Part shown: positions 1-64,000 of the stretch, in pieces
How positions within the stretch are numbered: position 1 is the first letter of the stretch
Layout of the letters: the number at the start of each line of letters is the position of its first letter
Source of the DNA: Paraspadella gotoi
Lineage: Eukaryota; Animalia; Chaetognatha
NCBI GenBank assembly: GCA_051294375.1
Contig: CM119271.1
Coordinates: 5,879,991-5,943,990, forward strand
Length of the DNA: 64,000 bases
Reading direction: 5' to 3'
Translations under genes and position numbers: made by a program
Notes under the pieces: model-generated
Databases searched by the model: none
What the model was told of the DNA's origin: nothing
What the model saw: only the letters and a program-made list of their open reading frames with translations

Positions 1-388
1 GAAGAGCAAGAACGGTAATTCCAAAGTGTTGCACCGCAGTAACTTTCAATCACGGTTGATAACGTGAATAATGTAATATACTGTATATTGGAATTCGATC
101 TTTTATTCTTTTTATGATTTATTTGAAAACAAAAAGCAGCGCGAGCAGTCGCTTAGATTCCTTGTCAGTAAAATTAACAAAAGAGGAGTAACCGAATTTA
201 AGCCACATTAAATTTTAGGACATGTGATCGCTTTTTAAGACATTATAAGTATGATACACATACAAAATATTTCTTATTTTACCTCACTTTAACACCGAAT
301 ATGAGCTAAATTGATGAACATTTTTAATATAAATGGGACTGACCAATTGACAGACATATCGACCGAGCGACCAACACCGAGCAATTAG

Positions 389-574
<186 letters not shown>

Positions 575-1812
575 AGACGCCGGAGACGCCGCCAATGACG
601 ACGACGACTAGCGCGACGCCATCGTTGATTTTAATGATTAATAATAATTATAATAATAATAATAATAATAATATTTTAATGATACTAATGACAATCTCAT
701 TGGAAGTAGTTAAGGTCATCCCTTCCCACGCCCCCAAATGAGTAGCTTATGCTTTATGAATCCCGATGTCGCGTGGATTAGACTAATAAGTAACGTTGCT
801 AAATACGGATTTTTGTCCTGATAGTTGTTAATTATTTTTAAATTAAGTAAATTATAGGACCATTTTCATCATCTAATCCAGGTCCGAGCGGGTTCATAAA
901 CTCGCTACTCGAATACGGAATGATCTGAATATTTAAAATGTAATGCTATAATATATAATTTTTGAAAAAAAGTTTTGCAAACAAAAAAAATTAGATATTA
1001 GAATATTTAATCTTCATGTAGTAATTAAGGAAAACCTCTGACTTGAACAATGAACAAATCATAATGTATATTGGAAATATTGTCAACGTCATATGAATAT
1101 AAGATTAGAATCGATTTCTGTCCAAGATTTCTCTGGTGAAGAAAATTGAGTAACAGTTAAGAGCGTTAACCGTTAACATTTCCGCCATCGTTAAAAAGGA
1201 TTAGCCTTTAATCTCTCGTCGCCGGTGTTGGTGGCTATAGTTCCGTCAAAGAACAAATGTGAAAACGGCTAACAACGGCAAGGATCTGGCTCGCGTTTTT
1301 TCTCTCGCTCTAAATCGATGGCAGATAAAGCATTAAGATTAACATAAAGGGGCCGTGTCTTCCCATCGATTTTTCCCGTCGACTTTTTGACACATCGACT
1401 TTGACACTCGCGTCAGATAACCGAAGACGTTTTTGTCAAGAAACGCGTCGATAATTGGACGGGCAACGGCGAAAGAATTCATGGAAAACAAAAAAGATCA
1501 ATAAAGATGCAGGGGAACATACATTTCGCTGACTACAAAATTCCCGGAGATTTAAGCTCGTGGATGATTACGAAAGTTGCCAAATTTTTGAAATATCATC
1601 ACAATTTAGTGACGAGCGATTTAAAAATTTCGTAAGGAAATGGAACATGGACAATCAACAGACGGAAGCTTTTTAATATCGTTAAAGACTTGCCCTATAC
1701 TGATGGAGGCCTTAAACCACCAAAGCCTGTCCAAAGTCAGGGGCAAGATAGCTTATTTATTAAATGAATGGATAATTTTTATATTGGTTGTACCAATTTC
1801 ATATATTCAATA

Positions 1813-1935
1813 TAAGCCGTCCCTGAGCTGAGGATCAGGCTGTATCACTCTAAGTGATAAGCAGCCACCGGGTTAAAACCCCGGACCTTTGAGATGGGAG
1901 GCAAATGACTTGCCTCCTGTTTCAATGGCCGCTAA
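1813..1935 (-). mobile_element. Possible degenerate tRNA-derived SINE fragment
   Basis: The minus strand reads ...gcctcccatctcaaaggtccggggttttaacccgg..., a tRNA-like 3' half with a degenerate B-box (GGTTTTAACCC). Its tail (tcagggacggctta) recurs on the + strand at ~3254-3268. Confidence 0.3.
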
Positions 1936-2489
1936 TGAACGGTTGGCGGTTTTTTGTCCACCATAATCTCTTCATCTTATCCTCGTTTATCATAATGTGA
2001 CCATCATGTCAAATGATTGTCCAGTCAAGTGAACTGATACTGAAAAAAAAACGAATTAAATTAAAGAGGAATCCTGATTTTCGCTTAAATGAATACAAGA
2101 TTTAAAAAAATCGAATCCAATTGATTTGATTGATAGCGGAACAGATGAGAGGTTTTTTTAAATCCAATTAACTTCTAATTGCATCTCGTCGTTTATCGAA
2201 ATCACTGAGTAGAATTAAATTTGAAGACATGCGGCATATGAAGCATTAGTGAGAAGTTAAATTAATATATACGCAAACAAGAAAAACTTTGCTTGCGCGT
2301 GAAATTATCAGTAATGTTCGGATGTTGGATTTGTAATTTTGTAATCGCTCTAGTGTTTTTACGTACATAATAAGCTTTTTCTCTCCAGTTCTGCTTACTG
2401 TTGACTATGACTTGCATGATTAACAAATTAAATTATTAATAAATTAATTAATTAATAATAATTATAATATATAATAAATCATATTTAAT

Positions 2490-2555
2490 AATTAATTAAT
2501 CATCTGATTTGCTGCTTACCGCTAAATGATTGTGAGCAGATCTGGCGATGTTTAT
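2490..2555 (+). mobile_element. HINE-family element, 3' end fragment
   Basis: ccgctaaatgattgtgagcagatctggcgatgttt matches the 3' end of the copies at ~44235-44270 and ~59320-59360. Confidence 0.6.
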
Positions 2556-4311
2556 AGGAGAATATTAAAATTAAAGGAGAAAAATGTTTATTTTGTTTCA
2601 GAATTTATATAAATTCACGAATTATGTCGTGAGTTCAATTATCGTTGCCTGAAAGAGCCCGATTGTAAGCAGAATACTCAAAGTTATTATTCTTTCAGAG
2701 GATAAAACAAAGCGTACGTAACTGAAACATTTGGAGAATTTTATTTGCAAAGCGAAAACAGCAATATTACGGACATTTTGCTTGTTTCCTTGACGAAATT
2801 TCAAAAAGGGAAACAAATCTTTTGATTCATTGAAGAAATAAAATTCTTCTATTTTCTCTCTCGCTGCTTCTTCGGAGATAGTTTTTACTATAGTTTTTAA
2901 TAAAAGTTTTTCGTCAACAGGCAGGTAAAAACGCAAAGAATTGTGTAATTTCAGTGTAATTATAAAGATTTCTTAAAACACTATTTTTTTTTTTCGTTTT
3001 GATGACAGAATATTTCGACCTAAAAGCGAAGGCGAAGCCGCAGAAGTTTTAACAATTGCCAAAGGACTGGCCATTTAGTCGCAACGCCGGCGCACTCTAA
3101 GGATTCTCAGCTTTGCTCTCCTTTTTTTTCTTTTCTTATTTTCCTTTTTTTTCTTTTTTGGTTATTTTTTTCTGCTTTTTCTACCTTTCTGTATTCTCAC
3201 CACCCCGTCACCCAGGCATTAGGATCCCCACCTAAGCGTAAAAGTCAGGCGTATCAGGGGACGGCTTAAAAGCAGTTAAGTAAACCCGGTAGTAGTATAT
3301 TTTATATATTAGAAGATATTCGGGTTTACCGGTTTTTCTAGTTTTAGACTAGAAATGTTTTAATTTCTACTCCACATACTGTCACTTTGTCTTTAGATAA
3401 TTGATTTTTAGCTCGTAATTATTTCCTAACGCAATCAAATAATTTTCTTTTTTTTTCAAACTCTAGGAGGTGGAAATTAGGTACCACTTTCCCGAAATAA
3501 GCTTTCCCCGAATAGTGTGTTTTGGCTATATTATTATTAAAACTTAATAAGCATTGGCGTTAGTCTTTTGTGTGATTTCTACTCGGTATTCGGGGGGCGG
3601 CGCTGCGCTGAATTCCGTTGTTCTTCTGTTCTTCGCTTCCGTTGCTTTGGTATCTCGTTGTCGCTCGCTCATTGTTCTCACGACACCCTCTCCGTCTCCT
3701 TTCTCGTACTTAACCTTAATTATACTGTTTATTAGCTAATTTATTTATTTAATTTCCATCTTCGGCTTCGGCTCTCAGCTATGTCACATTTATATTTTGT
3801 ACCGTTCTCGCTTTCGTTTCTGTTTCATTATGGCGGCCGTATTTCTCTCACGACACCCTCTTCGTTTGAACATGATTTTTTTTCCTTTTCATTTGTTTGT
3901 TGGCTCAACCGCTACCCAATTATCCCGTCGATCGATGTGGACGGCGATGTTGTACTATCTGTTATCGAAACCGCCTCTAGATCCATAATATATCCATATA
4001 TATATCCAATATATATCCGTCAGTCACTAAACCTTTTGGATTCTTATACCAGCACAAAGAGTTAAAAAATGCTTTTTGAATTATATTTCATTTTTTGTCT
4101 AGTATATCAAGAATTTAAAATGAATACCCCGATATGGATGGCGAAGTCTCGGTTATAAACATTCATCATTTCGATTTATTGCGGAATCATCATAGAAAGC
4201 ATACAAAACGCAAACATGTATTTTTCGGAACCTGACTACCTGTTACCAAACTTTTCACATTGAGCCAAGCTTTACCTATTTTTGTCGTAAAGCCGTCTTT
4301 TTCCCCCAAGG

Positions 4312-6495
4312 ATGTCGGACGTTAAAACTCATTTTGTCGTCGTCGGCGGAGGAATCGGAGGCGTGTCGTGCGCCAAGAATTTGCACTATCAGCGCCCCGA
4401 TTCGAAAATCACGCTCATTTCTGCCACCACGCTCGTCAAAACGGTCTTGAACCTCAAGGAATACGGCAAAAACTTGCAAGAGTTCGAAGTAAAAGAGACG
4501 CCGGGCTCGGAACTCGAACGGCAATGTCCCAACGTCAGCGTCGTCAATGCCGAGGCCACCGAGATCCACGCCGATAGAAAAGTGATCCGTTGTGGCGACG
4601 GGAACGAGTACGCCTACGATAAGCTATGCCTTTGCAGTGGAGGCACTCCCAAGTTAATGAAGATTGGTGACGACGCTGAAGATTTACCAGTCATTGGAAT
4701 CAGGGATCTTGAAAGCGTAGTCCAGTTCCAAGCGCGTCTTAACCGGGCCAAGAGGATCATCATTGTTGGTACATTAAAACAACGCTTTTATGGACGAAAT
4801 AAGTTTTAAAAACTAACTCTCACGATTTTGTGACATTGATTTCAAAGGGAACGGAGGAATCTCGATGGAATTGGTTTACGACATCACGGGATGCGAAATA
4901 GTGTGGGCGATTCGCCACGACTCCATCGGCAACAGCTATTTTGACTCCGGCGCAGCTCAGTTTCTCGTCCCGAGACTCTTCGAAGGAGTTCGACAGGCAC
5001 GTTGTTATTACTTTATAGAAAAAGTTTTTTTTTGGATATTAAGGAAAGCTACTTTGTTCCGCCTTAACATTTACAGAACGTTGAACACGTTAAGCGCCAG
5101 CAGTTTGAATCCGAAGTTGTTCACGGCGTTGCCGTTTACACGGGACATCCGCGTGGTGGCAGCCTGGACCATAGCGGCGTGACTTCGTCTCATCCGTCCT
5201 CTTCCCATGGAATTGTTTCAGGACCGAGTAAAGGACCCATCTATGGAAGCGCCCTCGGTCCAGACTGGAAAGAGACGTTGCGGATGAAGGGTTCACTGAG
5301 CGAAGACAAGAAGACTTACCCTCTCGTTGTTCTCGAATATTGCGTCGAGGTCGAGCAGATTATTAGTCCCGCGACGTTTCGCGCGAAGGGTCTTCGCGCC
5401 GAATCTTTCAAGACTGCTGATGCTTCGAAAGCCCAAGAGGAAGAAGAAAAAATGGAATGGTCCGTCTACGTGCTGTTATCAAATGGTCACTATTGGGGGG
5501 CGGACTTTATCGTTAACGCAACTGGTGAGATGACGATGAACGATGATTCGAACGAAGAATCTCAAACATTGTCCTTTCGTAACCCTTGATTTGTCAATAT
5601 GTAGTCGAAAACTTAGTTTTTCAGAATCTATCAATCAACTACTCTTTCTTCGACAGGAGTTACACCGGTCAAACCTCGGCTCATCGCCAATAGTAACGCT
5701 TCCTTTAAAGTGGCCGAAGACGGCGGATTGATCGTCGATGAGATGATGCGGACAAATGTCGATCATATTTTTGCGGCAGGGGACGCCTGTCACGCAGGCT
5801 GGAAATTCGCGGACAACTGGTTTCAAATGCGCCTCTGGTCTCAAGTGCGTGAAGTTGTATTTATTTCCCTTCAATTTTGATGAGTTATTCCTCTTTACAT
5901 TCCCATTACTCTGAAATTGTATCAATTTTTTTCATTTTCATAGGCTCGACAAATGGGAATCGCAGCGTCGCGCGCAATGGTCGCCGATGTGGAGGGTACT
6001 ATTGAGAATTTGTCTCAAGATTTTTGTTTCGAATGCTTCACTCATGTTACAAAATTTTTCAACTACAAATGTGTCCTATTAGGCCGCTATAACGGTCAAG
6101 TAAGTGTGATAACTTATTGAATTGTATCACCTGAAAAATTGAATGTAATTATTTATAATTTTTAAGAAAAAATCCAAATTGTTTTACTATATTAGTAAAA
6201 TTAGACTAAATTTTAAAGCGAATATAAAAGGTTTAACATGTTTTACATAGTATTAAATTTCATTATTATTTGAAAACAGGGACTCAAAGATTACAATTGC
6301 ATAGTACGAACCACACCGGGAGTGGAATATATAAAATTGGTGGTTGTCGACGATCGAATTCAAGGAGCGATTTTCATCGGCGAGACGGACTTAGAAGAGA
6401 CCTTCGAAAATCTCATCTTGAATCAATTAGACATCGGTCGATTTGGTGAAAATATTCTTTATCCTGGAATCGACATTGAGGACTACTTTGACTGA
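4312..6495 (+). CDS. PYROXD1: Pyridine nucleotide-disulfide oxidoreductase domain-containing protein 1 (~6 exons)
   Basis: Rossmann motifs [13 protein letters not shown] and [15 protein letters not shown], plus [42 protein letters not shown] and C-terminal GIDIEDYFD*. Confidence 0.95.
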
Positions 6496-6941
6496 CATAA
6501 AATTAGTGATAGATTAGTTAGGATGGGTCGGGTGGGGCACTTATTCGATACTCGTGATTTTGCTATTTTCTATCGCTTTTATGACGTTCAATTAAAGCCC
6601 CCTCCAAAAAAAAATGTAGGCTGGGAATTTTCTGTATTATTTTTTAAACGCAGACTGCGCCGTGCTTATATTGAATATTAATATATCTCTACTTCTTAAA
6701 AAAATCTACCATGAAATGCCAACTCATCGTCTTTCTCTCCCTCTATACTATTTGATAATATTTATTTTAACTTTGATTCTTCAATTTATATTTCGAATTT
6801 TGTACATATAATTTACTTTTTTGCATCTTTCCAAGCTATTAAATCTAAAATGAATGAACGACAGCCACACAGTAGCAAATGAATTTTGAATTTAAAGTGA
6901 TCCTTAGTCGGAAGGAAAAATCTTAAAAAACAAACCCTACA

Positions 6942-9691
6942 ATGAACGGCATGAGCTCCATGCCGTTCGACCCAAAGATGGCGTTTCAGACTGCTATCTT
7001 CGAAGTCGCGATGGAATCTGTTTTAAAAATGTCGAACCTCATCGATCTCAAAGTTTTTATTCTTTTCGAGGACGTCGAAAAACGGCGTCACTTTGGAGGT
7101 CACGAGGATCTTTGCGACTTGTATAACGACGGAATCTTGGAGGCCCAGAAAGGTTAGGAAACCACCATCCTTTTTTTTTGTTCAATAGTCTTCGAGGTTC
7201 CTTTCTCAAACCCCGCTTTCCTCAATTTTTTTTCCACACATCAGGAGACGTAGAACTTGCGGCTGGAAAAACCGATCTTCGAGTGGTCCACAAGAGCGAA
7301 GGCGTACGCGGACGTCTTTACGATCATCGACCGCCCGCTCCCGAGTTGGACGGTCCCTCCGTCTCCTCGTCCAACATTTCTACTTCCTCCAATCTCACGG
7401 TCATTCAGCCTTCGACCCAACAACCTCAAAACCAGTTTTTGGATTCGACAAAATCGAACCAAAAATTCCTTTACGAACAACTCTACAAGCAGCTCCAAAG
7501 CGTTCTTCTCCAGCAAGTCAAACGCGAGCCTCAATCTTTAAATTCCGAAGCGCAGCAACAACAGCAACATCCGGTCCCACAAGGTCAAATATTTGAAAAG
7601 AACTCTCGACAACCTCATCTCGTCGATGACAATGAAGGAACTTCAAGCACGGCAGCAGCTGCGGCGGCTTCTGTGAGTCAGCCGTTAGAGTTAGCCACGT
7701 CATCTCCAACAAAAACCTCCGCCCCTTCGGTCCACTCTATGGCGACGCGATTCCCTCGTGTCGCTGCTTTGGACAATGATTCTTTCGCTATGTCTCCCGA
7801 ATCGCCTCTAAATGAAGCTCATTATTCACCCATTGAAAATCCTGAGCCGGCGGTCAAGATGTCTAAGAGAAATATCCTTAAGGCTGATTTGGAGGAGAGA
7901 TTAAACCTGGAGGAAAATGACGCTTCGGACTGCGGCTCGGACGGCGCTTCATCGGAGCGGAAACGAGGCGCCGCCACCCTCGATGAGGCACTTGATGCAA
8001 AGATCCCGAAGATCGATGAGATCTACGTCACGGACCCCGTGTTGGAGCAAAAGATTAAAAAAATCGAGGAGGACATAGGTTTCGACATCGCCCGAGAATA
8101 CCACGACAAAACCAAGCACCTGCTCAGCAACGTCCGACAGCCCCGCCAACCCAGCTCCCCTCTGACGTCGGCCAATTTTGACGGGCGCATGCGCCAAATC
8201 GTTGTCAAACACCACGCCAGCCAGATCATCGTCCACCCTCCGGTGGGTGCCCAGCGCCATAATCCTAACTTTCAGCAGCCTCAAATTATTTACCAGCAGC
8301 AGGCTGTTCCTCAAATCCGGACTTTAGTTCCTAACCCTCCCTATCCGGGACCAGGAACGACGCTCGTTTCTTCGGACGGAGTCCTGAGTTTATGTCCTTC
8401 AACGGAGAGTCAACAGACGACGAGTGGCACTGAGAAAACTGCTATTTCCGCACCTACACCGGTAGACAAACCGCGGATCATTGTAACGGCCGCTTCGGCA
8501 GTTGAACGTTCCGTTGCTGCCAAGAACAAAGAGATCGCCTCTATCGTGACCCCCCCACTCAGCGTTTTTCCTGGAAGGACGATCGCCGCAAACCCCTCCG
8601 GTTCCATTACTCGAGTTCCAGACGTTGGCCACTACATAATCGTTACTCCCAGCACCCCAATGGCGTCGGCCGTCTTTACGTCATCGTCACCCGGGACTGC
8701 TAAATTGTCTACCATTGGCGCCGGTTCCAGTACCATTCCATCGTCGATCAACATTCCGGTCTCTAACGTTGGCACCGTTTCTAGTGCGGTTCCATCGACA
8801 ATATCTACCTTAGATAATTCCAGCTCTGTTTCTTTGACCACCATCGATGATCTCGCCAAGGGCGTTTTGACGGGTGTTCAAGGCAACGTCTTCAAAAAAG
8901 ATCTCATCAAAAAAGTTGACGATTTGGACGGGATTCCTTCCTCGGGTATTTCATGTGCGTCATCTTCGGTAGTTAGTCGGAACTTGAACCTCGAGTCTTC
9001 TATGTCAAAATCCCCGATTTCCTCTGCGTCGACAACATTGCCGTCGATTTCCGGGAAACCTCTCGGCGCTGTTATCGTTCCTTCGTCGAAAGACCCGCCG
9101 TCCACCCGCGCGTGCTCGACGGGAAAAGAGGAACCCAACCAGGCTGAACTTATGATTAAGCTGTACCAAACTTTAGCCGAGGTGGTTTTCGGACCTCAGG
9201 GAGCGGATCGTCCAGAGTCCTCGGCAGTGACGTCACAGACTAGGCAAGACCAGCCCAATGGGGTCGTTCTCTCCGATTCGAAGGAGGAGGAAGACGTCGC
9301 GGTGTCGAAAGACCCGACCCCTGAGCATGTTCCGCCCATCGTTTGTCAACCGAGTCGGCAAGTTTTCTCTTTGACCGCGCTGGAGGAGTCCACCGCGGAG
9401 ACTGCGAACGAGGCCGGGAGCCCGTTATCTACGATTTCTGAGGCAACCGTTCAGTCGAGTTCGACCGGTCTCGGCGAGGGAGAGAACGTGTGCCATATTT
9501 GCCAGTACAGGTTCAAAAGGATATCTCATTTGCGTCAACACGTTCAAGAAGTTCACGAAAAAGAACGAAGGTTCAGCTGCGAGATTTGCAGGAGATTGTT
9601 CAAACGGGCCGAGCATCTGAGGAAGCACATGAGAACTGTCCACAAAGGCGCCAAACCGGACGAGGAGAGCGAGTGCATCGTTCTCACATGA
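6942..9691 (+). CDS. C2H2 zinc-finger protein A: shared N-terminal domain, long S/T/Q/P-rich linker, 2 C-terminal fingers (exons 6942-7152, 7245-9691)
   Basis: A GT-AG intron at 7153-7244 joins AQK|GDVEL in frame. Fingers are CHIC-x12-HVQEVH and CEIC-x12-HMRTVH. Confidence 0.88.
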
Positions 9692-10366
9692 TTTTGAAGC
9701 AGCATGAAAGGGCACCTCTGGAGGGAGAATTTATTTTCGTTTTACAATGTACTATTTTTTTCTGGCTTTTTGAAAGTAATTTTATTTATTAACGTGCATT
9801 TAATCTCCTATTTTGATCGTGCATGTTTGTAGGGTGTAGACGGCATAGCATGTGACTTTTGAAATGCTCTTTAAATTAGATAAATTCTTCATTCGTCTAT
9901 GTTTCCGTTCTTCTGTCCTGGCTTGGCTCTAAAACGTATTATACCCAATGAGCTTTTATTTAGTTTTATACTATTTTGTTCTGATATACATATTACATAT
10001 ACTTTATTATGAAAAGCTTCGTTTCCGTAAAAACTAAAATGGACCGAAATTTTTTATTCCTGTATGAATTGGTTTTCATAAAACATTCTTTTATCTTGTT
10101 TTTGGTTTATTATTACTTAAAAAACTTGATATATTCATCTCCAATATTGATGTATGATTATTGATTAATGCTGTAAAAATTACAAAACAAGTAGTTCAAA
10201 ACATTTTTACACCCGTTTTGTTTACAGTTTACTCCATGTTAGACTAATTGTCGACTTTATTTGTTCAGGTCGTAATTCTCATTTTGAAACATATGTAAAC
10301 GTATCATCGACACTCTTAATCGTCAATAAATTTTATTTCGTACAATCGTTTCAGAAAAAAAAACGG

Positions 10367-12089
10367 ATGGCGCTGCCCTCCATGCCCTCGTCTTGGGCGT
10401 CTCGCAAGAGTTTTCAGGATGCAATGGTTCGTCGCCGCGAGGCGGAGAACGATCACCGCGACAGATGGCGCAATAACAGTCTATATTTTCAACGCGCCGC
10501 AGTGGCCTGCGATAAGCAGAACTCTTGGACCTCGGAGGAGTCCTTCAAGGGGAGCATGAAGGCCTTCGCCAAAAAAACCCAGTCGGAGGAGAAAATGATC
10601 GCGTTGGAGAAGAGACGAGAGCGACTCGGCGAGCTGCTTGGTCAAGAACGGCGACTGTATGAGGAAGAGCTAAAGGCCATTACACCCGGAAATCGAGAAA
10701 CGATACAGGTGATAAATGGCTTCCGTTTAGGTGGGAATGTCGAAACTATGGGATATTTCTCCCAAGTTTCTTTTGATATTCTTTATTATTGACATAATTT
10801 GACGAGAGTTTGGAAAATATTCAACATATTATTTATGCCTACAGGAGATTCGCGAAAAGATCGCGGAATTGAGGACGACGCGCGAGGACACTCGTCGAAA
10901 AGAGGCCGATGAGAAATTCTACCAACACTTTCTCAACAACAACCCCGACCTGCGAAAGGTTCGGCGAGACACTGACCAGAAGAAGATGGTCGTCGCCTGG
11001 GAGGATCAGATCGAGGAAGCTAAGATGAAGAGGGAGGAGGAGGCGGCGTTGAAGGCGCGGGAAGAAGAAGAGGCTCAACGAATGAGAAAGGAAGAGGAAA
11101 ATGAAGAGAGACGGCGCTTGGAGATGAAAAGAATTACGGAGGAACGCGCCAAAGCGGCCTTGCAAATGCAGGTGCAAGAGTTGCAGAACCGGGAGCGCGT
11201 TTCTCGCCGATTGAAAGAGGAAGAAGAGAACTTGTTGCGTCAGGGTTTTCTGATCGCCGATCTGAAGCAGCAGCGCGAAGCGCAGGAGTCGCTTCGCCGC
11301 GAGAGGGAATACCGCAAGGCGCTCATCAGACAGCACAAGGCCGTACTGAGACGACGTGCCCAAGACGTACAGGAAGAGCTCGAACAGGATATGGCCATCC
11401 TCAAAACGTTAGCCGAGCAAGAGGCAACGGAGAGACACGTCGTTTCTTCGCGAAGGGAAAAAGCCGTCGCCGACGTGGCTTGGATGCGGCGCGTTCTTGA
11501 GGACCAAATGCGCCTCGAACAGCAAAGGAATATCGAACTGGAGGCAATGTATCAAGAGGAAGCTGCTCGCGTTTGGCGAAAACGAGACGCCGAGTGGGAG
11601 CGAGAACGGCTCGCCCGGCAACGTTTGATGCAGGAAGTCTTTGATGAACGCGAGAACCAGTTGCGGGAAAAGATGACGGCGGTGCGGCAAGAGAGGGAGG
11701 AGGCGCTACGGCGCAGAGAAGAGGCCCTCGCCGAGGTGGAGATAGCCAATAAAATGGCCAAGGAAGAGGAGGAAGATCTGAGGGCGATGAAGCAAAAATC
11801 TCGAAGGGACATGGAATCCCAGCGGGACGCCAAGGTCGAGAGACTCGCTCTCGAACGACTCCATTTGAGAGAGGAAGAGCAAGAAGAGCGTAGACGCGCG
11901 CGCGAATACGACGAAATGATCGCGAGAGAGACCGACAGGTTTAGGAGGGACGAGGGCACGCTGGAGAGTCCGACAGTCTCGGATCGATCCGTCGCCAGTA
12001 AATCGAGCCTCAGGTCAAATCCTCCATGGGCCACCTACGAAGATACGGATGACTCTCACCAAATGCGGAGGAAAAGCGCTTGGACTTAA
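10367..12089 (+). CDS. TCHP: Trichoplein keratin filament-binding protein (exons 10367-10708, 10845-12089)
   Basis: N-terminus MALPSMPSSW...RWRNNSLYF...KQNSWTSEESFKGSMKAF, a long E/R/K coiled coil, EEAARVWRKRDAEWERERLARQRLMQEV and C-terminal RKSAWT* are all trichoplein-like. Confidence 0.9.
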
Positions 12090-12338
12090 TAACAAATTCC
12101 TATATTGTCAATTCTTTCGACCCATGTGAATTTTTTTAATCAAAGATGAAAGCAGTATTCGTATCCGTCCAAACTTCTTTCTGTGATCTCACAAACTTAT
12201 TTTCGTGAATTGTTCTATTCCGCACACAATTTTGTATATTTTTACACAATTTAGCTTCTTAGAGTGTAATTACATGACGTAATTATTATTATTTAAAATA
12301 TTCCTGATTTACAGTCCAACATTCAACGAATTAAAAAA

Positions 12339-13427
12339 ATGTCAGTCGCCCGATCCGACGTCACGGAGGCCGTGGAAAGTCAAACTTTCGAAATTCTCAT
12401 GGAGTCTGTGTTAAAGATGTCGAAACTTATGAATGTCTCCGTCTTCCTCCTAGTGGAAAACCGTTTGCGGCAGCGATGTTACGGTGGCAGCGACGCTTTC
12501 TGCCTCGCCTACTCAAAAGGCCGCATGAGGGCTCGGGCCGGCGACCTTCGTCTCGGCGTTGAGGATCTCGACGCTGAAGTGGAGGAGGAAGATTGGTTGG
12601 CGAGAGTTGAGGACGTCGACGAAGAGTCCGTCAAGTCACGACGGAGCGACGTTGACTACGTTCCCGATGAGTACGACGATGTCGCTTCGAACGAAAATGA
12701 TGACGTCTCGGAGTTTTCCCTGTCGACGCACGACGGAAGAACGCGACGGCACCGACCGAAAAAGAAATCCAATCGACGGAATTTTTCTTCGTCGCCCGAG
12801 GAGAGAGGCGCTGACGATTACGACGACGGCGTGGTTGTCGGGGACGAGGGCGGATGTGGCGCCAATGACGCCGACTTCGCGCGGCAGATCCGCGATTACG
12901 CTGAGGGTCGCGGCGGTTACGAAGATTCGTGGGACGCCGACGTCGTGGAATTCCTGAGATTTCAAGATGATGATGATGATGATGACGATTATCGTCGCGA
13001 TGTGAACCGTGTTGACGACGTTGTCGACCACGACGACACCTCTGCCACTGACGATGAATGGAAACCGGTAAATTATGGCAAGGGAAAAATATATCAGCGA
13101 GAAAGACGAAAATACATTTCGAAGGAGAAAAAAAGAAAAGCCCGGATGAGCGAGGAGGCTGCGGCGGCGGCGACGTCGGCAAACTCTGATAAAAAACCTT
13201 TCAAAGTCGAAAAGTCCGAATCGGCGGCGCCTGAAGCCGATAAGAAAAATTACACTTCCGGTAGTTGTCCTTACTGCGATCAACATTTTAACAAGTTAAA
13301 ACAGCATGTGCAGGACGTTCATGAATGCGAAAGAAAGTACTCTTGCGAGATTTGCGCCAAGAGATTTAAAAGAGACTCCCACTTGAGGCAGCACTTGAAA
13401 GGCGTTCACAAAATCTATTTAAATTGA
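12339..13427 (+). CDS. C2H2 zinc-finger protein B, single exon: shared N-terminal domain, D/E-rich linker, 2 C-terminal fingers
   Basis: Uninterrupted 362-aa ORF. CPYC...HVQDVH-ECERKYS-CEICAKRFKRDSHLRQHLKGVH is closely similar to the gene A fingers. Confidence 0.88.
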   Translation: MSVARSDVTEAVESQTFEILMESVLKMSKLMNVSVFLLVENRLRQRCYGGSDAFCLAYSKGRMRARAGDLRLGVEDLDAEVEEEDWLARVEDVDEESVKSRRSDVDYVPDEYDDVASNENDDVSEFSLSTHDGRTRRHRPKKKSNRRNFSSSPEERGADDYDDGVVVGDEGGCGANDADFARQIRDYAEGRGGYEDSWDADVVEFLRFQDDDDDDDDYRRDVNRVDDVVDHDDTSATDDEWKPVNYGKGKIYQRERRKYISKEKKRKARMSEEAAAAATSANSDKKPFKVEKSESAAPEADKKNYTSGSCPYCDQHFNKLKQHVQDVHECERKYSCEICAKRFKRDSHLRQHLKGVHKIYLN

Positions 13428-13916
13428 TCGAGAGCTCGTTTTTATTTTTCCGCTTTTCGTCTCGGAGTTTGACGCCGCAACGTAAACGTTTTTTTGTTCG
13501 CATATTGCCCGTTTTACTCTTTCATATTGCGTGTATACGATCTTTCTTTTACATACTACCATTTTTTATTTATTTCCGCTTTATTTTTGAACGACTTGGA
13601 TAAAGAAGAAATCTTCAATTTATTGATTTGTTTTTTTGTTTTTTTTGACGGATTTATTTGCCCAGTTCAGCTCGTTAACCAAATGGCCGTCTCGGCGCGG
13701 AAATGATCTCCCTCCAACAGGATTCCCGCAAGTTTCGTTACCGACACCAATTTTCCCCTCATCGCCGACTCTGATCTCCTTCTCTCCCGCCTGAGGAAAC
13801 CCGCGCGAGAAAAAAAAAATTCTGAGGGGGGAAAGCTTTATGGAGAGAGAACAACCAAAAAAAAAAAAAAAAACAACAACAAAAAAACTGAAATAAAAAG
13901 TAAAAATCCTCACCAA

Positions 13917-16900
13917 ATGATTTTGCCGACAATGGAAACTTCCGCCTTCGAGATTCTGATGGAATCGGTGCTCAAGATGTCGTCCCTGATGGACGTGAGC
14001 GTGTTCGTGCTGGTAGAGAACCGCAACAATCAGCGGCGCTTCGGAGGAAGCAACCACCTCTGCGACATGTACTCAGGCGGCCGTCTCGAGGGCGAGGCCG
14101 ACGACGTTCGGCTGAAAGTCGACGGGCCGGCGACTGACTTGAAGTCGGTCGAATCGGGGAAGAAAGCGGAGGGAGATAATACTGAGGTAGGACGTTAGGA
14201 AGCGTGACTTTCGGGTCTTTTGACTCAAAAGTGAAGTTAGTTAATATTTTCTCAGAACTGTGTGTATTGATCCGTGATGTTTCTAGAATTGGATGACGGA
14301 CGGTTCGGATCGGATCGTTTGCACGTCGGGAAAACGAAGGGCGGAGGTCAATTCGGCGTCGGCAAAAAAGCCACGCACCGTTTCTCAGTTCATGAACGAG
14401 AGATATCCATGTACGTTTTATTCCACGTTTCTCCTTTTATTTTTCTCGTTTCGTGCCCTTTTTTTCATAAATGTCATTTTTTCATCTTGGAGTCCTTCGT
14501 CTCAGCACACTGTTTTTGTTTCCGAGAGTACTTATTTACCGATTTGCTATATATTTTATTGTATATTTTTATTTTACTTCCGTTTTCTTTTTTTTCCTTC
14601 TCTAAATATTATTCAAGACATTGTTTTTCTTTTAGCGGCCGACGCGGAGAACACTGAACCTCCAGACGACAACGATCAAAATTTCCAAAATCAGGAAGTC
14701 TTTGCCGAAATCAGCGGATATTACGACGAGGAGCAGGAGGTCGGATTCGGTCGTCAAAACTACCAAGAGGTGAGAGAGAAAAAGAGATGAATCATGAAGA
14801 GAGGGTTGTTAAACCTGAAGCATTGTTCTCTCTCTTTCGTCAGTCCAACGAGGAAGAATGGAACGAAAACGTTGAAACGCCGAGTACAAGACGAACTTCC
14901 AGACGGACAAGAAAATTGCGATCTACCGACTTTTCCGACGACTATTTCCCAGCTCCCGTGAGTCAGAATTTTTGGCAGTCTAATCTTTGTTTTGGTTCTT
15001 TTTTTAGTTTTACGTTTTGAAACAATATTTTTTTTAGGTAACACCGAAACAAGGTAAACAGAAGTTCAAGAAGAAAAGTCTGGATCAGCCGCTAGAACAA
15101 TACGATTGCAACGAAACCATCACCGTTGAAATGAAAGACGTTCAACCTTGGGGTGAGCTTTTCATTTTTACCTAGTGTGTCGGATGAAATCAAGAGTTTG
15201 TATTTAAACTGTACTACTTCATCCCCAAGCTATAGAATCGAACGGTGCGGGCGTGTTGGTGCCGTCAACTGCAAAGCCTGCCCCCAACATGCCCTACATG
15301 TGTGCCAGCGAAGAGTGTGCCACTAAGGCGAACACGTACTACAAGAGTAAAGACCTCAAAGACCACATCGTAACCCATCATGGAAAAGACATGTTCTTTG
15401 ATTGCGATTCTTGTCATACGCAAAGTCTTAGATTTAAGGTATATATTATTTCATTCCTTCTTTCATTCTCTTATCTGCTTTTTCGCTCGTTTGCCTTTTT
15501 TTTTCTTCCTTCCTATTATTCCACCAATTTCTTATTCTTTTCTCTTCTATTCAGGACATGAAGAAACACTTAAAAGAGTCCCATGGCATCACTCAAACCT
15601 TTATCTGCTTCATTTGTTATCGCGGTTTCATCGCTGGCACCCTGTATCACAAACACTGGGATGAGTACCACGACCGTAGCTGTAGGTATTGCTACATAAC
15701 CCTGCCCACCCTCGACGAGCTGAAGGATCATCTTGTCATCGTTCATCAAAAGGTTTACGATCAGGTTAGACGTAGTATTCGCTGGTTTGAATTGTGGCTT
15801 AGCCTTAGTTACATATTTAAATTACGACCGAGTATTTTTACATTAAAATTCTTCATGAGATCGTCTGTAGCGCTCAATGTATAACTAAAGCTGTTGTTTA
15901 AACCTCTCTTTGCCATGAAAGCAGGGGAATCCCGAGATTAATCCCAGGATGCATGCACGTAACCCGAAATTACTGCTTCGTTTTATTCAATACAAGTACT
16001 TGGTACTTGGTGCAACTGTATTGTACAGAAAAAGCGTTATTTTTTCAGTAACGGGATACCCGGAAAATGCAATCAGATGATCAAAAATTTAATTCGACGT
16101 AATTTTAAGCATTTTAGTACATTCTTGGAAGCGGGGCGAGGTATCATTAAAAGCTTTTTGTGTATATGATTCATACTTCTGTAGTCATTTGATCATTATT
16201 TATTACGTTGACGTACTAAACTTTAAATAAAAGTGGTGCAACAAATTGAAGTTTAATCTTAAAAAATAAAAAAATAATCTTATAGCAAAAATCGAAATCC
16301 GGCGGCGCCGGAAGTGCAAAGAACGCGCCATACCTGTGCAAATTGGAAGAGTGCGGCCTCACTTTCCACCAACAGCAGCAACTTTACGGCCATATTAGGA
16401 ACAACCACGGAAAGAACATCCGTTTCTACTGTAGCATCTGTCAAGAGGCGCAATTGGGACTGACTTTCACCGAGATCCGTTCTCACTTGATTGCCGATCA
16501 CGGTGCCAAGGTACGGTTCTAATAGAAAAGTGAACTGACTGCCTCTGAGTATCTCTACTATAATCCAAGTACTTTTTTGTTGTTTTTCCCCGTTGGTTTT
16601 GATTTTGATGATATTTTTATTTTGTTCAAAATCTGATTAACGACACTTCAACTCGTCTTCAGGTTAGTTTCTTATGCTATGTGGACGGATGCTTTCGCGC
16701 GTTCAAGGACAAAGAGCTTTACTTGGAGCATAAAAAGCTAGAACACGCTCATGAGTGCCGTTACTGCTTGTCCTGCTTTCCCTCCGACGATGATCTCCAA
16801 AATCACACCAAGGTTCGTTTCTCGATCTTTTGTCGTTTTCAAATTTGAAAGAACCCCCGACACGACTGGGGGGGGGGAGAGAATCCTGAAGTTTCTTTAT

Positions 16901-17294
16901 CCACTTTTCGTCTTGATATTAATTAACCTCAATAAAATAAAGCATATGGATATTCAAACAGTCAATAATTGCTATCTAATCATCAAATATTAATCAAATA
17001 GCAATAATTAATCGAATAAGCAAATCCACAAATATTCCTCGAAGTATCCACGTTGAAAACGTTTATTTCACATTGATGAGAGACAAATGATGAGACGGAA
17101 GTCGATTTCTCTCTTTACCGATGTAAAAGAGCATCTGCCTTACACATAGTCGTCTGGACTTACAAATTTAATATCTTCCACAGCATATCCATTCCATCCT
17201 CGACGAGGGTGGACTGACTTGTCGAAAATGCGGGATGCTCTGCGTAGACAACTATAAACTGAAGGTTCATCAACAGAGATGTTGGCATCGTTAA
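13917..17294 (+). CDS. C2H2 zinc-finger protein C, multi-exon: shared N-terminal domain and ~9 fingers
   Basis: Exon 1 carries the shared domain. Finger exons lie at ~15230-15438, 15555-15764, 16286-16510, 16663-16812 and 17184-17294 (CASEEC, CDSC, CFIC, CRYC, CKLEEC, CSIC, CYVDGC, CRYC, CRKC). Confidence 0.8.
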
Positions 17295-18168
17295 AACGCG
17301 GCTTCGGCGATGACGACTACGGGAATGATAAACTAGGAATCTCTTCCTGTTCCTTGGAACAGGCGATGTGAAAAAAAAAATTAGTTTCTCTTTAGTTTAT
17401 TGTTAAGAATTTAAAAAATCAACAAGAAACTTTTCTCATCAACATTTTTTAACTGTCTATACAGCTACTATTTAATTATTTTTATAAAAGAATCTGAATC
17501 GTCCTTTTTTTTTTTATCGTCGCAATCGCTAAGCGTTTGCGACGATATTGTAACGCTTTTGCGCATAAGTGGCGTCGGCGTCGTCGTTGTTGCAAAATGT
17601 AATTTTTCTTTCTGTTTATAATCTAATTTTCTTTTCTCAAATTTTCTTTTTTTTAGTATCAAAATTTGTCATCAATCAAGATATTTCTTATGCGATTGCG
17701 ACGATCCTTATGCTTTTAAGATTTTTTTTTTTGGCGTACGTAAAACACCCGAAAACTTGTAACTACTGGCCAGAGGGTTTTTTACCTACGTTTATGGAAA
17801 AGTTCACTTTTCTCGCCCTATGATTACAATGTTCTATATTATTCCCTTCATTTGACTTAATGTTGTATAAATTCTCTAGGCCTAATAAAATTTTATTATC
17901 AGGAAATTTATATTTATCTTTATTTTAATTTGGCGTATGAATTACTTTGAATTAAAATGGTTCCTAGACTTTGAAAAAATACATATAACATTTACAAATG
18001 ATGTTGCCATTCATTCTTTAGGTTTTAGACGTGTTAGATATGTAGACTATTTTGGACGCCCTTGTATATTAGTTTATTACTTTATTTGAATTTTATAGCG
18101 ATGTGCTCAAGGTTAAAAGCTTCGTTGAACTGACAGCTTGTTTCTGCCCATCCTGAATTCAAAACGTT

Positions 18169-21100
18169 ATGTTTCCCGCTTACGCCAATGCAGCAACCTC
18201 TTCCCCTAATGCCGCAAACTCTTCCCCTAATGCCGCAACCTCTTCCCCTAATGCAGCAACCTCTTCCCCTAATGCCGCAAATTTTCCTCCCAATGGCACC
18301 CCTGACTCTCCTTCAAAGACTCTGTCGACCGACGATGCTTCAGATTGGTTGAGAAACTCTAGCTTCGTTCCGCAATTGGGAAAAGTGATTTTCGATGCCA
18401 ATAGTGACGAATCAAGGACCGAAACCGATTCGAGCGACGGTCGGGCGAAGGCAAAGAAGAAGAAAAAGAAAAAGGAGAAAAAGAAAGAGAAACGACGCGC
18501 GCATCGAGAGTACAAGGAATATCAAGCTCGTCACCGTTGCGACCGGGGACACGGCCAAGATGAGAAGCAGTCAGAACCAAAATTAAATTTACCAAAAGGT
18601 TAATACAGTTGACCGTAAACGTCATCGTTGTTGTCGGCGTTCAAAATTATAGATCGCCTTATCATAAAAGTGTGCAATTGTATGAAACTAAATATTTTAT
18701 TTTAATATAGCTTTTTATCATCAAGGTCCTTTAAAATTGATAAGGTTATATTTCAAATGTTTGATCTAATTTTAATTTCCATCACATTATGATTAACTTA
18801 AATATATTTCTTTTCGTTTCGTTGCGTTTTGAAATTTGTTTGCAAAGTAAAGAGATTTTATTGAGATACAATAAATAATAATCCTTGTTATAACTCAATA
18901 AAATGTCTTGATTTTGCAATGAAAAACAATTTTATTTTATTTTTTCAGTCGTTGCCTCTTCTGATTCGTACAAAAACGAGTGAAGCTCTGCTCTGTTACG
19001 TCTCTTTCTCTTTTTTAATTTGTTATCATTTTACCATCTTTTACCTCTTTTTTTCTATCTCTTTATCTCTCACACATTTATGAATTCAATTTTTTTAAAA
19101 TTAAATTAAGTAAATTCGTTCAATTTAATTAATTCAGTTCATACTTTTAAATGTATTCATCTCAATTTAAACTTCCCCCGATATCCCACCTCCTCAGTTT
19201 CCGTCGGTTCCGTCTTCATCGAGGACGTGTTTGGTCTGTCTTCCGACGACGCGTTCCGCATTGATCGCCGCGGGGACGTTTATAACGTTGCCTATCAGTC
19301 CCTCTATGCGGGTCACGTGGCCGCCTTCAAGCGCCTCGTCGCTTTCGCCCTCGGCCCCGGCGCTATGGCAGTTGGCAAAAAGGCTCTGCGCGCTAAACGT
19401 CCCCAGGACAGATACTTTAATAAGGGGAACCGAGAGATGCTTGCCCGCCCTGCGGAGAAAATATTGGAGCTGTCTGCGGCTAACAATGACTTGGCGTTGG
19501 ACGTATCTGCTGTCCCCCTTCCGCCGGACAAGGAGACGACGCCCGGGCCCCCAGTGACATCCGCGGTGGGTGAGCTCGAGACTCTGGGCGTTCACGACGA
19601 GATGACCTTGAATTACGTCTGCGCCAGATCCCCCGTTGTCGTCAAGGAGGAGAAGAAATCCGAAATGACGCCTCAGGATTTAGTGCGGCTCAACATACGC
19701 CGATTTAACGAAGATCTGCTTGCTACTCCCCAAAACGAGGAGCTGTGGAAACGTTTCGTCAGCTATCAGGACGAGGCCGTGCCCCTTCTGGTTTCGGGCA
19801 TGACGGGCAAGTCCAAATCTGTCTCAAAAGAAATCGTCGAGAAGAAGCAAGCCATTCTGGAGAAGGCCCTTCTCAAGAATCCCGGCAGCTTGCAACTCCA
19901 TCTGCTTCAGTTCGACCTTCAGCGCGGGCTTTGGGACGAGCAGCGATGGCGTCACGGTTGGAAGCGTGTGCTTTTTAACCACCCTAACGACGTGGACCTC
20001 CACCTAAAGTACTTGACGAACTTTAAGTCGACGGTGGGCACATTCGATTTTCACGAACTGCTGAAAGAATTCGTCTCGTCACTAGCGTCTTTACGGGCCG
20101 CTAGGGACGGACGGAATGTCACCAAATCGACAAGTCTCTTTTTATTGCGTTTGGAAGATGGGATGCTGCTCTTCGTGCTTCATTTCGTCCACGTTATAGA
20201 ACAGGCTGGTTACCACGAGCGTGCCTTGGCCTGTTTTCAGGCGCTCATTGAGTTTAACCTGTTCCGCCCGGACCGTTACAAGTCGACTTCGTCCCGTTTG
20301 GAGCACGAGGATTTTGTGGCGGTCATGGAGGGATTTTGGGACAGCGGGGTCCCGAGATTCGGGGAGACGAACGCCGTAGGGTGGAATACGTTCGTAGACG
20401 CCTCGGATTCGGACGAGATTCCTCGCTGGACGGATGAAATGGGTAATACAATTATTGTAATTAATACAATTAAAATAGTAGTGAAAAGTGTCATCAAAAT
20501 TTGTGAAAGATTACGTATAAAATTGTTTTATTTCTTAATCTCAGCTTAGACTTAGAGGAAGACAAATCCGAATAAAAAAAAAACAGTGGCTGCGTAAATG
20601 CATGAGTATCACTTGCAAGGATTTTAAATAAATTATAATAAAAAAATTTTTTATACAAAAATTATATAATATTCCCGGATTTAATATTAAAAAGAATATT
20701 TTTTAAAATAATTAAAACATTCTTTAAAATATTATATGACTTTATTGATAAGGAAGCCACATAATTTGGGAGTTAATGCGATTATGAAAGTTTTGATTAA
20801 AAGTTTATTAGGATTAGTTATGTTATTATTTTGTAAGAGTGATAAAAGCTTTAATCTACTAAAGCTTATTCAAATTCAGGGTAAATGAATATATAATTTT
20901 TATATTAATTATATAAATTATATATATAATTAAAAACTAATAGATTTATAATATAAAGTTAAATAAAAAAGTTAAAGAGGATTAAAACTTAAAAAAAAAT
21001 ATAGTAAAAAAAAGATTTTTACAAAAAACCTAACCCAAGATAAGGTGGTCGAATTATAAACAGTGTCAGTATTATCAATTTTGTTAAAGCTCTTATAAAA

Positions 21101-23640
21101 AATTATAAAAAAAGTTAATAAAAAAAATATAAAAAATGACCGGCTATATACTAATATTTCATCGCTTACGCGATTACAATGATTATTGTTTAAATTATAT
21201 TTTTTTATTAGCGACTAGTGAGCAAGACATGTTCTTCTTTGTTTTACTCATATATTAAATTACCTAACTCAGATTTTTTTGTGAATAATAATTTACGTAT
21301 TTAAAATATAGGTTTAGCTGAGCAAGAGCTGAGCGACAATGAGGTTGAAATCGTTAATCAATATGGTGATGTTCCGATGTCTAAACGATGGTGGAGGATG
21401 GAAGACTTCCGCTCACAGAATCACGTCGTTCCTTATCGCCCTAACGCCGGTGAGTCGCAACCTCGACACTCAAAATGGCGATTCGTATCATTTAGTTCCA
21501 AAATACTTTCTTCTTTTCAGCCAAGGGAGAAACTGAAGACGACGTCGAGGACCCGGATCGGCTCGTTCTTTTCGACGACGTCAAGGGCGCTCTTTTTTCC
21601 GTTCACGACGACGATTCCCGTCTGCATCTCATAGTCCACCAAGTCACGATGTTAGGGTTACCCGCGGCCCGTCACCTCCTTCGCCTCTCCTCGGCCTCCC
21701 ACCATCACCGACACTACCTTTCCTACCTCGTCTCTTCTTTTGACCAGATTGACTTGGGCGGATTCGTCGAGCCCGCCGCCGCCCGAGGTAAATGGCGACG
21801 CCCGTCTCCTTCGCCCGACACGATGAAACCATCCGGCGAAATTCGCCGAAAGTTGATCCGCGATGCGTTGGAGTCGGGTATGGCCGTCACCGAAGGAGAG
21901 GATAGGGCGCGGTTGGCGGCGTTGCTTATTCGAACGTTCGTGTCCGAATTCGAACGGTCGAGGGAAGGGTGCAACGTCAAGGAACTGAAGGTCCGTTTGT
22001 TTCGATTGTTTGTTGATTCTATATACAAAATATTGGGAAATACATATAGTACAATTGTTAAACAATATTCTCAAAAATATCGTAGCGAAAAATGAATATT
22101 CATCTCATACAGGCTTTGAAGAAGGCTGTGAAAAGTAGCTCTCAATCGGTGCTTACGGATTCTGACTTTCGCTCTTCACCGACTGGTCTCTTGGTCTGGA
22201 TTCAGTACGCGGTCGTTGAGTGGGAGCTCGGAAATCTGGACGACAGCAGGAAAGGTTTGAACGAGTTCAGTAGATATGTCATATTAGGTTTTCCAGGAGG
22301 TGAAATTTTTGTGTTCAACAAGTGCAATTGGTTCAAGGCCTTAAAACTACCTTAGAGAGCATTTGCAGTATTATTAAATTAAATGTTCGATTATCAAACC
22401 ATTCTTAGTTTTCGACGCGGCAATTGATATGTTCGCCGTCTCTCCTCTCAAGAATTCGTCCGACCACGACCTGACCCTCCCCCAGGCTGCGGCTCGCCTC
22501 GCCCTCTTCCGTGTCCGCGCTGAACTAGAGGCAGGACTTTATTTCGTCGACGACCAAGTCGTTGACTTCAAGCGAACCGACGCCGTTACTGATCTAACCC
22601 CCGCAATGACCGTCATCCTGCGCGCTTGTGGCTTGAAGAGCGGCAACCCGGCAGACATTCTAATCGCCAAGAAGACCGTGTCCGATTGTCTCCAGAGAGT
22701 TTTGACTCGCTCAGAAGAGAGGATCACGAAGAAAACTTGTTCCTGCATGTTCCGTTGCAACTGCCGCCTTTCCGGCGACACCGTGTCGTTGCTTCGCGCT
22801 GATACAGATCTCCTTTACGAACTCGTTGTTATTTCTGCTCTACTCGAAGCCGCCTCTTCCAACAACAACGTGGCCACAGAATCTATAGACAAGACATCCA
22901 TCGAGTTACGTCGTTTCTTTACTTTACCGCTGGGACGGGAGGAAGGGCTGGATCCCCTTCAGACGGAACCCCTGCTGCTTTACGAGAAGATTGTTTGTTT
23001 CTCATTAAAATTATCGGCCTGGCATCAAAGACGCACGCCGAATCACAGCTTAAAAGCCTTTGGTGATCGACTGTGGAATTCTGTCAGCCAATTTCCCGAC
23101 AACGCTTTTCTCTGTCGGCTCTTTGTCGCCTTTGCCACGGTCGACGGGTTTCGGCTTCACCGTCGCCTCGACTCCCTCGTCAAGTGGGCCTCGTCGCCGA
23201 TGCTTCTCTTCGCCGCATTCGACCGATTCCACGAGCGATTTCGAGAACAACGAACTGGCACATGGCTGCTCAACCTGACAAATAAGGGCGTCGAAAAATG
23301 GCCGCACAGTGTTCTTTTGCGACGGCAGTTGTTCGCCCTGCATCTTGCGGTGGGAGAAGGGCGCGGGCAAGGCAGCGGCGAAGAATTAGACGAAAGAGAT
23401 CCCGTCGTTTATCTGCAACACGAGATTCCTCCAGGAGCGGCTCGGGCCTTTTATGAAAGCCTAAGGTTCTGTCCTTGGGCTAAACATCTATACTTGGACA
23501 AATTGTGCCACGACCCCAAGCAGTGGAAGCAAGTGTTGAACATGTTGACGGTGAAAAATCTACGAGTTAGATTACCGATTGAAGAGTTTCGGATGTTGTT
23601 GAATGTCAACCACGGATTGGATTCCCCTAGTTCGGAATGA
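18169..23640 (+). CDS. NRDE2: NRDE-2 nuclear exosome/RNAi regulator (multi-exon)
   Basis: N-terminal MFPAYA and DWLRNSSF, a K-rich stretch, FRIDRRGDVYNVAY, PQNEELWKRFVSYQD, QAGYHERALACFQALIEFN, FWDSGVPRFGE, EDPDRLVLFDDV, CPWAKHLYLD and KNLRVRLPIEEF are NRDE2 motifs. Confidence 0.92.
18187..18291 (+). repeat. 21-bp coding minisatellite (~5 units, NAA[T/N]SSP) in NRDE2 exon 1
   Basis: aatgc(a/c)gcaa(c/a)ctcttcccct is repeated in tandem; the last unit is degenerate. Confidence 0.9.
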
Positions 23641-23766
23641 CTCTTCAGAATTTTTTACTTGTCTTTTCTTGTTATTTACATTTAATATAGTTTTATTTTT
23701 AGCTTTAGAAAAATAACCGAATACGACATTACTCGTGTGTTTTTGAAAGATCATGATATCTGAGTG

Positions 23767-26009
23767 ATGTCGAATCAACTAAGGAAACGTAACACGAACG
23801 AGGGTGGTGCCATGTCAAAGCCGCTGGCAAGAGTCTCTAGAGAGGGCGAAGCCATCGTTTCCGGATCGGCTTCTGGCCGGAATTATGATCCCTTGTTCAA
23901 AACTAAATCAGAAGCTGTCGACGACGACGACGGCGACGGCGGGGAACGAAGTTCTACTTTGACGCCGGTTTCGTTGTGGTCTTTCGTCGCCGGAGAGGTA
24001 AAGAGAGGATACGCGATGGAAAACGAGGAAGAGAAGTTTCGCCACAGGAGGGAGCAGGTAAGGATGCATTTGTTATTATTTCCCCTGGGCTCAAAAGGAA
24101 AATTGCTTTTTATTAGCCTACATTTATTTTCAGGTCTACACTTTCATCCGCATTCCCAAAGAGGTCGAAAAGTTCATGTTGTATGGGTTGCTGCAGTTGA
24201 CGGACGCATTCCTGTACGTTTTCACTTTCCTACCAATGAGGATGCTGCTGGCGCTTTTAAAACTTTTGCCCATCGCCGCGTCCCAAAGTTCTTCCGGTCG
24301 CAGATTTTCGCAGGTATATCAACGAAAATGGCTGTATTATTTTCTTGTATTATTTTCTTTTTACGAAAGTCTTTTTCTAATTTTAGAGAAAAATGTTTCC
24401 TGGCTTTTCAAACGCATCGCTAAAGCGTTCGGCGAGGCGATTGGCGCCGGCGCAAATTTGTGATCTTTTGAAGGTACATTAAGTTTTTACCTCAACCTTT
24501 TGCCAACGTGTTCTGATTTTTGTCTCTTCTTCATAGGGTACTATGATAATTATTTGCGGCGTTTGCCTGCATTATGTCGACACGTCGAGGATGTACCACA
24601 TTGTTCGGGGCCAAGCAGTCATTAAGCTTTATATCTTTTTTAACATGCTCGATGTCGGGGACCGACTTTTGGCCTCATTTGGGCAGGTAATAAGTCTTGG
24701 GAAATTAGTAAATCTTCTCAACCACAGTTTCCCTTACTTTTTAGCGTTTTTGATTGTTAGGACATTTTGGATGCTTTGTTTTGGACGGCGACGGAACCGC
24801 GGGGTCGAAAACGGGATCATTTGGGTAAGAAAATGTGTAAATTATCATAAATTAGCCGAGTAGGTAAGTATATTCATGGTAAATTCATAGTCAATTTTTT
24901 TTTTTGCACTTACAGCGCTTGCTTTTTTCAGAAAACCTCACTTTTTTAATCGTGAGTTCGTGTCTGTTTGTTTGGGCCTAGTCAGTTTACCAATTATATT
25001 TTAACTGTTTGATTAGAACTATTCTTTAGTTTGTGTACAGACTGATGGACTTTCCTTGGCTTTGTTAGTCTTTATTATCTGTTTGCCTCGAAATGTTTGC
25101 TTTTGCGGGTAAATAGAATGGATTCTGGCGACTCGAGTTGACCTCGGTCTTCAAGATAACCTCAGTCACAAAGAAGGATCGTGTTTTTGATTAGTGGCTT
25201 ATTTTTATTTTAACTTTCTCATAGGAACCCTCCCCCACCTCGGTCTCGCGATTCTTTACGTTTTCCTCCACGCTATGCTGATGCTTTTTCAAGCAACCAC
25301 TCTCAATGTCGCCTTCAACTCCCACAACAAAGCCTTGCTCACGATTATGATGTCTAACAACTTTGTGGAACTCAAAGGCAGCGTTTTCAAAAAGTTTGAA
25401 AAGAACAATCTGTTTCAGGTGTTAGTACCTTTCGGCCTCTAAAATATCAATGGACGTCCAAGTTAAATAACAAATCAATTAATGCAGATGTCCTGCTCGG
25501 ATGTGCGAGAGAGATTTCATCTATGCGTTTTGCTGTTGATCGTCATAACTCGAAATATGACCGAATTCGACTGGAACTGGGACCATCTCTGGGTTATTCT
25601 ACCTGGTGTGTCGTTGTTTTGTCCGATAAACGTTTAACAATATGCAATTTTATGCATAATTGCATAACTATACAAAAGGCCTCATTAGAAAATCAAAATG
25701 CGCTTTCGATTTTTCTTGCCCAGAATCGGTTCCAACTTTGATTTTTTTCATGTGGCCCATATTATGGGGGCGAATTTCGATATTCCACCCCCTTGGGCCC
25801 CCTGTACGGCTAAAAAGGGAAAAAAATAATTTTTTTTAGGAAGTTAAATTGATCTGCTGGTTAAGATGCAATTGTCTTTATTATGAGATATGAGAATTTT
25901 TTTAACCAATTTTTATAATTTTTAGTTATTTGAAATTAAAGACAGTCTTGATACATCAACGATTTTATTTTTTATTGTTCAGACAAGTAAGAAAAATTAC
26001 CAAATGTTA

Positions 26010-26072
<63 letters not shown>

Positions 26073-28444
26073 AAAGTCAATTTGGAAAACATGAAAATTG
26101 TGAATTGTCAAAGCACTGATGAAGGCTTGAATGAAAGCCGAAACTTGTCTGAACAATAAAAATAAAATCGTTGACTTTGACTTTGTCTTTAATTTCAAAT
26201 ATCTCAAAACACAACGAAACAAAGTTTAATCACAATATAATTTTTAGTTAATTTTTAAAGTAATTGAACAATGAACAATTTGAACATGCATGGTCCGTCT
26301 TTTTTTTAAAAAGTTTTTGCTCGCCATCTTAAAATGGGCATCGACCTCAGATGGTTAAAGGTAAAATACCCTATTAGTGGTGATAAATGAGTTTTTCTGG
26401 AATAAAATGCATCTGTTTAAATAAAAAATAATTTTTTTGTCATTTTTAGTAAACCCATATCTCAGCACAGTGGTTGAATTTTGAAAATCGTCTCGATAGT
26501 TCTATTTGTATCATCGTTGTATCTATCCATAATTTCATCTATTTTGTTCCGGTAATTTCCTTGGAACTGATTCTCGGCTCGAAAAAAATCGGCCTAATTT
26601 GAAGCCTTCTGTATTTTCGTATTTTGTTCTCGTAGACGCACTGATGGTACTGCTCGCGGAGTTTCTCGTCGATTGGGTCAAACACGCCTTCATAACAAAG
26701 TTTAATGAGATTAGTGACGATGTTTATACAGGTATAGTAGTCGAACTACTATACTATACTATATTATAAAACTACTACTACGTAAATCACTTTCTTTTTT
26801 TTTTCCCGCCAGAGTACCGACTATCTCTGGCCCAAGATCTGGCGTCATCTCGACAGAAGCAGCACGGGATCGCCGACGACGTCGACTTTTTATCGCGTCG
26901 AATGGGGTTCTGCCCCATGCCGCTCGCCATTTTACTCTTTCGCATCGTTTGCCAGTCGGTGACTGGTCAGTGGTGCTTTTCGATTTTCTGCCTCGCTGTT
27001 TTTTTTTTTCCAACAACTTTTTATTTCTGTTCGTAGTGACGGATTACTTTGGAATTTTCCTCGTCTCGCTTTCGTATCTTTTTCTATTGACAACAAAAAT
27101 CTTTATTTCCATCGCTCTCCTTGCGATGGCTCACTCTTTCATTGTGGCGGAGGCTGATAAAAGAGGTGATTTGTGCTGGGAGGTGAGATTAAATAAATGA
27201 AAAAACAAAAGTTTTTTTTATAATCATCTACTATTAAGATAATTTTGGGACAGTTCTCGTTTGCATATATTTTACTTTTCCTTTGCTCTTTTTTAGTTCA
27301 AAAATTTTTTTGGGATTTTTTTTTATATTTCGCCAGACAGGCCCGTACTGGGCGAAATTTATGTTTATTTTTGCTTCTTAGTGACGTCGTCGTTACGCTT
27401 TTTTACAATTGGATATTATAAAAGAATGCAATTGTATGTAATAATTTATGATCGCATCAATCAATAATCTGCTATCATCGTATCAATCAATAATCTGTTA
27501 TCATCGTATCAATCAATAACTTATCATCGTATCGATCAATAATTTGTTATCCCATCAATCATTCGTTTTTTTTTTTGTTTTTTTTTTATAAATATTGAGC
27601 GATTGATATAGTCCTTTCAAGATTTTATTAATTTTCTTTGATATGGCGAGATCACTATACTTTTAAAATTTTTTTTCCTTTTATACAAATTTATTTTTTC
27701 TTTCATAAAAATTTTTTTTACTCCTGGTTTTCCAGCTCGTCCTGAACGAAGAGAGTGGGATCCACGGCCAAGGGTTGCACGTCGCCGCTCGTTGCACGAG
27801 ATTTCTTCCGCGCGAAAGGAAATGGGTCAAGACGAAAAATCAACCTCGGGTAAATAGAACCTCTGGGAATTTTGGATATATTTTTCTTTAAACTCAGCGA
27901 TTTTTTTTATAGTTAGCATGAGTTATGGTTTAAAAAGCAGAAAAAAGAAATTTTGATTCTGAAAATAAGAATAATAACCATAATATATGATTATTACTAA
28001 TTTCATCTATCGATACATAATACATAATCTGTGCTTGTTATAATACTCAAATAATATTATTACTAATTATTTGCACAGACAAAGCCTCAAATGGAATTAC
28101 CAGCCAAGGCCCTTACAATTCTCCTAACCAGCCCCGTGAGTCATTCAAGCTTTGCGCCAATACGTTACCATTTAGCGATTCCGAGGGTCGTTTTCTTCCT
28201 CAGAAATCCTCTTTAATTCCTCATATTTGCAGACAATTCGCCTCCCGGATCCGCGGCCGCGTCAACCTCCTCGACGTCTTCTTATCTCCAGTCCATCTCG
28301 TCCCCCTCATCCCCCTCATCCTCCTATTCCTCAGTCTCCCCGCCCTCCCCCGATCTTGGAACCCCCTCCGGAGTCTCAAAGTCCAAGGGCCCCCCGCTCT
28401 CGCAAGTCGACCGCTTTACGATGTGCAGTAATCGGATTGTGTGA
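23767..28444 (+). CDS. TAPT1: Transmembrane anterior posterior transformation protein 1 (multi-exon)
   Basis: VYTFIRIPKEVEKFMLYG, DAFLYVFTFLPMR, YHIVRGQAVIKLYIFFNMLDVGDRL, QATTLNVAFNSHNKALLTIMMSNNFVELKGSVFKKF, DWVKHAFITKFN and C-terminal VDRFTMCSNRIV*. Confidence 0.95.
25707..26591. mobile_element. MITE-like non-autonomous element in a TAPT1 intron, with ~30-bp imperfect inverted repeats
   Basis: cgatttttcttgcccagaatcggttccaa (25707-25735) versus the reverse complement of ttggaactgattctcggctcgaaaaaaatcg (26561-26591). No coding capacity; internal (CT)n. Confidence 0.5.
26012..26071. repeat. (CT)n microsatellite
   Basis: ~30 perfect CT units. Confidence 0.95.
27457..27552. repeat. ~26-bp intronic tandem repeat (3-4 copies)
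   Basis: tcaatcaataatctg(c/t)tatcatcgta repeated with decay. Confidence 0.8.
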
Positions 28445-29491
28445 CGACTGGCAGAGAGAGAGAGAGAGAGAGATCCACACAAATTTTTTTTTATCTAAGA
28501 AGACGGTCGCTAAAAAATCTTTTAGTGGGGAGGAGCGATGCCACAGGGGGCATCGATGTCTAGTCGTTTTCTAAACGGATTCTGATTCTAAATGTTCTTA
28601 TCTTTTTTGCTTTTTATGCAATAGTATGGAAAAAAAAAGAGAACTCATTTTGGAAAGAATGGGTAGTTATTAAGAATTAACGTAACTAAATCTCGATACG
28701 AAAACTGTTCATATAATTTCATTTTCCTCGCCTTGTTCTACGAGAGATCTTTAAAATTCTCATTATTATAAATTATTAAATTATTGTGCCAAACCATTAA
28801 TTTAACTGCCATGTTATTTTGTTAAATTTATTAGTTAAATGAACACTGTACATTGTACAGTGACTTGAAGTTGTGGAATCAAACTAATTTCAAAAAAGAA
28901 ATTTCTCGACCAAAAGCACTTCGTCGAAATGTTCGACGAAACACTAACTTTGCTAAGAAAGCGCACGGCTGGATATTTCCAAATCGGTAAAAAAAACCGT
29001 TCTTCCTCCTTTATAAAAAAAATGGCCGTTGACTTGCAATTTCTTGCGCGAAAAAATGAAATTTAAAAGAATTTCACGAGTAATCGATTTAATGGGTTTA
29101 TTAAACTCCCACTTTTATTCCAGAGATCAAGAAACTTGAGTTTTTCTAACTTGTTAACGCGTTTTGCCAACCTGTTAAACCCTCAAACCGGAGAAACTCG
29201 TTAATCTACTTTTACTTTAATTTTTTTCCGCGTCTTTTCTCCTCCTCATTTTCCTCGAGAAAAAAGCTTTAAGTTTAAAAGAATTGCCGTAAATATAAAT
29301 AAATATCATACGATCTTTTCGTCTTGTTAAAAAACAATGCTTATATTAAAAAGAAAAATCAAACTCGTTCATAACAATAAAATATTGCCTTTTTTCGAAA
29401 TTTTTTAAAGTTTAGTTCAAGGTTTATTTGGAAAGTTTTGTATGGGCGTCGACAGAAAAAAACCAATTACATTAGGGCGAGGTTTTTGACT

Positions 29492-31060
29492 ATGGGATGC
29501 GTGGCTTCCGTTCGCGTCAGGCCGAGCCTCAAGACTTCCAAACCCTTGACGACGACCTCGGAATTGACGCCCAAAATCGAGTCGCAAAACATATCAAAAA
29601 TTCAAGGTCATTTTGTTAACATTTTATGATTTTAAACATCTCATTTTGCATTGGTCAACACAATAGTCATGATGCTAACTATGGAATCGTTTACTTGATT
29701 ACGGAGAATGCTTTTCGAGCAAAAATTAAATGATAAAACGCTTTGTTACCTATGATTTATTATATAATAACCGGTCTGCCGACTGTTGTTAGTACCGTTC
29801 GATATTCCGTTCCAAACACCATCTTATCATCCACTCATCGTGTTATCGTCTCCACCAGATTTAGTTCCCACCGCCCCACTTCAGCCTTTTTTTGACCGCC
29901 ACGTTATTGGAATTAATTAATTTAATATATAAAAATAGCTTTGACGAATTTGTAATGGAATCAAAATTCGAAAATATAAATTATGAAAACTTGTGTTTTA
30001 TAGAAAAGTTTAACCTTATTTTAAAAATTAGATCATATTTTTAAGAAATTCATTTTAGTACTAAACATGGGTTAGTACTATACATTAAAACAGTTGAATG
30101 TTTAAACAAATTTATTTGAAAAAAAATGTTTATAAACTTTTTAATAAAAATTTATTTTTTAAGATTTAGATTTCGATAAGTATAACTTCGCCCTATTTAA
30201 GCGTATATATATTTAATAATTAGATAAAACCTTTCAAAAATAAACAAACTGGCAGACCCGATCGTCGTATCCTCCGATATCAACATCCACGACCGGCGTC
30301 CCAAGAGGCGCCTCATCACTCGGACGCGGCGCCGTCGACCTTTGTTTCGAGAGGAAAAGATAACGGAGTCGTTTCGCGTGGGTCTTCCGGTCAGAATGTG
30401 GCCAGAAGCCGGCGACTTCAACGCCAATCGATTATCCAAATCTGAAGATAGAAAAGGTGCCGACTATTTTGTTTTCTCATTTAGCGTCCCCGTTATCGAT
30501 TGTTTCTCTTTATTAAATATCACGTTCTTCGCATTCAACCATTTTTATCCCTTTCCCCCGACTGCAAATCGATTGACTCGTTCTCGTTCCCCGGAGATTT
30601 CCTAGTACCCGAATATCCGTCGAAAGAATTCGGCAGAAAAACCAGAAAAGTCTTCTTTGAAGCGATTCGAGAGGACGAGGGCGGTGAAGAGATGGCGTCC
30701 CTTGATACCGTCCCACCTTTGGTAGCACAGCATACTCGAAAAGCGGAACCCTGCGTGTCTCGCGTTATTACTGATCCAATGATAAATAAAGAGGGAAAGT
30801 TGGGTGCGGGAGCTGACGATGTCAATCCTGACGTGACGCTAACTAAAGGAAGTCCTCGACTCTGGACCTTCGATTTGGCGGGTAACGATGCGGCGTCGAA
30901 AGAAGGGCTCAAAGACAGTAGAACTAATGGAACAAGTCACAGATATTTTTCAAAGCACAACTTTGACAATCAAGAAAGAGGAGGTGGCGACATTCGCTTG
31001 TTAAAAGGTCAACTCTGTGACTGTGAAGAGAGTTTAGTAAAAATAGGGGTGGATGAATAA
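29492..31060 (+). CDS. Uncharacterised ~256-aa protein with MGC acylation-type N-terminus (exons 29492-29606, 30256-30456, 30606-31060)
   Basis: Three exons join through phase-1 GT-AG introns into one open frame starting MGCVASVRVRPS. No recognisable domain. Confidence 0.55.
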
Positions 31061-31437
31061 GGGGTTGAATGATTGATTCATTATTTTTTTTTGTCAAAAT
31101 TAATCTTTAATTATTAATTAATATATGCATCCCTGTCTTGTCTCGTTGGAATTTTTTAGTCAAATGTCACAGCGAAGGAGAAATAATACTCTGAACTTAA
31201 ATGGAGCCTCTTTGGATATGTGTAAAATAAACATTTTCTTTTTCCTGTTTTTCTACCTCACACACAAACACACCCGCAAGCAACAAGGCCTCTAGTTGTT
31301 TCAGCCTACCGATTCGATCCCCGTTGGTTTTTGCTTTGATTTTCTCGCCCATTTGCCTTCGCCCATTTGCCTTCGCCGATCGATGTAGTTTTTCTCCTCG
31401 CAGCTTGCGCCGTCTGCATTAATTCTCCCCGAGAAAA

Positions 31438-31920
31438 AACAAGTTTGAGCAAACCATGCCGGATCTGCCCACGATCATTTGCGTTAAGCAGCTAATTAAT
31501 TATTTAATTTAATTTTTCATTGAATCGTCAGCGTTAATTTAATTATACTTTTTTCTTTTCATATAAAATGTCAATTGCAGATTGATTGATTGATTGATTG
31601 ATCTTTAATTAACATTTTATATTTAAAAAGGAAAAAATTGTAATCAAATACTGAAACGATTTTTGTTTTCCCATTTATACTCATTTCCACTCCGATTCCA
31701 TCCTTCACCCATTCACAAAATTTCAAGTAAATCGCGCCCAACGCTAATGAGTAATTGGCACTCAAAGCTAACGGGGGACGGACGATCGGACGGAAAACGA
31801 ATTTTTTGCATAATTTATAATAATTCGATGTTCTGACATGATCTAAGTAACTTGCCGACAAGATTTTGTGGTGTGACAGACGGACCAACAAAGTGAATCG
31901 TAGAGCCGGGATCTGCTGTA
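31438..31920 (-). mobile_element. Helentron-associated (HINE/DINE-1-like) non-autonomous element, near full length
   Basis: The reverse complement is colinear with 43851-44286: cagcagat..ccggct, attcactttgt, aatcttgtcgg, agatcatg(t/c)cagaa, GTCC microsatellite, gcgatttacttgaaattttgt, gagtggaaatgagt, gggcagatccggcat. Confidence 0.75.
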
Positions 31921-31924
31921 AATA

Positions 31925-32045
31925 ATAGTAAACAAACTCTCGCGTCCCGTAACAATAATCTGCGCAATTTTTAAATATAAATATAAATATAAAAATAGTA
32001 AACAAACTCTCGCGTCCCGTAACAATAATCTGCGCAATTTTTTAA
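31925..32045. repeat. ~50-bp perfect direct duplication abutting the HINE copy
   Basis: aatagtaaacaaactctcgcgtcccgtaacaataatctgcgcaatttttaaa occurs at ~31925 and ~31995. Confidence 0.85.
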
Positions 32046-33904
32046 AAATTGTTTATGATTAACTGTATATTTGTTTATTTCGACTGCAAATTTACGTACT
32101 ATTTAATTTGTTTACTCGCTTACCTTCTGCCACACAATTGTACATTCACAGAACAATAACGGCGAAAGAGAACAATGATCAGTTGATCACGACGCATTCA
32201 AGAAGAGATCGCCATTATTTTTGGGCGAAAGAAACTATTTTTGCCACCCTGAAAACCTGAACCTCACTGCGGAGATCACTCTTGCGTGAAACTTTCATTT
32301 AAACTCGGACGATCGTCCATGTGAATTAATAAATTTAAAAAACAAAAAAGTTGAAAAAAAACACAAATACAAACGCCCTCTTTTTCGTTTTATAAATTCT
32401 CCGTTTTCATCTTCCTCGACATTCGATTGACTTTTTTTTTTTATCGCCCTTCGATCGTCACCGCTTTTTCTTTTTTCCACTTCATTCGCTCGCGCGTACA
32501 TCGCAATTTCGCGGCGCGCCCGAGCCCGCGTTCGCGTTGCCATTTTTCTTGTGCGAGTGGGTGTTCGCGAGACGTCTCGATTATTCTCTCCATCTCTTTA
32601 ACTCGTCATCTGTCACACCGCGCGGGAAACGGACACAATACATAACATACGTAAACATATATAAATGCGACGGATGGATTGAGTTCTTTTCCAAGAAATA
32701 TTGGCGTCTCCCAAAAAAAGACTCTCCGGATTTGACCGCCAAGTTTCGATGAAAGGGAAAAATAAAAACGAAGTGAAACTCATTCACGAATCCAGTTTTT
32801 CTGCGCATTTTGTTCGTTCCCTATGCCATGGCCAATTTCATAAAAGATCAACGAGTAAAACTGTTTAAAAACAGTATTTTGATACTTCGTTTCGATCGCA
32901 AAAACAATGTAAGGAAAAAGTGAGAACCACATTTATAGAAAAAAGGCGCTCTTTCCTACGAAACAAGAAAAAACTTTTGCGTTGAATCCGTTAATCATTA
33001 TTAGTTTATTCAGGTGAGAGATCGTAATTAATGAATACGCTTTTCGTTGTATTGAGCCTTTCGTTCGTTGCGATAATAAATTCTAAGAGAAAACGACGAT
33101 TTTGTTGTTGAAGAGACATCACATGCAAATCTCTCTCTCTTACCCTTACACGTACCCAATAAAATATTTAATCTACCCATTATACCCATCATCTAAATAG
33201 AATAACGTAAAAATAAATAAAAATATAAAAACCTAAATCCTAAATATAGATTATGAATACTAATTGATTGATTAGTTGATCGATTGATCAAAATATTTAT
33301 TAATTAATTAATGTTTTTTAAAATTTTATTTAAAAAGTAAAATGAAGGTAAATAATATATATATCTTTACATTTATGGATTTGTATGCATGCATGTATAC
33401 ATGCAAGTAAAAGTATGCAACTATATGCATATATCTATTATATTTTAAAATATCTTTTATATAAATGCATAATATTAGTTCAAGGGAAAAAAGAAAGTAA
33501 GACAGAAAAAAAAATTAATGGAAGGGCAGAAAAAAGAAAATAGGTGAAAAAAGGAAAAGGTAAAAGCAAAGGGAGAAAAAGAAGAATAAAAAATGGGAGG
33601 AAAGAGGGAGGGGGAAAGAGAGAAATAAAAGCAAATTAAAAGATTTCATACTAAACCATGAAAAAAGTTATAATTGAAAATTAACCAAAATTAAAACTTA
33701 AAATAAATATATTAACGGTTATTTTTAACCGTTAATAACGATTAACGAAACTCTAGTCGAAATTTTTTTCAAATAAAAACCAGTCGTTGTTTGGTAACAA
33801 AACTTTGTTTTCTCTTCGGGTATTATTATCATATGAGGATAAAATTAACATCGGCTAATTGTCTCGTAGCCATCGTCATTCGTCAACGCGAAAGCTTTCG
33901 ATGA

Positions 33905-36900
33905 ATGTCGGTCAACATGTCGCTTCGTGACGCGGCCGGATCCGAAAATAGCTCCATCGCCGCCTCACCCAGCGCCTGCACCTCTCAGATAAAGGATCGC
34001 CACTCCGATACAGGTGAGATGGTTCCTACCTTTGCTAATAGGTGTGTTCCACCTTGCGATTGGTTCCACAAATAAGATGAATCAGCTTTGTCTCACCTCC
34101 TTTGACTCTTGTTTTTAGAGCCACAAGCCTCAACGTCGTCTTCGACAGTGTCGGCCGACCAAGTCTCTGAAATCTCCTCGACAAAGTCCGCCAACAACCT
34201 GGCTGCCAAAGAATTGTTGGGATCATTGCTACTCAGGAACACCGAAGGTAAGCCGATTAATAAATTATCAGAGAGTCGCTGCTTGCAGTTAATTGAATTC
34301 GTAAAATAAGTGGACAGAACTTTTATCATTTGAATCAAGGTCGTAAGATTAATAGCCCGAGTCCGTTTACGAAAGACCCCAAAAGCAAGGCATTCTATAA
34401 TTTCACCCCGACATTCTACGCTAATCTTTTTTTAATTGTATCTTTCGATCCCCCGATTTTGAACGCCCGCTTGTCGAGAGGGTTAAGGATTACTTGTAAA
34501 TTGAGGTCTTGATTACGTCTTTGATCGATCTTTTTCCCCCCGAGTAAAATCTCTATTCGAATAAACAAATAAAACAAAAAAGTCGACAAACTGAACATTC
34601 AACAGATTGAGAACAAAACTAACTTTTGTTATTTCTTTGTACAAGCTTGAGATCACTTATTGCTTGTTTTGTTACCTTTTCTGCATGGTGATCATTCTTT
34701 ATTTTTCTGAGTCTTAACGTTCGCAGTGGTTTTCAATTATATTAATTTTTATTTGCATTGCTAATCATGTCATATAGCCTCCTATATACACTCCGACAGT
34801 ATGATTTTTTTCGTTTGTCGTTGTTGTTGTTGTTGTCGCCGCACGGCATATCTATGCAACCGTAAAATCTAAAGAGTTGAATGATTGTGGGTTTTGAAGG
34901 TCTCGGTTTGGCATTTCCTATGATGTATAATAATACATTCGATTTTCCTCTTTATTGATTAAAAAGTACTTAAAATTTGAGATGTTGCGCCGCATTACTT
35001 TTCATTTTACTTATCATGTCATTTATTCCTTATAGTTTATAAGATTTCTTTAAAAACAAAAGGCGTCACCAGTTGTCGCTTAGATTTGATTTTTAACAAA
35101 TGAGCAACAAACTATAGGCAAGTTATAAGCGTTTTTAACATAAGTAGGACAGACCGACGGATAGACATATTAGACATACCGACGGATCGACCGGCGGACC
35201 GACCGACCGACAAGTGACAAGTAAATATTGGTTCTAAAATATTTTACCAACTCTTCCCTTCCTTCAGGGATCATCTTCTTCATCAGTAGCGACGGAAAAA
35301 TCGAATTCGTGAGCGAAAATGTCACGCAAGCGTTGGGTTTCAAGCAAGACGATCTTCTAGGAAAGCGCATTTTTAGGTTCTTGTTTCATTTTTTTCAATT
35401 TTATACACCTCGTTCGTAACCAGCATTTTGAACCTTTCTTTCCGCAGCATCGTCTCGCATTCGGATCACGAACAGATCAAGACTCTTTTTCCTTCATCCT
35501 CCTCGACGTTTGCCACCGGGAGTGAGGAAGCCTTTGATTGGGACGCCGCTGCCAGCGGTCTATCCACGCAAAAGGGAAAGTCAAAAACCTTCAGATGTCG
35601 ACTAATCAAGAAAGGTGAGTCGATCCACCAAATACGAAGACTGATCCGAATAGACCACAAAATCCGCTAACTTTTGTGTTCATTTTTTTCCCCTTTAAAG
35701 TCGACGCGACTTCTTCAGCCACAAACCCGGCAATCGTTTTAGAATGGATGCAATTCACCGCCTACCTGACGCCGCACCCTCTACCGGTGGATCAAGACAT
35801 CGTCGACGTCCTCATCGGCGAAGGAAACGTCGGCGAAGCCACCAAACTTTGTCTGGTTCGATCGCCATGAATTTTTTAACCTACTGGATATTTATTTTTT
35901 TTTTTTAATTTCAAAATGTTAATTTTGCCTGTAATGTCTCAGCCACTGGTTTCTCTTTGCTTATTTCCTTTTTTTACTCCGTAGGTCTGCGTCGCGAAGA
36001 AGATCCCTTTCGAGGAGGCGACAACGTCGTTGATGTCCCGAAATTCCTCGCCGACTCCGGTTCCGTCTGTCGCGAATGTCGGTGCGGCCGCCCCGCCCCC
36101 CTTGCCGTCCGGCTTCACCACGAAGATGAACTCCCACGGAGTCGTTTTGGGTAAGGGACTACCTTTCTTATATCTTTCATTTTTTTAGACAGTAAAAGAA
36201 AAATGAACCAAAAAAAAGAATTACGAGGAATATAAATTTAAACTTTCCTTAATCATCTTAAGGAGTGGACAACCCCGGGCATCCATCTCTACTAGGACTC
36301 CCCCAATCAAATTTCGAAGCTTCAGTAATGCCCGAAGATGTCCCAATTTTTCGGCGGCATATCGCTGAAGTGACGTCCAAGCCTCAGTCCGAGACATGGT
36401 CTCAACCCTACCGCTTTCAAATTGCCAACCAGTTTTATTTCATTCAGAGCTGCTCTAAAGTGTTACAAAAGTACGTTTAAAAATTCTGGCCACTTTATAG
36501 CCAATATATTTATTAATAACGGATATTTAATTTTTCGCTAGATTCATTATTTCCAAGCATTCAATTCTCAATCCGGCACTCAAATCCTCTTTGCCGACGA
36601 AGGACGCCGACGCATCGGCAACTCCGACTGCGTTGACCTTAAACCGTCTTAAACAGGTTTGTGAATGTGTGAGTTTAAATCTTATATATATTTTATATAC
36701 ATTTTTGTCTTCATTTTCAATAATTATATCTTGTTTCCTAGCATCTCTCTGGAAATCCCTGTAAAACATCCCCCATGAGTGGTGTTTCGTCGACCATGGG
36801 GACCTCGATGCAGCATTCCAATTTGCAGCATTCTAATCTGCAGCAACCACAGCTGCAGGCGATGAACGACTTAATGAGACGCGCAGCCGCCGAGGCAATA

Positions 36901-39479
36901 TCCACCTCGAATACTGGGCCACCGTTATCGAATCAAATGGGCTTGGTGGATTTGTTGCAGCAAAAAAGAACACAAGCCGAAGAAAAGGTCGGTTGCCGAG
37001 ATTATTAAAAAAAATTTTAAGGACGCTTGTTATTTTATCTATCTTTTATATTTCAGAAAAAGATTTTCACTGCGAACACGATGTCACAGCCGGCCATTGG
37101 TAGACCACGTCTCAACATATCCATTGCTCAACAATTGCAAATGCAACATCTTCAAAAACAGCAACAGCAACAACAGTTGTTGCAATACAGAGGAGCAAGC
37201 CCAAAAATTGAGCCAACGAGTCATTCGGGTTCGTGTCCTGGCTTTTTTCGTTTGTAAGCGAATGCCGTGTAAAATTTTTTCAAAAAAAATTTAAATTTTC
37301 CAGAGCCTAGTCTCCAGATCAATGGGCAAGACATCCAGTTTCAGTCCCAGCAGCGCTTGATCCTCCAAACGCAACAACAGCTGCAGCAGCAGCAAATCCA
37401 GCTTCAGTTGTCTGCTCCGTCACCGGTAACGCCAAGCGGCAGCACGGTCAGCGCCTGCAGCAGTCTCGACGCGCGCCTCAACTTGCTCGGCCTTCAGACT
37501 CCGAACTCGCTCGGCCCCGTCACCTCTCCAAACACCGTCTTTTCCACCGCTTCATTGGCCAGTAACTCTCAAGGTCTGTAAGCAGAGAGTCTCGATATTT
37601 ACGACGGCCTATTAATTCTATAGGAACATCGAGAGAATACAGTAGAGAAGAAAAGAAAATAGGAAAATATAGAATTATAGATTTTTTAAATTTTTTAGTT
37701 CTTCGTCATTTCTTTCTTTATTTTTATTGTTGTTGTCTTTTATAAACTTTTTTCTCTCTCCTCTTCTCTCTCCAGACCTCGTTGGAGTCAAAACGGAAGG
37801 CGGCGTTCTTCCCTCCGACCCTGACTCACCGGGGATCAACGTCAACGAGGACAAGCGGGAGTCCGGCTCCGCGATTCTCAAGCAACTCCTCAGCCAGAAG
37901 GACGACGACGATTTCGAGGCGCAGCGGGAAAGGACGGTGAAGAGGTCGCTCGAGATCAAGAAGCAGGAGGAGTTCGAGCACGGCGTTCACGGTCAGTCGT
38001 AGATCCTTTTTTTTCGCCTTTTGGTCAGATTCCTGATGTCCGATGGGGCATTGGGTCATTTAGGTAAGTAGACAGGGATTTCGATATGAAACCAAGGTGG
38101 AATTTATTTGTAGAAAACAGACTAGAAGACGGATATAAAATCTACAATGCAAGTGGATCAGAGACGTGGGTAAAATTTCCAGGCGGATGGAAGCCCATCC
38201 GCCTATTGGCCGGTTCCACCTGGATCTCGACCAATCAGAGAGCTTGATTCCATTTTGGTGATTTCTCCCCGAATCTTTAATCCGGTTCCATTTGATTCCA
38301 CCTTTTGAGTTTCTGTTTCTCCTGTAATGGGGTAATGAGTAATATTATTATACTTGAGACAGAAGTCGACAAATTGGCTTTTTATTCGGCTTGTGATCTT
38401 CGATATTATTCTTTACATAGCAACATAATGAATTAATGATAAACGAAATAAACATAAACGAAATTTGCGAATTCTTTAATTCCTTGTCGCTGTTATGAAA
38501 CGCGAGTTGACTGAATAGTGAATATAAATTAAACTTTAGCTTTTAAACATTAAAATCCTAGTGAAAATTGAAGTCCTCGACGAAACTCGCGAGAAAAGCG
38601 TGACGACGACGACGTCGAAAGAATCCGAAGATTGCCACCTCCTCAAGCAGCTATTGGGTAAGTTAGTGACGAACTCATTTGCTTTTGTGCGAACTTATTT
38701 TTTTTCTGTACTTCGCTTGATAGGCAAAGATGGCGACGACGATGAGGCTAACGACGTCGACATGGACTCCAAGAACCTGTCGTCCTTTTCGCTCAATCGC
38801 GCCTCCCCTACTCCCCCCTTCCCCGATTCCCCTTCGGCCGGAGCTGCTCCGAAACCGCAGAATCCCCTCCATGCACGACCGCAGCACAAGAAGTCCCTCA
38901 AACGGAAACTGGGCGCGGACGACGTTAATGGAAACAACCGACAGGAGAAGGTAAATGATCGAGGGGACTTGGGCTTTTTTCATTTCGATTGTTGTATTTA
39001 GGAACTTAACCTCCCATTCGTCTCATTTAACGCAGGACGTTCTCCTCCGCGAACTGCTGGCTCGCAAGTCGGAAGCCACGCCCAGTGTCAAGACTCGAGA
39101 AGCGGTTGGTTTGAAAGTTGTTATGTTTTCGTTGATAAACCATAAGAGTTAAGGACGATGTTTTAGTTTATTTCCGTCTATTATTTCTCTTCTCGCATCC
39201 TTTCCCTTTTTCTTCATTCTTCAATCTTCGTCCTCAGACTTCCACCGGCGCCCGACTACCCCAAGACCGCCTCCCTGCGCCCGAGACGCTCCAGTCACGC
39301 CTGCGGTGCCACGGTTCCACTTACGACGCTGGAGACGCCAACAACAACGGGAGCGTCGGCGTCGGTGGTGACTTCGGGATGTCGCTGGCAGACTCGATGC
39401 TCAACGCCGGAGTTTCCGCCGCCGCAAGGACGGAAGGTTTGTTTAGAATTGAGTGCTTTTTTTAAACGAAAATGGACGA

Positions 39480-39532
<53 letters not shown>

Positions 39533-39539
39533 ACACTCT

Positions 39540-39593
<54 letters not shown>

Positions 39594-39594
39594 C

Positions 39595-39661
<67 letters not shown>

Positions 39662-39664
39662 CCT

Positions 39665-39744
<80 letters not shown>

Positions 39745-42700
39745 TCTCTCTCACACACACACACACTCTCTTTCTCCCCTCCATCCCTTAGTCTCCTTCT
39801 CTCTTCCCCACGACTCATCCACCTTTTTCGCGAGCGAGACGGCGGTCTCCTCCACGACCGAGGACGAGCTCCTCGACCAGATTCTCGAAGACGCCGTTGA
39901 GCTCGAGGGCAACTACTCCGGTGAGAAAGACCACATTTTTTATTTTATTATCGTTTTCTCGTTTTTTTTGTTTTTTTTTCATAGCTTTACGTTTTAAAGT
40001 ACCGATCTCTCTGTTCCCCTATTTGTTTTTCAACTTTTTTTTTTTTGCTTCCCTAAATCTAAATCTAAATACGCATCCTTTTTCCTCTTGTCGTGTGACT
40101 CATCGTTGACAATTTGCTTTTAATTTCGTCCTGTCCCTGTCCCTGTCTCTCTCTGTCTCTGTCTCTCTCTTTTTCTTTCTTTCTTTCTTTCTTTCTTTCC
40201 TTCCTTCCTCATCCTGTCCGTCTTCCCTTTGATGTCATTACCATGGTGACAGTGACGAAACCCGCGGACAGCACCACCTCCGCCGTGATGAATCCCGATA
40301 TCCCTCCATCAGGATTCGATGGTCAGTCTGCGAGGGTGTTGGTTGTGTTCTCTTTCTTTTGTGCTTTTTATGTTTAATGTTTTTATGTACGTACGTGCAC
40401 GCCCGCCTTGTGGCGGTGAATCTATTCGAAAAAATGTTAACTTCTTTTTTTGGCATAAAAGGATTAGTAAATAGTGATCTTGATTAGCTTTAATTTATTT
40501 TAGAAAAACAACTTTAGAGGTGGTATAAAGAACATGCCAGAGCATGCTTTTTATTAGTCTATAGTTTAGACTTCATACATAATCCGTATAATACGACAAA
40601 AATCACCTCGCCTCTCGCTCTCTTCTTTAATTCAAGTCTCACCCGAGGGTCGTCAATATCGTCGAACGTGCCAGATGTTTTCGAGATATTGTCGCATTCA
40701 CTTCACCACCACCCCCCCAACCTAATTTTAGTAAAACGTCACTGCTTTATAGATGGTTTTCGTTAGATTCAAGATTTATTATTTATTTATTTATTCTTTA
40801 TTCAATATATTGAAAGTTGTAACGTCTCTTCCACTCTCTTCCAGCATCTGGTTCCTCGTCCTTCTCCGATTCTACTTCCGGTCTTCTCGTCGATTCCATC
40901 GTGGATTTGAACCAAAAAGATTTGGTCGCCGTCCCCGAACGCGACTCCGAGACTCTCAAGATCATCGAATCTTTCGCTCAGGTGAGAGAGACGGGGGGAT
41001 AGGGGGACGTGAGAACGCGTATAACGATTTCACCCCACCAACCTCAACCCCCCACCTCCCCGCAATCTCAGAATCCAAATCTGCTTCTGACCAAACCTCC
41101 GGCGACGTTGACGTCGCCCGACTCAATCGTTTGCGCCGAGGAGGAACGCCTCGCCATCGGTGGCATTCAGTCGCTGCTCATGGATCAGACGCGGGGTCTC
41201 GTCCTGGGTCAGTTTCTTTTCTTTTCTTTATTCCCTCCCCCCACTCGCCCTACTATTTCCCCACCTCTGACTCTTTCCGATTTTTTCTTTAAAAGATTCG
41301 GGCTTCAACGCTGCTATTTTCTCTTTCCATCTCGCATAATGACAAAACCTCTTATTTAAAGCAGATGGTCAATCTTCAACCATGACCAACGCGGACGCGG
41401 GAAACGTTTCCTTCGCTCTGCAAAACCAGCCTTTCCTACAGCAACAACAGCCGCCCCAGCAGCCGCAACAGGAACTGCAGCCTGACCAACTGTTGGTCGG
41501 GCTCTCGCAAACTCAACCGAGTTTAGAATCTAACCAAGTTTTGGATGAGAGCGAAAGTTCTTGGATCGTTGAAGCTTTCGGTTTTTCGAATTTAACTAGG
41601 TATTTGTTTGGTATTGTATTGTATTTTATCGTATTGTATTGTTTGGTATTCATATTGTATTTGTAATCGGCAATTTTTTCGTAACTTGTGAATAATTCGC
41701 TTTCTCGAAACAGTCAATCTTCGTGTAACAACAATCTCATCTCGCCGAATGAGTCGCTTCTGCCCTCCGCCTCTGCAACGACGAGACTGGATCCCCCGCC
41801 CACTTATTCACAGACGAGTGAGACACTTGATTTGAGGATCCGAAAATTAACTGTTTTTCTTCGTTACGTATAATCGTATATCCAAACCTTTTTTTTTCGT
41901 TTCCTTTGTCCTCAGCTTCACTGCGAAACAAAAATCAGGTCTTGCTAGACGCTTCGTCCCTCCCGCGTTCGATCGTCTCCGCCGGCGTGCAGCGCGGCAC
42001 GACGCAGCCCGGGTTTTCGTCGGGCGAAAGCGGCTCTCAAATCGTCCTGCAAAATTCCAACCCTGGATCGCAGCAAATTCATCTCCTTCTTCAGCAACAG
42101 CCGCGGACAGCCATGTCGGCGAGATCCCTGCCAGACACTTCCTCGATCACGATGCAAGTCAACAACAACAACAACAATCATCTAGTCCAAGTGGGAATTC
42201 AGAACAATAATAACAACCACAACCACTTGATGCAAGCGGGAATAACATCCAACACGGATCTATACAATCGAAATCGACTTCTTCAGGTTAGAACTTAGAC
42301 AGTTATTGAATTGTGTTGCGATCAGCGATATTCTATAAGTTATATAACTATTTAAAGTTTTTAAGTTTATGTGGCTATTTTACTCGTTAATCACGTTAAT
42401 TCAAATAATTAATTAATTAATCAATTAGTTCAAATGATTTACTTGTATTATTTTATGTTCATTGAACAGTGTTCAATGCTTGTTAAATGTCAGAATTGTC
42501 AAAATTCCAGCTTATTCTCGACCACAAATATTAAATAGTAGCGTTTATTAATTTTATTTGATTTAAACCTAATTTAGGAGCAGAAAGAGCGTCTCTTGGA
42601 GAACCAGCGCCAGCAGACGTCGTTCCAGACTTCGCCAGGTTCCTTCGCCTACCCGGAACCGGGCAACCTCAATTCTGGCAATATTCCTTCGAATTTCATG

Positions 42701-43452
42701 TGTGTAAAGATTGTAGGATTGGCTTGAAATTAACTTTTTTTTTTTAAATTTCATTACCAAAGTTTCACCTCCCCCACCCTTTCTCCATTTTTAGCGACAT
42801 AATGAATTCCGGGATGGTGCCGAACGTGTCCCTTGAGAGAAATTGTCCTGCCCCTTCAAGTTCTTCGTCGGTGTCGTTTTCTTCCGACTCTTTAACGGGT
42901 CTCATCACCGGTCCCCCTGCCGGTCCCCCCGCTGGGCCGGGCCCGCCCCACTCCCACGCTACTCACTCCCGCGCCTCCCTACTTTCTCCCGGCAACAACT
43001 CTGCCAACATGTTTTCTTGGAACAACAATAACCAGTTTCTCGACTCAAACGCCGGAATGTTGGTGCCTTCCGTCGGTAACGAAATGCTGCAGCCGCAACA
43101 GCAGTTACACATGACGTCCGTGCCACCCAGTGGCTTCGACGGATCCCTCGCCAATATGCAGCTTCAGCCGAACACCGGCGGACGCGCTCGAGGCAGGGGG
43201 CGCGGTCGTGGTCGAGGATCCGCGACCGGGTTCGGGAGCAGAGGACGCGGCATCCAACCGGCCGGAATCCGGGCAACCTTCGCGCCCGACTCTCTCGACG
43301 GGAGGCGTCGGCAAGTAGTGGCCGGCGTATTCGGCCAGGACAGTCGAGTTTCGCCGACTTCGGTCCAAAGTTCGGCAAACGCCAACGCGCAACGACCAAC
43401 TGCCGGACAGCGCAATAGCTTGTTACAACAGCTGTTGCAAACATCCGAGTAA
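33905..43452 (+). CDS. NCOA: p160 nuclear receptor coactivator (NCOA/SRC/Taiman family), many exons
   Basis: Pre-PAS ISSTKS..KELLGSLLLRNTEG, PAS-A GIIFFISSDGKIEFVSENVTQALGFKQDDLLGK, TFRCRL, PAS-B FTTKMNSHG...WSQPYRF, LxxLL boxes (ILKQLL, LLKQLL, LLRELL), ELLDQIL, Q-rich region and C-terminal QRNSLLQQLLQTSE* resembling SRC-1a QQKSLLQQLLTE*. Confidence 0.88.
38072..38325. mobile_element. Possible MITE in an NCOA intron
   Basis: Ends acaggg...aaggtggaat and attccacctt...cctgt are imperfect inverted repeats, with internal ttccacc/ggtggaa repeats. Confidence 0.3.
39482..39770. repeat. Long (CT)n compound microsatellite in an NCOA intron
   Basis: ~290 bp of interrupted CT dinucleotides ending in (CA)n, just upstream of the acceptor at ~39790. 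Confidence 0.95.
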
Positions 43453-43845
43453 AGGCGGTGTTTTGAAAAAATAGTCAGAAGTTAAGATATATAAATCATA
43501 TATATCTTAATGTTGAATTCTAATGATGGTAAAGCTTATAGAAAAGAAAAAACCAACTACAAAAATAACACAACAACAAGAGTAACAAGAGTAACCTTTG
43601 CATATATAGTCTATTTTATTGGTGTTTTAATGAATTGATTTGGAATGAAATTGATAAAACAGATTTGTTAGTTTGGTCGTATACAGGAAGAGCGGATTAT
43701 CGTTATTTTTTTTGTCCTTTTTTTTGTTTTTTGTATATTTATCCACGATTTTAAACTGTTCACTAAACACGGCAGAGAGAAATATCCCATATCGTACGAA
43801 CGGTTTCTTTGCTTCAAATCACGTTTGCTCTACCTTTTGTGATGG

Positions 43846-44286
43846 TTTTTAGCCGGATCTGCTTACAGCAGATTCCGGCTATATAATTCACTTTGTCGAT
43901 CCGTCCCCCCAATCTTGTCGGTCATCCACTGAGATCATGCCAGAAGATCAAATTATGAAAAATTATATTAAAAAAATTGTTGTCCGTCTGTCCGTCCGTC
44001 CGTCCGTCCGTCCTTAACAATGAACGCCTATAGTGGATGAGGCGATTTACTTGAAATTTTGTATGTGAGTAATCAAGTAGAAATCAAGTTTCGATGGAAT
44101 CGTCGAGTGGAAATGAGTTTAAATTGAAAAAACAAAAAAACTGTTTCACTATTTGATTATGCCTTTTATTAAAAGTGCAAAATAATAATTAATTAATTAA
44201 TTAATCAATTAATTAGTTATCTGATCATCTGCAAACCGCTAATCATCGTGGGCAGATCCGGCATTGTTTCCTACAGTTTACTTGTT
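43846..44286 (+). mobile_element. Helentron-associated (HINE/DINE-1-like) non-autonomous element, most complete copy
   Basis: T-run, 5' subterminal GCCGGATCTGC with an adjacent inverted copy (hairpin agccggatctgct..agcagattccggct), (GTCC/GTCT)n, 3' subterminal GCAGATCCGGC, and a ...cttgtt end. Confidence 0.75.
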
Positions 44287-45001
44287 GGTTAGTTTAGCCA
44301 AATTTCTTTTTTTCTTAAAGTTTTTCGGATTTAAAAAACCACAAAAATGACACACTTTTCGAAAACGACATTTTTAATCGTTCTGTATTTTTTACTGCAA
44401 ATAGCCCAGAGGCATTGTAACAAAGTTGACTGTGTTACTTAGCGATTACCTAGTCAGTAACCCTAATGTGTTTCATCATTCCAGTTTACCTGAAATGTCT
44501 CGTTTATAAAAAAAAAAAAGTTTATCGCCTGAAGTTTTTCGTTTGTTTGATGACATAGAATTTTGTTTCGCTTTTAAAAATATACAATTCGCTACCCTTC
44601 GTCGTTTTGATACAGGTGTACAATTGTGTCATTGTAAAGAAAAAAATGTAGGAAAATAAATGGCTTGGTGATACCAAGATTTCATTGTTATCTTAGTTTT
44701 TCTTCGGTTTAGTTTGGTTATTTTAAGTCAAATATGCCTAATTATGACGGAATATCTATTAATGTAGGTTTTCAAAAAGGAAAAACGTTAAAAATGTTTA
44801 ACGAAAATTTTCTATTTCACGATATCAGGATTATTGTGACAAAAATCATTTAAAGCGTCGTTAACCGTAATACCAATCAACGGGACTATGCAGTAGAACA
44901 TGCCAGAATTGTTAAATACAGCAATTGAATTTAATTGGTTCGCTAAAATTCGAGAAATTACATTTATACTGATTACAATTTTCGAGGCAAACGTAACGCT
45001 G

Positions 45002-46826
45002 TTACTCGTTGCAGCAGCAGCAGCAACAGCAAACCGTTATCAATCCAATCAACACCACCGCTGCCACTGAGGAGATTAGGTAGATGCCAGGTAAGGAAAT
45101 TTCCGCGAACACGTCCCCTTCCTGACAAACCGAGGAAATTCATTTCCAAGTTTAATCCTTAAATTCCTGGCAATTCTTGCAATCACCTGAACAAAATTGC
45201 ATCGCCCATCTTGTTCCTCGGCGACAGTGTAGATGGCTCGGAAACAACTGTGTTTGTCGGTCCAGTCCTTGAGACGATCGTTGGACTGTTCGCTAGGATG
45301 ATCCCTTAGGGGAAAACACTCGTCAGTCTTATCGTTTCGTTAGTAATTCATCATTTGCGTTTTTAATTACTAACACTTACAGTTTTGTAAGCAGGAATAG
45401 ATGGGAGTAATCTAAGTTACATTCAGACTCGAACACGTCGGAGGTGCAAGAGTACAAGATAGCGTACGAATTGTAATCCGTATCCATTACCCAAAGTCGA
45501 GTCAAACCTGCAGATAAACGAGAAACAAAATTGCGACAGATAAACCGAGAAATAGCGGCACGACTGAAAACGTATTTATATTTAGAAGAAGTAATAACTT
45601 ATATTTTTATTATTATATATTTTTTTCTTTTATTGTATTCGATACCTCCCAAATTTCCGAAAGAACTCAGGATTCCTTGGGCCTTGAAAACTCGTTTAGC
45701 CTTCGGCTCCTCGTCGTCTTCGACGTCTACCAAAAAGGCCTTTTGTTTATTGCAAAATCCGATTCCGGCGAATTTCATGAAGTAAGACTGAAGGAGGAGT
45801 ATCGAAGTTATTTAATACATTCTTCAATCTAATTTCTATTTAAATTTCGATTTTCTAGGTTTTAATATTTCCTCTCTTCTTTTTTTTTTTTTTTTTTTTG
45901 TATTTTTAAATCAATCAATCAATCAATCAATGGAAACAAATTTTACTAACGATGTACGTAAGAATCCTTCCATCGCTTTGAGGTATAAATCGGAAATTCA
46001 TGTTGGTCTCTTTGTAGTCGGAGAAAGGGTTAGAAAAAGGCGATTCGAAGCTTTTGGTCGTGACGTACCAGTCGCCGTAAAACTAGTCAATAGCGGAATG
46101 GATTTTAAAAAAATGTTTTAGCGCTTAGCGTCTCTGCCCCGTGATTCTAACCTGTTCTGGTTGAAAATCCTTCATAACTTCGATATTTCGAACGGCGCAT
46201 GGATTCTGCGCGGCCGAGTGCGAAAGTAAAAGAGCTTTATAAAAATTAATTAGAAAATAAGAATAATAGGCGGTAGGCACCTTAGTAATAAACTTAATTA
46301 AGGTTGGAGATAAAAACGGCGGCACACGGAAGAGAGGTTCGTTAGCTCAATCGGGCATTTGGGTAGATAAAAAAAAAAGTTATTCCGTAACGCTTTGCCA
46401 AGAAAGCGTGGGAAGCCCGCGATCGAAATCCGAACACCTGGGATAGTGAGACAGAAAGATTCCCCTGCCAATACATTTTCCTATTTCCCAAGGTGAAAGA
46501 TCCGTCCCCGGAGCAATCAAATCTATATACAATAGTTAAAAATAAAATCCAGCCAATTTTTTTTTCTTCGCGAGTAGAACATATATATAGCGAGGTATCC
46601 TTACATTTTCTATGAGATAATTTTTTTTGGCAGATTCCTTTCGGCTTCTTAAAGATCAACGCTTTCTAAAAAATTGCATGTAGATTTTATCATTTTGTCA
46701 AACGCCCAATATTATACTCTCGTCTCAATGATAGATGTTGACTCTGTTTATTTTTTTGACCCTAAATTCTCCGTGAAATTCGCTTCGTTATTTACCTGCG
46801 CATAAAATGGCGAAAATCTTAAGCAT
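45002..46826 (-). CDS. RBP4/purpurin-like lipocalin with C-terminal TM helix and Cys7 tail (~7 exons)
   Basis: Signal peptide MLKIFAILCA..LLLSHSAA, then CAVRNIEVMKDFQPEQFYGDWY (GxW), LWVMDTDYNSYAILYSC (TDY), CNLDYSHLFLLTK, and last exon EGDVFAEISLPGIYLISSVAAVVLIGLITVCCCCCCCNE*. Confidence 0.85.
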
Positions 46827-47968
46827 TGTCGAGCCAGTGAGGAGAGGTCCAGGTCGGTAAATCGCGTCCTTAAGTCGTCGAAAAACTAACGCCAACATTT
46901 TTTTTTTTCAAAACGTTCTTCTTTTACACTAAAAAACCTAATTAAATTTGAAATTATTAAAATTTTCGAGTAACCATTTGTGATTTACATTCGCTGCCAA
47001 TTTAAACTCCCGAGTGTGTGAACCAGTCTTCGGATAATACTAATAGTTTGTTTTTTTTTTTAATCCAAGAAATTATTTTGATATCACTTTAATTTTATGG
47101 CAGAAAATTATGAATTCGATTAAAGATTTTTGATGATAACTCGATTGTAATTGAGGATTCAAAAACTTCGAATTTGAAGCCAGAAGAGAGAATCAAAAAA
47201 AAAATGAAAAAAAGTTAGCTGCTGCCAATTGCAACTGCCATCATCCCATTCGTCGTCCGGCCCCTTCTTCTTTCGCCGTTCAGGGGGGAAAAAGAAAAGA
47301 AAAAATTTAAAAAAAAAAACGTAAGGGAGAAAGAGAGAGATTTTTACCCCCTATTCTCTTCAGCAAATTTCAACTCCCCCCCCCTATCTTTACTTTCTCT
47401 TCCCTTTGGCCATTCTCTTCCTTCCTTGATTACTTCAACACGAATGGTTCCTCCTCTTCCTCCTCTCATTGGATTTCCTGACTTTCTTTCTCCTCCCTCT
47501 CTCTCCCCCCCCTTTTCGGATTAAAGTCTTTTCCCCCTTTTTTTGATTCATTAACTTAAGTCACCCGCCTTCGGTTTCGGGTCGCGAAGGACGAAAAAAG
47601 TCAAAGATTTTTCAAATTCACGAGGTATCATCCTACATAAAAACCCTGGTCCCAGATCGATAACGCCGCTTGGACATAAGAAATCAGTGAGATTTTCTAA
47701 AATTATGTAAAATTTAGATTTTAGTCTTCTCTTTATCAATAGTTATCAGACTATTTGTACTATCACTAACTTGAGAAATTATTGATCTATCCTTATAGTT
47801 TCCAGAGCAACAAAACACGGTTAACTTGACCTATATAATATATTGTTCAACTATTCAAGTTTGTATAAAGAAAGGACACAATACTAGATATAACATCAAC
47901 CTAGGCGGTGGCGGAACCGATAACGGTGACTGAGTAAACCATAGTTAGGGTTTAACCTCGAATATAGT

Positions 47969-50757
47969 TCAAATCTTCAAGATGGCGTGAAAAATTTTCG
48001 TAGGGATTTCCATGGTCTCGTCTTGAATGAGGACGATATCGAAATTGTTGACGTAACTCGGGAGGCGTTCCTCGATCTAAAAATACGAATGACTACGAAT
48101 GACGTAGTAGTATTTTAATCTAGAAATCAAACTCCCTTTTCTTGATTTTCTTTTTTCCTTATTTTTTTGTAAACCGCGTAGCGATTTACAATTCCCAAGA
48201 AATTTAACCATTTTTTTTACCTTTTTTTTAATATTTTTTTTAATTATATATTTTTTCTTTTTTACTATTATTATTTGTTTTTCACTTGTTAAATGAATCT
48301 GCTTCAATAAATGAATAATTATCCCTTATTGAATAATTATCATCGCATTAGTAAATCACTATCATTGGATCAATACATTAATAAAATTATATGAAATGAT
48401 AACTATCACCATATTTTAGATTTACTATAATATTTTTAATAAAAAAATAATTATTATAAATATTTTTTTCATTTTAAATAATAAACCCTTACAATAATAA
48501 TGAAGTAAGGCTGAGACTATAAACAGTTAAATAAATACCAGGGCTTTATTATTATTATAAAATAACAAAATGTAATCTATGCCACAATAAAAGTTCAGTT
48601 TATGCCCTTGAAAGCGATTTACATATATTGGCGCAGCCACTTGTTTTTCTTTCTCTTTTCGAAATTCAACTTTTACCTTGTCATTTAGAAATCCAATCTT
48701 GAGACAAGTCGCAATGGAGTCGACTCCCTGGCCAAAGGAAGGAGATTATTTCTCCAAAACGAACTCACTCGCTATTTTTTAACAAAGCGTGAGTTAATTA
48801 TGAAGTTATTCCCACAATTTTTATTTAGTTTTGCCCTCATACGAAAATGTAAGAGTGAAAGTGTGCATGTTATTGTCAGGAACATGTGCATGTTAATGAC
48901 ATGTTATGTAATATTATTGACTTGACATATGTTATTGACATGTGCACGTTATTGACAGGAACATTCTTCACTTTTTAGTCGAGAGCATTCCCCATCAACT
49001 ACGTAAATGGAAATTTAAGTTAAAATTTTTTAAAGTGCATAGTACTTATTAAAAAGCAACACATATTTTCGAAAATTTTAATGATTTACGAATTACTTTA
49101 GCAGCATCAATAAATGTAATAAAAAACGTTGATAGCTCTCTCTGTCATGGAAATCTACCTGCGTCATCCTGAGATCGCCGATGGAATCCCCCAATAAAAC
49201 GGCGTTTGTTCGCCTTTTGTTCGATTCAAAGTAACGAAGATGTCGCTTCAAAGCAACGTTCTTATTAAACGAGTGGATGATGGGATTTTTATATCCTTAA
49301 AAAACCAAGACTTAAATACATAGTTATAGTAACTATCTCGTTACGGCCCTGTACTCAGTACTCACCCGTGATTTTTCCGTTGTCATCCCATTCGATTTGA
49401 TTCGATATTATCGTCTGATTTCGAAGGAAAAGCTTTTGATGCTGAACATAAAGAAATAAGTTAATGTGAAGCGAATTTTTCTATCGCGTTTTTAGCTCGT
49501 AATAATACTAGTATCGTGAGCTTCTCACCTTTAAGATTTCGATGACGATGTCCCCGATTCCAGCGGAGAAAATTAAGAGCGGAATTTTGGATGCACAAAG
49601 TTCACGCGCTAATTCGCGGAACCCGTCGCTGAAAAAGAAAAATGGACGGGAGGTTCAGAAGGTTTGTTCCTCATTTCCCGATTTTTGATACGTAAAAAAA
49701 ATTAATAATTTAAATAAAAATGGAGTATTAACGCTACCGGAGTCTCAAAGGTGTATCGCCGGTCATCTCCTCCACCATTGACCTCGTAAGGTTGGTCTCC
49801 AGGAGTGCAGCCCGTGTCTTCGTCCACCACTCCTCCATGATTGGCATCTTAAAAATATTTAAAAACCAAATGTTACCAAAAAAAAATATTTCATTTAAAT
49901 CTATAATTACAGTTTTTTTTTAAATTAGTTTTCTCAGACTTTGGTAGTTTGTTTGTTGATAACGTTTATACGTTTATACTTGGTTCTATTAGAATTAAAT
50001 CACCTATATCACCAACCCCCGTCTACTTACTTTGTCCTCGTCCGAAATGTTAGGGTTGATTTCGATCGGATAGTAGTGAGCGAAAATTTCTTTCACTTTC
50101 CTTACGAAACTCTGCGAAAGTAATGATAATCAAGGGCCTTGTCACAATCGAAAACTTGTATCATTTATGATTAGATTGACAAAGAGAGCGATAGTCCTCG
50201 ATTGTTGAGTGCGTTTGATAGAAATTATTTTTTTCAGATTCCCTGGTGGGTTTCACAAAAGAGACCGACTTCCTAATGATTAGATACAATTTACCCGCGG
50301 CATGATCTCGCTTTCCTCCATGACGCCATGAGACGAAGGCAGCAGCTTTCCGTTCTCCTTCCATTTCGTGATCGTCCAATCAAAGTCGGACAAAACCTAA
50401 GTTTCGTGCAGAAGTTCCAGCACCTTTATCACTCTAATTTTTACTATATTACTATTATTATGTTGGTTGTGTTAAAAAAAAAATTCATGGTTTTGCGGAA
50501 TTCTTTATTTATGTTCAGATAAAACCTGCAGTTTATCGGGCCCGTCCACCACAAGCGTCTCTAGTTTCTTTTGAACATTTTTTACGTCCAGTATTCTGAC
50601 AGAGTGGAAGTGTAGTATAAAATGAGGGTTAATATTTCAAAACTGATGAACCAAAATGGAAAGAAAGATTCCAGCCTCTCCTTACTTCCACTAAAGGAAA
50701 AAAAACTCACCTGATCCTCGAATCGTCGTTTCGTATTTCGTATCCCAAAAAATCCAT
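47969..50757 (-). CDS. NT5C3: Cytosolic pyrimidine 5'-nucleotidase (NT5C3/UMPH-1, HAD family), multi-exon
   Basis: DGPDKLQVLSDFDWTITK (HAD motif I), SSHGVM, MEEWW, PLLIFSAGIGDIVIEIL, LLGDSIGDLRMTQ and C-terminal FDIVLIQDETMEIP. Confidence 0.92.
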
Positions 50758-51102
50758 GATGACGACGATTTAAAAATAAAACTTTTCTTTTCTCACAATT
50801 TTCTTTTCTTTTCTCACAATTGACGATTAACGGAATATATTGACGGAAACAAATTAAGAATATGGCGAATTATTTTCGAAAGTTTCGCTCATTTATTATT
50901 GTACAATCTACAGTGTACACTGTACAGTGTACAGGCCGTTTGATGAATGTACTGAAACGGATACAAGCACAAATAGCAAATACTTTGGCCGGTCTTTGAC
51001 GAATCACGTTCGTTCGACGCACGAAGTACATACATAAATCCTAAGTAGAAAAGAGGTTTATGACTTTATGTGCTATAAGTTTTTGAAGATGAAAGAGAAA
51101 TT

Positions 51103-51104
<2 letters not shown>

Positions 51105-51144
<40 letters not shown>

Positions 51145-51160
51145 GGAAAGAGAGAGAGAA
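51105..51160. repeat. (GA)n microsatellite
   Basis: Direct observation. Confidence 0.9.
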
Positions 51161-52101
51161 ACTCGATGCTGGAAAATCGGGGAAAAGTGATCGATTTGAA
51201 CTTTAGAAAAGATTTGTTGTCGTATCAAGAAGAATTAAGATTGTGGCCTCTTTTAATCGAATGACGAAAAAATAGATGAAAAAAAAAAATCAAATTAGGG
51301 AACGAAGGATTTCGTCGTGTTAGTAGAAAAGGCTCCTTATCTCGAAACCAAAACAGGGTCCATTGTGTCAACAAAGTTAAGTCTCTCGTACGAAAAGACT
51401 TTTCACTTACTTTGCTTAGCGATTCTCCTTTTTTGTCGGATTGAGAGACTTCTTGTCTCGCCAATATTGAAATTTAAATATTTGTCCATAGCAGAGTAGG
51501 AATTCTAACAAAATTCAGTTTTTTATATTCCGAGTTAAATAAAGCTGATGCTATTCTACGTAATTATTTGTTTTTTTATTTACTATTCTATCATGGTTAA
51601 TTTTGGGTTTCCTTTCAATAAGTTATTAGTTTCGCTAGACGGGAAAAACTTTTAATTTAGGCTTTTTTTATTTTTTAGCTTTCCAGGAGGGACTATCTGT
51701 GAAAGCAGTGGCTGCGCTATTTGTTTCGATTTTATAGTAAAACTGTCTAAAAGCTATTTTGCAAATTGAAATTTCATTTGGCGAACTATTTGACGTGGTG
51801 AAAACTGAAAACCAATTACAACACCGTATGTGACTTCGTTATCTAAACATCCTGTAATCAATAAGAAACATTAAATACTTAAAAATTACGATATAAAATA
51901 GAAAATATTTCTGTACAGTGGCTTCATTCATTCATTCATTTATTCATTCATTATTCTTACATTCATTTTTACGGTACATGCGATGTCTCTTCACACTAAT
52001 CATTCATTCATTCTTAAGAGACATTGAAAAAAATAGTAGGCTTTCGACTTAAAGTAAAAACTTGAAACAACAACAATAACAACAATGACAAAAACAAATT
52101 T

Positions 52102-54188
52102 TCAAAATTGTTGCTCCCCCTTGACGACTCCGTTTTCCGGATTTTTCCCTTCTTTCTCTCCCAACTTGGAAACGATGAGGCGCCACGCCAAACAAACGAC
52201 CATCAACGCGAGGCACAGCGCCACTTGAATCGCGTTGGCGTAAAACAAAATTAAAAACAATTGTCGCGAAATGTCCGAAAGGCAGAAACAAGTGTCGCTC
52301 CGCCACAAATCGGCGAAATCGGAAGAAAAATTGTTGAAGCTGCGCCAGCGACTTGGCGAAGACGCCGATCCGTCGAAGAGCGCCGACTCGTTGCAGACGG
52401 ACCAACTTGGCGCCGGAATTATTTGAGTCGCGTTGAGCGCCGCGTCTCGAATCCAGGGCCCCGTTTCCGGCCAAACGAAGTCCGGAATCCCGGCGATGGG
52501 TCGAGGCGGAAGAAGAGGACGAAGAAGTCGACGCCGATGCGACGCTGACGTCTCGGTTTCGACGAACCAAACGGAGACGAGAAACGCGTTCGTCAGCGCC
52601 GTCGCCACAGACAGCGACGCCGACGCCACCGTCACCGCTATTCGGCGCCGTCGTTGCTTGACGAACGTCAACGCGCGATGGGCGAACAGGTGCCAAGCCA
52701 CCTGGACGACGAGGAAGAGTAGATGCGGCGCGGCTAAGGCGCCAAGGGCCAAGTAGAGGGCGCCGCGGTGCGAGGCGAATAGCGCCGCGGTTCCGAGCGT
52801 CGTGACTCCAACGAGGACGCACCAGAAGCGGAGCAAGACGGAGACAAGAGCCGCAAAAAGGCGCAGCCCCGCGGCGGCGCCGTCGGAGAAAAACCAGGCC
52901 AAGTAGAGTTGTTGATTGGAGGCGCGACCCGAGAAGACGCCGAGAAAGCTGGAACGAGGTTGGGGGGGGAGGTGGGAAGGAAAGGGGGCGGCCGGAAGGG
53001 GTTGAGATGAATGCTTATTAAATTTTGTTTCTTTTTTATATCCGCCTCTTTTGTTGGTTTTATTGTGGTTATTACCATTTTTATTCCATGAATTTTTTTT
53101 TGGCAACTTACGAAAAGAAAACAAAGAGAGANNNNNNNNNNGAGAGAGAGAACTCGGTAAGATAAATTTGTAATTCCAAATCCCGTTGGAATAAATTGCT
53201 TTGCCCTCTTTAAAGTTTAATGATTCCTTTTTCTCGTGGTTTACAGAACCGTTTAAAATGGAAACACCCCTTATTTAGTCTAGTCGCAATTCGTAATAGT
53301 AGTAGTAGTTGTAGTAGCAGTAGTAATTCAACCGTAAGCTTCCATTCCCTTTTCTCACACGTGCAATATGGACGCGCCAAACGCCGCCGCTCTCAACAAA
53401 GATGCTCCGTTGTTCGCCGCGGCGCCGAAGAGATTGAGCGCCGCCGCCGGAGCCGCCAGGAGGTAGGCGTGGAGACAAAAGGCGGCGTCGGCGGCGTCTT
53501 CGGAAACGACGACGAGGGAAGATTTAAAGTCGCGACCCACGAGTCCGACGACGACCCGCAGGAGGAAGAATGGTTTCGAGGAGATGAGCATGGGGGAGAG
53601 GAGAGAGAGGGAGAGCCAGAGGGGGACGCCGCCTGAGAAAATTGGGGGGGGGGGTTGGTGAAAAGAGGAATCGTACATTCTGATATTTGATTGATCGTCG
53701 TTACTAGCACCGGAAGTTATATAAAAATTAATATTAAGCTATATAACGTTAATAATTAATCCATCAGAATCGAATCAAGGCCCTGTAGGGCGAACGTCTT
53801 GTCATCTCACAAAATATATTTTTTTCAACTAACAGAAAATGAAGAAATAAAAAAAAAATTGTATGACGGCGTAAACTGAGATTCGACGCTTGCGGGAAAA
53901 CAAAAATTAATGGATTAACAAACCAGCTTAGGTTGGTTGCGGTCTTCGACTAGTGAAGTTACCCCTTTTTGAATTACCTGGCAAAATCGACAAAAGTGAC
54001 CTATGCATCTTGGCGTCTCTGAACACGTGGATGATATTGGCGATGACGGTGACGACGACGACCGCGACGAAAGGAACGAAAATAGCGTCATTTGAATCAT
54101 ATAAACGAATGAGCAAAAGCGTCTGACACGCGAGGTCGAAAAAGTGAAGAAAACTCAAGGCCAATAGTTTAACGACTTGGCCAATCAT
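52102..54188 (-). CDS. Divergent XK-related multi-pass membrane protein (~3 exons; gene spans an assembly gap)
   Basis: N-terminal LSFLHFFDLACQTLLLIRLY, then CLHAYLLAAPAAALNL (cf. XK LEAFLESAPQLVLQL), GTAALFAS and multiple hydrophobic segments. Confidence 0.5.
53132..53141. other. Assembly gap (10 N) within a (GA)n tract
   Basis: Ns flanked by gagaga. Confidence 1.
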
Positions 54189-56135
54189 TTTATTTTTGTT
54201 ATCGTTTTTTTCTTTCAATGGTTTTAATTTCTTTAATATTTTTTTTTAAAAAACGGCTTTGTTTTAAATCTTCGAAAATGTCTATCGTCGATTAGATTTA
54301 TAATTTTTTATTTTTTTTTTTCGACTGATGCCCGTCTGGCCTCCTGCCGATATTTCTTTTTTTTTATTAACGAAAAAAAAATCGATAAGAAAAATGAATT
54401 AAACTTAGTTACTCTTAATAATAATAATGTATAGTTTCGCGGGTTTCCCACTGTCTGTGACTGTCTCGTTCTCTCTTTGCGGCGGAAAAAAAAAATTGGG
54501 GGGGAAATAAATAAAGAAATATTATATCCGGAAAAAAGCGTGAAAAAGATCGACTACGATCGTATACGAGTATAGAATTAATGTTGAATCACGGCAAAAA
54601 AGATGAGGGTAGCTTTATTTCTGGGCGGCGGGCGGACGGGATTCGTCAGCACTCGATTCGCGTTGAAAAAGAAAGGGAAACCAAATCCCGATTTTTCTTT
54701 CGCTCACAAAAAAAAAACACAATTTTTTTAAGAGAAGCAGAAGCAGAGAATACAAAAAAAAATCGGGACTAAAAATAAAACAACTAGCTTTTTTCGCCTC
54801 ATGATAGTTATCCCTCTGGCAGCCAGCTCTTTGTTTACCTTCCCCCCCCCTTACTCATCTAGACCCATATCTATCGTAACGTTCCTTTTATTTATTCTCC
54901 CAGGACCTCAACCAAACCCCCTTATCCCTTGAGCGCTTTTTTTTTAGTAGGGGGAAGGGGGAAGAAAAAAGCTTGCATCGAATGAGTTGTATTTTAATGC
55001 CTCGTTTTGGTTTCGCTAATTACATTCAAAAAGTAAGGATAAATAGCCAAAACCCATCATAATCTTTCTCAGCTTTTGAAGCTACGAGAGGTTTGCTTTT
55101 GTTTGATAGAGCTATTAAAGCTAAAGTGCTCGAATGGACCGAAAAGAAATTTCCGATCTACTCATCCGAGAACAAGTTAAAAGTTATGTAAACAGAAATC
55201 TCAATTGCTTCCAGTCACGGTTATTAACGGAGTGAGCAATAGGAATTTCAAGGCCGCCGCCGCTTCTCGGGGAGAAGGCTACGACTAGTACGACTTCGAG
55301 GTCATATCAAACCCCGAGAGTCTCGAGACATGTTTAAGATACGGATGTACATAATCGCGATTTAAGGATTTAGATTTTTAAAAAATACTCGTGTCTTAAA
55401 ATTTAACCGGTCTTTGGTGCAGAAGGCTTTTTTTTATGAAGAATCATTTAAAAATTTACTATTTTATAAGGATATTACTATAAATATATTGTATTTTACG
55501 ATACTGTTCCCCAAACAATCGGAGCAAAACATTTTTTTATACTGGATAATCATACAATTTTTGTTCCTGAGAGCTCCACTACTGCTTATATTGAACGGTT
55601 CTAACACTCAGAGACTCACTAATAACAATTATTCTGTTTCCTCACAATCTCTATTTATTGTGAACTGCAAGAAATTTTTAGCTTATTTCTTTTCCTAACT
55701 CAAGCCATTAAATTGACGAAATAATGATTTTCCTAAATTCGAATAATATTCCAGAAAGCTTTTTATTGATAATAAAAAACGAAATTGATGGTTTATTAAT
55801 AATAATCATTAATCAATAATAATCAAGAGTTGTGCATTCGCTGCACAGTCACAATATTTAAAAGTAATGCTATTCCTAAAAATTAACAATGACAGTAACA
55901 AAATGAAAATGGAAATATTTACAAGACGCTGAAGCAAATGAATAATTTGGATTACTCAAGGATCTGCGAGTTTGGAGATTATGAAGGTACCGCAAAGCTC
56001 AGAAAAGTCTTTTAGCTTATCTAATCTTTATGGTATAGTTTTAAATTTTTCATCGCTCAAAGTAACTTTTTCATTCCACCACCTACTCTAGTATCAATTC
56101 AAGCTATGAGTATTTCGAAAAGAGCACACACTTCG

Positions 56136-58378
56136 CTACATCCATCCCAGCACGAGCCTGCCAACCCCAGCGCCGGTGGCCAAACCGACAGCGACGACAA
56201 GACAGAGCAGCGTCCCCGCGACGTCGGCATCTTCAGGCATCACGCGGCGAGGCGCCTGAAGTGAGGAAAAAAGGTAGACACGAGATGGGGCGGGGGAAAT
56301 AAAATATTTAAATATTTCAACGCGAGGTTCGTTGGGAGAAATGACTCGGCGAACCTGCATGAAGGCGACGGTCGAAAGATACCCATTGGAGAAGCCAAAG
56401 AAAACCGTAAAGATAATGGGAAAAGCGTCGTGGCGGAAGACGACAGGGATCACGCGAGGGCGAGACAGGACCTGCAAGTTTTAATTGGATTAATTAAGTC
56501 GAGACCAACTATATCGTCCCCATTTCGTTTTTCTGATCTCTCCTACCTGATTGCAGAACATGAAAAGCGGGATGAACCCAAGCCTGGTTGACATGACGAG
56601 AGGGAGAACCCATCTCGGCGCTTGAAAATTGGGCCACTGCCGAATCCCGGCCACGTTTCGTCCTACGAAGTCGCAAGCATTGAACAAAAGAAAACAAAAG
56701 ACGGGCACGAAGAACTTCTCGTAGTTGGATTCCTGAGGATGCGTGGCCGGAACGTTGGCGGTTGAGCCGTTGCCAAGCGACGGCTCTGTCGATGACCATG
56801 GCGTCGCAGAAACGGGCAAGATCAGCGACGCGAGGCAAGGGAACACGGCGATGGTGGCTACAAAGTTGAGAAAAAGAGTTAGCGTCTCGGAGGAGATAAG
56901 TCCGAGAACGCGGGTCAGCGTGTCGGCGTGATGACGCACTGCGCGAAATCGCAGCGTCCAGGAGCCCCGTCGTTGACGGCGAGCAAGGTCGTTTCGCACG
57001 TACACTTTCTGATAACGGCGGAACAAATGGTATTTCATGAGGGATTTACGTTGATAACTTGTAAAGATTTTTTTTTTAACCTTTAAAGTGACGCTATCCT
57101 GCTGAGACGCTGTCAGCAGCGGGATCCGCTCCGCCGCCGACGCAGCACCTTCAGTCTCCGTCAGCGTCGCAGCCCTTCGACCCAGCAAGCCGCAAACGAC
57201 GAAAGCGGCGCAAAAGACGCAGAGGGCGCCGACGAGAAAGTAAGCAAAGGAAGTGAAAAGGAGGACGCGGTCGTCAGCGGCCACGGCGAGGGTGACGACG
57301 GCGACGAGAGAAGCGAAGGTGCCGCAGACTGACTGACCGTTGAGGACCGCCTGATGATCGGAGACTAATTTTTTTAAAAATCCGCATATATCATTACCGT
57401 GGTTTCATTCTACAAGGAAAAAACAGTCAAGTTTGGTGAATGGTGATGGTTAAGGGTATTTAAGGGTTAGGGTTGGTCAGAGTTAAGGGTGTTTAAGATT
57501 AATGGCGGTTAGGGTTAACCGTTAATGTTCAGGATGGTTAAGGGAAGGGGGTAAGGGGCAGTTAGGGTTAGGGGTGGTGACTGGTGACAATTTTACCTTT
57601 TTTTTTTATTAACCTTTACCTGCATATAGATCGGCGACATTGAGGCGGCCAAGCCGAACACCCCGGACTGCATCAACGCCGACGCCCCGATGACGACGAC
57701 GACGGAGCCGATGGAGACACGGAAGAACTCGTCCTGCCATCTGTCGGTGTTGACGAGCACAAAAGCGGCGGTTGCGGCCAGAACCAGAGCCACAACCACC
57801 GCGGGAACCACGATTCGCGTCTTGATTGACAGGCGGTTCGTCAGAGCCGCAGCCACGAGGAGGAAGAAGATGTTGGGCGTTAACGTGGTGGCGGCCAGCT
57901 GGGACTCGAAACTCTCCTGTAGCAGGGTTCTGAAAAAAAAATGGTTATGTCAACCAATCAAAATATATTAAAAGCGTTTCAAAATTATTATTAATAATAC
58001 ATTTAAAACCATTCAATGTTGAATTTACTGTTCCATTCTTTCACCGAATAATTTTTAATTTTTGTCGTACCTCTCTGCCGGAAATTCCCCGGAGCCTTGA
58101 TCAGTCACGTTTCTGAACTTGTACTGCCAATACGAATCGGGCGTGATGAAGAAGTTCCATGGCACCAACGTGCAGACTCCGAGGAAAAGAAAGGCCCAGT
58201 AGATTGCGTCGCAGCGGAGTCGTCGTCGAGAGGAGCTGAGTTCGTGAATGCCTTCGTGCGGGATGAGAGACTCGTAGACGAAATCGGGATCGGAAGAGGG
58301 TTTGGCGGAAGAGGGTCTCGACGAGGGCTTGGGGGGCGGAGGCTCGGGAAGCACCGTAATTTCATCTTCGATCGACAT
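56136..58378 (-). CDS. SLC29A: Equilibrative nucleoside transporter (SLC29 family), multi-exon
   Basis: FLFLGVCTLVPWNFFITPDSYWQYKFRN, QSGVFGLAA..PIYMQAVLNGQSVCGTF, IAVFP, FVPVFCFLLFNACDFVGR, RLGFIPLFMFCN, FGFSNGYLSTVAFM.AP and GLATGA. Confidence 0.95.
57449..57577 (+). repeat. Degenerate TTAGGG/TTAAGGG G-rich tract in an SLC29 intron
   Basis: Multiple ggttaaggg / ggttaggg units. Confidence 0.6.
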
Positions 58379-59271
58379 TTTTTTTTTCTGACAGACTGGA
58401 TCGAAAAAACGTTAAGAGCGGAAAATTTGTTTTTACTTGTATTAATCTTAGCGCAAGGGTTTTACATCTTTTTTAAAACAACAAGTGAATTCGCGTGTAT
58501 TTCTCCGTTAAATTTCGATCCGCGAGAGGTTTTTAGAATCTCAACTCGAATAGCTCGCAGTGATCATAATCCCGCCACTAATATGATTGACCAGAGAGAC
58601 CAGTCGGTTGTCAGGGATGAGGCTCGGTTTTCTACTGCTCCCGATAGAGACGACGGCCACGAAATGATAAGGATTTTCGGGCCTCAAGATCGGACGAGGC
58701 GAAAAACGGGTTTTTGGGTCAACCCTTTCTTTCTTGTCCATGCTAAGGAGCTTAGGACAATAGCAGCGTACCGGGTATCGAAAAACTAAATGGTTTTGGT
58801 CGAATACAAGAAGTTTTTCGAACTGCAACACCCTCTTAACTCGAACACAATTTTAATCATGAAACCCTTAGTAATACTAAGGCAAATACTCTATAAAGTT
58901 TCATGATTAAATTTTGTTTAGTATTAGTCTGTTTAGTCTGTTATTTTATATCCAAATTTGTCCAAGATTACACTCCCTGTCAGTTGACTTATCAGGTCTC
59001 CGAACATTGTACTAAAGTATGTAGCAGAGTTTCAAGACATTATTTCAGAACAGATACAATATGAAATTAAAATTGATCAAATCATTGAATAAATGAGCTT
59101 TCTTGCCTTAATGCCTTCCTGACTTAATTTGGCAATATGGAGTCTTAACCCACCAGTCAACCTATCTATAGTACATGGCAGCTTATAATCACACCCTCAG
59201 ACCATTAAATAACCCCTTTATATTCGAATTTCTAGCGAATCGTTATTATATTTTAAGCTTTTATCAGCTTT

Positions 59272-59370
59272 GTTAGTCGGATCTGCTTAACACAAATTCC
59301 AGCACTAATTATCAACTGATTACCGCTAAATGATCATGGCAGATCTGGCATTGTTTGCTCAAACTTTTTT
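59272..59370 (+). mobile_element. Internally deleted ~100-bp HINE-family copy retaining both ends
   Basis: ttagtcggatctgcttaacac...ccgctaaatgatcatggcagatctggcattgtttgctcaaacttt. Confidence 0.65.
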
Positions 59371-59624
59371 TTAAAAGATAATACAATAATAAATACTAGA
59401 TAATACTATGATATTTTAGAATTATCAAGTATGATACTAACATTTCTTCATAGGTGATATTGGACACTCTTAATATTAAGTTTTTCAAACGTCATCATTA
59501 ATGCTTAACTCTTCTTTACGGCAAGCGTTTAAATATACTGCATAAATCATTTCAGTCGCAGTTTATTTTTTATTTTTGTAATTCTTTAAAAAAATTTTGA
59601 AGAGAAAATTCGAACGCCTACGCC

Positions 59625-60060
59625 ATGGCCGACTCTTACCCCAAAGTCAACGCGATCGATCCTGTCAAGGTCTACAAAAAGCGACGAATAAATGACCCGT
59701 TACAAATTACCTCCCCATATCATATTAACTTTCGCTATTCCGTCAAATTCGCAGAAGGAAGAGGAGAAGAAAAACGAAGCGGAGAAGAATCGCATCGAAG
59801 AGGAAAAGCAAAAGCAAGCGGCGGAAAAGGAAGCGAAGCCTAAAGAGCCGGAAAAATCGAGCGGGATGGGATCTTTTTTGATTCCTAGAGGTTCCGACAA
59901 CGATGGGTTCTCGGCCACCGACCTCGGACCGCGATTCACCAACTCCGGTTCCATCTGCTCCGGGTTTCACGGGCAAGTGACGGAGGAGGTCTTGGAACGC
60001 GTGAAGGAGATCGAGGAGAGAAAAAGCAGTTCGACGGAGAAGAAAGAAGAGGGACGTTGA
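59625..60060 (+). CDS. Small uncharacterised E/K-rich protein, ~116 aa (exons 59625-59669, 59755-60060)
   Basis: Good start context (cgccATGG). A phase-0 GT-AG intron joins MADSYPKVNAIDPVK to KEEEKKNEAEK...GPRFTNSGSICSGFHGQVTEEVLERVKEIEERK. Confidence 0.6.
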
Positions 60061-60394
60061 GGAGAGGGGGAGGTGGAAGAAGTGTGAGGTGGGGGGGAAA
60101 GACAAATTGGCGAGCGTCGTTGAAACGTCGTGTATATGTGTTTAGACGAAAATAGGGCCACTCGTGTTAGTCTCCGAACAAACTAATAATCATAAATTTC
60201 TAGCTTTTTTTCTTTTACCACTATTTTAAAAATAAGGATCGCGAATCGTGAAAGATTTTTATTTGAAAAACGGTAAAAAACTTGAACATCTTGAAACAAT
60301 GGAAGCTTCTACTGAAAAAGTCGGGGGGGAAAGAAAGCTAAAACTCTGAAAACTGATAATACCTATTCAACGGCATTTACATATTTTATTTTTC

Positions 60395-61769
<1,375 letters not shown>

Positions 61770-61888
61770 TTTGCTAAGTTTTTACACGATTTGAGCTAAA
61801 ATTATTTAAATCTGTAAAAGAGAACAAAAACCATGATGGCACAGGAAAAATTGATTGATGGAAAAGCAGGATGTACCACTGTACCGGA

Positions 61889-61918
61889 CACTGGGCAGTG
61901 GGCATCAACAGTTTCGTT
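61889..61918 (-). promoter_or_regulatory. Candidate ribosomal-protein promoter element upstream of RPS13
   Basis: cactgggcagtgggcatcaacagtttcgtt is nearly repeated upstream of RPL18A. Confidence 0.5.
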
Positions 61919-62151
61919 CAAAAACAGCGTCTGATGCTTATTTTTCCATCAAAGTTTTAAAACCTGAGGTATCTTTCATTTATATCAAACTCAAACAAAA
62001 AATAGTTTTCAAAAATTAATTATTAAACCTTAGATAACAAAAAATTAAAAATTGAAAGCAAAGAGTGATCCAAAGATTTTGGGGGAACTTCCTCCCTTAG
62101 ATCAGCATATTTGAGAAGCCAGAATAACTCCTGATCAACGAGTCCTCATGT

Positions 62152-63026
<875 letters not shown>

Positions 63027-63181
63027 TTTTTTAATGTTATTATTTATAGAACTTAATTGAAAAATAAAAATTAAATTGTAAAAATTAAAAAATGAAAATG
63101 GCAAGGAAGGCAGGAATCGTGTAAAAAAAACATAATTACCCATAATGTGTAAAAGTAAAAAAAAAATACAATGCCATAAAG

Positions 63182-63209
63182 CACTGAAGTGCCATCAACA
63201 GTTTTCGTT
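63182..63209 (-). promoter_or_regulatory. Candidate ribosomal-protein promoter element upstream of RPL18A
   Basis: cactgaagtgccatcaacagttttcgtt, matching 61889-61918. Confidence 0.5.
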
Positions 63210-63499
63210 GTGAAGCAAAGAATTACAAATATGGTAACAATTGCAATTATAAAAAATCTTATACATAAGCATTAGCATCCGGATCGTCGCAATCGAATAG
63301 CAAAAATCTGGTCCCTTGACAAACTTTTATACTCAAAAAATTAAACTATAATTGAAAACTAAGTTTTAGACATAACAAACTTGATTAATATATAAAAAAA
63401 TTTAAAAATAATAGTGATTCGACTCACGTATCGAAACAAGGAAAAAGAGTGGAAGAGAAAATTAAGTGAAAAACAACTGAAAAGTAATAATTTATTGTT

Positions 63500-64000
63500 C
63501 CTCATGGAGTCGAATTTCTTCATGGTTTTTCCCCACCAACAGAAGAGCATCTGCTCAGCAAACGCGACATCTCCAGACAAAAAACCTCCCCTTATCCTTC
63601 CCTCCACTACCTCAGCGCGATGCCAAGAGGCAAAATCACTCGTAACTAGCAAACCAAAAGGGGAGAATCCCGCAAAGATTTCCGGTGAACCACCAGACCC
63701 ACTTGACTGGACGTCGTAGAAGGGGGGGGATGAAAAGCCGCAAAGGCCAGTGCAAGGACAAAAACCGGGTATGGAAAACCAGTCGGCCGGACATCCTTGG
63801 AGCCCCGCCCGCATGCTTTTGGGACTTGCGAGACCTGAAAGAGCGACAAGCGGGGACTACGCGGACTGCCACGCCCGCGTTTGCGGCAAGCGGAATAGGT
63901 GCAACTGTGCGGAGCCCCGGAACGGATCATCGAAGAATGAAGCGTCCGAGCCAACAACGACGACGACGCCATTTATGGGGACTGTCGTCCCAAAATCGTC
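63500..64000. other. GC-rich, exon-like segment truncated by the window end; identity unresolved
   Basis: Composition resembles exons elsewhere in the window. Two + frames stay open from ~63720 to the end, with no recognisable motif. Confidence 0.25.

Follow-up and report, generated by a model that had tools for sequence, protein, structure and literature searches.

A predicted MADS-like module at the N-terminus of three C2H2 zinc-finger genes marks a large family of likely transcription factors

Three genes on the + strand of the window (the whole stretch of 64,000 nucleotides that was analysed) encode proteins with an N-terminal module that is MADS-like by prediction, a linker and C-terminal C2H2 fingers. 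Gene A (6942..9691; exons 6942-7152 and 7245-9691) encodes 885 aa, where the module (6972..7267, i.e. 6972-7152 + 7245-7267, located by translation and profile) is split by the intron and followed by a long S/T/Q/P linker and two fingers at 9491..9643 (residues 820-870; Pfam zf-C2H2 E 3.6e-8, in two stretches). Gene B (12339..13427) has a single coding exon for 362 aa, with the module at 12360..12563 (the copy used for the AlphaFold model and the structure matches), an acidic linker with basic patches and two fingers at 13266..13409 (residues 310-357; by Pfam and pattern), the first of them shortened. Gene C (13917..17294) encodes 553 aa in 10 coding exons (13917-14186, 14287-14410, 14636-14769, 14844-14957, 15038-15152, 15230-15438, 15555-15764, 16286-16510, 16663-16812 and 17184-17294), with the stop at 17294; its module lies at 13920..14123 (by translation and profile) and is followed by a linker and nine C2H2-type fingers. 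The pattern counts of 2, 2 and 9 fingers agree with the differing arrays (2, 2, ~9) given in the initial annotation.

The gene models were compared with contigs of one public run, X1, which was taken as RNA from a guessed label and whose spliced joints support this. The gene A intron inside the module (7153-7244, GT..AG) is spanned by a spliced X1 contig, gene B is covered with zero differences by the contig 12315-13652, and seven of the nine modelled introns of gene C are spanned at GT..AG ends; its last two introns are predicted, as drawn in the model only. The 553-aa model of gene C is 68.5% identical, end to end, to the independent protein P0004. The N-terminal relatives of gene A (P0005, P0006 and P0008) are 70-94% identical to it, and gene B has the module and the C-terminal part in common with P0001-P0003, P0007, P0009 and P0010. 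In the gene B linker (~12876-13110) two short motifs flank the acidic run, one on either side; they are kept in P0001-P0003 despite the divergence of the remaining linker and are possible cofactor or localisation signals.

The X1 contig of gene A starts at a candidate trans-splice site with an AG acceptor (6834..6836, + strand) and carries 21 non-matching letters at its 5' end, of which the tested 10-12 base pieces were found nowhere in the window. The last nine of these letters are the same as in most chaetognath spliced leaders of Table 3 in PMC2481426, and in the literature this nine-base string was found beside the term 'spliced leader' in that paper and in a kinetoplastid paper. Three X1 contigs start directly after an AG (6836, 10355 and 12315; AG frequency 5.2%); a fourth contig start, 13894, does not follow an AG and adjoins a masked repeat. 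Between 4312 and 24460 the genes are arranged head-to-tail on the + strand with short gaps, in the order pyridine nucleotide-disulphide oxidoreductase, A, a TPH-domain (trichoplein-like) gene at ~10367-12089, B, C, NRDE-2 and a last gene without a Pfam match, which we take to be TAPT1-like. The best named matches of the upstream oxidoreductase exon are only 43% identical, and an exon at 18157-18603, attached to the NRDE-2 gene as its first (joint 18596 to 19196), has a tandem repeat of 7 residues and a poly-Lys stretch. The run of genes is a candidate operon resolved by trans-splicing, and the chaetognath operons described in PMC12460157 are likewise head-to-tail, on one strand and with short gaps. 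The window is part of a compact animal genome. The host is somewhat more likely than not a chaetognath, judged by the single leader rather than by a phylogeny; another trans-splicing animal is less likely.

A 56-aa N-terminal domain common to the three genes had been proposed from 6999-7152 + 7245-7258, 12387-12554 and 13947-14114, and the translations agreed letter for letter. The gap-free alignment with 23 of 56 invariant positions was reproduced; 100,000 shuffles averaged 0.35 invariant positions and never exceeded 5. Pairwise, the copies share 25, 30 and 37 of the 56 residues, and only 36-48% of the third codon positions are identical, so what is seen is protein-level conservation of old paralogues and not a recent DNA repeat. 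The conserved unit is, however, longer than first drawn (~68-78 aa), and a profile search of the 64-kb window gave no fourth copy. Pfam gave no family for the three copies at E<=10, so the domain was rightly called unrecognised in this respect and rightly set apart from KRAB, SCAN, BTB and ZAD, but its predicted fold is an already known one, the MADS/MEF2 core. Membership of the KRAB, SCAN or BTB families is ruled out by this result for the three N-terminal pieces, and Pfam, run at E<=1 on 46 short members, found none of these domains either. A ZAD needs four zinc-binding cysteines, whereas the module has one conserved Cys (107/147) and the single zf-AD match (E 0.006) falls on the finger region of gene A, off the module, which rules out a ZAD-ZNF member.

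For the gene B module AlphaFold predicted a long helix (2-28), a beta-hairpin (strands 33-37 and 43-47) and a short helix (49-56) with a pLDDT of 86.9; by this model and its structure matches the layout is the helix I, beta-hairpin, helix II of the MADS-box fold. The closest fold was the MEF2-type (type II) MADS-box / MEF2 domain (Pfam SRF-TF PF00319; PDB 7x1n, 6bz1, 3kov), with an alignment spanning MEF2 residue 12 to residue 88-92, and the match to SRF / MCM1 (type I MADS) was shorter. The monomer model is coil after residue 56, and columns 67, 69 and 71 of the 147-row alignment alternate as hydrophobic positions, where a third beta-strand may form. Near-invariant residues are E19, K23, F33, E37, R43, G47 and L51, and strand 1 has five consecutive hydrophobic positions in at least 99% of the rows, as would be expected if both of its faces were buried in a dimer. 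At E<=1, SRF-TF matched 8 of 147 members and none of the three window copies, and the best score of 16.4 bits (P0055) stayed below the gathering cut-off of 26 bits; this, together with the missing DNA-contact residues, rules out membership of the MADS-box family as defined. The module nevertheless likely descends from a MEF2/SRF-type gene. Since all structure scores against MADS-type folds were middling, the identity was <20% and small alpha/beta units recur, the likeness could also be convergence, i.e. a small helix-hairpin-helix module of independent origin that is MADS-like in layout only, which we consider decidedly unlikely.

According to PMC4145620, R3, N16, K23, R24, K30, K31 and E34 are conserved residues of MADS domains that make contacts or belong to a network, and G27 lets the domain approach DNA closely. 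We mapped the MEF2 numbering onto the 147 rows with an offset of +11, taken from the range starts of the structure alignment. At the positions named in that text, Lys or Arg occurred in 0/147 rows at each of R24, K30 and K31 and in 22/147 at K23, Gly in 0/147 at G27 and Glu in 0/147 at E34. The K30 position is Glu in 146/147 rows and the E34 position Lys or Arg in 147/147, by sequence an apparent charge swap of this pair relative to MADS. With offsets of 10-12 the K30 and K31 counts remained 0/147, and R24 rose to 22/147 at offset 12. Columns 13 and 16, on the side with which MADS domains touch DNA, are hydrophobic. Thus, in comparison with MEF2-type MADS, the module is without the basic N-terminal arm (K/R 3.9% across the 30 residues preceding the conserved Glu), has lost R24, G27, K30 and K31 and is net acidic (median charge -3; <=0 in 137/147); the DNA contacts of SRF and MCM1 are likewise lost. 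With the arm missing and the contact positions, as mapped from the PMC4145620 text, acidic or hydrophobic, it is very improbable that the module itself still binds DNA as a divergent MADS box of altered specificity, even though the MADS helix length is retained and the NRF1 dimerisation domain touches the DNA backbone non-specifically at some points (PMC10810270). A predicted MADS fold without its DNA-gripping residues is therefore likely a pairing module.

A profile of the three copies was searched against 1.84 billion cluster representatives and found at least 154 proteins at E<=0.001, of which 150 were listed; the number is a lower bound because three related copies served as the seed. The claim of a conserved N-terminal module of a family is thereby borne out, and in 150 of the 151 proteins checked the module begins no later than residue 50. 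Among 84 homologues of >=240 aa, only 8 have C2H2 fingers (by pattern) versus 59 with an unannotated helical domain of ~100-125 aa, found by an iterated local profile, and 17 have neither. Among these 17 are P0016, which carries CENP-B/Tc5 HTH domains (E 2e-26), and P0022 and P0024, whose BED-like fingers are weak; a BED finger was also found in P0075 (<240 aa; E 1e-4) and a FLYWCH domain in the later match P0163 (E 1e-5). The CENP-B HTH, FLYWCH and BED domain types are transposon-derived according to PMC10027918. The C2H2 minority holds although the search was seeded from C2H2 members, and it rules out that the module is ZNF-associated in the way of KRAB or ZAD, which the initial annotation had suggested.

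In a quick unrooted tree (88 rows, 68 columns; 44 of 85 inner branches open), 11 C2H2 rows and two gene A-like fragments form one group (SH-aLRT 88, not starred), the FLYWCH member is nested in a 100-support group with seven helical-domain members, and the BED-like pair is placed among helical-domain members. This poorly resolved tree suggests that the helical domain is the usual partner, with other readers swapped in. No name was attached to any of 20 homologues looked up (sources JGI/IMG, ENA and Logan). P0011 and P0079 have two tandem modules, then short basic repeats and a Gly/Tyr-rich tail, and no DNA-binding domain was recognised in these two proteins; the tandem modules could form an intramolecular pseudo-dimer.

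NRF1/EWG (PDB 8k4l) has the same architecture of a MADS-like dimerisation domain, a linker and a separate DNA-binding domain, and by analogy the module may work like the NRF1 dimerisation domain. This was the sole comparable case found of other MADS-like folds used mainly for pairing. At E<=10 the Nrf1 Pfam family was absent from the matches of genes A and B and of the first exon of C, and at E<=0.05 it was absent from the best five matches of each of 85 homologues; an NRF1 family member is ruled out, as the NRF1-type DNA-binding domain was not detected. NRF1/EWG is also one conserved gene, whereas the module family is large with varied partners. An NRF1/EWG-type ancestor in place of MEF2/SRF, with the dimerisation domain kept and the DNA-binding domain replaced, appears unlikely. 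ZAD, BTB and SCAN modules self-associate, and ZAD and BTB have elsewhere the same architectural role as proposed here. The ZAD-, BTB-, SCAN-, KRAB- and FiNZ-ZNF families are alike in having a lineage-restricted N-terminal module, a disordered linker and a C-terminal DNA-binding domain, but differ from the present family in predicted fold and in that C2H2 is its minority partner; FiNZ is a 28-aa cyprinid motif (PMC10547256). No published description of the module family was found in the literature searched, which lacks most subscription papers.

Taken together, the N-terminal position, the family size, the partner domains and the absence of basic residues, with the predicted fold, make it quite probable that a MADS/MEF2-type core without DNA-contact residues serves as the dimerisation module of a large lineage-restricted family, likely of transcription factors with a separate, swappable C-terminal DNA reader. 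By analogy with SRF, MEF2 and NRF1, two modules would pair, with their long helices antiparallel and a four-stranded sheet formed in common, and would thereby bring two readers, each on a flexible linker, to paired half-sites; a reader would be a C2H2 pair or array, CENP-B HTH, FLYWCH, BED or the unannotated helical domain. Proteins with two fingers, such as A and B, would in this way gain an avidity that they lack alone, and heterodimers between paralogues may form. Dimerisation is likely the primary job, and it would be invisible to a Gal4 repression/activation assay alone.

The groove over the second helices of MEF2 binds HDAC4 or Cabin1. It is conceivable, albeit not likely, that the module chiefly recruits cofactors, as KRAB and FiNZ do, by docking a co-repressor or chromatin enzyme, and that dimerisation is secondary. 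The match spans the MEF2 domain, which by the entry titles is HDAC motif-bound in PDB 7xuz, 8pde and 1n6j, the face corresponding to the DNA-contact face of MADS is hydrophobic and the near-invariant residues may exceed what folding needs; however, these residues can also be read as salt bridges and core, and an effector role would supplement dimerisation instead of replacing it.

A large module-headed family of likely gene regulators has apparently been undescribed so far, and the module gives a concrete identity to genes left unnamed by annotation pipelines. Animal MADS genes are described as binding DNA through the MADS domain itself, and the animal MADS family is small according to PMC6639411, in contrast to a disarmed core with many paralogues, fused to separate C-terminal domains. 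If the dimerisation reading is true, such an expanded animal family would be a new class beside the ZAD, BTB and SCAN modules and show a route by which a DNA-binding fold is repurposed. More tentatively, and with the balance somewhat against it, one phylum, probably the arrow worms, may have rebuilt part of its transcription factor toolkit from a MADS box with a disarmed DNA-binding face. Each genome would then hold dozens of heterodimerising paralogues with captured transposase readers (CENP-B HTH, FLYWCH, BED), C2H2 arrays or, most often, a ~115-aa helical DNA-binding domain of undescribed fold. In that case the family would supply candidates for the unassigned promoter motifs of the chaetognath genome paper (PMC12460157). 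If the host is a chaetognath, the module family also bears on the ~2,250 families specific to the phylum and on the motifs with no known factor that are reported there. The unannotated helical partner domain lends itself directly to structural and SELEX studies.

Elsewhere in the window, a MITE-like element at 17515-17705 carries perfect inverted repeats of 14 bases at its termini (17516-17529 and 17692-17705) and, at the left end, a hairpin of 16 bases. Many X1 contigs are stacked there, to a very high depth, and the window has partial copies of the element at 63274-63340 and 63952-64000. On the - strand, 56493-57404 holds an exon of an equilibrative nucleoside transporter (Pfam E 4e-18).

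Follow-up and report, generated by a model that had tools for sequence, protein, structure and literature searches.

Can the fold of the MADS box be kept for pairing once the residues that read DNA have gone from it? A short segment of the Paraspadella gotoi genome raises this question. The window that we analyzed, a 64,000-nucleotide stretch of animal DNA with short GT-AG introns, holds at 12387-12554 a segment that translates as residues 17-72 of a single-exon open reading frame (ORF), 12339-13427. The original prediction had called this segment a "ZNF domain" common to three neighboring genes and had read it as a MADS-box core that lost its basic DNA-contacting residues and was reused purely for dimerization. 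The MADS domain of animals is known to both pair and read DNA.

Three neighboring genes share an N-terminal head

Searches with tblastn and with a family profile confirmed that the domain, 70 residues long and referred to here as the head, is common to the neighboring genes A, B and C (Table 1). Compared with the head of B, the copy in A (6951-7152) is 41% identical (E 5e-13) and the copy beginning at 13932 in C is 60% identical (E 5e-22). A six-frame search with the family profile recovered all three and yielded no fourth copy in the window below E 1.4. The predicted segment contains the motif that had been quoted as MADS-like, an R-x-Y-G-G strand and then a helix. All three genes terminate in C2H2 fingers, in agreement with the proposal that DNA reading is left to a separate tail.

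Run X9 was taken as RNA by guess, and the GT-AG joints in it show that it holds spliced transcripts; A, B and C are all transcribed in this run. A single contig spans 12315-13652 without a joint, which indicates that gene B is unspliced. The exon joint across the intron of gene A is present in X9. Exon 1 of A, with candidate starts at 6942, 6951 or 6978, runs to 7152 and encodes most of the head. Later exons of gene C were inferred from reading frames and from the end of relative P0005, and the C head begins at the initiator methionine, equivalent to family position 12. When this head was compared with that of a related organism, eight of nine changed codons were synonymous among the differences listed (10 of 23).

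The A contig carries a 21-letter 5' leader with no match within the window. Its final ten letters equal the end of the chaetognath spliced-leader forms SL3.1 and SL3.2, as given in Table 3 of PMC2481426; the remainder differs. The B contig begins at 12315, with five unmatched letters. Five same-strand genes are tightly packed between 4311 and 17294 (a pyridine nucleotide-disulphide oxidoreductase, A, a trichoplein-like gene, B and C), and three of them, A, the trichoplein-like gene and B, have RNA contigs that start right behind AG acceptors at 6835, 10354 and 12314. Such packing and such starts are as expected for trans-spliced, operon-like genes. Taken with the one leader, the packing probably marks the window as arrow worm DNA. 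Just downstream of C, at 17510-17730, lies a high-copy interspersed repeat, whose depth in each of runs X9 and X6 reaches thousands.

Two motifs recur in the linker between the head and the fingers of B. A short acidic-then-basic motif before the fingers (13062-13145) is common to B and relatives P0001-P0003, P0010 and P0011, and a second motif upstream of it, at about 12880-12920, is common to B and P0001-P0003. These motifs are possible cofactor or nuclear-import signals.

Table 1. Coordinates of genes A, B and C and of the features of gene B within the window.
Feature	Position	Strand	Description
Gene A, about 880 aa	6942..9691	+	Exon 1; intron at 7153-7244; exon 2, with two C2H2 fingers at its end
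AG acceptor of A	6834..6835	+	The A RNA contig gains its 21-letter leader here
Gene B, single-exon ORF, 362 aa	12339..13427	+	Predicted MADS-fold head, then an acidic linker of low complexity and two C2H2 fingers at the C terminus
AG acceptor of B, likely trans-splice site	12313..12314	+	Adjoins the first base of the B RNA contig
Predicted MADS-fold head of B, residues 3-75	12345..12563	+	Exceeds the originally predicted 12387-12554 at both ends
Helix 1 of B head, residues 3-30	12345..12428	+	AlphaFold2 model and column counts
Beta hairpin of B head, residues 35-50	12441..12488	+	Model and family columns
Helix 2 of B head, residues 52-59	12492..12515	+	Model and structural alignment
Two C2H2 fingers of B	13266..13409	+	13266-13322 short-spaced; 13344-13409 canonical
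Gene C, multi-exon, multi-finger C2H2 tail	13932..17294	+	Six joints in run X9; translation

The head is predicted to adopt a MADS-like fold

A profile built from the three heads was searched against 1.84 billion representatives and matched 126 proteins with E-values of 0.001 or better; the head is N-terminal in nearly all of them. The family members that we looked up come from metagenome-type sources. A separate scan of metagenome contigs gave 262 pattern matches and no relative.

We modeled the B head with AlphaFold2, template-free, from a 125-row alignment that held no MADS protein. The model (mean pLDDT 84.9, pTM 0.65), in which AlphaFold may lean on memorized MADS structures, comprises a helix at residues 3-30, strands at 36-39 and 47-50, and a second helix at 52-59; this is the helix, beta-hairpin and helix arrangement that had been anticipated. 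Helix 1, the counterpart of the DNA-binding and coiled-coil helix of MADS proteins, bears E13, L20, E22, K26 and M27. The hairpin has five hydrophobic residues in succession, F36 and G50 are invariant, and E40 and R46 are nearly so. Helix 2 corresponds to the SAM/MEF2/I-domain helix.

Comparison of this model with 48,161 PDB representative chains in VIA-align gave SRF as the top match (Z 6.8, rmsd 3.1, 62 aligned), followed by MEF2D (Z 6.2, rmsd 3.0, 76 aligned), SEP3 (Z 6.0, rmsd 2.8, 57 aligned), MEF2A (Z 5.7, rmsd 3.1, 62 aligned) and NRF1 (Z 5.2, rmsd 3.5, 60 aligned). Only these five chains reached Z 5 or more, with the next row at 3.9, and values under 8 (here 5-7) can represent a common arrangement for small folds. 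The five top rows nevertheless all represent a single fold, which had been named beforehand, and they are well separated from the rest. The helix, the two-stranded hairpin and the second helix superpose on SRF and MEF2 with Z 5.7-6.8 and rmsd 2.7-3.5, and the SRF and MEF2 scores are tied. Model residues 2-63 lie on SRF 150-211 at an offset of +148, and the offset to MEF2 and SEP3 is +8, which bears out the gap-free register that had been proposed against SRF. E22 and S23 fall on the two positions that the original prediction had named as lysines, and which we take to be lysines in SRF. Foldseek gave no match at E 0.001 (best E 0.2); all of its matches listed to rank 39 were MEF2, SRF, SEP3 or MCM1, and NRF1 appeared at rank 48.

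The sequence signal is weak and confined to the C-terminal half of the Pfam SRF-TF profile (PF00319), which was matched by 8 of 125 members at E 0.006-0.32. Of these matches, seven start at profile position 19 and one at position 10, and all end at 43-46 of 48. Their scores, of which the best among the 125 members is 16.4 bits, fall far short of the curated threshold, 26 bits. SRF-TF was the only non-finger Pfam family with more than two members matching, among the matches listed (25 of 81 families). The heads of A, B and C had no Pfam match at E 10, and the window heads alone had no match among PDB sequences or in the ESM Atlas. Searches of PDB sequences with the family profile at E 10, with a 53-sequence profile and with P0058 retrieved no MADS chain. 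In the Atlas, residues 1-90 of P0059 had SRF-TF clusters as their top three neighbors (0.88-0.89), a result of lead strength only. The nearest feature neighbors there include several fungal clusters of 70-79 residues with partial SRF-TF annotation, which may be other degenerate MADS folds.

A generic amphipathic helix with a hairpin could look MADS-like by convergence or as an artefact of prediction, and identities of 10-18%, Z values under 8 and E-values that are not significant speak for such a chance likeness. We consider this explanation highly improbable. Two structure aligners, a profile of the sequence and features from a language model agree on a family that had been named beforehand, and they agree on one register. 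Moreover, a match to the pre-named family at E 0.006 among 24,736 models amounts to about 3e-5 after 125 tries, which are not independent because the members are not. The prediction of a MADS-like fold is well supported. We describe the head as MADS-derived or MADS-like and not as a MADS-box factor, because the DNA-contact residues are lost, as detailed below, and the profile scores fall short of the curated cut-off.

The presence of NRF1 among the five structural matches raises a different parentage, in which the head descends from the NRF1/EWG dimerization domain and not from SRF or MEF2, with its function unchanged. NRF1 has an equal layout of head, linker and reader. Its structural-alignment identity is 7%, versus 10-14% for the MADS chains; no NRF1 family was found among the best 25 of 81 Pfam families, where SRF-TF was matched instead; and the Atlas neighbors are SRF-TF clusters. 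NRF1 descent is quite unlikely on this evidence, and the sequence signals appear to favor MADS as the parent.

DNA-contact residues are lost and the hydrophobic dimer core is kept

We counted residues column by column in 125 family members, with MADS numbering equal to the B model residue plus 8. Positions 17, 25, 30 and 31 we take to be basic DNA-contact positions of MADS proteins. Lysine or arginine was present at the match of position 17 in 0/108 members, at 24 and 25 in 0/121 each, and at 30 and 31 in 0/125 each, position 30 always being E/D. Published contacts to DNA also include the N-terminal arm, R3, K4, R15 and K23 (PMC10178880); here, the match of position 15 was basic in 5/102 members and that of 23 in 22/120. 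Net charge up to K26 has a median of -1 and reached +3 or more in none of the 125 members. Only 18 of 125 have at least 29 residues ahead of E22, and none of these extensions is strongly basic. Judged by these columns, the canonical DNA-contact residues of MADS proteins are lost in the head family.

The original prediction had the basic N-terminal extension absent. That is true only of gene C and some relatives, in which the basic-motif region is missing. In B and most relatives, the region stays helical and its basic residues are swapped for hydrophobic or acidic ones; the first half of helix 1 has mostly been recoded to a leucine-rich amphipathic helix and not deleted.

Leu28 and Leu35 are dimer contacts in SEP3 (PMC8346517). 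Their matches are F/L/I/M/V in 120/121 and 125/125 members, respectively, and the positions of strand 1 are similarly hydrophobic in 122-125 of 125. The column counts are thus in line with the central claim made for this segment, namely that the basic DNA-contact residues were lost and the hydrophobic dimer core was kept.

The word "purely" in that claim has been weakened by the hairpin. R46 is conserved in 96% of members, K/R follows it in 72%, and residues 41-63, from the hairpin to helix 2, are net positive in 93/125. The head might therefore still bind DNA by a changed surface, either the basic hairpin with helix 2 or backbone contacts like those of NRF1, and not be a pure pairing module. 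The dimerization domain of NRF1 contributes non-specific DNA binding and touches the DNA backbone (PMC10810270), and the minority of heads that keep a basic residue at the match of Lys23 would fit this explanation. On helix 1, the face with which MADS proteins contact DNA consists of acidic or hydrophobic residues (the match of position 30 is E/D throughout), and R46 may have no role beyond pairing with E40 across the hairpin. We find a DNA-binding head unlikely; some backbone contact by the hairpin is possible, given its conserved arginine and positive charge.

Paired Arg24-Glu34 salt bridges span the MADS dimer (PMC8346517). This bridge is absent from the head family, in which the match of position 34 is K/R in 125/125 members and that of position 24 is never basic but F/L/I/M/V in 107/121; position 21 is matched by E/D in 113/120. 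A laboratory R24L mutant of MEF2 is DNA-binding-defective and dominant negative (PMC5019174, PMC4918335), and the hydrophobic interface positions are retained in the heads. The proteins could accordingly be natural dominant negatives that heterodimerize with SRF or MEF2 and remove them from DNA. Given the residues at 34 and 21, a mixed dimer would probably oppose arginine and lysine; the size of the family and its own DNA-binding tails also exceed the needs of a decoy. We judge this reading very unlikely, and the suggestion that the three neighbors titrate SRF/MEF2 loses ground with it.

The head is joined to several classes of tail

Tail classes were counted among the 81 relatives longer than 180 residues. 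C2H2-type tails occur in 9 of these, so the label "ZNF domain" does not suit the head, which is not a zinc-finger-specific domain. A quick tree built from 124 heads put the 11 rows with fingers into a single group with weak support (SH-aLRT 81, 73 columns). Pfam identified CENP-B/Tc5 helix-turn-helix domains in the tail of P0016, BED fingers in P0079 (E 1e-4), P0021 (E 0.023) and P0025 (E 0.4), and a PF04500 match, which we take to be FLYWCH, in P0148. The tail of P0029 looks somewhat RFX-like; no Pfam match was obtained for it. We found no clear case of the same head with different tails among 83 proteins, and the two best pairs already diverge in the linker.

The commonest partner of the head is an unnamed C-terminal domain, all helical and basic in its final helix, represented by the last 125 residues of P0053 and present in 45 relatives (46/81 in all). 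Its fold is confidently predicted (pLDDT 92). Structural comparison gave no clear match, with a top Z of 5.4 among unrelated helical rows. Amid those rows are BANP (Z 4.3) and BEND3 (Z 5.1, rmsd 4.4, 90 aligned), which give no more than a weak hint that the modeled domain is BEN-like. Binding of DNA by this common tail is assumed. Two proteins, P0013 and P0074, have two tandem heads followed by a Gly/Tyr/Arg-rich tail without a recognized DNA-binding domain, and the tandem heads could form an intramolecular pseudo-dimer.

Proposed mechanism and comparison with known systems

As modeled, the head is in our view likely to be a MADS-derived fold without the basic residues that read the CArG box, serving as a dimerization module that joins two C-terminal DNA-reading tails. 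As in SRF, MEF2 and NRF1, two heads would pair by means of antiparallel copies of helix 1 and a sheet of four strands. The dimer would offer its tails, which hang on long disordered linkers, to a pair of half-sites, and the two or more C2H2 fingers of each subunit would read one half-site. A and B have two fingers each, too few for specificity by themselves, and pairing would supply it. Across the interface, a reversed charge pair would set the lysine at 34 against the conserved acids at 21 and 30. Partners are probably the protein itself or other family members and not SRF or MEF2, because the Arg24-Glu34 bridge has been replaced; the reversed pair would favor dimers within the family and disfavor pairing with SRF or MEF2. 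A, B and C have the same interface residues and are transcribed in one run, which makes cross-pairing among them plausible.

The head resembles both type I (SRF, MCM1) and type II (MEF2, plant MIKC) MADS proteins in its predicted fold, register and hydrophobic dimer positions. As in SRF and MEF2, it is N-terminal and has a match, here weak, to SRF-TF; the structural match to MEF2 covers 76 residues. It differs from them in having no basic arm, no K/R at 17, 24, 25, 30 and 31, and lysine or arginine in place of Glu34. The head family also differs by its fused DNA-binding tails and by its more than a hundred divergent relatives, whereas the MADS family of animals is described as small (PMC6639411).

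The crystal structure of NRF1 shows an SRF-like dimerization domain, a flexible linker and a separate DNA-binding domain (PMC10810270; PDB 8k4l). The head proteins are alike in combining a MADS-like dimer fold, with the dimer being predicted in their case, with a separate sequence reader. In NRF1 there are additional N-terminal helices and one DNA-binding domain peculiar to it, whereas the head serves several unrelated tail classes. There was no Pfam match to an NRF1-type DNA-binding domain on the A or B ORFs, nor on 76 relatives at E 0.01. Use of a MADS fold for pairing only is already known from NRF1 and is not new in itself.

BTB domains of the Tramtrack group, ZAD and SCAN are lineage-expanded N-terminal pairing modules that are followed by a long disordered linker and a C-terminal C2H2, BED or FLYWCH reader. 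The analogy with these heads concerns the working layout only, as their folds are unrelated to the MADS-like head; the heads had no Pfam match to BTB, ZAD, SCAN or KRAB at E 10.

Implications for chaetognath biology

We found no description of the head family in the literature on chaetognaths and MADS or MADS-like dimerization. There is no mention of MADS in the text or three supplements of PMC12460157, and the large gene table of that paper, outside this check, may bear on novelty. The same study reports up to 2,250 gene families specific to the chaetognath phylum, the majority of which lack Pfam domains. It argues against a failure to detect homology as the cause, and it describes promoter motifs that match no known factor. 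The head family offers a testable case of phylum-specific-type genes with an ancient fold, and its members are candidate binders for those unexplained promoter motifs.

A broader reading, which we put forward tentatively and hold to be possible rather than probable, is that arrow worms have a phylum-specific transcription factor system built on a DNA-blind, charge-recoded MADS dimerization head, unable to pair with SRF/MEF2 and shuffled among many readers (C2H2, BED, CENP-B, FLYWCH and the undescribed helical domain). If this is true, some "chaetognath-specific" gene families would be old folds masked by divergence, and the system would be the MADS-fold counterpart of the BTB/ZAD system of insects, with a combinatorial dimer code. 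A large family that keeps only the pairing half of the MADS domain, on several unrelated readers, would represent a new route of transcription factor innovation.
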